Below are positions 1-64,000 of a stretch of 64,000 nucleotides of DNA, piece by piece. A model generated the notes under the pieces. It saw only the letters and a list, made by a program, of their open reading frames with translations, made no database searches and was not told where the DNA came from. A program made the position numbers and the translations under genes. The DNA comes from Mytilus californianus. Lineage: Eukaryota. The stretch is taken from the NCBI RefSeq assembly GCF_021869535.1, contig NW_026262581.1:82894001-82958000 (forward strand), written 5' to 3'. Each line of letters begins with the position of its first letter. The stretch's first letter is position 1.

Positions 1-425
1 TTCTATATTCATATGTGATTTAATCATTATATAGTGATATAAGTCTGATATCAGACGGGGAGTGTGTTGCCTTGGATTCCCTAATTTATCTATATATTTT
101 GTGTAATTATATTCAATAATTAACGATTAGTTTATATTTTTCCGGAGTTAAATCTGGACTTCACCTAACAACATTCTATTGTTACCGTAGCCTCGCATCT
201 GTCTTTTGCAAATCAACATTGTGTTGTTTGTCTTTGTTTGTATGTCTATTGTCCTGTGTTGGTGTGGTCTGTTCAATATATTTGGTAATTTATATTACCC
301 TTTTTTTGTATTAGACTCGTAATAGGTCTACAATTAATCGGTCTAATAGCTGTTTCCAGCAGAGAACATGCCACTATCCCTCAACCTGTCTATGAGTGGC
401 CGTTCATGTCAAAATAGCGATGGTT

Positions 426-600
426 CCATCTAGATGCATTTTCCATCTAGATACTTCGCATAACCATCTAGATGCTTCGCACAAGTATCTAAATAGTTCG
501 TGTTAGTATCTAGATGCTTCGTTAAAGTATCTAGATGCTTCGTTGAAGTATCTAGATGCTTCGCTGAAGTATCTAGATGCTTCGTTAAAGTATCTAGATG
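426..600 (+). repeat. Left subterminal 21-bp tandem array with palindromic TCTAGA core
   Basis: Core at 429, then 446, 467, 488 (TCTAAA), 509, 530, 551, 572, 593 (exact 21-bp period). Unit approx. GCTTCGTTAAAGTATCTAGAT. Confidence 0.95.
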
Positions 601-752
601 GCCGAAAAGTCTTAAAATCTTTAGTATTCTGTCGTATTCTAACCAATTGAATTTGCGTTTTCTTACTCTACTGATTAACAAATTTCGCGGGATTTTAGAG
701 AGGGAAACACGTAGTTTCTCTCCCCGTGAGCTTTATTCCCCGCACAGCTGAT

Positions 753-856
753 ATGTCGAATCTTGAAAGATACCAACAATTGTTGAGAAGAAGCTTAATT
801 AGAATTAGAGAAAGGACAGAGGAAGAAAATGGTGACGATAACGACTTTGTAACAGG
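753..856 (+). other. Candidate first coding exon inside the TIR element (MSNLERYQQLLRRSLIRIRERTEEENGDDNDFVTG)
   Basis: ATG at 753 downstream of a CCAAT box (~642). Open for 34 codons plus 2 nt, then a GTAATA donor at 857. No downstream exons found. Confidence 0.4.
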
Positions 857-1133
857 GTAATAAATATTTTATTTCATCTCTAGTGTTTTAGCAGACTATT
901 TTCGTTGCCGTAGGATCTATGACTTTGTCAACTCGTACCAGATTATTAATACATGTACCTCGTACTTTTACCAAACCGTACTTCTACAAACTCAAACCTA
1001 ATTTTTAGATATTATTATAACATGAAGCATAGTAGTTATCTCCGATCGTATAAAATAAAAAAATATCAAATATCAAAACGAACAAATGAAACATCATGAA
1101 CATGACAACCAAAAGAAATCCCATCCACTTTTA

Positions 1134-1404
1134 GGGAGCTACCATTTGATTTTTATGGGGGCTAGGATGAAATATTTAGTGACTAAATTTTGTCCTGCAT
1201 TTTTTTATTAGTTGTAATCTCTGTCCTGCCTTTTTATCTTTCACTCTATTCAGTCCTGTCTTTTTTTATTAGTGTTTCCTGACTTTTTTTACATAAATTG
1301 TCATCCTGCCTTTTTTTTTTGGCAAAGTGTCTCATCCTGCCTTTTTTTTTACTCAAAACTCCTGTCCTGTCTACTTTCCCCATAAAAATCAAATGGTAGC
1401 TCCC
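1134..1404. mobile_element. PIF/Harbinger-type MITE (27-bp TIR, TTA TSD)
   Basis: GGGAGCTACCATTTGATTTTTATGGGG (1134-1160) is inverted at 1378-1404. TTA at 1131-1133 and 1405-1407. Internal TCCTGCC-T-run repeats. Confidence 0.85.
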
Positions 1405-1411
1405 TTACTAC

Positions 1412-2060
1412 AACATGCATGGCATGTATGGGCACATCTTAGAATCAGTAAAACATGCAAAATATTAAGGTATCACAATCTTTTCAGATCTAAAATGGAA
1501 CACCCACATCAAACAAACAGCCGCTTAAAAGCAAATAAATCTTTATGTTTTATCAGACGAAATCTTAAAGTCCAGTGACATACAATTAAAGAAAGAGCAT
1601 ACCAAACTCTCATAAGACCCAAATTGGATACTGCTGTACTGTATGGGACCCATATTCAAAGGAAAACATACGATCTTTATAAAAAGTACAGAGACGAGCG
1701 ACAAGGTATGCATGTAACAGACATCACAAGACCAGTAGTGTGTCTGAGATGCTAGACACCATGAAATGGCAAACATTACAAGAACGCTGACTAAGAACAA
1801 GGCTAATAATGTTCCACAAAATTATACACGAAAAGATTGCCATTCCATCGCAGAATTTATTACAGCAGAGTCAGTCCAATACAAGATCCACCAATAAAGA
1901 TGCTTACCGACAAATCCAATGTAACAAAGACAGCTACAAATTTTCCTCAGACATAACAAAAAACACCACTACAGAAACCTTCAATGGTGCACTCACTTAC
2001 GATGTGCTCCTTGAAACCTATCCACACCTGAGTAATCAGGCAATCATGTTTTTATCTTAA
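1412..2060 (+). mobile_element. 5'-truncated, decayed CR1/L2-type non-LTR retrotransposon 3' end
   Basis: Cross-frame translation gives HILESVKHAKY*GITIFSDLKWNTHIKQTA..KANKSLCFIRRNLK and ..TVWDPY..KVQRRA..MKWQTLQER..RLIMFHKII, typical post-RT motifs. A-rich tail at ~2060-2100. Confidence 0.8.
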
Positions 2061-2210
2061 ATTAAAAATAAAATAAAAAATGAAATACAAGAAAAAATAT
2101 TAGAGAAATTTACATGAAAGTGCATGAATTCAAAAGCTGTAATATGATATTACCATAACAACACACATTTTTAAGTATGGAGTATTGTATTATAGTTTTA
2201 TATTTGTTAC

Positions 2211-2329
2211 CTTAATTTCAAATTGTCAATGATCTGTGGTGTCAGCGAATCTGAAGATCCTAAACGTGCACAGTAATCTATAGTTGATTGTACCTGTCGC
2301 AAAAAACGTTCCTTGTCCGATTCGGCCAT
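2211..2329 (-). other. Candidate first coding exon of a second, convergent gene in the TIR element (MAESDKERFLRQVQSTIDYCARLGSSDSLTPQIIDNLKL)
   Basis: AAGATGGCC start context at 2329. CCAAT upstream on the - strand (~2408-2412). GTAACA donor at 2210 (phase 2). Confidence 0.45.
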
Positions 2330-2429
2330 CTTAAATATTTCTGTTATTACTTTGTTTAGAAAAAACCGCAGAATCATGCAGAAATTTCCATTGTTAAGTG
2401 GTTTTTGATTGGTCAGTACAACTCCCAAA

Positions 2430-2995
2430 AGTATCTAGATACTTAAAAGCAAATTGAAAAGTATTTGTATTCAGTTTAACTATTTCCATCTAGATAGTTA
2501 GTCATAGTAACTGGATGCTTCTTTAAACTATCTAGATATTTGTGCGAAGCATCTAGATACTTGTGCGAAGCATCTAGATACTTGTGCGAAGCATCTAGAT
2601 ACTTGTGCGAAGCATCTAGATACTTGTACAAAGCATCTAGATACTTTAACGAAGCATCTAGATACTTGTACGAAGCATCTAGATACTTGTAGGAAACATC
2701 TAGATACTTGTGAGAAGCATCTAGATACTTGTAGGAAGCATCTAGGTACTTGTGCGAAGCATCTAGATAACTTGTGAGAACCATCTAGATACTAATTAAA
2801 AGTAACTAGATGCTTTCAAGTAGTATCTAGATGGAAAAAGGTATCTAGATAGTTCGCTAAAGTATCTAGATGTATCTTACAACCATCTAGATACTTATAC
2901 GAAGCATCTAGATACTTGTTGAAAGTATCTAGATGCTTGTTGAAAGTATCTAGATGCTTTCAACAAGTATCTAGATGGAAACACCAACTAGATGA
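2430..2995 (-). repeat. Right subterminal 21-bp TCTAGA array (~24 cores)
   Basis: Cores every 21 bp from 2531 to 2762 (unit GCATCTAGATACTTGTGCGAA, the reverse complement of the left unit), continuing to ~2990. Confidence 0.95.
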
Positions 2996-3696
2996 AACCA
3001 TCGCTATTTTGACATGAACGGCCACTCATACCTGTCAGGTCAGGTATGGTTAGATGAGTTATGGAAGTGACACTCAACATAGTTTGTTAAAATACTATCA
3101 GACTTAGTACTGAACGTTTTACTTACGCGTCTGGCGTATCAAATTATAAGCCTGGTACCTTTGATAACTAATTACTTACATTCAACTTGCTTTTATTCCA
3201 ATTCAAGACATTTCCAAAAGAATATATACATATACTATTTAAACCTTACACAAATCAAAATAGATGTTTAGTAATAAAAACATCAATAAAACTCCCTAAA
3301 TATAGATGTTTAATAATAGAAACATTAATGAAACTCCCCAAATATTTCACGCTGCAGTAATCAGGTTTTTAAATGTAAAATCCTTCACATATTTTGATTG
3401 TTATAGCTACCCACAGGTAGATATGAAGTTATGTTGACATCAACTTATATTTAACTATAGAGCTATATCATGTATATGCGACGCAGAGAATGTAGTTATT
3501 ATATAATAATGCAGTAGGATGTCACTTGATTATCTTGAGAAGACATATCCTTTCATCATTATACATAATCCGGAGGTCTTGACAACAGAAAAATCGTTTA
3601 ACATATTAATTTAATTGCTTTATTCGTTTTCTTAGACCGTCTTGTTAATACTAGTAGTACTCTCCCCTCCCCATCGACTTTCTAAATTATTTGCTA

Positions 3697-4330
3697 TGAG
3701 ACAAAAGACCCGACAACGCCATGACGAAGAACGAAACTCTACAAAAAGACAAACAGTCCATTAACTATAAATAGCGGGTAATTTCAGGCGCTCCGGAAGG
3801 GTAAGCAGGCCCTGCTCTCGATAAAGCATCCGTCGTGTTGCTCATGGCATATACCAATTCTGTGTTTCACAATCGAAGCAAAGAGGACGGGATTGTGGCT
3901 AAGACAATTGGACCATATCCGTGGTTATCTGTATATAACATAACGATCAACCAAATCATGACCTTTCTACGGGATAAATTAAACTTTATCACTAGGAACC
4001 CTTGGTTTAATAGCTTCCTTGAAAGCAGCTATCATCTATCAAGGAAATTGTGATAGGAAACGTAAGCCCTGGTTTATTGTATCAACTGGGAGATATATAA
4101 GCAATACGCTGGCACTGTTGGAATGCTGCTACACAGAAATGGAAAGTTCACAACTGGAAAGGTGAAAGCATCTTTTTGTCGTAACATCACATATATAGCG
4201 GAACGTGAAGTTAAATGATAACGATAGCTTCTTTTCATTCGTCCTGAGAAAATCTGTTTGAAATATGCATCATATGAACAAAAGAACAAGTCTTTAAGCT
4301 TAGACTGTGGAATAAAAGTGCAAATATCAA
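3697..4330 (-). mobile_element. Decayed Penelope-like (Naiad-type) element 3' fragment
   Basis: Homologous to 62667-63729 (FPVVNFPFLCSSIP..YISQLI; GCTCCGGAAGGGTAAGCAG motif), with an internal deletion. Confidence 0.75.
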
Positions 4331-4654
4331 ATGTTTTATATTAAATTGCACGAAGAAAAATACCTAGATTACATGTACTCTAACAGATCTTTGCATTTGT
4401 TTAGTACTCATCTGATGTACACCGCCCCTGGAGTAGTTTCTTTTACAAAGGTTACAACAGAAAAACGATTTGAACGAAAAATATAAAAAAAATAATCAAA
4501 ACAAAAGAACATCCTTGTTTAAAATTGAGGTGATGTGGGTTTTGTTTTGTTCGAGTATAATGCTTGCTTCGTAGATAAGTGACATTTTTGCTTTGCTATT
4601 GGTTTTCGTCATTTTTCCTTCGGTTGGGGTTGCCTTGGGAATTAACATATGTTA

Positions 4655-4900
4655 ACTGGTTGTCTTCCTCCCGGCGGTAGAATCCTTGCTAAAGAGGGAC
4701 GATCAATTGGCTATGCGGGATGTATAAGTACGCAGCCACGTCCGTTCGGATTGGGAGAGTACCATACTCAGTAGGTTAAAAAACATTTTAAAACTGTTTG
4801 AAGGGTCTGTATGTGGCCTGTTGCAAGCCAAAGCATGATGAATATGAGTTTAACGTACAGTGGGAACTATAGCGAATATCTGGACGAGAACATGTTAATG
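4655..4900 (+). mobile_element. SINE remnant (Deu/Nin-domain-like family)
   Basis: Shares GGCCTGTTGCAAG and upstream motifs with 11660-11960, 12315-12790, 24180-24270 and 31960-32150. Family name from memory. Confidence 0.4.
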
Positions 4901-4914
4901 TGATATGAAATTGA

Positions 4915-5135
4915 ACCCTTATTTAAACTAGACCAACACGCTGAGTCGGATTTTATACGTGCTAGTCCCCGAGACAACAGTCTGCAGTAGACGTGACATC
5001 CTACCCGGAAACATCAGTTTTACCTTGAGCCGACCAGTCTTTACTCTAATCCCTAAATGCCTCGTGATTGGCAGAGAAGCAGTAAATACTAATTTCCACG
5101 TTTTCGGTTTGATCCCAGGGATAATGACCCGTACT
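4915..5135 (-). mobile_element. Meta-domain SINE remnant
   Basis: Reverse strand shows the central AAAATTAGTATTTACTGCTTCTCTGCC..GCATTTAGG domain, shared with 41490-41625. Confidence 0.55.
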
Positions 5136-5438
5136 CGAGACCTACGAGGCGCCTCGGTGAAGGCAGCTTATTCCTTTAAAACAAAAATCAGATAAAAAGA
5201 AATTGATAGTTCCTTTTATGATAGTTCAAATATTACGATATAAATTTTCGCGAGAATAATAAATGATTTCTATTCAATACCTTCTTGGTAATATATGCGT
5301 GTATATTCAAAGGGACTGGTTGAAAAGGAAAGCATTCGAAAAAGAAACGTTTGCTCTGTAGCCCAATATCTTTGGGGGGAAAAAAGAAAACAAAAACAAA
5401 TACAAAAACAAAACAAAACAAAACATATACAAACTTAC

Positions 5439-5637
5439 CATCAAAAGCTGCCTTTGTTAGTGCAGATTTAAATGGCATGTGATATTTGTCAATATTGAAG
5501 TCCACAAATGTAATATACCTGGTGAAATACTTCCCTTTAAAAGTCAGGGTAAAAACGGATTTAGATTTATTCAGATTTGGGTTAATGTCGAAGAATGATG
5601 TAGTTAGATTTTTCAATGGCACCCGAATCGATATCAT
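5439..5637 (-). other. Candidate isolated coding exon of unknown gene
   Basis: Open frame ..SFFDINPNLNKSKSVFTLTFKGKYFTRYITFVDFNIDKYHMPFKSALTKAAFD ends at a consensus G|GTAAGT donor (5438). Partner exons not found. Confidence 0.25.
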
Positions 5638-6331
5638 GCAAACTCTTATTTGACTATTCGGGAACTTTCAGTCTCTTTTAAGACATGATTCTTCATAATA
5701 ATACTAGTAACTAATATTATAATAGTTATCTGTTGCTTGAGCCCCATATAATGTAAAACTCTATTGTGAACCAAACACGACCCACTTTCTTAAACTTTCT
5801 GTCAGTCTTTGACAATGTACCTTCTCTTATATATATTTGATACAAATGAGAACTGGTGCGTTTATTTTCGTTGACTACCAGTTATGGGTCGCATAAAGAT
5901 GACTCTATGCCTTTAAGAACCTTTTAAGAGCATTCATATGTCGTAGTAGTCGTTACAAGTTGGTCAGGAAGAACGGTGACCTCTTCGTTATTGTTGTCGT
6001 CCGGAACATACATGAAATATTTGTCACTGGACTTTAAGCAACCAACAATCAATAAATCGTTATTGTTGTTTTGGTTTGAAGCTCAAATAAGAATGGTTTA
6101 GGTTACAAAAAAGGGAGACGATGGCAAGGTTGGAATCAAACATAACAAATCAAATAAAAAACATACAACGGTCAAAAAGAACTAAGCAACACGAACCAAG
6201 TAAATAATCTTCAGATACATTGAAGGATTACAAAAAAAAACGGTGAAAAAAACAACAATCTTAATTGACGAAACTCGTATGTTACGGAAGTTACTGGTTC
6301 CTGTTCCAATATTTACACCTATCGCGAACAT

Positions 6332-7143
6332 CCTTACTGCCCTTGTACGTCATTGGCGTGTAGGACAGTAACGAAGATTTTACGCTTTTGTCGGTTGTTG
6401 GCTCTACAGTTCTTCTCTATGTCATGTTGAGTCTTTCTCCCTTTCTTTTACCTTCTGGTGTCTAGTGGAGTTCTGTCTTAGTGATATCATCCTTATTTTT
6501 CCGCAGGACATGTCCAGTCCACCTCCAGCGTCTTCTCATTATACATGTAGTTGTGGCTATATCTGCTTGTTGGCATCTGGTAAGAAGGTTCTGGTTTGAG
6601 ATTTTTTGTGGCCAAAAGATTCTCAGAATCCTTCTGAGGCTTTTGGTATGGAATACAGACAGTTTGTTTTGGTCGTGATCTGTCATCCCCAACATTCTGA
6701 TCCATACAAAAGTACAGGCAAGACACAGCTACTGTAAAGTTTGAGTTTGGTCCTAATGCTATATTGCCCAGATCTCCATACAGCTTGCAGGTTGTTAAGA
6801 GCAGACCTTGTCTTAGATAGTCGTTTTTATGTCAGATACTGCTCCGCCATTGGTAGATTGGTAGTAACAGTGCTGCCAACGTATGTGAAGGTGTCAACAT
6901 GTGGTAATGTTTTTCCATCCAGTAAAACTGACCCTGGTGTGTTTACATTTAGCATCATGATTTTAATTTCTTAATGATGATTAACAGCCCCATTTGTCCT
7001 GAATATTTTTTGTAGTTCTGTGGTCTTTTCTTTAATATGTTGGTGTGTGTGAGACATTAATGCTAGGTCGTCAGCAAAATCTAGGTCTTCCAAAGTGGTG
7101 AAGGTGCTCCATGTAATGCCTCTTGATGTATCAGCAGTTGTCT
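6332..7143 (-). mobile_element. RTE-clade non-LTR retrotransposon 3' fragment
   Basis: RGITWSTFTTLEDLDFADDLALMSH (RT catalytic FADD); SLRRILRIFWPQKISNQNLL..RRRWRWTGHVLR..TPEGKRKKG; ends FVTVLHANDVQGQ*. Confidence 0.85.
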
Positions 7144-7535
7144 GTCGCGACGATCATATTAAAATCCGGCAAGTAATTTTATCGCACCGCGGGTAAATTA
7201 TTACGTTGTGATTGGTTTAACGCCGTCACGTGGTGACCCCCTAAGGATCCGTAGGGGGTTAGTAAATTTCATAGGGGGTTCATGACGTCACGTCTACTGT
7301 TAATAGTGACGTCATCTATTAATGTTGTTGTGTTTCATTGTTTATTTTTCTACAAAATACAGCAGAAAAAGTCCCGCGTGCGATAAATTCGTTATACGGT
7401 TCACTACTGACCCCCTACGGACCATAGAGGGTGAATAAAATCCATCGGAGATTCGGCCTTCAGCCTCACCCCCTATGGATTTTACTAACCCTCTATGGAT
7501 CCGTAGGGGGTCAGTAGCAAACCATATAACTTATA
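7143..7535. mobile_element. Non-autonomous hairpin-bearing element (Crypton-N-like)
   Basis: 114-bp imperfect palindrome 7404-7517 (arms CTACTGACCCCCTACGGA / TCCGTAGGGGGTCAGTAG, centre GGCCTTCAGCC). A partial arm copy sits at ~7235-7280. Confidence 0.5.
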
Positions 7536-7857
7536 ATAGTTGGTCATTAGGCTTCATATCGTACATAGCAAATTGGTAAATTTATATTGTAATAATCGAA
7601 TCTGGAATCAGTCTTTTGATTTTATCTATTTACTGTTAAGTATTCGTTTTTAAATGTTTAAATATCTAGACATTCTATCCAATGCCAATAAGCAATGACA
7701 CAAAGAAGACACTGCAAATACAAAACTCCACATTAAAAATGAATTGTTCAAATATGTGTGTGTAAAAAATGAAATGCAGCTGAATTTATAAATTGTTTGT
7801 TAACTTTTATCACTAAATAAATGGACTATATAATATAAGTAAAGCATTTGATATTAA

Positions 7858-7990
7858 CCTCCTTTCTGCCATAGGGCCGATTTGGCCGATGCAGAAACAG
7901 TACCTTTGACTGCCAAGGATCGGCCCAAAGCCGATGTTGTTTTCCGCTGTGACGTTGTTCCTTTACGTCATAGAGAATTTGCAGCGCCCA
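7858..7990 (+). mobile_element. Candidate piggyBac-type terminus
   Basis: TTAA (7854-7857) followed by CCTCCTTTCTGCC.., with a subterminal block GTACCTTTGACTGCCA..GCCGATG..GCAGCGC repeated at 9182-9264 just upstream of the transposase ATG. Opposite end not found. Confidence 0.4.
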
Positions 7991-9274
7991 GCGAAGCCGG
8001 CGTGGAAAGAAAATCACCCGTTGTTCAGAGTTCTGCTACCGGGCTCATTGACTTTTCTTTCGATGGAGCCCCATCATGATCCAGCCATCCTTATTATTAC
8101 ATTATTACCCAGAAGTGCATTGTCATTTGATTACATTCACATATTTCTTTCTATTGATTTTTCCAAATAAACGGATATGTTTAAAAGTCGTCCCAGCTCC
8201 AATATCTTCATTGTATAAATGCGTCTTTATCATACTCCGGGTGCCTTCGGCTGTTATCTGCTCTTTGGTCGGGTTGTTGTCTCTTTGACATATTCCCCAT
8301 TTCCTTTCTCAATTTTATGATATAGGAATAAAACAAAACTTTCTTTTATTTTGTTGATGTGCATATGGACCAATGAAGGACTTAAAAAGCATAAATCATT
8401 TATCATTCTAATATGACGTCCTTGTTACGCCTTGGAAACAAAGCCGTGTTCTAATTACCACAAAATATGTTTGACACCTGCGCACAAATTTACTGTTTAT
8501 ATTTTCGTTATTTTCATTGTTATTCTAATAAAGTATATATATATATATATATTAGCAGCTTACATAAACTTTTATTATGTATTGTTTATCAAACAACACA
8601 TATTTACCCTGCTTTTAGTTTTTAAAGTAATTAAATATGAAAATGTAATGTACAGACTCCATTGGGAGGAAACGAGAACAGCCAAACATTTTTAAGGTAT
8701 TTTCGTGCGCTTCGACCTATAAAAATACTGTATTTGCCCTATTAGAATCGACATAACGCTCAGTGTTAAATATATACAAATATAATGACTACCCATGTTA
8801 AAATGAGCATAGAGCATGACATGAAGGAATAATTTTTTAAGTTATATTTTTTTTATTGCATTTATCCCTCTATAAACTTTACATAATCGTCTTCGACTTT
8901 TTACTTCGGTTTTAAGCGCGGAGACCAAAACCAGATCGGACGGACGGGTGGTCAAAGGTAACACTTTAAGAGTCACTTAATGCCGCCTCCGGTGGGTGGG
9001 GGCATAAACAGAAACAATTATGATTCCGGCGTATCGAGTACCAACACGTTAATTTCTGAATACTGTGTACCATTCCTTTGAGTACAGAATACTCTTTTTT
9101 TCATGTACCTGGAATATCACGTTCCAAAAGGGGGCATCCCTCATACACACAACAACAAAAAAACGCGCCGATTTTAAAAATGTACCTTTGACTGCCAGGC
9201 ATCGGCTTTGGCCGATGTGCAGCATCAATGACGTAATCTTGACGTCATAGACTCTAAGCAGCGCTGAAGGAAAC

Positions 9275-11360
9275 ATGGCTGCAATTGAACCTAATCCATG
9301 GTTCCGGGTTCTCCCACCAGAGCCAATACACCTTATCGCTATTTGTCCGCCATTACTGGACATCACACAAGTTCCCGTAAAATTTTGACGTCATAATAGA
9401 AAATATCTGACGCCACAATGGAAAAGTGATTGTTGTATGACGTCAAAAGTTCGAGCGGGACTGATTCTCGGGTCAAGCGGGATTAGCGATAATGTGTATG
9501 AATGACCCACCGTTTAATAGAGCACCCACTGGACCCATTAATATGCCGCCCAGAGATGCCGCGCCGATAGCCTACTTTTATTTGCTGTTTTCTATTGACC
9601 TCATCAAAGAGTTTGTCAAACAAACAAACAGGTTGGTAAAATAATCTTTTCTGAGTTAGTTTATAGTTACTAGACGTATCTTTCATAGCCATATTGCAAT
9701 TTTTTACCATCAATATAGAACCAACGCGCCGTTGAAATGTTAATGACACAGTCAATAAAATAATCAACAAAGTCATACAATTTAAATCTTTGTGATTACA
9801 AGTTGTTTCATTTTATGACATTGTTCTTTCTAAAACATAATTTAGAAATTTTTTGAACACTTTTATATCCACCTGCTGAAATGGTATGTGTAGACCGGTC
9901 AAGATAATAGAAAGACAGCCTAACACGACTGTTTGTTCGTTCAGCTCAATAAAGAAATGAACATTATGTTTTTCTGTGGTTGCGTTGCAGCTTGCTGAGA
10001 TACAGGGGAAGCGCCCCAATGACAGGATATAAAATATCACAAAAGCACGTGTAACTCAAAAGAAACGGTTATTCGGGCAGTATACGAAAACAAAACATTA
10101 AAAAGAACGGATATAAGTTACTGGCACGAAGACATCAACAAATCACCAAATACAAAAACAAATGAAGAAAATAAAAATAACCCCACTTAATCACCACCAC
10201 CAAAAAATATACATTTTCAAAGTATTATGGTCGTTCCCTTAAAAACATAGATATTTACATAAAAGATTCTACGACTTTATATAATAGATGTATATGATTA
10301 TTTTTGAATTTTTTTGTAGATATGCAAAGAATCTTTGTAATGAAACCATTCGCCAAACCAGTCGATTTTCGAGAAAAATGCAGTGGCAGAAGGAGGGTAA
10401 ACTGACCATACCTGAGTTTAAGGGATTCCTTGCCGTTTTTTATAACATGGGCTTAATTAGGAAAGTATCATTTGAAGAATATTGGAATAAGCACAGTCCA
10501 TCTCAGTCTACACCCTGGTTCCGTTGTATGTTTAGTCGAAACAGATTCCAAAACATCTTAAAATTTTTGCACCTGGTGGACACCAAAAAACTCCCTAAGC
10601 GTAATGATCCTGCTTACAAACCATCTCAAAGGTTCAAACCGTTACTTGATTTCGTTAACAGGAAATTTTTACGGTATTATAATCCCCGCAGAGAACTTGC
10701 TGTAGATGAATCCCTTGTTGGTACAAAAGGAAAGACAAGTATGTTACAGTATATACCAAGTAAACGTTCAAGGTTTGGCGTTAAATTCTGGATGTTGGTC
10801 GAGTCCGTCACCGGGTATGTTTTACAGATGGATGTATATCACGGGAAACGTTTCGATCACACTCCTGCTGGAACATTACAAGGAACAAATGTAGTAATAA
10901 ATTTAATGAAGAATTCGCATCTTCTTGGGAAAGGCTTTCATGTTTTCGCCGATAGCTTTTTTGCTTCACTTAATTTAGCTAACAAATTATTGAGAGAGCG
11001 TACGTATCTCACAGGCACAATGAGAACAAATAGACCTATGCCACAGATGATAAAAAATGCACGTCCGCAGGCAGGGAATGCTGTTTACGCTAGACAAAGA
11101 CAAATCATGCTTTGCCGTTTCCGCGACCACAACAGAAAAAAACCCGTCACATTGGTGTCTACTTACTACAATGCTATTGATACACTAAACGGTTAACCTA
11201 GGATCATAGGCGCGTATAATACATTTATGGGCGGTGTCGACCTTAGCGACCAATTGATTGGCGCATATAATGATCACAGGAAATGCAGTAAAGTATGGAA
11301 AAAAATTATATATCACATATTTCATCGCATTATGTTAAACGCGTATATGCTACTCAAAGT
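9275..11360 (+). pseudogene. Intron-containing piggyBac (DDE_Tnp_1_7 / PGBD4-like) transposase pseudogene: join(9275-9327, 9500-9631, 10320-~11360)
   Basis: MAAIEPNPWFRVLPPEPM-NDPPFNRAPTGPINMPPRDAAPIAYFYLLFSIDLIKEFVKQTNR|YAKNL... GT-AG intron 9632-10319. Catalytic motifs AVDESLV, FADSFF and MGGVDLSDQ. TAA at 11194-11196 precedes the third Asp. C-terminal Cys-rich domain missing. Confidence 0.85.
9328..9497. mobile_element. 170-bp MITE inserted in piggyBac exon 1
   Basis: TIR ACACCTTATCGCTA / TAGCGATAATGTGT (1 mismatch). Removing it with one AT copy restores the transposase frame. Confidence 0.8.
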
Positions 11361-11659
11361 TCAATTACTCGTAAAGTGTGAAATTAAATCAAGCATTTTC
11401 ATTGACGTTACCGATATTTACAGATTATCTATGCTAAGTGTTAATAGATGTGGGAAGTGAAAGGACATCTTCACCAATGTTCGAGAAATTTGGTCATTCC
11501 CGCCACATTCTGTATAAGCTTATCCCAAGTCAGGAGCCTGTAATTCAGTGGTTGTCGTTGGTGTTTTTTTATTCGTTTGTTGTTTTATCATGATAAGCGA
11601 AGACGTTGGTTTTCTCGTTTGAGTTGTGTACACCACGGGTTGCCTGGGGGTATGGAAAT

Positions 11660-11960
11660 TGTGATCATCCCTTGGTCTGCTTCAAACCAGCATAAAACAT
11701 GCCAACGTGTGGCTTCTGTTTGGATGTGCGGTATGTATGAATATGTAACCACGTCCGGTTAAAATTAGGACGTTACATCCGATGCCACTTGTATCTAGAG
11801 TGAGTTCCACGCTCTCCGTATGTTAAAGCACCTTTGCAACAAATCTTTGAAATGTCCGTAGATGGCCTGTTGCAAGACTTAATTTCTGTCCCTATCCAAT
11901 ATACCCTCATTTTCCAGATTGGCATTTCACAGTTTTCGCCCTTTATCCTAGTACCATAAC
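11660..11960 (+). mobile_element. SINE remnant with Deu/Nin-like domain
   Basis: GGACGTTACATCCGATGCC..GAGTTCCACGCTCTCCGTATGTTAAAGCACCTTTGCAAC..GGCCTGTTGCAAG. Family assignment from memory. Confidence 0.45.
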
Positions 11961-12407
11961 TAGTTGAAATCAAAATGAATACAGACAATGATTTACATTG
12001 AACAAAGTGTATACCGCAAATGTACCCTTGAATTTTCAATTACACGACAGCAACGAGTGACTCCTACTTGGTTGTACGCCAAATGAATAATATTAATTGG
12101 GGAATAGGGGGTACTTTTACAGTCAGATAATAATGTAAAATAAAGCAAGAGCTAAAATAAATAAAATTTTTAATTTTGGTGACATTTCAAACGGTATGCA
12201 TTAAACTGACAAGACTGATAGCGACTATAGGTTCTGTGTTAATATTTCGACACAAACACTATTCAATTTATTATATGATTAAAACTCAAGGGTTGAATTG
12301 TGTATATATAGAATGGACTTCTTACGTCCGACCGTAAAAAACATGCTAAAGTAGAACGTCCGTTATCTTGTGTAGAATGTGTAAATACGCAACCACTTCT
12401 GGTAACA

Positions 12408-12577
12408 CTCTCTACACATTAGGTACAAAGACCTTGCAACTCTCTACACATTACAACGACCTTGCAACCCTCTACACATTACAACTACCTTGCAACTCTC
12501 TACACATTACAGCGACCTTGCAACTATACACATTACAGCGACCTTGCAACTCTCTACATATAACAACGACCTTGCAA
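12408..12577 (+). repeat. 28-bp minisatellite (~6 units) inside a SINE copy
   Basis: Unit CTCTCTACACATTACAACGACCTTGCAA, flanked by SINE body on both sides (12315-12400, 12580-12790). Confidence 0.9.
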
Positions 12578-13229
12578 TAATTCTCTGAGGGAAGGACTGT
12601 TGCAGGGCATTTATAAACGATCCGACATAACCTTATCTAGTGACCGTTCAAATTCCCCACCCGTTATTTCGGTCGAAATGCCTTGCAAAACCTATCTGTT
12701 GTATTAAATGTTAATTTGTTCTCGTCCTGTAAATGTATGAAATATGTGCCACTGAACATTAAGGAAACACCGGGTAATCATTCGATTTTCATTGTATCTA
12801 AGTTTAAATGTGAATAGGGAAAAGATGAAGGGGAGAAAACATTGTCATCCTTCATTAAGCAACGTCACGGCCTGTCGTTAATTCATATATGTACAGTCTT
12901 TCTTCATACATGTATAGTCTTAATTCATACATGTACAGTCTTTCTTCATACATGTACAGTCTTTCTTTATACATGTATAGTCTTTCTTCATACATGTACA
13001 GCAGTCTTACTTCATACATGTAAAGTCTTTCTTCGTACATGTATTGTCTTACTTCATACATGTACAGTCTCATTTTATACAGTTTTACCTCATACATTTG
13101 TACATATAGTCTTATTTCTTACACGTACAGTCTTTCTTTATACGTGTATAGTCTTACTTCACACATGTACAGTCTTAATTCATACATGTATAGTCTTACT
13201 TTATACATGTGTTACCTTTTCAACACTGT

Positions 13230-14030
13230 AATTAATCTTTGAATATTGTTTTTATTGGTATACATATTGATTTTGTTATCAGTGAATTAAAACCATACTA
13301 AATATTACACATATGTACTTTCACGGTACTACAATCTGTAGATACCTATAGTTTGGCATTGTACAAGGTCATGTTTTTCTCGGACTGTTAATGACGTTTT
13401 TACACTAAATCCATTGGATGTTGGATGTGTACTGATTTATATTTCATTCTTAGATACATGATTTTTTTTATTATATGTTATTGGCTTTGAACTAGCTGTC
13501 AGTAACTGCGAGTACTCTCAGGTCTGTACTTTGTGTCTTTTTGTTGTGGGGATGTAGAAGTACCCGTCCACGTCCACTGTGTGTTTTTGTTAGATGTATT
13601 TCTATTTGTATCCATCTGATGAGTTAAGCCTTGTTCAAATGATTTGTAAAGTTTGTTCTTATGTTGTACTGTTACACCACTGTTCAGGTTAGGGGGAGGG
13701 TTGAGCGCTCACAAACATGTTTAACCCCGCCACATTCTTTATGCGCCAGTCCCAAGTCAGGAGCCTGTAGTTCAGTGGTTGTCGTTGGTTCATGTCTGTC
13801 ATATTTGTTTTTCGTAAATTTGTTTGGTTATAAATTAGGCCGATAGTTTTCTATATTGAATTGTTTCATATTTTTCATGTCGGTGCCTTTTATAGCCGAC
13901 CATATGGTATGGGTTTTTCTCATTGTTGAAGGTCGTACGATTGCCTATAATTGCTTACATCCACTTCATTTGAACTTTGGTGGATAGTTGTCTCATTGGC
14001 AATCATACCACATCTCCTTACTTTTATATA
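13230..14030 (+). mobile_element. Abundant Mytilus-type interspersed repeat (probably Penelope-like pLTR/UTR-derived) interrupting the minisatellite
   Basis: CCCAAGTCAGGAGCC and TTGTTGAAGG..GCAATCATACCACATCTCC motifs, recurring at 11525, 24750, 27235-27600, 55860 and 60210-60520. Confidence 0.6.
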
Positions 14031-14282
14031 GTCTTACTTCATACATGTACAGTCTTATTTCATACATGTACAATCTTACTTCATGCATGTACAGTCTTTC
14101 TTCATACATGTACAGTCTTACTTCATACATGTACAGTCTTTCTTCGTACGTGTATAGTCTGTCTTTATACATGTATTGTCTTACTTCATACATGTACAGT
14201 CTCATTTCATACAATTACAGTTTTACTTCATACATTTGTACATGTAGTCTTATTTCATAGATGTACAGTCTTAATAAATACA

Positions 14283-14890
14283 TAAAATTGAGAATGTAAA
14301 TAGGGAATGTGTCAAAGAGACAACATCCCGACCAAAGAGCAGAAAACAGTCGAAGGCCACCAATGGGTCTTCAAAACAGCGAGAAAATCCCGCACCTGGA
14401 GGCGGGCTTCATCTGGTCCTTAAACAAAAATGTGTACTAGTTCAATAAAAAAGACGTCACACTGAACTCCAAAACATATAAATGAACAAAAATTAAAAAA
14501 CATACAAGACTAACAAAGGCCAGAGGCTCCTGACTTGGGACAGGCGCAAAAATGCGGCGGGGTTAAACATGTTTTGTGAGATCTCAACCCTCCCCCTATA
14601 CCTCTAGCCAATGTAGAATAAACAAACACACTACAATACGCACAGTAAAACTCAGTTGTAAAGAAGTCCGAGTCTGATGTCAGAATAGGTAACAAAAGAA
14701 ACTAAGCAAAATGACAATGATACATAAATTAGCAAAGGTCTACTAGCAGTTACTGACATGCCAGCTCCAAACCTCAATTAAACTGATTGAAAGATTATGT
14801 CTTCATCATATGAAAATCAAGCACAATCCCTCCCGTTATAGGGGTTTAGTATCAACCTATCATAAAATATATGAGAAGAACATAACCCGT
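14283..14890 (-). mobile_element. Second, opposite-orientation copy of a related interspersed repeat inside the minisatellite
   Basis: GGCTCCTGACTTGGGACAGGCGC and GGGGTTAAACATG are reverse complements of motifs in 13230-14030. Confidence 0.6.
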
Positions 14891-15826
14891 ATCATGTACA
14901 GTCTTTATACATGTATAGTTTTACTTCATACATATACATGAATGTACAGTTTTTCTTCATACATATACATGTACAGTCTTACTTCATACATATACTTCCT
15001 TGATGTACATGTAGGTAAGAAGAATGAGGTAAAGAACGAGAGTGGTTAGATCATGGCGGTATATCTAATTTATAATAATCTTTCAAGAAGCTTAATCATG
15101 CATTCTAATTACCATATTAAATTTCAAAAAGAAACCTTTTGACAAAAAATATATTTTGAAGAATGTAGTTGACTTTGAGAAAAAGTTTCTAAACAATTCT
15201 GGTACATTCATTGTGTTAAAAATTGTAATTTCTCTTTATGAATCATTAATTTAAAAAAAAAGAAACATTAATTTTGGAAAATGGAAAATTGTAGAAAACG
15301 TCAAGGTGAAGAACCACTATTGGTTGGTATAATGATTCATGACATTTACAAGAAGGTAACAAAATCAAATTATATCTTTTTTCTTCATTCTATGCGTCAG
15401 GCTCATTTTTGGAAAGGTGGAAAGATACTTTTGCAGTGGTACCTCATTCGTTATGATCTATATACAATACCAAATTGATAGGGAAGAAACGACAGCTTCA
15501 CATATTGAAACAATACACAACATGCGTACTTAAATGCTAAATACACGTATCATCAGCTATGGGACATGGAAAAGCGGGGAACCGGGAAAACACTACCAAA
15601 AATTGAAGAATAATTCTTAGAATACTTTAAACTTCCCATTAAAGTATATCACCAATTAATGATAAGAATATTCATTATGCATTTTTCGTTAGTGCTTTAT
15701 TTTGCTCTCTGCCCCATTTCCCATTTTACCTTATGTATAGAGATATATAAGTTGATTTTCTAGGCACTTTATATATATATTTCGCTACCTGTGAGTATGA
15801 CACAAGTATATTTATACAAGATCTAC

Positions 15827-16791
15827 CTTAGACATGCGCATTTAACTTTACATTTAGGACAATTAGAATATTCTTTGTGGCATTTGCAAGAGGGTCCACA
15901 ACGACATCCAGCTCCAATGCAGGATTCACCACAGATACATTAAGTTGCTGAAAAAGAAATAATTTACAGTTGTTCAGAAATACTTTGAGTTTAGTCGATA
16001 AAATGATTATGTATGGAAAACAACTGAACAAATATAAACTAGAGGCTCTAAAGAGCCTGTGTCGCTCAGTAGTTTCAGAGAAGATTTTTGTAAAAGTTAA
16101 CGACGGCGGACGACGACAACTACAACGACGACGGACGACGGACGCCAAGTGATGAGAAAAAGCTCACTTGGCTCTTCGGGCCAGGTGAGCTAAAAATTGA
16201 CCAAATGATATGGTTTACCATGAGAAAAAATATACAATATAAACTGACTGTTATACAATACAAATGGATAATAATTGTAGAATATAGAGTTTTTACAGGC
16301 TGTTTCTGTATTGGCCCTATTATAGATTCGAGGTTAGTTGTATTGAACCGAGACCTTATCGCATTATTCAGGCACTAGAAAATACTAAATCAAGTAAGTC
16401 GTGGAAAGAAAGGCAACTCTAAGTATATAAAGTGGGAAATGGGGTATAATTGCCAATTAAAAAACTGTCAACCAGAGACCAAGTGACATGGAAATCAACA
16501 AATGCATATCACTGGACAGCCTTTAACAATTAGCAAATCCCATACCGTTTATTTAGTTATAAAAGGCCCCGACATGAAATGTCAAAACTAATGTAAACAA
16601 TTCAAACGAGAAAACCAACTGTCTCATCTATGAACAACACAATAAACGAGACAGTAAGTACAGTATTTATTGAAAAAGTTTTTACTCATCAGATCATTAA
16701 GCAAAAGCAACTACAAAATATTTCACAATAATAAAAAGCAGGCAAAGATAGATTGTTACCTACTTCCTATTAACTTACATGGCACTGACAT
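15827..16791 (-). pseudogene. MT: Divergent metallothionein (pseudo)gene, exon 1 16791-16764, exon 2 15947-15827; exon 3 not found
   Basis: Exon 1 is 28 nt (MSVPCKLIG + A|GTAGGT). Exon 2 follows a TTTCTTTTTCAG acceptor: T-T-*-CICGESCIGAGCRCGPSCKCHKEYSNCPKCKVKCACL. This is colinear with Mytilus MT10 as I recall it ([49 protein letters not shown]). In-frame TAA at 15942-15940. Confidence 0.8.
16036..16195 (+). mobile_element. Short HINE/Helentron-like element in MT intron 1
   Basis: 5' hairpin GGCTCTAAAGAGCC, (GAC)n/GACG microsatellite, and 3' hairpin AGCTCACTTGGCTCTTCGGGCCAGGTGAGCT followed by an A-run. Confidence 0.65.
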
Positions 16792-16840
16792 CTGAATGTT
16801 CTAAAATAATTTCTGAATACAAGGATACGTTGAAAGTGTC

Positions 16841-16847
16841 GTGCGCA
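16841..16847 (-). promoter_or_regulatory. Candidate metal response element core TGCGCAC
   Basis: Matches TGCRCNC 50 nt upstream of the MT ATG. A short motif that could be chance. Confidence 0.35.
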
Positions 16848-19800
16848 AATTGAAATACAATTGCATTAAGTTGGAACGACTTTCAATCGATTTTCAAGGT
16901 AATTACATTAGATACATACATGCATATGTTGCATTAACTTATCAAAACATCAGGTTGTTTGTCAATTTGTCAATTGATAAAATATATAAAATTATATGTT
17001 GTATCAACAAGATGATTTTAAAAGATCGAAATCAGCAATTGATCATAAATATATATTCATAGGGCTTTTTGTACAGGATATAAGATATAGGTTTTAATGT
17101 AGTATATATGAGAAAATGTGTTCATCATCACGAATGTTGATATTGATAATAATTTTTTATCAATCCCAAACAAAGAGAATCATTGACTATGCTTGTTGTG
17201 TTTCTTTACCTTCTTTTTTCATGCGTGTACATGATGGCGAAAAAATTTAAACAGTACATTTATATCAATTCTATTGTCTGTAGATAGTTTTTGAAAATTC
17301 GAATAAGATAAAAGGGGATATAATTGAACTGCAAAACTGCTTTTAGATCTGATGGGTAGAGCTTAAAAAAGTTGTCCATGTTGTAAACTCACGAATCCAT
17401 TGTCAATAAACCAACCAAGGGGCAACACGTGGGGTGGATTATTGTCTCCTGGTCTACATGCAGCAACCACCATGCGAATTCAAACTAAGTAAAAAATATC
17501 ACGACAGGGAATTAGAAACAATAGGTAAAGTTTTTTCCTTTTGTTTAGGCGTACTTATCATATATATATATATATATATATCTATAAGAAACAAATATTT
17601 CATACAATGAACGGAGGCCTCAAATTGGTTTTACAGCTATTTTTGTTTGTGGGTTTACGAAAAAGTAGAAACTAATTCTGCTTTGTTATCATAATTTTAG
17701 ATAAATAATAATAATAATAATAAAAATGATCAAATGAAAAAATAAATGTGGCTGTGAAATCATCCCATCCCACCTGTTAAAAATGCAGTACCTTGTTCTG
17801 TCGAATAGTTTGTCAATGCTGTTGCAACACGGGAAATTTATCTATAATCCAGGATTTGGAAAAAACAACCGAACAAACAAACAAAAAACAACAACCTTCA
17901 TGTACGAGCAAGTGCTATAAAAAGGCTATATGAATAGCAATGTTTCTACATGAAACATGCAACTTGTTTGTGTTTCTTGTTTGTGCTTGGTTTCTGCAGC
18001 GTTAAAGCTAGGGAAAAGTCAAAACACACCACTGAAATGCCTGTTTTCCTGGGAATATCGCTCTTTTATCTTGTGGTTATTGGATTTTTGAGGTAGACAG
18101 GATCTTTTAATAATGTCTGCTACTGGGGGATAACACTGTCTCACAAGGATTCATACATGGCTTTAATAGTTCATCATCTATTCTTCATATCAATGTTGAC
18201 ACCATGTCATTTCAATCAAAGATGTGAAGAAGCAATGGATTATAAGTTATCTCTGTGGAGTAAATCTAAATAGCTTTTAATCCTGGGATTTCTATAAGCA
18301 GCTAACAATGACGAAAACGACAGAGTTACAACTTTACGATGCGAGATGATTAAAGCAAATGATATTGATTTTACCGAGCATGAAGCTTTGCAGCGACAAA
18401 TAAGTTTGCAGAATACCTTTGAAAGGTGGGTTAGGAGATAAGATATTGGAAATTATTTGTTTGATCGATTTGTCCGACGGCAAAAAAAGAAACTACTACT
18501 TAATTAATTACTTCCGGTAAGTAGATTTGAAATTGGTATTTTTCGTAACTTATTATGAAACACAAGACTTCTATATGCATGCATTTTGATCTATATGACA
18601 TATGCAGAATTTTGTAACTAGATATTCTGCTGCAGGTATGTCATTTGAGACGTGCATGTACATTTATGTTTAAAACATGTCAAAGACATGATCTAAAGTT
18701 ACTTTTTTGTTCCACTGGACGTTAATTGAATTTCTTTTTTACATACTGATAATTGAACATCGTGTTTAATCTTTTTAGCAAGCTAAGCATAAAGATTTTA
18801 TATATTTTGATGGATATAACTAATTTCAGTCGTTGATCGAGAAATTGATAATTCAGATAGGCATGTGTTCTGAGCAGGGGTAATCAGGAATAGAAGGGGT
18901 TCAGTAAAATTCCCACCTAATTGGAAGAACACATCTTTTAACTTTTAATTTCCCAAAATTGTATTAATTTTATCATTAAAAAACAGTTGTGTCAACAATA
19001 TATTATAGAAGTATGCAAAGATAAATTTATATGCGCATGTAAATGATACAAAGCAATTTAAAATTGGGTTTTCTGTAATTTCACCTTTGAAATACGTGTT
19101 GGTTTAACAACAGATGAGAGGAAATGAATTCATTGAATTCAAGCCAGGTTACATACGATTTATAAAATATTCATTGATAATCGATAAATCTATTGGAGAA
19201 AAATGTTCTTGGTACAAATCATGTGAAGTGGAAAGTGTGTTATATCGGCTTTTAACATTCAACGTAATTATGTATAGACATAGACTTTTACTTTTTACGT
19301 TTATCAAAAATAACCAATTTTCACCAAAATAAAGGTCTATATTACGACATTCAAAACTACCATGACTTTATTATAAGGGATCATGATTATATGCAATAAA
19401 CACGATTACCTGTCGACTGTATTATCAATTGGAAATTATAAAATATATCTATAACATCTATTAACATGTCTTGACTTTTCAATACTAACACGGTGATTAA
19501 GTCTCCGTCATGTACCTGTGTTTAATACCTGACTATAAAAAAGGGTTTTTAGCTGCAATATTTAAAAACAAAGTATTATATCTCAATGGAATTAATAGAT
19601 ATGTAAGATAATGCACTTTTCAAATAGGTAAATTCATATAATATAACACTTTTCAAGGGGCCAACCTACTTTTGCGCGAATTTGCATTTTGACAGGTATT
19701 ACGTTTGCGCGAACAACTCGTATTACGTTTGCGCGAACAACTCGTATTACGTTTGCGCGAATTTACACTTGAAAATAACATGAGCTTAACGAAGTTTTGT

Positions 19801-20310
19801 TATAATTAGTTATATTTAGTTATATTGAGCAATACATAATCCATTCGTTAATATAAACGTCTTGAATAAAATACAGTGTGTATTCCCCGGAAAAGAATAT
19901 TTAAAACATAGAATGGAATAAATATACAATATTATATAACCAGACTCAAGATAAAATTTATTTGACGAGCTTTAGAAACAGAGAGAAAAACGAGCTTCTC
20001 CAGATTCGAAGCGAGTACAAATATGTTTTGTATTTTCCTACACTGCACGAATATTGTTTCATCCTGCAACATTGAGTTAAAAAGTATCGTTTTGTTTCCC
20101 ATCCTAATCGTTGCATATGTTTTTGAGTGACATCAACATGACTTAAACCCGGACCGCAATGAGAGCCCGTGTTTGATCAAAAATTAAAACACAGTATTTA
20201 TGTTCTATAAAGGAACAACAATCTTGTAACGGAGCAACTAATGATAACATAGGATGTGGTATTTCTCCAGTATGAACTTTAAAAAAATTTTCAATGGTGA
20301 ACTGAATTTT

Positions 20311-21182
20311 CTCCTTGTACAAGTTTCTTAGGGAAGGATAAATCGTACTTTGTGAAAAATCACTCTGATTCAAACAAAAATTTCTCTGAAATTGACATTA
20401 TCAAGATGATTAATTTCTTGATTGACAACATATTTGTTACGTTTGGACGTTCTCAACAAACAATCGGTATTCCCATCGAACTTGAAATAAAGTATACAAT
20501 AGATACAGTTAAGTCTTCCTCATAATTTGACTTATATCTAGAAATTGACAACGAAGGTCGGTTGAAAACAAAACTTTACGACAGAAGAGATGATTTCAGC
20601 TTCCCAATTGTGAACTTTCCATTTTTATGTAGCAACATTCCAGCATCGCCTGCATACAGGGTAAATACCTCCCAGTTGATACGATATTCCTAGGCTTGTA
20701 TTTCCTATCATGATTTCCTTGATAGAGGGTTGCTGTTCACAAGGGCACTATTAAACCAAAAGTTCCAAGGGGTAAAGTTGAAATCGTCCCTTCGTAAATT
20801 TTACGGACGCCATCATGAGTTGGTTGACCGTTATGGGATATCCTTTTCACAGATGACAACGGATATGTTCCAATTGTCGTAACTATAATCCCGCCCCCTT
20901 TTTCTCGAATGTGACATACCGAATTAAACTTATCACCTAGTTTGTACTAACATGAGCAACACGATGGATGCCACATGTGGAGCAGGATCTGCCTACCCTT
21001 CCGGAGCACCTGATATCACCCCCAGTTTTTGGTTGGGTTCGTGTTGCTCAGTCTTTAGTTTTCTATGTTATGTTTTGTGTACTATTGTTTGTCTGTTTGT
21101 CTCTTTTCTTTAGCCATGGCGTTATCAGTTTATTTTCGACTTGTGAGTTTGAATATCCCTTTGGTATCTTTCGCCTCTCTTG
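20311..21182 (+). mobile_element. Penelope-like (Naiad-type) RT 3' fragment with internal deletion
   Basis: Colinear with 62667-63729 but joins GIP to PIELEIK at TCCCAT (20471-20476), losing the YIDD segment. Confidence 0.85.
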
Positions 21183-21189
21183 TATGTGC

Positions 21190-21486
21190 GTATCACATGA
21201 GCTGTGATATCGCCTCCCGTCATTTTAATGTACGATGTCAGTTGAACTTTCAGTATAACCAGTATAAATTGTTGTCTATCTAATTTACGTTTATTTTTTC
21301 AAGATGGTGCTCAGTTGTTCCTGTAAATAAAATCTTTGATTCATGACCTGGTCCAGTTCTTATTCTACATTTGCATATTTTCATGGTGCATCTCCAGGAA
21401 ATGTCTCAATTTTTCTACTCTGAAAATAAATCCATCGAATATTACTTTAAGGACTTTTCTTCATCTTCAATGTCGATTTTCACCAT
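21190..21486 (-). pseudogene. Frameshifted FLYWCH-type zinc finger (N-terminus of a MULE-like transposase)
   Basis: Across two frameshifts: MVKIDIEDEEK/VLKVIFDGFIFRVEK/DISWRCTMKICKCRIRTGPGHESKILFTGTTEHH, then KRKLDRQQ..GDITA. Confidence 0.6.
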
Positions 21487-21889
21487 GTCATTTCAGTTAA
21501 TTAAAAAAAAAATAATCTATTTAGTTTTATTTCAGAATTCATAGTTTTTAAATAAAAGTTCTACGATATTAGATATTTTCTTAATATTAAGAATGATTAA
21601 TCCGCACAAAAATAGTAGTTTTTCAACAGGTTAAATTTTGCGCAAACGTAATGCGTTTTATCGCGCAAACGTGATTTTTTTTCTCTCGCTCAAACGTAGG
21701 ACAAATTCACGCAAACATAACACGCCGTTTTCAGGCTCGTGTTTTGTATACTATTTGTTCCCTTTTCGTCGTTTTTCATTTTTGTGCCATAATTTTGTCG
21801 ATCTCTCTTCCATTTGCGAGCTTTGATTCAAACTTTGGTATTATCCGCCTCTTTTTTTCCAGATAATGGAAAACGACTAAATAAACATC

Positions 21890-22190
21890 ATGTCACACGA
21901 CAAGCTTCTTCATGACCATTGCAATGGAAGTGCCACACTTCAGAGCTCTGACAGAATAGAAAGATCAGATGTTGTTCCAATGTTAGCATCAGAAGCTGAA
22001 ATTCCGGAAAACGATAACCAAAATGCCTTGACTATTACCCGTAAATATGTACCAGTAATTCGGGTACAGACACCCAAACCATGTGATAATAAGAAACGTA
22101 TAATGATGATCATACTTGGGTCAATGTTTGTGTTTATTGCTCTGGTATTTCTTATAACAGGAACTATACGATTCCATCAATGTCACCCCA
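21890..22190 (+). CDS. F-lectin gene 1 exon 1 (cytoplasmic tail + TM)
   Basis: Acceptor TTTTTTTCCAG at 21862; ATG at 21890; donor A|GTAAGG at 22191. Confidence 0.8.
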
Positions 22191-25100
22191 GTAAGGTATG
22201 TGTGCTTTTTTATGGTAAAAAAATTACTATCTAAAGCATTTTTATGTACATTGTTATTTTAAAAAAGATTTATGTCGTTTTCCCAGTTTGAAAATATATT
22301 ATAAAATATTCAATCCTTCATTCGTTTTATCTTGACCAGTTGAACAAGAAAAAAAGTACGAAGAAAAGCGCGCAATACAATCAGTTAAAAACAAGAATGT
22401 GTCCATAGTACACGGATGCCTCACTCGCACTATCAATTTTTATGTTCAGTGGACCGGGTCAAAACTATAATTTGGCATTAAAATTAGAAAGATCATATCA
22501 TAGATCATATGATTGGACTTCAACTTCATCAAAAACTACCTTGACCAAAAAATTTATCATTAAGCGGGACAGACGGACGGACGGACGAACGGACGAACGA
22601 ACGGACGCACAGACCGAAAAACATAATGCCCCTACGTGGGGCATAAAAACCGCCCAACTTATTTCAATGATATCGGTATCAGAGCTGAAAGTTTACTCCA
22701 AGTTCTCTATCTGCCGTTATAGAATGTCTTCTGAAATTAACTGGGTTTTTTAATATACGACACATCAGCGTATTTGTGAGAATTCTTTTAAGTTGTCATT
22801 GAGATTCAAGTTCCTAAATGTTACAATACTCCACTTTCAATATTTACTGGTATAATTGAGAAAGGAAAATGTGACGTCTCTAGCATATATAAAACTTTAC
22901 CCCCATTTGGCAGCAATTTTCTCCTGAAAAATATAATTTTAATTTTGGCAAAAAACTTATAATGTCCTAATATGCGGACAGATTTGAAAGGAAGTAAAAT
23001 GCTAAACCGTCTATCGACCTGCCATAATTTTTTGTTTGTTTGCTAAGTAACATTTCTTGGTTGTGTCGATGAACTATTATTTATACTATGTACGTATGCG
23101 ACTTTCACGTCATATTCCCTTCCGGCGCCCACGGTTTTATCCCAATTATATTCTCTTGGATGTTCTATATGCCTAGTCTTCAATTTTCTGTGCAATGTTT
23201 TTTTTAAAAACATTTTTAACGAATTTTGCTCCAATGTTCCTATGTTTAATAGTCGTGCTACTGTCTGTCCTTAAACTTACAATTTTTAATTGTGATGTTA
23301 GTATTATTATTTCCCTGCTTTCCCAGCAGATAAACATTGTACACAATGAAGTAAAATTGATATCGTGACATGATATTAACTGAAATAAATCATTATGAAT
23401 TAAGTCTACAGCGAAACGGGTTATAATTAATACTGCAAGTACTCAGTATTTAACCCAGAAACCAGCAGACGACTCTGTTTCAATATTCAGACATTTAATT
23501 AGGTTAAGAAGACATTTGTTTGCCATTTATACCGTGCTTTACGCCATTCTTAAGTCACGTTACTACTGTTATGCATTCAATTATTACAAAATTGAATAAC
23601 ATTTTATTGAGCCCCATATGGTTAAATAGATTGGTTAACCGGGAGAGATTTCTAACAAATGGAGTATATACAGTCGTAAAGTTAATAAAGAGGATCGATG
23701 ATTTAATAAGATACTAAAAAGGAAGGATGATATAGGAAATCTATTATGTGCAATTACAATCAAAAGGACATTAATGTTTATTATAGTGGAGTGAAATATC
23801 CCGGGTTATAATGAAATTTGATAGGTTAACCTGGCAGGAGGATATGAGCAATGTCCTGGTAGTTAATGTTGAAATCAGGACACTCCAGTATAATATAATT
23901 ATCATTCGGGATCTTTTCAGGTTCAATTTCCCCTGTCTGTGTCATGTATAAAACACGTATTAAACACGAACATGGGAATATGAACCCAAATTCCCCTATG
24001 AAGATCACGAATAGCATAATAATATGATAAACAAGAAAAAGGAGCATTATGTGTCGCGATATCATTACATGAAAGGGAAAAAATGGTTAGGTCGCAGGCT
24101 TTGTATGTATTTAGGATGGGTAACTCAAATTCAATGGATGTTAACCCCAAGGGTGACTGGGTAAAGAAATATTGTCATCTAATGGTCTTCTTCCGACCGG
24201 CAGTAAAAAACCTTGCCAATGTGGGGTGTCCGTTTGGCTGTGAGTGATGTACAAATTCGCATGTGTAGATCTACTTAATTAAAAAAAAAAGAACAGCTTT
24301 CCATTTTCTGTAATAATAATCTATTTTATTATTGTGTCACATATTGATTGACATACATATATTGCTGTAATGCAATCAGTAATGTCAGATTCCCAAGTTT
24401 CTATTAAGCAATGTGTAAATTAGGTATCAGACAAAATTTAAGGAAGCTAGGCTGAGCTCTGCACTATAAGACCTATTTTAATTCTAATTTTCAGAAAAAT
24501 AAAGTGAATTCGTTTTGTGCTAAACTAGTAGTATGTATTATTTTTTTAAATACAATAGTGAGTACTGAACATAAATCTGAGAGATGGAGTTCAGTTTTCA
24601 AACAGTTTGATTGTTTCATATATACATACAGATTATATTAAAAGTTATCATACATAATCCTGGCACAGAATGGCATATATTTTGGCACAACAATAATTCT
24701 TGGCCTTTTTCAAAATAAGATAAAACATTATTGCCTTTTATTGACTACGCTATGGGTTTTGCTCATTGTTGAAGGCCGTAGGTGAACTATAGTTTCATAC
24801 ATCCACGTTATTTGTACTCTGGTAGATGATTGTCTTAATGGCAATCATATTACATCTTATTACTTTACATTCAAATCGACTTCTGTTGCTCAAATCGGAG
24901 TCGAATCTGCCGTCATGATAACACAAGATTCCAAATCGAGAGTCTGTCCTGATCCTTGCTGATGAAGTCTTTTTCGCATCAAAGTCTAATTCCTGGCGTC
25001 TCTAATCGACATCCTTTTTTCTGGTCGTAGCGAAGTGAAAAAGTTGTGACAAATCAAATTGATATTTTTTTAAAAGATTTCTTGAATTTTGTCTAAAAAT

Positions 25101-28100
25101 CTTTTTTGCCAGTTAATACAAGAAAATATTATATCAATTTAACTTTTTTCTTACTCTTTGTTAATAAATAAAATGAAAAGAGTTGACCTTATTTGATCCC
25201 TTGCTACAATAAAATCTTTTCACCTCGTTGCTGTATTTTGGTGTTTAAGCTGCTGTGTTGTATTTGAATAGGACTCATTGGGACCCGTGGCTTCAGTGAT
25301 ACCTACAAAAAAAGTCGCCAGACGTCAGAGCAATCTCGAACTATATATATATAACTTTGTACGATATACAAACACGTTGAGTCGTTTTAACGTTGTACAT
25401 CACAACATAAAACATATCAAGCTTCTAAGACATCATTATTCTAACTCCGAGCCGACGGGACTACTTTCTTACCCATAAATACAATGGGTTTTGCGGAGAA
25501 GTTATACCAGCTTTAAAGTCTTTTTCGTTTACCAATTTGGGAATCGATCTAAGGACCTCCAACACCCAAAGCCATGACATGAGGTGTCCACTTGGTATTG
25601 ATAGACAATTGAAAAAAATAATCAACATAAAGGAGTAAATCTGTATGAATGAAATGGTAAATGTAAAAAAGACAAAAGGAAACAAAGCTTAACATTAATC
25701 GAAATTCAATGTCTTTGATATTATAGGTCGACTGGATCAACATTTTTATGTGAAAAAAAATGTCTATTTATTGTATTTTAGTGGCTTATTAGGGGTTAGG
25801 ATGTTGTCTCCTTTTTCACAAGTTAACTCAGCATCGATGTTATAAATAACGGCAAATTAAGAAATTATTGCGTGCATTTATTATAACTATTTTTTAAGAA
25901 TGGACAAACATGCAAGATTGATAATTGCGATTTCAGATTTTTTTTTAATGAAAATACCGAACTCGAAGGTAAATTTCTTAAAGGGGAATCCATCAAAAAC
26001 TGACAAAATCAAACCGTTAAACTTTATCAACCAACGGAACGAATGGAAGAATGCGAGTTCTTATTATTGCGATACTCAACCAGTCGCATTATTCGCATTA
26101 ATAAAACATCGCAATGATTTCTGAATTTACAGTAATTGACATGTTATCTATTAAGGCAGAAAAAAAACGAAGGCAATTTGATCACTTCAGAACTAAAGAC
26201 ACTTTGCGCGTCGATTAGAGGATACTTCAATTGGACTAGGAATACTAGTACATGACAATAAAACGTCTTTTATGGCTGTCACTCGGGATAAAATAATCGA
26301 ATATTAATGCCCAACCCATGGTTAAATGAAAATAAATCTACTGCAGTCATGAATTATTTCTTAAACAAAGGCTGTGTTGTCTATAGTTTAAACATGTCCG
26401 ACTTTAAATAATGTATTATTCAAGCTTTTTGTACTTGTTAAAGTGCTGCTACTCTAAGATGATGAATTAAGTTATTATATATTTTATTGTTCCTAACAAA
26501 ACACAATATTCTTTACTATCTACAGCAGACACATTATATATAATTTATACAAAACTGTTTCTACAAGGCCGTTCCTGCCATTTTTTAAATCTTTATATTC
26601 AGAAATGATCTTATAGTCAAATATGTAAGAAGACACCGAGAGGGAATAAAGATATAAGTTGAAGAAAGACAGATATTAGCACGGCAAAATGAATAAAGTG
26701 GAAAAGACAAACAACAGTTCACAAAATGATAACACAAAACAGTCAAGTTTGTGCAACAAAAAGCCACAAAAATAAAAGCTGTAGTGATCTCGGGTGCTCC
26801 GGAAAGGTAATCAGTCCCTGCTCTTCTAATGGCATCCGTCGTATTGTCAAGCTTGTCAATAACGGTCGGGTACCAGTGTATGTAGCATGATGATCGTTGT
26901 TTATTTGTCTATAAGCATGATAAGACTGAGAAAAATTGAAAAATCTAGTTATTTGTGATATTGTGTTTCATAACCGTGAACCCATGCAAATAATAATGAT
27001 ATCGGTAAAATTTCCGAAGAGATGACATTAACGTGCCCGTTAACAACCCTTGGTTCAATAGCTTGGTATGAATATATTTACAGAAGAAAAAAGTCGGAAT
27101 AAAAAGACAACAAACGGAACGACACCGTCGACATGGTTAGCATCTCGTACTATGAATGCATTCAATAGCTTGGTTTAAATATACACATGGAAGGAAATAG
27201 TCGGATTCCAACAAAGTAAGAAAGAGACCTATTGGTACTGTTACACCACTGTCTCAGGTTAGGGGGGGGGGGGGGGGGGTTGGACGCCCGCTAACATGTT
27301 TAACCGCCCCACATTCTGTATGTGCCTGTCCCAAGTCTGGAGCCTGTAATTCAGTGCTTGTCGTTTGTTGCTGTATATCATATATGTTTTTCGTTCAATA
27401 TTTTGTACATAAATCAGGCCGTTAGTTTTTTCGTTTGAACTGTTTTACATTTGTCATTTCGGGGCCTTTTATAGCTGACTATGCTCATTGTTGAAGGCCG
27501 TACGGTAATGTGACCCATAGTTGTTAATTTCTGTGTCATTTGGTCTCTTGGGGAGAGTGTCTCATTGGCAATCATACCACATCCTCTTATTTTTATATTG
27601 GGTCAATATGGTAAGAATTTTCTGCCGCGAAAACCTTCTTCTTCATGTACTCCAATGACATATTATGTAGCAGTGTGTCAACAATCATCACAAATACCAG
27701 GTTTATGATTTGGAGCACCAGACGTGCGCTTCGTCTACTCATCATGGCGATCGGATCAACCAGTTGAAAGTCCAAGTCAATTACGAAAGTGAAGAACTTT
27801 GAAAGCTATGAAAACCAAATATACCCCAACAGTTGTGGCAAATCTGACCAAGGCTTTCTAACATGCGTTTAAAAACCTTATAAACAGTTAATTTACAGTC
27901 AAAACCGCAGCTAGTATCATGCAAAAACCAGTTATAATATAGAGGTAGTAGATAATTATGTAATTTATAATAGTTTATCATTCTGATCGCTAGTTAGGTA
28001 ATTCGTTAAGGAAACAATTATGTTACATGATTGTTTCCTTAACGAATGTTAGAATCATTGACAAAAAATTTTCTGCAAGGTTTATTTCTATATATAGATC

Positions 28101-30224
28101 TAAGAATTTGTCTTTTCAATTTTAGATTTCTGCTCAGTGGGATAAACGGTTTCTTACTGTCCATTTTGGTAAGTTTAATAAAAAAAGGTCTTGCAATTCA
28201 TAGCTTGCTAAATTTTCACGTAAAAAAATCCATTGCCGTTCAGATTTATTTAGCAATGATAACAATTGCATAAAATTATATAATATACTAAGCACGAATT
28301 TGCCTTAACCACAAAGTTCAAAGATCATGCATTTTTGACATAAAGTGAATTCTTAATTTTTGCATTTCATTCACATTTTATCTATTCATATATATTTCTC
28401 ATTCGCAGATGATTTAGTAGGTTTAAATAATTATGCTCTAGAAAAGAATGTCAACCAAACGTCCATGTCATATCTAAACTCGAATGGTCCGGCATATTTA
28501 GCAGTAGATGGGGACATTAAAACATGTTCCAGAACAGGTATGTATACATAGAGTACTAACTTACCAAATCTTAAGATAGACAAAAGCTTTAATTTTTTGG
28601 TTACGCTACTTTACCATAATTTTGTGGTCACATCAACTTGAAACTTATTATGAAACCTTAGATGGATGCGGCTATTTTAAAGGTCCTTTTTGTTTATATA
28701 GCTCTCTTCAACTGTTTCGATTCTTATACAGCCTTGGCTTTCAAATATTCGGCTTTGAGCGTTCCTGATGAAGGTAAATCCAGAAAAAACGCTCCGGACG
28801 CATGAATTTATAACGTGTTGTTTTCATTTTTTATCAAATATTTAATTTTGCATTAAAATGTGAACTTCTAAAGTTTTATGCCAAATTACGGCTATATGCA
28901 TGCAACACCTATATCCCAGTTAAAAAAACATGGACACGTAATTGTTCGAGCGAGATATCGAGTCCTGTGGACACACATTCTTTTTAAGATAGTATATCGT
29001 GATCGGTTTATACATATTTTGTATTTCAAAGTTAGAAATAAATGTCAAAGTGTAAAAAATTGTCTAGAGAAAGAAAATATATACATGGAGGATATCTGTG
29101 AACAAATCCAACTGAAAAAAAATTCAACAACAGTAATACAAGACACACTTCTTTTATAGCCATTCTTTGTGTTCGATAGTATAGTCAGATGTCTTCAGAT
29201 GTGTTCTTATGTCCGTGTAATACTAAGAAATTGCATTCTGTCCACCATCATTACCAATACTTCGCAGATTATTCTTGAGTTATTTACCTTAAGGATGTTC
29301 TCTACTCTGTTTCAAACTAACAAGCTTTTTAAAAGACTGATATACAATGATAGTGTATATATATATATATGTGTCCTTGTTTTTAAGCTATAACCCATTG
29401 AAAATTTGCAAGGAATGATTCTTTCTAGATTTTTCAAACATTTAACATTAATTTGGCACCTTTTTTTCTTTCAAAAAATATGAAATAATAACAAGGATTT
29501 ATAAGATTTTAAAAAATTGCTTTCAAACCTATATGTAATAAAATTAGGAAAAGAAAACTAGGAGTCAGCGGGTAACATTTGTAACAGCACCACATGGATA
29601 AAACCATGCGATTCCGAATATCTGGCAAAAGGTCAAAAACAAGATAAGCGAACATTCTTAAATATCATAGCTACGTGTGTGCATGCGTTTATTCATATTC
29701 ATGTTTGATTCAAAGTTCTAAATATATACAAACATAGGTGCGAAGCTTTAATTGATATAAGACAAGTAATGGCTTTTCTGAAAAGCTAGCCGTCTCATAG
29801 CTGATGAAATTTGAAAATGTTTTCCATACAGAATAGCATTGTATTTTGAATTACAAAAAATAAACGGCAAATACTAATTTTGAGATTTTCTAATATCTTT
29901 TTTGTATGGAATCACAGGAATAAATGCCTATGGGAGAATGTATAAACACCAGAAAAAGAGGGGGGGGGGGGCATTACTTTTTGAGGCCATTTTCGAGTAT
30001 AAATTCCAACGTCACTTTCGAAGCGTTCGACAAAATTCGTTCTATTTCACTTTGTCGCATGATGGACATGATATTGAGACAAAATAAGGCCTTTATCGTA
30101 CTTCCCCTTCAAAGCTAAACATGCTGAATTAACATATTCTTTTGTGGGAGAGCGTTTTAGATGTATATCTATTTTCTTTCTCTTTTTCATAAAGTATGGT
30201 TAGTATAAATATTCAACAAATCTA

Positions 30225-30255
<31 letters not shown>

Positions 30256-33200
30256 CAAGTTTAAGACAGTTGGTTCTGACTCCGTTCCTTGTTTTCAGTT
30301 ATATAAATTAATTCATTTTCACGACTATACTATATCTAGCTAGACTTCGGAGGGTCAAAAGCTAAAAATTGTAATGACCTCATATGTCCAGTGTAGAAAA
30401 CTTTATAACTTGTAAGAGGTATGCGCGGTTTGAACTTTAGAAGTACTTAAGCAGTTTTGTGTGTCATTTAATTGGGTTGCTTATCTTTAATTATTTATGT
30501 ATACTTCACATCTCCTTTAAATCATATTTTGAAATTAAAATATGTTTACATGCTCAAATAATTGCTTTTATAGTCTGAGAGTCTTTTTCTTATTATTATT
30601 CTACCCTCGTCTTATGTTCTTCACATTCTGCAATCTTGCCACGGTTATATCTAGCCCAGCGCAAACCCTCCTCTAAATTATTCCCGTATTAATCAATATT
30701 GATTTTAATCGAACATAATTGATTTGGTTATATCCGTTTTTCAATTAAATTGTTACCTTCGGATTATCTTTCTAAGTATCCATATGTATAACCGTGGAAA
30801 AAAGCATGCGCGGTGTGTCCCTAGGTTTTTCATAACTATGATGACTATAAACATCCATAACAACGAGCGAATGTGGATAAAATGTGGAATGATCACATGT
30901 GTGTTTTTATACATTACAAATTTACAAGGAGTTTTGGCTATATATAGAATCATGTTCCTGTGTACCGATAGGCATGATTGATCACGATGCAACTTTAATA
31001 ACTAAAATAAAGAGTTCAAACCCGATACTCTTCGGGATTGAAGAACATTTACTAGGTTTCGAATTGGCCCAACCAATCAACAGACTTTTAATTTACTATG
31101 AATGAGTCAGTAATATCTTACAATCAGGCAGTATGAAAGCATTCAGTCCGAAGACTGTCCATCGTTCAACTTATAAGACCGGTAACGAGGAGACGGCAAT
31201 AAATGTCAACACATGCCATTCTCAAACCATATTTCACACCTATTTAAGGGATTCTTTTTTTGACTGAATGGAAAGAGAAATTATCATATCAAATTCCAGT
31301 AAAGACCTATTATCCATTCGATAATCCGATATTAAAACCTGCTCATAGAATTTTTCTCACACGTTTTGTCACGTTATATCCGCTAATGAATGTTCACACA
31401 TTTTTTTAAAGTAACACTTCAATGAATTAATTTATAAACATTTGAAATGGCAGATGCAATGACTTTTCATCAAGATAAATGTTATAATCTTATTTTGAAA
31501 ACATTCAACTACGACCTTATAAAAATGTACGTTAATCAAGGCTACTAATCTTTAAACAATAAATAAAATAGAGCGCTTCAATGAAACGCATTACCTTGTG
31601 TTACAAGAAAAACATTTTGAATTAAGTCCCAATTAAAAAAAAACCGAGCTATTTGCATTACTTTGAAGATATTCCTTTTTAAGGGACAGTTCCTTATTTA
31701 GGATGTTGCTAATTTAGTGGGGTGTATATAAACTTTTAAAGACAACCCGCAGAGCCTTTGAAAAACTATGAAATCGCTTATAAATTTTTTTTTCGATATT
31801 CACAGAGGACTTTGTCAATGCCTTCACAATTTGACTTAAAATCGGTAAATGGTATAGGTGACACCTCAAAGTTTTCATTATAAGTAAAGTACTATATCTT
31901 TTTGATTGAACATAATACATTAGAAAATAAGTTATAACGAAGTGGAATAAGAACAAAGCGTTCTCAGCACATTAACGAACTCTTGCATCAACTCTTTAAA
32001 GGTTCTGTAGGTGGCCTGTTGCAAGGCAAAATTTCTGCCTCTGTACAGCTTACAATCATTTTCAAGTGGTGCTTGAAATTTCCGCCATTCATACCTGTGA
32101 AGTTTTGCAACAGGACATTAAGCAAACAAACACTAATCAATCAACCTATGTAATATTGGTAACGTGACATTGAATATGCAACATTTAATCGGTGAGTAAC
32201 AGATACATGCACGATTGTTTTAAAATAAACGAAGTAACAAAGCAATTTTATTTTTAGATGCAGAATTGTCACCAAGATTACAAATAGATCTCAAATATCA
32301 ACGACCAGTAGGATTTATTTTAGTGCATGGTAATTTACAAAATGGTATGTATAAGGTTAACTTGTTACTTACATTGCAATGTTTTTAAATCATTCTATAG
32401 AAACCTTGCAGTTTGAAATTTAAAGTTAAAAAACGTAATTACATGAGTCAATTTAAAAAAAAAAATCTTACTGCAATATCAAATCTTTTTCATGCAGACA
32501 TATTGACTTGATTCTTCATAAACAAATGATTTTAAATGATTAGTTTTAGATCACTCTCTAGAAAAGTTTGAGTAATTGTTTTTTCAGCCTTACATGATAT
32601 TACCATATATGTTATTGGAGAGGACGGGTTACATAGTTATACGTCAGAAACCAATATTTGCGAGCAACATAAAGGACTTGTAAAGAACCAAGCTATTATC
32701 ACCGATTGTGGTCAGCCTCTTAATGGACGGTATGCTTCAATTTTATGTCATGATACTGTATAGTATAATATACCGTTTAGATTTAAGAAATGTAAGCATG
32801 TCTAGAAAGTACCACCACATATAGCTTCAAAATTTGATAGTGACAGTTCATAAATACAGGAAAACAATGCATTATACATGACGTGCATTTAAGTTTACCA
32901 CTAAACATTATATTCGAACTACTTAAATATATTATAAGAGAAAGAACAAAAACGTTGTTTATATATTTAAACATGTTAAAGTCAATGATAGGGGATCACA
33001 ATTGTAATAGGATTAACGGGAAATGTTTTCATCCTACCATACAATATCACAATTTTTATATTTACGTTGTGTATAGTATAACGTATATCTAAATACGATA
33101 CTTTTGTTAACATTATACAGTCCCCGTCTGATATTTTGTTTTTTCCAAAGCTATAAAGAATAAGTACAACAACCACCAAACTTATAACATTATCAATGAT

Positions 33201-33400
33201 ATCCATTCTTAATCATTTTTGCAGAATTACGGAAAAAATATTTTCATTCAATCTTTACATTATACATATTTCAAATTTCACCAAAAATCAATTTTTTGAT
33301 GAATATTTTGTGTTTCAGATACATCATTATAGAAATGAAAAATTCTGTCAATGCACTGGATAATTTGATGCTTTGCGAGGTGATAGTTATTCAACGTTAA
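21890..33400 (+). CDS. Type-II membrane protein with a C-terminal F-type lectin (FTP / F5-8C-like) domain, 246 aa: join(21890-22190, 28409-28537, 32258-32344, 32588-32729, 33319-33400)
   Basis: All introns are GT-AG with compatible phases (1,1,1,2). The 741 nt are open from ATG to TAA. TM IMMIILGSMFVFIALVFLITGTI. Domain motifs NYALEKNVNQTS..AYLAVDGDIKTCSRT / PRLQIDL / LHDITIYV..C..C..GR / YIII..LMLCEVIV. Confidence 0.85.
22390..22649 (+). mobile_element. HINE/Helentron-like element
   Basis: AACAAGAATGTGTCC start, (GACG/AACG)n microsatellite, and 3' hairpin GCCCCTACGTGGGGC + ATAAAAA. Confidence 0.7.
25850..26132. mobile_element. Tc1/mariner-like MITE
   Basis: Imperfect 23-bp TIR (CGGCAAATTAAGAAATTATTGCG vs revcomp CTGTAAATTCAGAAATCATTGCG); TA on the right flank. 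Confidence 0.5.
26640..27075 (-). mobile_element. Decayed Penelope-like (Naiad-type) 3' UTR fragment
   Basis: GATCTCGGGTGCTCCGGAAAGGTAATCAGTCCCTGCTC, homologous to 62830-62880. Confidence 0.7.
28409..28537 (+). CDS. F-lectin gene 1 exon 2
   Basis: TTCGCAG|AT GAT..ACA G|GTATGT; DLVGLNNYALEKNVNQTSMSYLNSNGPAYLAVDGDIKTCSRT. Confidence 0.85.
28757..28801 (+). ncRNA. Degenerate minimal type-I hammerhead ribozyme motif (PLE pLTR)
   Basis: GCGTTC-CTGATGA-AGGTAAATCCA-GAAA-AAACGCTCC-GGACGC. Stem I pairs; stems II and III are imperfect. Confidence 0.5.
32258..32344 (+). CDS. F-lectin gene 1 exon 3
   Basis: TTTTTAG|..AAT G|GTATGT; DAELSPRLQIDLKYQRPVGFILVHGNLQN. Confidence 0.8.
32588..32729 (+). CDS. 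F-lectin gene 1 exon 4
   Basis: TTTTCAG|..GGA CG|GTATGC; ALHDITIYVIGEDGLHSYTSETNICEQHKGLVKNQAIITDCGQPLNGR. Confidence 0.8.
33319..33400 (+). CDS. F-lectin gene 1 exon 5 (terminal)
   Basis: GTTTCAG|A TAC..; YIIIEMKNSVNALDNLMLCEVIVIQR*. Confidence 0.8.
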
Positions 33401-35455
33401 AGTATAGACATGGGAATTCAGCAGCAATACATGATCAAACTGTTTACAGAATACAGCAAAATACCCGTGGCCGATTTTCAAATACAAATATAATTTAAAT
33501 TGTCCCGAGTTCTCAGCAATTCATTAAGATAACATCCAGGTTTATGCAAATTAAAGAGTTGAAGTCGTTTGTATATATATAATTTATTATACATATAATC
33601 AAAGTATACGTATTTGTACATTAATCAAAAAAATACAGCCAACTTCCTAATCTTTTTGATTCACTCACTGACATTAAGTTAGAATCTGAAACTTGTTGAA
33701 ACATGTATGAATTTCAGTAGAAATGAGTCTCTATGATAAATATTTTCAAAAAAAATGTTTTAAACTATTTTACGTTTATCAATATAATCAAACTGTTATT
33801 CAGAGCCTCACATTGTTGCTAAAGACATTTTGATAAAGTATTGCCACTTTACATAATATTGTGCATCGAAGGATATCCTTAAATTGTTTCTGAATGACAC
33901 TACATAGCTTACTTACTTCGGATGGAACATTTTTTGTTTAGAATGTCTAAGATAATTATTATGTTTTTCTTATCCATGTTTTGAATAAATAGTTAAAAGC
34001 CAGAATCTATCAAAATGCTTGAATCATCTTTGGCCATTTGATTTTTTGTCAAATTTGGTCACAAGTTCGGGAGCACGTGATATTGTAATTAGAACTTAAA
34101 GGTTCTCACACGAGAGTGATAGCATGCAATAAAAAGAATGTAGGGTTTTAAATCGGCCCTGGTATGAAATACATGCAGGTGAAACTGTTCTTATCTCATT
34201 TATATTCATAGTTCAAAATGTAAACATTCTGTCGTAATAAAAAGTGCTTCACAGTGAAATTGCTTTGCATGAATGTAGGAGAACATTATCAGTTATCCAT
34301 CTTATATAGAATAGTAATTGCACTCGCCAGCTCGCCAGAATGATATTATTCTACCATATGAACTCTATTTACAATAATAAATGCAACATCCTATTATAAG
34401 ACTAGACTAAGAATACGGGAGTTTTATAAGATTTAGGGCCCATTCCCTTTAAATATTTGTGAAAATAAGATTGTTAATACAATGCAAAAGCTAAAAATAT
34501 ACGATTTCATATGCACTTTTACCGAAAAAAAAAATAATATAATTGTTTACCGATGTAATGTTTTCATTGTACACATCTTATTTTTATAAAAGATTGTTTT
34601 TGCTGATATTGTGTTCATTTTTATTGGTTCTCGTGTGTTTAAAGTAATTCAGATTGCCAATAAAACTATGCATTTCTATCAAAACGTTTCAAATAAGTCA
34701 TGTTCGTGTCAAAGTCATGAATATTAAACCCATGGCAAAACTGAAGAACTAAAATTTTATCAATGGTTGTAGCTGAAAAAGAGATTCGTGTACTCAGTAC
34801 ATGCATATTGTATACATATACAGGTGCGAGGAACTTTTCAGAATAGCGGTATTGCATAAAGCTACTTTTCCGAGATTCTGCGATATTTGACCACTATTTT
34901 TACTATTATTTGTGAAAGAATAATTCGAATTCCTTTTCATAGGCAAGTTTGAGCAGTGGATCCAGCATCCATTATCGTTAATAAAAAAACTGTGCAATGA
35001 CATGGCCAATGTGCACAATTTTGCTTGTGGAACCCTCAATGCAGAACAATTTCCGATGACCTATATTTCAAATGAACTATCAAATTAGCATAACAGTATA
35101 AATGTTTACAGAGTCTTCATGAATTGGTTCTGTGGTAGCCTGCTTGAAAATTAATTAATATAAAAGTGCACACAACACATGATTCTGGAACGCATGTAAC
35201 GATAGAAACTAACAGTGGGGAAAACCAGAATGTAAAACACCGCAGAGTCCTGACACGATCGAACACAATCATCTTAGGTCTAATTAGCCTGAGGAATTTG
35301 CAACAAAACTTAGGCACAATTACATAATTTTAGGAACTGAAAATTTACAGACAAAATGTTTCCTGTATTTCATTCCGGATGGTAAACTCGGGGATTGATC
35401 GTAAACCAGTAGCGTTATTGACCTAGCGGCATTAAAATGTGTGATAAGATTTCCA

Positions 35456-35499
35456 TGCGCACAAAACGTGTTTCTGGAGTAACCTCCATCAGGTACGCT
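35456..35499 (-). ncRNA. Degenerate hammerhead ribozyme motif
   Basis: GCGTAC-CTGATGG-AGGTTACTCCA-GAAA-CACGTTTT-GTGCGC; core mutated. Confidence 0.4.
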
Positions 35500-35702
35500 A
35501 CAGAACAAAATTTTAAAGGTAAAAAATATGAAACGTTTGAGAGGACAAACCCCATTCGGCCTTAAAAGTACATATACTAAACCTACAACTTCATAAGTGA
35601 TGTCTACTTCACAAGATAATGTCTTCTGCACCCGAGTTCAACCTATGTTTTGTTGGGGTTCGTGTTGGTCAATCTTTTGCTTTCTGTATAGTGTTTTGTG
35701 AC

Positions 35703-35796
35703 TGCAAGGATTAAGAAATTGATTGATTTAGGTTATATCTTCCAGTGGCAATACTTGAAGATATAACCAAAACCAATTAATTTCTTAATCCTTGCA
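35703..35796. repeat. 94-bp fold-back inverted repeat
   Basis: TGCAAGGATTAAGAAATT / AATTTCTTAATCCTTGCA (18/18) and GGTTATATCTTC / GAAGATATAACC (12/12). Confidence 0.9.
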
Positions 35797-36730
35797 TGTG
35801 TTTCCTCCTCTAAAGAAGGTAATCAGTTCAATTTCTGCATTCATGTTTCATTTTAAAAATGCATATCAGGACGAGAATAGATTGAATATGAACCCTGTTT
35901 TGTGCAAGACCGACACACTGAGCCGGGACATAACGTGCTTGTTAACATGGTAAAAGTTCACAGGAAGATATGTCAGCCTACCGGGCACATTATTCTGACT
36001 TAAATTCTGAAAACAAGTCGAACATTACCATCGTAGATTTTTCATGCTCAATAATAAAAAAAATAATCTAAAAATCAAATAAATGTGTTTTATTATAATA
36101 ATCATAAAAAGTGATGTCAATCCACAAAAATGAAAAAAGATAATAGATAGTATGGTATTGGACTTGCTTTTCAATTGACAGGTAACCAACCAGGGAAAAG
36201 TAGGTCACATCACCATAATTTCATGCTACAATTCTTTAGTCATATCTTAGATACTATGACACATCCAAGCTATCATTGGGATAAATATTTTGCTATAAAT
36301 TGATTTGCTATATTTGGGAATGTCACATTAATAAAATGCATCCGTTATTTTTGTAACATATATATAAATGAAGTTTTATTCCACATTAAATTAATCTTTG
36401 AAAACGTTTTTACCAAACCAGGGAAAAAATCTTAAAAGAAATCACAGCATATAAAATGTATAATAAAATTTGATAGTTAGCGAAATATTACAGTATTTCT
36501 TTATATACCTCTATCGTTTAAATAGAAATAAGTCTGTCCAATATGCGTAAAGATCAACAACTCTTATTACAAAAAGGTTAAGTCAACTAATTTGGTGTTG
36601 TATTTCAAACACATTATAATATTTGATTCTAAACAATAGAGTAGACATTTGAATCAAATTACCATAGAATTATATGTTCAAATCTGAAAGTTAAACACAA
36701 CAAATATAAATTAACATTCTTAGTAACAAT

Positions 36731-38632
36731 ATGGCGCTTTCTAATATAGTGTTGGAAAATTTAACAGATTGTCCTATATGCAATGAAAAATTCAACCTGC
36801 CCAGATTTTTACCGTGTTATCACACATATTGCCAACATTGTTTGAAGGATTATATCGAGTCTGAAATTGAGAAACACGGAAAAAGCTTAAGCAAGATAAA
36901 ATGCGTAGTCTGCCAGAGTGTTTTTCCGCTCATTCCCGACACGGAGCCGGAGAAGTATGTTGCAGAACTCCCAATGGATAACCTAGCTCTAAGCATTATA
37001 AAACGGAAGGAAGTTGGTGATTCAGAAAATATCTGCTATCCGTGTAAACGAATAGACATTACCAGTCCAGCTGTATGCTACTGTTCGAAATGCGTAGAGT
37101 TTCTATGCAAAGATTGTGAAAAATACCACAAAACCAATAAATCGACATCCAACCATTTATTGGTCAGCATAGCAAAGATTGTGAAGGAAACAGATCTGTT
37201 AAAACATGCTCCACCGGTTATCTGTCCAGAACATCGAGAAAGTGAGATGGCGATGTACTGTTTTTCGCACGAAGTTGTCTGCTGTTCATCTTGCGTTTCA
37301 GAGCATCATTCTCAGTGCAAAACGGTTGCAACAGTTGAACATGCAGTTGCTAGATTTAAAGAAAAACGCATGTTCGAGGCGTTTAATAAAAACTTGCAAA
37401 AGTCGAAATTGAAGTATGAAGAAGAGATTAAGAAAGGAACCGAACATCTAGGACAATTAGATCACAGTGCATCTTTTATATGTGCAGAAATTGAAGAAAT
37501 GCGCAAAATGATTAACAAACACTTCGATGACCTCGAGGTCAGTGCTAAGAAGCAGTTAGTAAGCATCAAAAATGAACAGACGGCTGAATTAGAAGATAGA
37601 ATCGATGAATTTAGAATGAGAAGCTTAATGTTGGAAGATAGTGAACAGGTTTTGAAAGCTTTTGTACAAAATGCATCTCCAGGGCTACTTTTATTTGAAA
37701 TGAAGCGATTGAAAAATCAGCACATGGAATGTGAAAAATTTATACATCAATCCAAAACTCTTCTAGCGAAACGGCTGCTCGGTTTTGAACCCGACAAAAA
37801 CGTTGCAGGAATTACGTCAAGTCTAAAACATATGGGTAAAGTTTTTGTCAAGGGTGTTTTTGATGTAACTCGAGACGTACCCAAGAACACAATGACTTTG
37901 AAGACAAAACGGAAGAACGCAAGAATCACAGGAATCTCATCTTTCCCTGATGGACGAATAGTCGTAACTGATGAAAATAACTGTACGCTTACTCTATTTG
38001 ACGGAGAAGGCAAGGAGGTTAATGAACTGGTTCTTCTTGGAAAGCCATGGGATGTGGCAACACTGGACCGACACCGATGTGTCATTACGATGCGAGGCCT
38101 AAACGTTTTACAATATGTCAATGTCAATGACATGACACTTTTACGTCAAATTGCAATCGATGATGGCTGCTGGGGCGTTTCCGTTTACGGTGAAGAATTA
38201 GTTATAGGATTCGACAATAAAGTAGAAATTTTCGATTTCGGTGGAAGATCTGAACATGTCATTCCATGCTTAGGATCAGACTATTATGTAACCATAGACA
38301 ACTTAGGGAGGTTTTACCACAAGCATCATGGGAACACACTTCACTGTCGACATGTCTCTGGAAAATTCGCGTTTAGTTATTATAATGCGGAATTGGTTAA
38401 TCTTACAGGAATTACAATTGACAATGATGGAAATATATACGTTGCTGGGTTTCATTCCAACAATGTTCACCAACTTACACCAGATGGCACCCTAACGCGG
38501 ATCATATTATCCGGCATGGACGGTATATATCAACCCCTTAAACTTCACTTCTCCAAAGATTTCAGCAAACTTCTTGTGGCAAACAATAATGGCTCATCTG
38601 TTGCCGTATACAGCTTCACAAACATATCATGA
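36731..38632 (+). CDS. Intronless TRIM-family E3 ligase (RING, B-box1, B-box2, coiled coil, NHL-like beta-propeller), 633 aa
   Basis: C3HC4 RING CPIC..LPCYHTYCQHC..CVVC; B-boxes CYPC..CSKCVEFLCKDCEKYH..H and CPEH..YCFSHEVVCCSSC..H..C; C-terminal GITIDNDGNIYV..NNVHQLTPDG repeats. Confidence 0.95.
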   Translation: MALSNIVLENLTDCPICNEKFNLPRFLPCYHTYCQHCLKDYIESEIEKHGKSLSKIKCVVCQSVFPLIPDTEPEKYVAELPMDNLALSIIKRKEVGDSENICYPCKRIDITSPAVCYCSKCVEFLCKDCEKYHKTNKSTSNHLLVSIAKIVKETDLLKHAPPVICPEHRESEMAMYCFSHEVVCCSSCVSEHHSQCKTVATVEHAVARFKEKRMFEAFNKNLQKSKLKYEEEIKKGTEHLGQLDHSASFICAEIEEMRKMINKHFDDLEVSAKKQLVSIKNEQTAELEDRIDEFRMRSLMLEDSEQVLKAFVQNASPGLLLFEMKRLKNQHMECEKFIHQSKTLLAKRLLGFEPDKNVAGITSSLKHMGKVFVKGVFDVTRDVPKNTMTLKTKRKNARITGISSFPDGRIVVTDENNCTLTLFDGEGKEVNELVLLGKPWDVATLDRHRCVITMRGLNVLQYVNVNDMTLLRQIAIDDGCWGVSVYGEELVIGFDNKVEIFDFGGRSEHVIPCLGSDYYVTIDNLGRFYHKHHGNTLHCRHVSGKFAFSYYNAELVNLTGITIDNDGNIYVAGFHSNNVHQLTPDGTLTRIILSGMDGIYQPLKLHFSKDFSKLLVANNNGSSVAVYSFTNIS

Positions 38633-39064
38633 TCTTATCGATAAGGTGACTAAGATATAATGAACATCTGTATATATATGCATCGAAAAAAAAATGGCTG
38701 ACATCAAATATGAATCTGCATGTTTATTATTGATCAAATTTCCTTTTACGTGCATACAATGTACCGGAAATCAATGGATTCAAATGTGTGAACAATTCGA
38801 CAAAAATACATAGAATGGTATATACATTTCAAATTTGTTACCCAATCAAATGTTTATATCTAACTATAAAAACGGGGATAGTTTTCGTCTGTCATTGTTA
38901 TAGGCTACAATGTAATATATTTAAAGATCAATTATCTGATCAAATAAAAATAAAAGGAAATTTCACGCTTAGTCATTCGTATAACAATGAATTAAATATT
39001 CATATTTAAAAAGCATTATCCTAACGATATAAATAGTTCATAGTGGACAATTCGACGTAGGAAT

Positions 39065-39790
39065 TATTATTACACCATTACTCGAAAGGAGGGTAAACTT
39101 ATTTAACTCTGTACATTTGTCCGTCCATCACATAAAACATCGCATATTTCTAAAAAAATAAAAAAAATAGATGTTCCCCAAATTCGCTAGAAAGCTTCAT
39201 ATGAGTAAGCTACACAGTGTGGTGTATTTTTTGGCATTCGTCGCTCATCAACTTTCTGTTTACCAAATACCTATTATATATTCCATGTATAATGGCCATG
39301 TATTGAAATTTTTGTCACATTTTTCTTAAAAATGCAAATCAAAGCTTCCTGAAATTTGGTATGAAGCTTCATGTAAGCATGCTACACGTTTACCGTGTAA
39401 TACCGTTTCCCATTAATCGCTAATTTACTAACTGGTTATGGAATACTTATTTGTTCCGACAAAGAAATAGCCATGTATTAAATTTTCGTCACATTTTTCT
39501 TAAAAAGCTACAAATCAGAGTTTTCTGAAATTTGGTATCAAGCTTCATGTGAGCATGGTATACCGTGAAATATGCATTTTCAGATTCATCGTTCAAAACT
39601 TTCTGTTTATGGAATAATGGCCATGCATTTTTCTCCGGAATTACAAATCAAAGCTTTCTGAAATTTGAAATAAAGTGAAGGTTCATGTGAGCATGGTATA
39701 CCGTGTGATGTGTTTTCATATCAATCGCAAACATGCACCAAATATTTATACCAGGGTTTCATTAGTTGGCAATTATTATAGCTAGCAGTG
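39065..39790 (+). mobile_element. HINE-like element with ~4 internal tandem core repeats (~150-180 bp)
   Basis: AAAGCTTCCTGAAATTTGGTATGAAGCTTCATGT-like motif at ~39190, 39340, 39520 and 39650; 5' GTCCGTCCATC microsatellite remnant. Confidence 0.6.
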
Positions 39791-40389
39791 CAACGTGTTT
39801 CTTTTAAACAATACCATCAATTGCGGAAGCGACATGGCCACTTATATAGTAATAATTTTTAAAATCACTATCCAAGAAAAAATTCGAGACTTTAGAAGTG
39901 CTTATTACCAAATCTGTGTTTTACAACATTTTAAAGAGAAAAGTAGCAATTACATATTCATTTTCAAAGAAAAGGGGAAATTTCTAAGTCACATCGTTTC
40001 ACACACACTCCGAGTTGAGCCAAGGTTTAATTCGATATTTCTCTGTGAAGTCACAAACATTGTCGCTCTATGCAAGAAATAAATAAAATGTAAACTATAA
40101 AACGGCAATACATGTACCTAGAAATTCTGTCCAATTCCTTGTTTCTTTGGAACCAAGTCATTGTCAAGTCTGTTCTCTGAGGTAACTTTTCTACCGATGG
40201 TTCCCCTCTCTCTTTTCACCACAAACTATATAGCTTGAGGCATGGAAATGACCATATAAGCTTTGTGCATGTATATACAATACATGTGGTTTAAGTATAC
40301 ATGATTTGTTATATTTTATTCTTTATTTTACTAAAACGAACAGCTATGCTGATCTTGGATTGACAAGTATTTCTTTTTGACGACAGGAC

Positions 40390-40600
40390 TGCATTGATTG
40401 CTTGATTTTGTATGTTTAACGTCCAGTGGTAAGTATTTCTGCAAATTCATGACGAGAATGATTTAAATGATAAATTGGAAAGAAGGAAATAAGTAATACG
40501 TAAACGCACTTGCCACGTGCGGAGTTCGAACTCACAACCTCAGTGTTGACAGGCTAGTGATACAGTACATGAACTACTTAGACAACTCGGTCACCGGCGA
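40390..40600 (-). mobile_element. tRNA-derived SINE, internally deleted
   Basis: A-box-like TGACCGAGTTGTCTAAG, B-box GAGTTCGAACTCC, and shared tail CCACTGGACGTTAAAC..(CAAT). Confidence 0.65.
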
Positions 40601-41489
40601 CTCTAAAAAAAGGAGAAAGCACATAAAAATGACATGCACCATACATTTGTAGGGTATAAGTCAGTGTGACAGCCACTAAACAAGACGCCAAAATATATTC
40701 TTTTTTTTCTAAATTTCGTTATTAAATAATTTTGGATACAACAACTTACTACAAAGTTAACTTCGTCTCCAAGGGATATTCCCCTCACGGAATATGAACG
40801 TTGATTCCACGTGTGTTTTGACATGTTATTTCTTTCATGCGTACGCCTTTTAAAGCAGCACGAGAAAGTACTACTGTTGTGGGGAGCTGTGTGAACTGCA
40901 GTCATTAACTGCTTTCAAAATTAATGGTATGATTTGGTAACAATACCCAAAATTCTTTAAAGTCTCATTCTCAGTTTTTGATACTACTACCTTCCAAAAA
41001 ATCTGAGGTGATGGTGGCTGCATTCGATCTTCCTTTGGGTTTATAAATTGTAACTCAATATCCTTATGTTAATCAATACACACATTTGCAGCTTAATTTG
41101 TGAAATGGTTACTACTTATGTTTTTGGCACAATGTTTTTTTCAGATAACCATTTTAGTTTTGAATAAAGAGCAATGTCTAAAAATAAATCTTTGAAAAAA
41201 ATAATACATTTTAATATAGCGCATTTACAGTGCATGAGTTGTAAACTTTGTTATATTGAAAATTGAAAAAAAAAATGTTATAATATTTTTGTTATCACTG
41301 TAAGACTAAAGTTACAAGTCGGCAAGCAGAGATTCTCACAGAAATGTCTATTGTCTGTGAAAAACATGTCATCAGCACGTAATAGATATATCATTAATAA
41401 AACAATCCAGCATCTAGATGATGTCGGTTACAGTGATTTCTTTAAACAAGATACATGTATACGTATATACCATGGCATTTTTGATTGAT

Positions 41490-41625
41490 AATGATGATGA
41501 CGATGATGATGATGGAAAAGCAGCAAATGCCAATTTTCAAGTCTTTAGTTTGAACCGACCGGGGATCGAACCCACGACCTCCCAACCACTCGAGGCGAGG
41601 ACGCTACCAACCACAGAGGCGATCT
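41490..41625 (-). mobile_element. tRNA-head + Meta-domain SINE fragment with (ATC)n tail
   Basis: B-box GGTTCGATCCCC followed by AAACTAAAGACTTGAAAATTGGCATTTGCTGCTTTTCC. Confidence 0.65.
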
Positions 41626-42689
41626 CATGAAACAAAGTTTGATAAATTCTGTTGTGGCAAAATTTGTACCATTATGAAATGCATACAGCCTTTAATCTCT
41701 TTTTTTGTATGAGAGACATAAAAAAACAATGAATGCATCGTCTAAAACATTTCTTCATTTAAAAATAGATCTGTTTCGATTGTCTTTTAATACCGGAAAG
41801 CCTTCCTTTGTTGAAACATAAAGTTTTTCTTACTATAATACTCTCACTTTTGAAATGTGGAAGGCATAAATCACCTTATAAATCATAAGTATAACTCCTT
41901 TTCAAAGTTATCCAAAGATGCTCAAATTCATGTCAGTGATTTTCAAATTGGCTCATCGAGAGATTGATCTTCAGAAAAAAATATAAATCATTTTTGTTGA
42001 AGTCAATCTTCTAACATACTATACACATACTCGTCTTTATATTAGAAAGCATACCCTCATATGTTCAGAAAGTATACTTTTATTGTGTTTAATTTAAAAT
42101 CCGATATAGGTAATAAGATTACATCATGTAGAACATCTATACACATGATAGCAACAGAAAAATTTAGGAAGCACAACCTAAGTTTATATATCCTTTAAAG
42201 TGTGTCTCAAAATATAAGGGATAAACATTTTCGAACTTTGAAATACCTTCAATTCTTATCAAAAATATTCAGTTGTTTTCGATTAGGGTCAATATATATT
42301 TACGTCTAAAAGTGACTCAAATGATTAAGTCCTCCTTGGTGTATGTTACAATACTTCCTTGTGTGATTTTTATCATTATGTGATAGTACAGTATTTATTG
42401 AGTATCCTTCATCCAAGGTAAGTAAATAATAGTACATATTTAGCATCTTAAGTTTAATCAAACTAATACTCTGCCATTTTACTAAATCAAATGTTCCAAA
42501 TTTTTGATATTTGGAAACTGTAGTATTTCGGTAGTACAGATTTCTTCCTTATAACACTATAAAGAGAACCTTGTAATAAATTTACTATGAACCGTCTATA
42601 CATGTAGCTGTCTACTTGGTCTGTTGTTCAGGTTATATAATTATTTATCATACACTTAGAGTAAATCACTTATAATTTTTACAGTATGA

Positions 42690-43425
42690 TAATGGCACTA
42701 CATTTACGCGAATTCCATGTTTTTCGAAATAGTGTTTAGCGGGCTGATATGAAAAATTTATCACATGCTTCCGACTATTATCACACGTTATCGCATGGCG
42801 TTCCGGCGTTACTCGGCAAATTCCGAAAAATACACCTGAATGGTACGTTTTCAGTGAAAAACATTACAAAGTAGGGTACAAAACAATTAAAAGGAAACAG
42901 GAAATATATTATGTTAAATGCAAAATGCAAAATGCAAAAAAAAAAAAAAAAATGATACACTACAATAAATGCATTTTTTCAAAGTTTCCAGCATAATTTA
43001 GAAAGTTACTTTACAAATGTTGACTTTTACAAACAGTGTTCATTATGTTTTGTTGATTATTTTTTTTTTCATCGTCAATATAAAAATATAGTATACTGTT
43101 GTTTTTCTCCTCTGTTGAGCCGTATGATAGAAAGATTTCATATCGGATGTATTACATTTGGTGTCCGACGTCCGTAAACTTTTCATTTTTTGAACTTCTA
43201 CTTGAGAACCACTTAAAAGGATTAATATATTAAACTGTTATTTTTTCTTCATTGTTGAAGCATACATGTATGATAAAAATATCATAACATGTCATTTTTC
43301 ATATCAGATGTATTATCAGCCCTCGGTCAATATCAGCCCTCGAGCCTTCGGCTCTTGGGCTGATATTGAACCTTGGGCTGATAATACATCTGATATGAAA
43401 AATTCCATGTAATAATCTGATAATA
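42690..43425. mobile_element. Non-autonomous hairpin-bearing element (Crypton-N-like)
   Basis: 108-bp palindrome 43295-43402 with 28-bp perfect outer arms and a GAGCC-TTCG-GCTC loop. Arm copy GGGCTGATATGAAAAA at ~42740. Confidence 0.55.
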
Positions 43426-44749
43426 TAAGTTAAATATTACCGGTTGATATATCACTGAGGCTGGTGGTGGTCTTAGGACATTTATGTAATTAATACCATT
43501 TCATACATACAGATATGGAAGTGTCAAATATATTGAACGATCGTATATTTTCAACCAATTAATATGGCCAGGGATTCCGGGTTTTGTTCTATTTTTACGA
43601 TGACATCTTATATAGTAAGTACATTAATCGTCTATTTTCTGTACATATAAATCCCAAAGTAGTACACAACATATCTATTTGTATGACTTTTTATCATTTT
43701 GTTATTTGTTCTGGTTGGACGTGCTTCATTCGATGTGATACTATGTTATGCATGTTACTTATGTTGCTACTTGTGGAGAAGGATAAGCTTATCCTTCTGG
43801 AGCACCTGACATCACCACGACTTTTGATTGAGTTTGTGTTGCTCAGCCATTTGTTTTCTATGTTGTGCTTTATAGACATGTGTTTGTCTTTTCTTCGTTC
43901 TTCGTATTTTCCGTTGCGTTGTTAGTTTATCTCCGATGTATGAGTTTGTATATCTCCTTGTTATCTTCTTTTCCCTATTTACAACACGTAAAGTTGTTTT
44001 GCAAGTACCAACTGTGATTAAATGTTTAACATACACATGATGACTTACTTCTGGGTTTTTTTAACGACCTTGACTGACGATAAAGCCCTCGCACGGTCGG
44101 ATGAAAAGCATTATTGGTAATATTATACCACATGATTGATTGTAACCGATATGATATTGTTAAGTGTTCATCTGTACTATTTTTAAGGTTCTTCCACATA
44201 CCTATCTGTCATTCCGATCCGCTAAACTACAGTATGTTGACAAAAGTAATAATTTTCCTTTTTTAAATTTTTCCTAGTTTATTTTTTTCAAATCAATAAG
44301 TTTTCAAACAATACCTTTAGCTCATTACTAAAATACTCAAATTATTTTCAGTTTCGTATGATTACTGTCAAACAGTTTTTGAACTTTAAAATTTTACCTA
44401 GGTCGAACAAAACATTTATTAGGAAGTGAAACGAATGCATCATTCTTTCAATTCTTAACGGGGAAAAATAAAAGTATTAATATACTTTTTTTTCTAAAAT
44501 TGTAATCTCTTTAAAAGTAGACCGTATAAAAAGTTTAATAACAAGGAAATGCATTTTCAAAAACGTAAAACTATGGATTTCTCGTGGGAATATTATTAAT
44601 GTATCTGTGGAGGTATTTAAATTGTCGGTTATAAAATCTGATAATCCTTATAAATCAATACGAAATGTTAACAAAATATTAAAGTAAACGTAGATTTTAA
44701 AAAGACAAGTAATTGTTTAAATACAATGGTTATTTCGCATAATTGACTT

Positions 44750-47550
44750 TAATATAAACTTTATTGCAAAACATGAAACCCTGGAGGGTTAAAATGCAAA
44801 CATATAATTGACCAATGTGGACCCTATTTTAGCAATTCCATAGATTGCTTTATATAGTCTACAACACTAGACAAAATATCTTTATTGGGATCTAGAATAG
44901 TTTTAAGTTTAGAGTTTGAGTCAAGCTGGTTAAAATTAGGATAATGGGTTTTAATTGCATTTATAAGGGAATGTCTTACATTACTGTTAATTTGGCAATG
45001 AAGGAAAAGTGTTCCTCATCATCTAAAATTTTACAAACTTTGCACAGTCTGTGTTCTCTTTGAATTTTTTTTATAACGTCCTAATTCAATTTCCAAATTA
45101 TGATCACTTACACGTAATTTTGTTAAAAGTTGACGACTATTAAAATTGTTTAGATTGTGCAAGTAGTCCTCCAATTTAATTTCATTTTTAAGTTTACTAT
45201 AAAGATAAAGTTTTGAACTGTTATCAATATTTGAAAGTTTTTGAAGAGTGATGTTATTATACTTTTCCTTCACAATATGTTTAAAAGTTTTTTTGAGTGA
45301 ATTTTTTATAAGTTTAAAAGGTTAATCAAAATCAACATATTCTTCTTCATCAATATTAAATTCTTTAAAAATATGCTTGGCAAAAGTATACCAAGTATAT
45401 ATTCCATCTTCAGACATAGACTTATTTACTGCAAAAGCTTCTCTAACAAGAGGGTTTATTTCATGGCAGTTTATTCTACAAAAATATAATAAAACTTGAG
45501 TTTTAATAAAAGAGTCAAGCGGAAATCGTCCTAACTCAGACTTTGCAGCTATATTACATGAGGTTTTTTTAATTCCAAGAACAGTTTTACAAAATTTATG
45601 ATGCACTTTCTCAAAGCTGAATCTATCTGCCAATGATAAAATATCACAGTTAGTTCCATGCAAAGTGGCTCTATTTATGGCTCTAAAAATTGAGTAATAA
45701 TCTTCCATAAACCAGATCTCGCTATTATATAAAATTATGGGTTTAATTAGTGAATCAAATAATTTACATGATAATCAACAGGAACATGATGAAAATTAGA
45801 CATATATTTTTTTAATGAAAATTACGCTTTAAGCGCTTTCTTGGATAGTTCATGTGTAGATCTCTTAAATTTTCCTTTATTATCAATAATGTCCCCAAGA
45901 AAATTATACTCTTTAACTTCAGTTAACTGATTTTGATTATAAAAAAATTTTGACTCAAAAGAATTTCTAGAATGAAAAATCATAATTTTTGTTTTATTTG
46001 TATTTACAGTCAGTTGCCATTTGTAGCAATATTTTTCCAGTTTATTCAAAGTAGATTGTAAACCGTTTTGTGTTCTGATAATATTAAAAGATCATCAGCA
46101 AAACTAAGACTACTTAATGATGTTTCATCTAAGGACACAGGATCACATGTCCCATCAAAAATTGAATGGAGATCATTAATAAAACAATTAAACAATGTGG
46201 GGCTCAAACTGTCTCCTTGTTTGACCCCTTTATTTATTTCAAAAAATTCAGATTGTTTATTATCTATTTTAACTGAAGATTCACAACACTTATATATATC
46301 TTTAATTACTTCAAATATTTTCTTTCCAACATCATCCTTTTTTAATTTGTATAAGAGACCAGCATGCCAAACGGTGTCAAATGCACGACGCAAATCAACA
46401 AAGCAAGAGTAAATTTTACTCTTCTTTTTTTGTCAAATATTTTATTATTAAAGTTTTTAGAATAAAAATACTATCTGCTGTCCTATGATTATTTCTAAAT
46501 CCAAATTGATGAACTGAAAACTTTTCTTCATAATAAGTTACAACTCTAGAATTAATAACAGCACTAAAAAGTTTAGCAATACAATTTTGAAGGGAAATTC
46601 CCCTATAGTTATTAATATCTAGCTTGTCTCCAGCTTTATGAATAAGTATGGTAAAAGATTTTCTCCAGTTTGATGGATATTTACCAGAATCAAGAATTAA
46701 ATTAAAAAGCTTAGTAATAGCTTTACAAGTAAAAACACCACTATATTTAATAATTTCATTGAACCTGAGCTTTTCCCAGTTTTTAATTTTTGCATACATT
46801 TATTTACTTCATTGATAGTAAAAGGTTTATCAGTTACCTCATTGAATAAAAGTGCATCATTTTCATTTAATATATCGGTTTCAATTTTAGTTTTAAATTC
46901 TTTATCATAGTTTACAGTCTCTCCTTGATGCTTAAAATGATCAATAATTTCTGGAAAACCAGCTTGAAGCTCAATTTTATTATTAGTGTTCTCATATTTT
47001 AATGATTTTAATAATTTCCAATATTGTTTAGGGTCTGTATCTCTAAGGGCTGAAAGCTTACTAAATATTTCCTTTTTAAATTGATTTTTCTTTCTTTTTA
47101 TTAATGTTTTACATAGTTTACAGTGACCAAGAAAATTATTTCTTAAATTGAGGTTATAAGGATTTATTCGTAATAATTTGGCTAGATTTGATACAGTTTT
47201 CTTTACATCGGCTTTTTCTTTTTTAATTTCTTTTTACGAAAGGATTTAATAATTTTACATGAGCGCATGGTTAATGTTTTAAATATATTATTTAGTTGTT
47301 GTTCTGCTCTCTCAACCCCAGAACAATTTATTTCAAATGGTGTATTTTCATAACCAAGTATTTCATCTCTAGTGCTGCTTTCTTCTAAAACAGTATATAA
47401 TTTTTCCTTAGAAATAGTCTCCCATTTAAATGTCATATCTATCTCACTGTATTTTCTATCTATATTCATATTTTGAATGGACATACAACCTTTTAAAAAG
47501 ACTACAATTTGAGCATGATCAGATAAATATGAATTTAATCAGTTGTATCG
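44750..47550 (-). mobile_element. CR1/L2-group LINE ORF2, 5'-truncated and frameshifted
   Basis: LSDHAQI (end of APE endonuclease), NYRGISL, QFGFR, DLRRAFDTVWH, GVKQGDSLSPTLFN, LSFADDLLIL, KLRVSDHNLEIELGRY; AATAAAG tail near 44760. Confidence 0.92.
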
Positions 47551-50189
47551 TGTATAAAGGTTGAGCATCGAAATGTCACATTGTGTCCAAAGAAGTACTA
47601 TATCGGTTATCGAGTTACAGATCGCTGATACCAGGTTGATATTTTACAGGGTAAAATGTGTTTTTAATTATGTACTTACCTACCGTTTTTTTGTTTGTTT
47701 TTTAATTCTTGTTTGTATTTAATTTTATCTCAATCAGTGGAACAATATGTACATTGAATAATCTAGAAAAGATTTGGTTGAAAAACATTTAACTATACAT
47801 TGGATAAAAAACGATCAAAATGAAGATAAATATGACTGTATGAAAACTCATCAAAGATACCAGGTATTATAAAACAATAATAAGTAATTCTTGCATTTAA
47901 TGAAATCAAGCACGGAGTCCTCTTTTGATGATATAGAAATCATGCTTCTCTAACAACCTCATACCTCTAGCTGTACTTTAATTCTAGTAGTTTTTAAATA
48001 GCAACATATTGCCCAGTACAAAGAGGACACAATGCCCTATGTAATATAAAAAAAAAAGGAATATGTGGTATGATTGGCAATAAGAAAAATTTATATAAAA
48101 AAATCCTAAGACCTTCAACTATAAAAGGCACCGGTTTATAATTTAACGATGAACTAAAAACACATATGGTATACAACAACATACGACAACCTGGATTCTT
48201 TTAAAGGGATAGATACAAATGTTTTCAGTTTTGAATGTTTAAACATGTTTTTGAGCTTTACACTCCCCTAATTTACGGTAAAAATCAATGATAAAGAGCT
48301 TGACTCCAACCTTCGATTTGTAAAAATATTTTCTGTTTGTAGTAGCCACAATTCTGTCCACCTTTCCACGATTTTGACCTTGCCAAACTCGATCAATCAC
48401 TGGACGTTTACTTGTCAAGAGCTGCATGATGGGTGGTCAGAAACTGCTTACCTTTCTGGAGTACATGAAACATCACTCATAATCTTTTTCTTTAATCTAT
48501 ATCGACCAGTGTTTTTTGTAGGGTTGTGACAACTAATATTTGTATTTTTATCTAGTTTCTGAGATTACAGCTGCATTCTTGATATCGTCTTATGTTTTAT
48601 ATCGAGGTTTAACCTGTATATAAGTGAATCTATCTTATTTAATAACCTGATATCTAATGGTTCGTTTTTGCTCAATCTTTAGTTTTCTGTGCAGTTTATG
48701 TGAACAGATGTTGTTATTGTTTCGTCGTTTTTATTTTAAACATTGTGTTGTCTGTATTGTTTGGGACTTGTAAGGTTATACATGCCATATTTTAGACATA
48801 TCATTTTGAAAAATTGCATGTCAAGTTCAACCATATTTATCACCTGTGGTCTTAACTTTTGCCATAGTGAACTTATTTAATAGGCCGCCTCCCTTTACTA
48901 GCTTTAACCTCTATTATCAATTTTTCACTAATCTACCTTTATTTAACATATATTCCAACACAACATTGCAACTAATACATCTATATCGTCTGTCAAATTC
49001 TAAAAACTGACCTTGATGTTTGACCTATTAACTGTAAAGTACTTCTTTCCCTTTCTAGTTTCATCTATGCTTGTAAAGGTTCATTTCAAACCAACAACTG
49101 AAACTGAAATAACAATTGGATTTATTCCCCTCACAATATTTTATTTTGATAACAGTGACCTTCAAATTTGACCTGTTAACAACGTACTTCCTATTATTCC
49201 CTATATCTTTCATTCATATATGTTTTGCTCGTAAATCTGAGCACAGAACTTATGCTTGGTACTATAGTCTGTAAATATAAACACAAAAGAGGAACAAGTA
49301 AGATGAATTATTTTTCCGGCAATCTGTTTCAATGTGCGTTATGGGTCAGTAAGACAAGGAGCTGTAAAGAGCATGTGTCGCGCATCTAGGTTTATATTCA
49401 TCCTCAACAATCATATGGACACGCTTCAACATTGTGGACTAGAAAAGAAGAACAAATCTCTTTTTTGTTGACATTTTTTTAATGTTTACAGTTTCTCTCT
49501 TTATCTTTGTCCAAAGCAAAAAAAGGTAAACATCGTCATTTAAGGTCAATCACTCGTAAAAAGTGACTACTCGCGATTTCGGCAAAAATTGTATCTATTT
49601 GTAGATCTTGTCTTTCTAATGATTTTTGTTTTTTAAAGTGTCTGATTTTGTTAGTTTTCAAGATTATAGTTATACACATCGTTATTCAAAAGTAATAACT
49701 ATATAAGGAGTCGTCAAACTATTTCAAATGGCCTTGTATGTAGATCTTACTTGTTAGAATAATTTATATGTATGTTTGAGATATTTAGTACGTTGTGTTG
49801 TATGTTTGTGATGTGTGTTTACACAGATTTGGCTGCTGGATCCAAATTATTGTCATATTAACCTATTATGTATGTTTTGGTTGCTCACCCAATTTTGTCA
49901 ATATAACCGAATTATAAACAACCGGCATACAAGTGGGAGGTTCATCTAGCTATGAAACCAGGTTAACCCACCATTTTCTTTGGAAATGCCATTACCAAGT
50001 CATGAATATGAATTTGCCTTGGAGTTCGTTATTTTCTTTTTATTGTTTTTTGCTAATCACTTTTGCTATTAAAAGTTTCTCTCTATCCATAAAAGTTTTC
50101 ATACTAATAGGGAAAAATGAAAAAAAGATGCTAAAATTTCTCTTTTAAAGACAATAACTTCTATGAGAAGTTGTCTGAGAGTTTTGATG

Positions 50190-50545
50190 TAAAAGGACAA
50201 TAGGTAGATCTCAACATTCTCAGCATTTTGCCTTGTACGATTTTCCCTATTTATAGCAATTTTCAAGATAATAGACAAAACTTGCATTTTACCTACTGGT
50301 ATGTTTTTAAAGCCATGTCGTTCTTGTTGGTAGACAGGCGGGTTCATCGGACACATTTTTAAAACGAGATACCCCAATGCTGAGTGTGGCCAAGTGTGGT
50401 TAAATTTGGCCTTGAAGTTTCAAAGGATACGATTTTTGAAAGAGTTAACGGACGACGAACGACGACGGACGCCAAGTGATGAGAAAAGTTCCCATTGCCC
50501 TTTGGTCCACGCGAAAGGGTCAAGGAAGGGTCAGGTGAGCTAGAA
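50190..50545 (+). mobile_element. HINE-like element (same family as 16036-16195)
   Basis: Shared GACGACGGACGCCAAGTGATGAGAAAAG..CAGGTGAGCTA end. Confidence 0.65.
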
Positions 50546-52977
50546 CACGTGTTCCCGATAAATGTAAACACATAAAAGTCCTCCATATATTGCACCTAAT
50601 ACAGTGATTAAATTGGTCAATGAGCCGAGGTAAAATTGATCCTTGTTATGTAAACAAACAATTATATTGATGAAACCATCAGTATGCTAATCTATGCGTA
50701 TCCGTAAAAGGTAGTGTACCCGACCTGCTTAATATGTTTAATTTAAAACTCGATCTGATTAGCAAGTCAACGTAAGGTATCTATCCACAAGATACAAGCA
50801 GAAGAATTTAAAAAGCACATCATGTGTTTATAATATACATTAAGTTTGTCTCGAAATTAAATTGATAAAAACCCTTTACTTCGTATTTTTACGTTAAAAA
50901 GTGGATCAAATGACTAAGTACTATTTGATAATCGTAAGAATACTTCCTTTTATTATTTTTAGTACACTGTGATTGTACAGTAACCATTCTTTAACAAGGT
51001 AATTTGTAATTGTTTATTTCAAGTTTAAAGTCAAACAAATACTTAGCAGCTATTAATTGTTTTTTTCCAAATTTTTATAATTGGAAAATGTAGTTTCATT
51101 TACCACTATGAAACAGAAAATTACTTTACCATGAATCGTTTTTGGCTAGCGTTCTTTACCCGATATATGCTTGAGGGTTTAAAACTATTATAGGTTGCAC
51201 TTCTGTAAATGTAGACGATGCAATTTCGTATAGGAACTTCTATTACGGCTAAAACTGTGCCACTTGCTATGAATTTTCGTAAAACATTATATCCTAGTTC
51301 ATATGCACTACCATTTTTCTAAGGTGAAAACATAGGGCTGTGCGACCCCTTCGCTGTGGGTCTTCCTCAGAATCAATTTGGCTGCTATCCATGTGTATTA
51401 ATACTGGTAAAATTCCCAAGTTGTGTCTCTATGAGATGAAACAGAGATCATATCTGGGAACCAGTAGGTTAACAAAATAAAATATCTATGAATATTATAT
51501 ATCTCCCCAAAAGAGGCATGGTTTATGAAATTGCTGTATTTGCATAGTGCAACATATACTAACATTTATGTAAATAGAAAAATCTTCAAAATTACTTTTT
51601 CTCGCAACAATACTTATTTATCAGAATCATAGTCTAAAAGAATTCACTGCATATATTATATCTTTTCTTTTACAAAACATTTAATACCTTTTTTCTGTTT
51701 CTGTTTCAAAGAATTTGAAAACAAGACTTTAATTATTTACAGCTTACCCTATGTTCATGTTTTCATATATGAAATGCCTAGAATCTGTTTGAAATAATTC
51801 TGATAACAAATTGAAAGCGTTATAGAGTACTATAAATGTAACGTTTCACAGTTAATCATACAAACATTCAAGGTTATATAAAGTATCCAATCCTGCCTCT
51901 GTCTCCAGTCCACATCTTACTGTATGCCTATTCAATTATGTTTGCTTCAAATGGTCAGTTTAAAGAACTTGTTATAATTGTATCATCTCTAACCATATAT
52001 CAAACATAATTTTGCTAACATATGAATTAGAAGTGTTTAAACAAAGCCATATTTGCAAAAGTTATAATATGTATGAAGTTACTAGTTTGATATATAAATT
52101 CATTAAAAGTTTTATATTATTGACTGTTAAAATCTGCAAAACTTCAAAGCAAGGTTATTTTTTTCTATGCAAAAGATCATTATAATAATAAAAGCATAGC
52201 CTTTACAGGTTATATTATCTGTTTTATGACCAAAAGGTTAGGGATTTTTCTCTGTTTTTGCCACTGGGGGCTCAAATTTGCTAAATAACTCTGCAACTCG
52301 ACAGGACAAAACACACCAACAACAATGGTCATCAAGGATCTATGAGTTTCAATGACTGCGAAAAGTAAATATAAGCACTTCTTAACACTCAAAATTACAT
52401 ATATGCATATATCATGAAATTACTTTGCACACAGGGATTTAGGTAAACTATGCATACTATTAACTGTGAATTTATGCTGATTCATCATATTCAAGGCACA
52501 GGTTTTTCACAATCGTCTTTAAGTATTTATATAATTTTATGTTTGAGTTAATTTCATTAAAATTGTTTAAGATAAACGAGATTTAGTGAAATTCTATATG
52601 TTCTCCTTTTCAATGTATATCGTTTTAATAATACAAGACAAGTAAATGTATATTACAGATGCCGGTTGTGGTATTAATACATTCATATGATGTATCAAAT
52701 TGATACATACAGACCAAATTTGTCATTGAAATCATTTATGGATGTAACAAGTATATCGAACGATTTCATATTTCAATAAATTAATTAGGTCAGATGGAAT
52801 ACGAATTTTGTTTGTGTATTAACGATAACAACTAAGATTGCAAGCATATTTTGTTTTACATCCTGTACATGTTAATCATCAATTAAAAAAACAACGTATA
52901 CAAATTTATTTAGATTCTAACAATTTATTGGCAGATAACTTAGTTCTGGTTGGACGTGCTACATTAGATTTTATACC

Positions 52978-55900
52978 ATGTTATGTAAAATACTTATCCA
53001 AGTAACTGTTTTATGGACTGTTGCAGCACAAGGTAACTTATGTTTTTGTATATTGTTAATTATATCCACTGATTATTTATTTACATCATTTCACTCAAGT
53101 GTAAAGTATCGATGATAAAAAAAATTAAAAAAAAAAACAAAAAAAAAAACAGATTTTTTCGTTGAAAGACATAGAGAAGTTTACTCACATATATGTTCTA
53201 TTAGGCTGTTACATTTTGACTTTCAAGTAAAATAAGAATGGCACTTAGACACTTGAAACTGAATGTTTAACTCGATCCTGGTGTTCAGAGTTCTTAATTT
53301 GTTGTCTGATATACATCAGTTTTTCCTGTCTCAATATACTAAAAGTAATCTATACCCGATATGACAATTGACAAAACACTAACCTTTTGTGCCGACATAT
53401 TTGTCCCTCGTCATGGTGGATAATTTTGAATACCCATAAAGGATAATATACAATTATGACCCGTAGAAAAGGTGAATATTCAAAATTGTCAACACGATAA
53501 GGTTATTTCACTGAGGGCGCACCCCGAAGTGAAATAATTTTTAGGGTTGACAATTTTGGATATTATCGCTTCTAAGGGGCCACCATTGTTTTATTATACC
53601 GAACTAACAGTGGAAGGGCCTTTTGAACCATTGAAAAAGCACTAACCTTACTGTAAAGTAACAAACACAAGTTAATTAACGTTCGAGAATAAATTTGTGC
53701 CTTAGAATTTCTCGTATGTACAACAAAGGTAGAATCTTTTTGTAAAACGTTGATGGCCCCGAAAAGAGCGTTTTTAAGAGATATCATTAGCACTAGATGA
53801 ATTTCCAAAGCCTTGTTTCCTCGTCACTCGATGGGCTGCCTGTAACAGGAACTTTGCCATGCATTTTGTTTACTTACGTCTGTGACGTCAATTTCATGGG
53901 AGATAACTCGTGTACAAATCAAGAAACTCAGAAAGGTTATTCGCCGATGTAGATTTTAAGGGTTATACGTCCTTCCTTGCAATTAAATGAAAATTAACTG
54001 AACTTATCCATGTCACGCAATAACGTGTTACCCAATAAAATTGTTTATAATATATGTAAGGTATAACAATAAGATTTTTCACACGAGTTTCAAGATCAAT
54101 TGTTGCAATCAAGAACAGGTCATAACCATCATTTTGCAGATATCAAATGAGAAATTGTCAAACAGTCTTCAAATAAGCTTGAGTTGCTCTGACAATGTAG
54201 TGTATGAGTTAAATATTGAAATAGTCAATCTTAAAAATATAACAGTTGAAATTATTTGATAATTGATTCATCTGTTCAATATTTATGTTTGGTTTCATTT
54301 TCACCAGGAATCACTGAATAATCCCATGGGGTGTAAATACACGTTTATTTGCTCGTCGAAGTATGGGATTTACCTATAGTTGTATTTTGTTAAATATATT
54401 TTTTTTTGGGGAAAATGTAGCGTTGATAGCAAGTAACTGATAATTCATTGTCAAAACGCCGGTGAAAATTTTGATCTATTTTATTGATGAAGTTTTTTAA
54501 GACCGTAAACTATGCTGACCTCTAGATATATATTGTTTTTATTTGGCTCGGTTTGTTGTCTCATTAACGATAACCTTAGATCTCTATTTATCAGAACAAT
54601 AACCTATTTGGTTTCTGGAAATAATCAATCATGTCATGCTAAAGACAAATTCTCTCAAGAACAGAATATTCAATGATTATAAAAATAGTTGGTTAATGCA
54701 ACATTAAAAGCGGTTATAACACAAATTCAATTTTATGCGTATTGTGTCGCATCAAGATGCAAAGATATTAAGTTCCAGAGATATACACACCATCTTGAAA
54801 TTATTATCTAACAAAAGTTACTTCGATTGTTTTTTTTCCTGATGTTGTTGCTCAGATTCTATTGGCTTAGATAAGTTATTTTATAAGGAACGTCTAATAA
54901 TAGAGGCGAAGAAGTTATGGGTGTTGAGCCCCGATGAAGGGATTATGTTATTGATAATGCATATTTTAAAGTTCTTCTTGTCGTATAGCACACCGAGGGT
55001 TGTCAGGATTGATTAAATCGTAGGGAGGTCTTTCTTTGGCAATCCTGACACCCAGAGGTGTGTTATACGACAGTGAAAACATTAAATATGAATTATCTGA
55101 CTTATATATCGTCAAAAATATTATTTTCTGCAAAGATTTGAATGATTTGCATCCTATTCTATCGACCATACTAAAATGGGATATTCTTTTTTGGTGTGTT
55201 CAGGTTTGAATACGCCCTACGGCTCATTTATAATGTGAAATAAAACTCACTCTTAGTTTTTTTTATCAACTTAGAAATCATTATCCAGTTACAATACAAA
55301 TAGTATTTCCAGTTACAATACAAATAGTAATTCTTTATGATATTTATATCGCAGAAAAGCAGATTCTTTTAACGGATTATAACGAACTATTCAGAATAAT
55401 TGTTTTTTAAATATTACACCCCCATCCAATTATGAAGTACATGGCTGTTATTTATAGAAAATAAGAATATTTGGTCATTTTATCATTTAATAGAGTAAAA
55501 GGTTTATATAGATGTAAAAAATTAGGAACTGGCACGAATAGAGCATGAAATCGTGATACATGTACACGTAACACGAAAAACGAATATCCATAAGTCAAAG
55601 TATGATTTCCAATAAAGTGTGAATCAATAAGATATTCAAAATCCTACACACGATTGTGTGAAATCTGGCTTGTTTTAAAAGTGTTTTGAAAATTTTGCAT
55701 TATTAAATTCAACTCACATAATGTCTCTTTATTGTAACGAAAATTAACAAAACTTCACATTATTTGTTTTCGAAAGTTAAAATGTGCATCAACGACGTTT
55801 TTTGGTATTTCAGTCTAATAAACGGAGGAGATGATTGTTTCTGCCTTAAACCTATTAGTTTTCTAAAAAAGGAAATACCTGTACCAAGTCAGGAATATGA

Positions 55901-57245
55901 CAGTTGCTTTCCATTCGTTTGATGTGTTTGAGCTTTTGATTTTGCCATTTGATAAGGGGCTTTCCAATTTGAATTTTCTTGGAGTTCGGTATTTTTGTTA
56001 TTTTACTTTTTTCTATTAAAGATAAAAATAAACAAAATAATCCCAATTGGCAACAACATCCGGTACCTTTTAAACGAATTTAATTTTAGGTAAATTATAG
56101 TTTGCATTTTAATCAAGGAAAATAATGACCTTACACAGGTCATTATTTTATGCATTAAAGCAAATTTCATTGAAACTTGGTATCGTCCGGGTTGACACAT
56201 CAAAAGAAAGACCTATCGTTCTGAAAGAAAATAACTCCATATAGGTATATAAATTGAAATATGATCGCGTCGGATAAGCGCTGATATTTTTATTGATATC
56301 TTTTTTATGCATTTCCTTTGCTTAATCTGCACTGTATACACGATTGTTTTATTCATAGTATTTCCTATGTATAATGTTTAATTATGTTGAACATATCACC
56401 AGTTATTGGATCATTACAGTCGTAATGAAATATAAATAGTTCTATTCACTGTATATGCTTTAAGTAAATTGTAAGTCTATCATTATATACAGTTTAGAAT
56501 GGGTATAGAACGTGTACTAAATAGTAAGTACAGTAAAACACGCATGTTCATAACGTCAACAATTGAAAAATTTCAGACAAAGAATAAGTAGTTTGTTGTG
56601 TTATCCCTGTGTGTCGTTTTTGAATAATCTGATGGGGAATCGAAGGGTTTTCACATGATAAGGTAAAACGTATAAAAATAAAAACACATGGATGAGAATG
56701 CATGGAAGGTATTATCTTCATTTACATCAGATTCAAACAGTCAGGTTTCCTGCAAGGTCATCTCATCTACATGCTACCGTATATCATACGAACCTAGTTA
56801 ACCGTCGAAGAAAGACATTAGTAACCTAATGAAATACATGTACATATATCGGAGTTGGCCAAGAACTGTAAACGTTGCTTGTAATTGCTCTGATCAATAC
56901 TTCATAGAACTCAACTATTCAAAGGATTGTCACAGCACAGTTTGCCATCAGTATTTTGGGTTTTCTGATTATTATGAGCAAAACTTGAAACAATTCAAGG
57001 AGATATTTGTAAAATTACCGAATCATTAATTTCAGAAAACCTTACACCATTTGGTAAGGCTACACAAAGTTCAATAGCATATGGTGCTGGACCACAAAAT
57101 GCAATTGATGAACCCATATCAAATGCATGGAGTTCAACGGGATGTACACACACTGTTGAAAATAAAAGGCCAGCTTGGTGGATGTTTAACTTTTCATTTG
57201 GATCTGCATTTATCACAGACGTAAAAATATATTACAGAGAAATTT
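52978..57245 (+). CDS. Secreted FTP-like domain protein, partial: join(52978-53032, 57036-57245)
   Basis: Signal-peptide exon MLCKILIQVTVLWTVAAQ G|GTAACT splices in phase to TTTCAG|ENLTPFGKATQSSIAYGAGPQNAIDEPISNAWSSTGCTHTVENKRPAWWMFNFSFGSAFITDVKIYYREI T|GTACGT. Later exons not found. Confidence 0.8.
53400..54070. mobile_element. Non-autonomous hairpin-bearing element (Crypton-N-like)
   Basis: Palindrome ~53457-53580 (AATATTCAAAATTGTCAAC / GTTGACAATTTTGGATATT; TTATTTCACT / AGTGAAATAA); ends TTATTATACC / GGTATAACAATAA. Confidence 0.5.
54980..55071. repeat. 92-bp imperfect palindrome
   Basis: GTCGTATAGCACACC / GGTGTGTTATACGAC and TGTCAGGATTG / CAATCCTGACA. Confidence 0.8.
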
Positions 57246-58029
57246 GTACGTATACATCGATGATTAACTCATATTTATATATTTAGTATTGAAATAAATA
57301 CTAACTAGATTTTGTAGGTTAACCAATTAGCGTACAATTATTGACAATTGTATGGTGTGGCTGCAGTTATATGTCAGTATTTAGGGGGATTATAAGCAAC
57401 TTAAAAACAAATTATTTTATTTGCAGTGAGGTCAAAATCTCTGCTCTGTGTTGAAGGCTTCGTCATTTTATTTACCGTAGGGTTATGTAAAGTGCGTTTT
57501 ATGATTTTGTATCTCGACTACATACAGAAGAGGTAACAGGATTTAACCGATGTTCAAATGTTTTAAATGTGATTGAATATCCGGAAAATATAAATTCCTA
57601 TGAATGTATATATGGTAATAATACAACTATAAACCAGAGACCAAATGACATGGATGTTAATTCCTTTAAATATTTGACATTTATACTTCAATATCTAAAT
57701 TCGAGATGTGAAATTGTAAAAAAAAAATATGATGTTTTTATCAAATAGTCTCAATGTTCATGATATTGAAGTCATGTATCTACACCTTTTCGTAGTTCAA
57801 AATTACATTCATTGAAGTTCTTATGATCCAATAAATCGCTTTAGATGAAGCCAGTGGAAATTTGTAACGTCTCACTGTCAATCACTTTTAGTTCAATTTT
57901 AAGAACTAACTTAATTGTTAAAATATGTTTCGTTATTGCCAATACATGTGTTATTTACAAATGTGAAAAAAGTATAGACTGAACAACACGAACATTAAAA
58001 AAACCGGGGCGATTCAAGGTTTTTCTGAA

Positions 58030-58930
58030 GCAGACCCTGCTCACTATGGCAGCCGTCATGTTGCTCATGGTTAATACAAATTTGGTGACACATCTGATTC
58101 GTTGATGTTACAATCCAGGAAAAGATGACGGGATTGTAGCTACGACCATTTGGAACATATCCATGTTTATATGTAACACTTATATTCCAAAACGGTTAAT
58201 CAACTAATGAATCATTCGCAGGGATGGCTTTAACTTACGCACTAGCAACCTTTAGGTCAATAGCTTCCTTGTTATCAGCAACCCTTATCACGGAACTCAT
58301 AATTTAGTACACAAGCCCTAAATATCGTTACAAATGGGAAATATGTACTCCATACGTAGGCGTTGATGGAATGTTGCTATAAAATTGAAATGAAAAAAAG
58401 AATCTGAAGATACCAAGTGGACATTCAACTTGAGTAAAAACAGACGAAAAATTCAACACCTACTACATAGAAAATTAAAAATAGAGCTACAAGAAATCAA
58501 CCTTAAACTGGGGTGAACTCAGGAAATTTTACAACAGGAAAGCTAAAATCATCTCCCTTGTCGTAAAGTTCTTTTCAAAAATTGACGCTCATTGGTAATT
58601 TCTAGCTGTTAGTCATTATAACTGTGAAGTAACCGATTCTGTGGTATCCTTTATTTCAATTTCGATAGAAAATTTGCGTCTAACAAAGTCATCATACTTT
58701 GAACAATTTAGTGACAGGACTTATTTTATTTTAAATCCGAAAATAATGCTAGATTCTTTTAATTCTTTATAAAGAGCTTCCCATATTATATGGAGTCTGC
58801 GTCAAATAAATCGAGAAACAAGTCGACAAGGTGAGAAGCACAGTTCATTTCCATAGAAATGCCGTTTTTTTGTTGAAAAAGTCCCCCAAACGTAACCAAT
58901 ATGTTGTCAAAAGAAAAGTTCAATAACATC
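58030..58930 (-). mobile_element. Old Penelope-like (Naiad-type) RT copy with nested ~130-bp same-family UTR insertion (~58390-58520)
   Basis: Colinear with 62845-63650, heavily mutated. Confidence 0.7.
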
Positions 58931-60828
58931 TTTTTTTAATGAATAGTATCTTTTATTTTAAATTACCCGGAATACATAAACCCTAAGCAGTTCAGTGCAG
59001 CGGGCAGAGGGATAACTGCTTTTCTTTTACATATCCCATTTGCCACGGAAAATACAAATGGTGAATAAAAAATTCCAACTAAAATCGTCCCGAACCGCAT
59101 ATTGCGATATGTCTTGAATTTCAGTGATTAGAAACCCGTGGATTTTTTTTATTTATACAATGACTTTGTGTCAGAAAATTTGGACTGTGAATGATATCCA
59201 AAGCGCAATAATCGTGAACAAATTCGTACAAAAACATGACTGGAATAAAGAATTGACCCAAGCACGACCTAGTGCGATTTATGACCGTATATTGAGTACA
59301 AAAAGTCGGCCAACGTACAAAACGTGTTTTAGCTAATCCTTAGATTTACCCCCAAGGCTGTCGTTTTTTTGTTGTTGGCAATTAGCAAACACCCTCTGTC
59401 CCCAGCCCCTCAATAGAGTCATTTCACAACTCCTTTTTGTAAAGTTCATGTTTTACATTGTAACTATTTTTGCACTTTGCAAACGAATCTTAAAAATATC
59501 AACCCTAGTATTTTCAACACCGTTTGAGTTTTCATTTCACTCTGTAATCGTAATACTTGTGTTGCATACCAATGCATATGCTTCATTGTATGAACATTAC
59601 AAACCAGAGCTTAGAAAGCAAGATTATTTTGATGTAGGTAGTCTAAAAGAGCATTTCTCCACGTTTTTGCTATTTACTAAAAATAGGATTCTAAAGCGGC
59701 AATAGCAGTGGTTGCCAATCAGAAATTTGTATTTAAGAATTTGAAAAATTTTGTAGATTTTCTAATATATACATGATATAAGACTATTTTTTACCCTTGC
59801 ATTTGAAAAACACGTCACAAAAGGGTTTCAGCGGAAATAGAAATTGAAAAATAAAATCCTCCCACCCGCCCCTTTTTTTCAAAAATGTGGATAAAAGTCT
59901 ACTAATTCATTTTAGCTGGCCTTTAAGAAGAGAACTTATTTCATTAATTTGAAAACCTATTCTGATTGGCAGATACTTATTTTCAATCTAGTATGTAAAA
60001 TTTCGTCAACTGATCGTAATTTTGAATTAAGAATTCTACATGTTTCGAATTTGAATTTAAATTTTCGAATATATAAATTCGGATATTTAATGCTATTGAT
60101 GCATTGAACCCACTTCCATAATTCACCTGAATATTGAATATTAGATATATATTCTGTCAAACAAACGCATTTCTGACATATAAAACTTGATCTGTGCTCA
60201 ACTAAATTTCAAAATGAGGAGATGTACGTGTTATGATTGGCAATGAGAAAACTATCCAACAGTGACCAAAAAACGAGAATCTAAGAAACTATTGGTTGCC
60301 GTACATGCTTCAATATGGAGCAAAAGCTGTAAAAGGCAACGGCATTACAAAATGTAAAACAAATAACAAAAAACTACAAATAACAACAACCACTGTACTA
60401 CAGGCTCCTGACTTCGAAAAGGCACACAGAGAATGTCGTGGGATTTAAAATGCTTGAGAGCGTTCAACACTCCCATAACCTTGACAGTGATGATACAGCA
60501 CAAAACAAGACCAAACTCTTAAAATCACTTCGAACTCTGGTTTGTCGGCCTCTTTTTGGAAAGGGCTTGCTACAAAGCACAAAAATAACTAACAAAAAGA
60601 CATACAGTACCTTTCTGAGAATAATGGTGAAACGAAACCTGTTTTCCTTTAGATATATGGTTGGCTTTGTATTACCACGTTTCAATGGCACAAATATTTT
60701 CTACTTCCATCTATATATTACGTGTAACAATGTTGCTCCTTGAATTAAGCTTTCATTCTAAGCTGCTTCTTTAATCTAACTTTTATATTTCCATTAAAAA
60801 AAAAAACGTTTAAAAAACTCGACATAGC

Positions 60829-61320
60829 TACCAGGCTAATTTTTTGTACGCCAGACGCGCGTTTCGTCAACATCAGACTCATTAGTGGCGCTAACTTAAA
60901 AAAGGAACACCAAATAAAATACGACAGAAAAATTCCGAAAAATTGTGCCCAAATACGGCAAAGGCAATCTATACCTGAGGGTATTTAAAAACCTAAGTGT
61001 ATGAATAGTTCAGAATTTTCTAGAGAATACATTTACAGAAAATGAACTTATCAATGATCAAAGTGCTAATTACTCGGCTAGTGATACCATCGGCGACGAA
61101 ACGTCCAGCAGCAGAAGCATCGACCAAGTGTTTGTAAAAAACTCACCAGAGATACCAGGCTTATAATTTTGTACGCTAGACGCTTGTTTAGTTGACATAA
61201 GACTCATCAGTTGCGGTAGAATTAAACAGTGTGAAGGACAAATTAACTACGCAGTTGTAGAGCTTTAAAAACTAAAAAATCCAAAAATATTGCCCCAATA
61301 CGGCAATGCAGTCTATACCT
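60829..61320 (-). mobile_element. Tandem pseudo-LTR-like repeats (~325-bp period), each with a hammerhead motif
   Basis: ACCAGGCT..GTACGC(C/T)AGACGC.. at 60829 and 61154. HHR-like motifs at 60846-60893 and 61171-61218. Confidence 0.7.
60846..60893 (-). ncRNA. Near-canonical minimal hammerhead ribozyme with G5A core change
   Basis: GCGCCA-CTAATGA-GTCTGATGTTGAC-GAAA-CGCGCG-TC-TGGCGT: stem I, stem II, palindromic stem III and GUC site all present. Confidence 0.7.
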
Positions 61321-62665
61321 GGAGGTTAGTCCAAAGTACGGAGTCTTAATTTTGATGTATATGTTACATGGACTATCAAAAAAGCTTGTGATAGAACATT
61401 CTAACAGCACCTGTATACGGATTAAAATCTCAGAGTTGATACGATATTCAAATATTTGCCTTTTCCGTCTTACTTTCTTTGATAGAAGGGCTTTGCTTTT
61501 AAAATGTTAAAGCTGTTTACAATAAATAGGGTTTGTAAGTCTGCAAGTTGAAGTATTCTGTTCAAAAGTTTTCCGAAAATATATGGTTGATCGTTATAAA
61601 ATGTCTTTGTCACAAGTAACCACGGATATTTCCACTTGTCTTAGTCACGATATCGCCCTCTTTGTCTTAAGACGAACCACACGGCAGATGCCATCAGTCT
61701 AGCAGAAAGTGTCTACCCTTGTAAGAACCTGACGTCCACTCTATTGTTTGTTGAATAGTCCATGTTATCCTTGCTTTAATTAAACTTATTGTATTTTCTG
61801 AAAAATATATTTTCTCTTAACTTTGTGGGCTATCTTTTGTCTTGAAAAAAAGTGCAAGTGCTATTGTATATGCCTAATCAACAGATGTTAACAAGGGTAC
61901 CGCGGCGGGCATCACGAGTGGTAATGGAAATATTGTTCCTTGTAGAGTGTATGAAACTGGATTGCTTTGAAGGTTTCTTGTCCTTTCAAGAACACTAGGT
62001 TGTCGATGCGTTATGCTCTCTTTACGAAAAATATGTTATTGTTCCAGTACTAGTAGACACAGCATCTTTATTAAGTTGTCATCAAAGTTCATATCTGTGA
62101 TATTTTAAAATGTTCCGCCTCAAAACGGTCATGTCGATGCAATTGATTGGGTATAGGTTGCAAGTCAGTATCATATTAAATTGTTTAATTATACTACTTA
62201 TCAAATGAACATGATAGCCTAGATAGATAAGCTGTGCAATCATGTAGACATTTGTTAAATGCTGATGCATGTACTTGACTTACTCTTGAGTTAAAACAAT
62301 ATTTTGACATTCAATATATTGGTTTTTGTGTATGAAAGCAATATTAAAACAAATAATTGTGTCCAATTCCGATAAGGACATTTTGAATGAGTATGAATTC
62401 GCATGGCGTGTGTTGCAAGTGTTACAGGAGACGCGTATCACTTACCCTGTCGACGCACCCGGTCTCGCTACTTTTGGAGTTTATGCGATTCCCTAGGTTT
62501 TTGTTTTTTACCTTGATTTGTCTCTTCCTAATCGCTTTACCGAATAATATCGTTATTGAGCTACTGTCGCCTTAAGTTATCGACCCGCATTGTCATAGAT
62601 GTGAGTAGAGCTATGACGCAGAAAGTTTTAACTGTGCCTGCGGTAACCTTGATTTCAAGTTTATT

Positions 62666-63729
62666 AAAAGAGGGACGAAAGATACCAGAGGGACAGTCAA
62701 ACTCATAGATCGAAAACAAACTGACAACGCCATGGCCAAAAATAAAAAGACAAACAGACAAATAATAGTACAGATGACACAACATAGAAAACTAAAGACT
62801 AAGCAACACGAACCCCACCAAAAACTGGGGATGATCTCAGGTGCTCCGGAAGGGTAAGCAGATCCTGCTCCACATGTGGCACCCGTCGTGTTGCTTATGT
62901 TATTACAAATCCGGTAAATAGTCTAACTCGGTAGGTCACATTCATGAGAAGGGAAGGGTTATGTAGTTACGACATAAGGAACATATCCGAAATCATCTGT
63001 GAAACGGTTATTCCATAACGGTCAACCAACTCGTGATGGCGTCCGTAAAATTTACGAAGGGATGATTTCAACTTCACCATTCGGAACTCTTGGTTTAATA
63101 GCTTCCTTGTGAGCAGTAATCCTCTATCAAGGAAATCATGATAGGAAATACAAGCCCGGGAATATCGTATCAATTGGGAGATATATACTCCGTATGCAGG
63201 CGCTGCTGGAATGTTGCTACATAGAAATGGAAAGTTCATAATTGGGAAGCTGAAATCATCTCTTTTGTCGTAAAGTTTTGTATTCCACCGACCCTCATTG
63301 TCAATTTCTAGATGTAAGTCAAGATATGAGGCAGACCTGACTGTATCTGTAGTATCCTTTATCTCTAGTTCGATGGGATAGATTCGTTCAACATAGTCAC
63401 CAAATTTTGTATTATTTAGTGAGAGAACATCATCTATATAGCGGAACGTAAAGTTAAAGGATATTGCTAACTTCTTATCTTTCTTCCTAAGAAGTTCCTG
63501 TATGAAGTCAGCCTCATAATAATAAAGAAACAAGTCGGCAAGAAGAGGGGCACAATTGGTTCCCATTGGAATTCCGACAGTCTGTTGAAAAACACGTCCT
63601 CCAAACGTAACAAATATGTTGTCAATCAAGAAATCAAGCATCTTGATAATGTCAGTTTCAGAGAATTTTTTGTTTGAATCAGAGTGATTCTTTACAAAGT
63701 AGGATTTATCCCTCCCCAAGACAAGATAA
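62666..63729 (-). mobile_element. Penelope-like (Naiad-type) retroelement, 5'-truncated; RT C-terminal ORF 63719-62967 intact
   Basis: GIPMGTNCAPLLADLFL, FRYIDDVLSL, TKLYDKRDDF..SNIPAAPAYGVYISQLIRY. The ORF stops right after the RT thumb with no C-terminal GIY-YIG. Confidence 0.9.
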
Positions 63730-64000
63730 TAATATAGATGTAGTCAATATATCAATAAAACGATGCACCGTTCAATAAAATGACGTTTAAAAAAAACCAA
63801 ATAAGTTCTGAAAAATATCTTGTCGGTAAATGTGATGAATATTTTCAACGCTGCTCCTTGACGTAGACGCAGTCATGGTCATCGCCATTATACAGTACTT
63901 TCTCTTCATGATGTCTCTATTAATAAACTTCTGCCATTTGTACAAAAACCGTTAGGTATTCATCACATTCGCTCGAAGCTTTATTCAGTATGCCATTCAA

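Follow-up and report, generated by a model that had tools for sequence, protein, structure and literature searches.

The window, a stretch of 64,000 nt of Mytilus californianus DNA (contig NW_026262581.1), contains at positions 391-3030 a 2.6-kb copy of a mussel transposon, the features of which are listed in Table 1. The terminal inverted repeats (TIRs) are perfect over 35 bp, the mismatch begins at base 36, and beyond this an imperfect inverted repeat reaches 188 nt at 79%. The coordinates given in the first-pass annotation were all correct on re-measurement, and the perfect TIR and the 6-bp target-site duplication (TSD) that it reported were both confirmed by sequence. At six ends from four elements, the flanks were unrelated right up to the base preceding TATGAG. 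A CCAAT box, an ATG, a short open stretch and a phase-2 GTAA donor were found inside the array at both ends, as had been described; both ATG-started stretches stop at G|GTAA, and the CCAAT blocks at both promoters are kept in the M. trossulus subfamily. The word depth of the nested MITE, summed over contigs, was in the tens of thousands.

Table 1. Positions of the element and its parts in the window.
Feature	Position	Strand	Remark
TSD, left copy	385-390		CCTGTC
B-end TIR	391-425	+	perfect 35 bp, starts TATGAG
B-end subterminal array	428-599		9 palindromic cores
Gene B upstream region	600-752	+	conserved CCAAT box 643-647
Gene B exon 1	753-856	+	intact, 34 codons + 2 nt, donor G|GTAA
Gene B intron 1 remnant, with decayed LINE piece and nested MITE	857-2132	+	collinear with L006 22477-21046, 94-96% identity
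Nested MITE	1131-1422		very high-copy, TIR GGGAGCTACC..., TTA duplication
LINE reverse-transcriptase C-terminal fragment, decayed	about 1423-2040		LINE-like translation
Deletion junction	2133-2136		AAAG microhomology
Transposase intron 1, first 74 nt	2137-2210	-	collinear with L005 and with L006 to 10187
Transposase exon 1	2211-2329	-	40 codons, donor AG|GTAAC
Transposase promoter region	2330-2432	-	conserved CCAAT block 2412-2408
A-end subterminal array	2433-2993		25 palindromic cores
A-end TIR	2996-3030	-	perfect 35 bp
TSD, right copy	3031-3036		CCTGTC

The exact core ATCTAGAT was present 30 times within the element versus once across the other 61 kb of the window, where the chance expectation was 1.2. 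When up to one mismatch was allowed, 34 cores were counted (left 9, right 25), and their spacing was exactly 21 bp in 26 of the 31 within-array intervals (left 7/8, right 19/23). Tandem Repeats Finder (TRF) also gave a period of 21 at both ends. The array unit is a 16-bp near-palindrome, AAG[T/C]ATCTAGAT[G/A]CTT, followed by a 5-bp spacer. These values agree with the earlier description of about 33 cores phased at 21 bp. The polarity, read inward from each terminus, is inverted between the ends as stated there, but the right end also carries some units of opposite polarity. In the B-end array, the first two cores are at nt 38 and 55 counted from the tip, and the remainder follow in 21-bp steps; in the A-end array, the outer sites are mixed and the inner 21-bp array is homogeneous. 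The layout was identical in 10 ends from seven elements, with outer sites at 38, 55, 76, and 97 fixed in all 10 measured ends; in an end with a 1-nt TIR deletion, the outer sites were one base closer to the tip. The number of sites per end ranged from 8 to 33, the transposase-gene end was always richer, and the array of one locus (L005) was decayed. Slippage can enlarge tandem arrays, and homogenisation could by itself make the cores of one array uniform. Between two subfamilies, the ATCTAGAT core was invariant and the 21-bp register was retained, whereas the spacers were divergent. Furthermore, a distant family (L010) has a terminal 21 nt identical to that of the window family, and its core is replaced by ATACGCGT palindromes that occupy the same offset and, in part, follow 21-bp steps. 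This exchange of the palindrome with retention of the terminal 21 nt supports the reading of the arrays as candidate family-specific protein-binding sites.

The minus-strand exon in the window matches residues 1-40 of P0012 and P0014, which are Mytilus coruscus transposases with the integrase core PF24764, at 100% identity. A word search found a M. trossulus gene model. P0002 (386 aa), recovered by an exhaustive search, has an N-terminus equal to the window exon at 39/40 residues and matched PF24764 with an E-value of 6e-55; the full 520-aa protein, P0013, is encoded by five exons and matched PF24764 with an E-value of 5e-85. The first-pass annotation had anticipated an IS3/rve-like DDE core in one of the two genes and longer copies in which the exon continues into a conserved open reading frame. 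Both were found, the exon continuing in the longer copies into a transposase of 477-520 aa, encoded by five exons, that has an rve-type integrase core and, in the relatives, DD35E spacing. The best NCBIfam matches were IS481 (1e-15) and IS3 (2e-9), both below the curated cut-offs, and an AlphaFold model (pLDDT 77) matched retroviral intasome integrases, TnsB, and IstA. The 520-aa protein comprises an N-terminal three-helix domain, two helix-turn-helix (HTH) domains, and an RNase-H-like core; upstream of the core, Pfam gave HTH-type matches only and the model shows helices only. These analyses used annotated database proteins, and the enzyme features are read from the relatives, the window copy encoding only exon 1. 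The dN/dS ratio was 0.07 for the transposase exon (exon A; P=2e-5) and 0.14 for gene B exon 1 compared with L001 (P=8e-4, with an in-frame 6-bp indel). These ratios, obtained between subfamilies ~70% identical, indicate that both first exons are under purifying selection and bear out the codon-level conservation expected of them. The transposase of the L010 family is 48% identical to that of the window family. Both HTH domains show a fair conservation of 52-61% between families with different cores, and the palindromes may be read by either of them, by another domain, or by another protein.

Downstream of the transposase gene, convergent HECT-like exons were found in L004, L003, L006, L009, and L010, consistent with the proposal that the parent was a two-gene convergent element. 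A profile built on the first HECT-like exon of L004 and L003 matched solved HECT domains (N-lobe) of E6AP, Pub2, Rsp5, Itch, and NEDD4 with E-values of 4e-8 to 1e-5, E6AP giving 3.8e-8, and relatives are named HERC3-like or "HECT domain-containing" in the source databases. The last HECT-like exon has a conserved ..NTCAL.. cysteine by eye and, as a single exon, no significant PDB or Pfam match. In the exon-by-exon searches, the middle and C-lobe exons had no PDB match by sequence, and Pfam gave no HECT match on single exons. The predicted partner gene of the parent is HECT-ligase-like and convergent with the transposase gene, and it is kept across families with transposases just 48% identical. 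The first-pass annotation suggested that the parent could reveal an uncharacterised partner protein; the likeness of the partner gene to HECT ligases makes it not wholly uncharacterised.

We infer that exon B may be the first exon of this partner gene. In the TIR-bounded copy L006, exon B and the last HECT exon share a strand, the latter being the only HECT exon in this copy. None of the loci retrieved contains exon B together with the main HECT exons, and no bridge between them was detected by tblastx of the B-side interiors of L001, L006, L007, L004, and L003 or by tblastn with exon-B peptides; exons of the two were searched one by one. L008 and L009, reached through a word search using the first HECT exon, are both without window-family ends; the L009 sequence ends too near its transposase gene to show termini. 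The HECT gene neighbouring L002 comes from another lineage and may be part of a separate element. In the RNA data, no splicing support was obtained at either donor in the window copy; one RNA contig reads through the exon B donor, with 0 raw RNA reads.

The structure of the window copy was compared with that of L006, a TIR-bounded M. coruscus copy of 14.2 kb. The two are collinear on both sides of the junction at 2133-2136, where they are joined at AAAG, and the window copy lacks about 10.9 kb of parental sequence (L006 10188-21045). Both termini, both arrays, both promoters, and both first exons are retained. A one-step loss of this kind fits the earlier proposal of a deletion derivative of an autonomous convergent two-gene element. 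The LINE fragment had been a candidate for deletion filler with breakpoints at 1081 and 2133 (1082-2132), and this was rejected; the LINE piece and the nested MITE are already present in the intron of the parent lineage (L006), and there is a single junction. L001, a 9.9-kb M. trossulus copy, is also a deletion derivative, being 98% identical to L004 only as far as intron 2. Pfam gave no matches to the two exons in the window, to the LINE-like ORFs, or to ten open frames in L001, and a 101-aa open frame of L001 (16096-16398, minus strand) had no relatives in the other loci. The window insertion is judged to be recent because its TIR and TSD are perfect and the element is missing from the matching site in the sister species (organism B), although that site is not clean, 23 nt adjoining the TSD being replaced as well. 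Word depth summed over contigs was about 25-30 for contigs identical to the composite versus about 3 for the flank; this is a rough measure and not a copy number, and some ten near-identical copies would be inferred from depth.

Termini of the form TATGAG...CTCATA were found in the window copy, L001, L006, and four further A ends (L002-L005), and the B end of L007 reads TATAAG. The three complete copies all have a 6-bp TSD: CCTGTC in the window, CATCAC in L001, and AAGGAG in L006. These ends and TSDs match the published IS3EU/GingerRoot superfamily, which has TA..TA (TAY..RTA) termini and a TSD of usually 6 bp (PMC10045372, PMC6839031, PMC12730594), the definition of the termini being that of PMC10045372 and PMC12730594. 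The first-pass annotation had made its assignment from such ends and TSD, and the other copies share them. Judged by ends, TSD, and enzyme type, 391-3030 is quite probably a non-autonomous cut-and-paste DNA transposon of this superfamily, and we hold this with the same good confidence as part of a joint explanation that includes a single deletion, mobilisation in trans, and docking arrays. Typically, hAT, P/Galileo-type foldback, CACTA, and Ginger elements have subterminal repeat arrays and foldback-like ends, features that could point to one of these groups. Membership in any of them is, however, extremely improbable, and hAT, P/Foldback, CACTA, and Ginger1/2 were rejected: the TSD is 6 bp in 3/3 copies as opposed to the lengths usual for hAT, P, CACTA, and Ginger, the termini are TA..TA and not TG..CA or CACTA, and the enzyme encoded is of the integrase-core DDE type, with the bacterial families IS481 and IS3 nearest to it.

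In the joint explanation, a parent copy of at least about 14 kb would have undergone a single internal 10.9-kb deletion via 4-nt microhomology, and the parts left would be those required in cis, namely, the termini, arrays, promoters, and first exons. Full-length relatives have a five-exon gene for the 520-aa DD35E transposase and, convergent with it, a multi-exon gene for a HECT-type ubiquitin-ligase-like protein, and the window copy would be mobilised in trans. The terminal 21 nt, common to the window and L010 families, would serve as the cleavage and strand-transfer site. With one palindrome for every two helical turns, the phased arrays would load a row of transposase dimers or of an element-encoded partner along a single face of the DNA, and the loaded sites would assemble the synaptic complex and distinguish one end from the other. 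The evenly spaced palindromes probably dock the transposase itself. That they are instead read by the HECT-like partner or a host factor, with the partner tethering ubiquitin-ligase activity to the ends, is unlikely; the conservation of the partner gene across divergent families, and HTH domains that change little between families with different cores, would favour it, but recognition by the transposase alone suffices to move a non-autonomous copy, and the fold relatives TnsB, MuA, and IstA bind repeated end sites themselves. We regard as equally doubtful an origin of the arrays as minisatellite expansions of one ancestral subterminal site, without sequence-specific function and with only the terminal 35-100 bp needed. 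The very homogeneous inner arrays, which indicate recent duplication, the wide variation in unit number (8-33), and the decayed L005 array would agree with such an origin, and repeat-bearing MITEs are common in bivalves. By contrast, the core and the 21-bp register were preserved in two subfamilies while the spacers diverged, the outer sites have fixed positions, both ends carry arrays of inverted polarity, and the L010 family has a different palindrome in place of the core, with an unchanged offset and a period that is partly the same. It is conceivable, though unlikely, that the arrays are a family-specific address code co-evolving with an element-encoded reader against a fixed terminal 21 nt, that the HECT-like partner is recruited to them and attaches ubiquitin at the transposon ends to the transposase, to chromatin, or to repair factors, and that truncated first-exon peptides of deletion derivatives like the window copy might inhibit the N-terminal helical domain.

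The ends of Tn7/CAST, Mu, and IS21 elements carry several repeated binding sites for their transposases (TnsB, MuA, and IstA), in unequal numbers per end. These proteins share the fold class of the mussel transposase according to the model matches, a kinship of fold only, and their sites are 2-4 non-palindromic ones per end versus 8-33 palindromic ones in 21-bp register in the mussel. Many subterminal motifs with inverted polarity, kept by deletion derivatives, are also found in En/Spm (CACTA), where they bind TNPA, and in Drosophila Foldback/Galileo; these elements differ in transposase superfamily, TSD length, and termini. The mussel family resembles IS3EU/GingerRoot in its TA..TA termini, TIRs of >30 bp, 6-bp TSD, and DD35E transposase, the relatives of which include IS481, IS3, and integrases. 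However, phased palindrome arrays and a HECT-like partner are unmentioned in the literature found, mollusc families are unreported there, and the window copy is non-autonomous. In fungi, IS3EU families also have 6-bp TSDs, TAY..-type ends, and a second gene opposite the transposase, which is an alpha-kinase gene, with TET/JBP also in some (PMC12730594); the mussel partner differs in being HECT-ligase-like, and the mussel family in its animal host, many introns, and long site arrays. No paper joining "IS3EU" with "HECT" was found, and the literature searched held no biochemistry of IS3EU/GingerRoot.

IS3EU/GingerRoot is little studied, and the mussel family offers an experimental handle on it, with a shared 21-nt terminus, sites in two-turn register, and a core that differs between sister families (ATCTAGAT versus ATACGCGT). 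End recognition by an integrase-like transposase, the means of telling the ends apart, and the avoidance of cross-mobilisation between related families are testable here. In mussel genome annotation, parts of such elements account for many of the gene models labelled "integrase core domain-containing" or "HERC3-like". The occurrence of both genes in several lineages points to a lasting pairing of a DDE transposase with a HECT-like ubiquitin ligase gene. If the recruitment of the partner to transposition is true, this would be a transposon with its own ubiquitin ligase controlling or assisting cut-and-paste transposition.

The window element is of an ordinary kind, a deletion derivative, within an unusual family that combines IS3EU-type organization, a HECT-like partner gene and highly regular end-site arrays. 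Its terminal inverted repeat (TIR), its target site duplication (TSD) and its 21-bp palindrome arrays, all noted in the first-pass annotation, were confirmed by a recount in the window, and the positions proposed there for CCAAT boxes, ATGs, open stretches and phase-2 G/GTAA donors were all correct. Beyond the perfect 35 bp, an imperfect inverted repeat reaches 188 nt at 79% identity; no additional copy of the 35-bp TIR was found elsewhere within the 64-kb window. The first T of TATGAG was the common alignment start for six ends of four elements, with unrelated outer flanks. TA..TA termini are invariable in IS3EU families, whose TSDs are usually of 6 bp (PMC10045372), GingerRoot elements have TA..TA ends and mostly 6-bp TSDs (PMC6839031), and fungal IS3EU elements have 6-bp TSDs and TIRs of >30 bp ending TAY.. 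(PMC12730594). These published marks were found in the window element, in a relative in M. trossulus (L001) and in a copy in M. coruscus (L006), and all three have a 6-bp duplication (CCTGTC, CATCAC, and AAGGAG, respectively). Termini, TSD length and enzyme type support the placement of the element and its relatives as IS3EU-type.

Features of the window and of the element within it (window coordinates)
Feature	Position	Strand	Details
Element	391-3030		
TIR	391-425 and 2996-3030		perfect, 35 bp
TSD CCTGTC	385-390 and 3031-3036		flanks element on both sides
Exon B	753-856	+	
Exon A	2329-2211	-	
Nested MITE	1131-1422		30-nt inverted ends (GGGAGCTACCATTTG...), TTA on both sides
Decayed LINE reverse transcriptase, C-terminal part	1423-2040	+	...ANKSLCFIRRNLK... 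motif
Short very high-copy repeat adjoining element	3071-3180		summed contig word depth ~64,000
Tandem repeat just outside element	3256-3345		42-bp unit, 2.2 copies, 85% match
Long ORF	10288-11196		302 aa
Long ORF	36731-38632		633 aa
Long ORF	62967-63719		250 aa

When the ORF around 2329-2211 was used in a word search, the single protein matched was P0001, a 117-aa M. trossulus model. Its locus, L001, contains a 9.94-kb relative, with the same TIR at 1-2 mismatches, CATCAC duplicated on both sides and 42 exact copies of the palindromic core ATCTAGAT in two arrays. An exhaustive HMMER search with P0001 then yielded P0002, a 386-aa M. coruscus protein that contains the integrase core domain PF24764 (E 6e-55) and matches exon A at 39 of its residues 1-40. 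Two other M. coruscus proteins, P0012 and P0014, match exon A at 100%, and P0013 from M. galloprovincialis is full-length (520 aa). In longer copies exon A is extended and leads to a PF24764 core; an IS3/rve-like core had been anticipated for one of the two genes. The transposase gene consists of five exons, is apparently intact in M. galloprovincialis (L004) and lacks part of exon 5 in L006; the exon A donor is employed in five gene models. By inspection, the catalytic triad is DD35E, and the best NCBIfam families were IS481 (1e-15) and IS3 (2e-9), both far below cut-offs. The AlphaFold model (pLDDT 77) comprises three long N-terminal helices (residues 8-89, from exons 1-2), two helix-turn-helix (HTH) regions and an RNase-H-like core, and Foldseek matched it to IstA, CAST TnsB, and retroviral intasome integrases. 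Separately, the first ~85 residues of P0008 (230 aa) resemble the N-terminal helical domain and are fused to a P2X7-receptor C-terminal-like domain (PF20478, E 5e-13); judged from this sequence, proteins other than transposases apparently use the module too.

L006 is a complete copy of 14,164 bp, with TIRs starting at 9406 and 23569. Window 755-2136 aligned to L006 22477-21046 at 94-96% identity, interrupted at window 1081 by a gap of 75 bp on the L006 side, and window 2133-2892 aligned to L006 10187-9443. AAAG forms the junction between the two blocks. Because this motif is found at both sides in the parent, a single deletion of ~10.9 kb made the element, and the two collinear blocks bear out its earlier description as a deletion derivative. 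Both tips, arrays, promoters and first exons, plus some intron, were retained. The LINE fragment and the nested MITE were also considered as deletion filler, which was rejected since both are already in the parent intron of L006. The LINE fragment, carried within the transposon intron, has an A-rich tail near 2040-2100. Summed contig word depths of the MITE were 24,000-72,000 in organism A, and organism B gave still larger values; the MITE was well represented in RNA libraries and probably ranks among the commonest repeats in these genomes.

The window subfamily was compared with the L001/L004 subfamily, whose ends are ~70% identical. Similarity ceased a few bases past each donor. Exon A had 12 synonymous versus 4 non-synonymous differences (dN/dS 0.07, P=2e-5) and an in-frame 18-bp indel, and exon B had 9.5 versus 10.5 (dN/dS 0.14, P=8e-4) and an in-frame 6-bp indel; codon-level conservation between the subfamilies therefore holds for both exons. 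The window has an intact exon B; in L007 the exon carries a stop, and in L006 its ATG is lost (reads ATA). At L006 22478-23240, exactly at the exon B start codon, there is an insertion of 760 bp whose ends are inverted (CATAGATGTAATAC...).

Downstream of the transposase gene, opposite-strand exons conserved at the protein level were detected in L004, L003 and L006, as anticipated for a convergent two-gene parent. The partner gene of L004 stops 1.4 kb from the transposase gene end, both genes of L003 have lost their 3' ends through a deletion, and the sole remaining partner exon of L006, the last one, lies within the TIR-bounded copy. The convergent pair also occurs in two other families, represented by L009 (ENA contig) and L010 (M. 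trossulus), the transposase of the latter being 48% identical to that of the window family. A profile of the first partner exon matched solved HECT domains (E6AP at 3.8e-8), and short relatives are named HERC3-like or 'HECT domain-containing' by their sources. Partner exons were searched one by one; Pfam gave no match to single exons, nor did a PDB sequence search with the last exon. A HECT gene near L002 represents a different lineage and may be no part of that copy. Since exon B shares the strand of the HECT exons and sits at their end of the element, its simplest reading is as the first exon of the HECT-like gene, which we consider fairly probable; no fetched locus spanned exon B and HECT exons, and RNA yielded no splice joints. 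Fungal IS3EU elements that carry an alpha-kinase gene opposite the transposase have been described (PMC12730594); the mussel partner is HECT-like. None of the papers searched contained both 'IS3EU' and 'HECT'.

In organism A DNA contigs, pieces identical to the composite, one spanning the MITE junction, had a summed word depth of 25-30 against ~3 for the flank; this depth is no copy number but suggests ~10 near-identical copies. An organism B contig connects 349 to 3055 with the element absent, but it has other letters at 23 nt adjacent to the TSD as well. Also in organism B, 97 nt (3075-3171) are swapped for 28 other letters, so the adjoining high-copy repeat is a separate lineage-specific insertion. 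Raw RNA reads were absent from exon B and at background on exon A, the same level as the flank. L001 9155-11806 and L004 9134-11627 share 98% identity along 2.6 kb of element DNA, most of it non-coding; recent activity, introgression or transfer between these hybridising mussels would each fit this.

Exact ATCTAGAT occurred 30 times within the element and once in the rest of the window (1.2 expected by chance). With ≤1 mismatch allowed, the left end has 9 cores and the right end 25, making 34 in all, and 26 of the 31 within-array spacings are exactly 21 bp; TRF likewise reported period 21 at both ends. A 16-bp near-palindrome and a 5-bp spacer make up each unit. The arrays have equal polarity when read inward from the tips and are therefore inverted between the ends, with a few units of opposite polarity at the right end. 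Ten ends of seven elements share one layout, with cores at nt 38 and 55 and then 21-bp steps; in L002, which has a 1-nt TIR deletion, all positions are shifted by one base towards the tip. Site numbers are 16-33 at the transposase-gene end and 8-18 at the other end. Eight core columns carried 1.2-2.0 bits (mostly 2.0) and spacer columns 0.1-1.5, and in an inner unit compared between subfamilies the core was unchanged while several spacer positions differed. We know of no more regular end-site arrays in this fold class.

The terminal 21 nt of L010 are identical to those of the window element, but its subterminal sites (9616-9915, CM071709.1) are ATACGCGT/TATACGCGTATA, not ATCTAGAT. All 13 ATACGCGT sites lie within 270 bp, against a chance expectation of 0.1; the first palindrome is at nearly the same tip offset, and some sites form 21-bp-step runs. 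Between the two families, transposase identity was 33% in the N-terminal helices, 52% and 61% in the HTH regions and 68% in the core. A tip that stays fixed while the phased palindrome differs by family is the pattern expected if the tip is a catalytic recognition site and the palindrome a co-evolving docking code. L010, with the same tip and other subterminal sites, is a natural specificity swap and a study subject in its own right.
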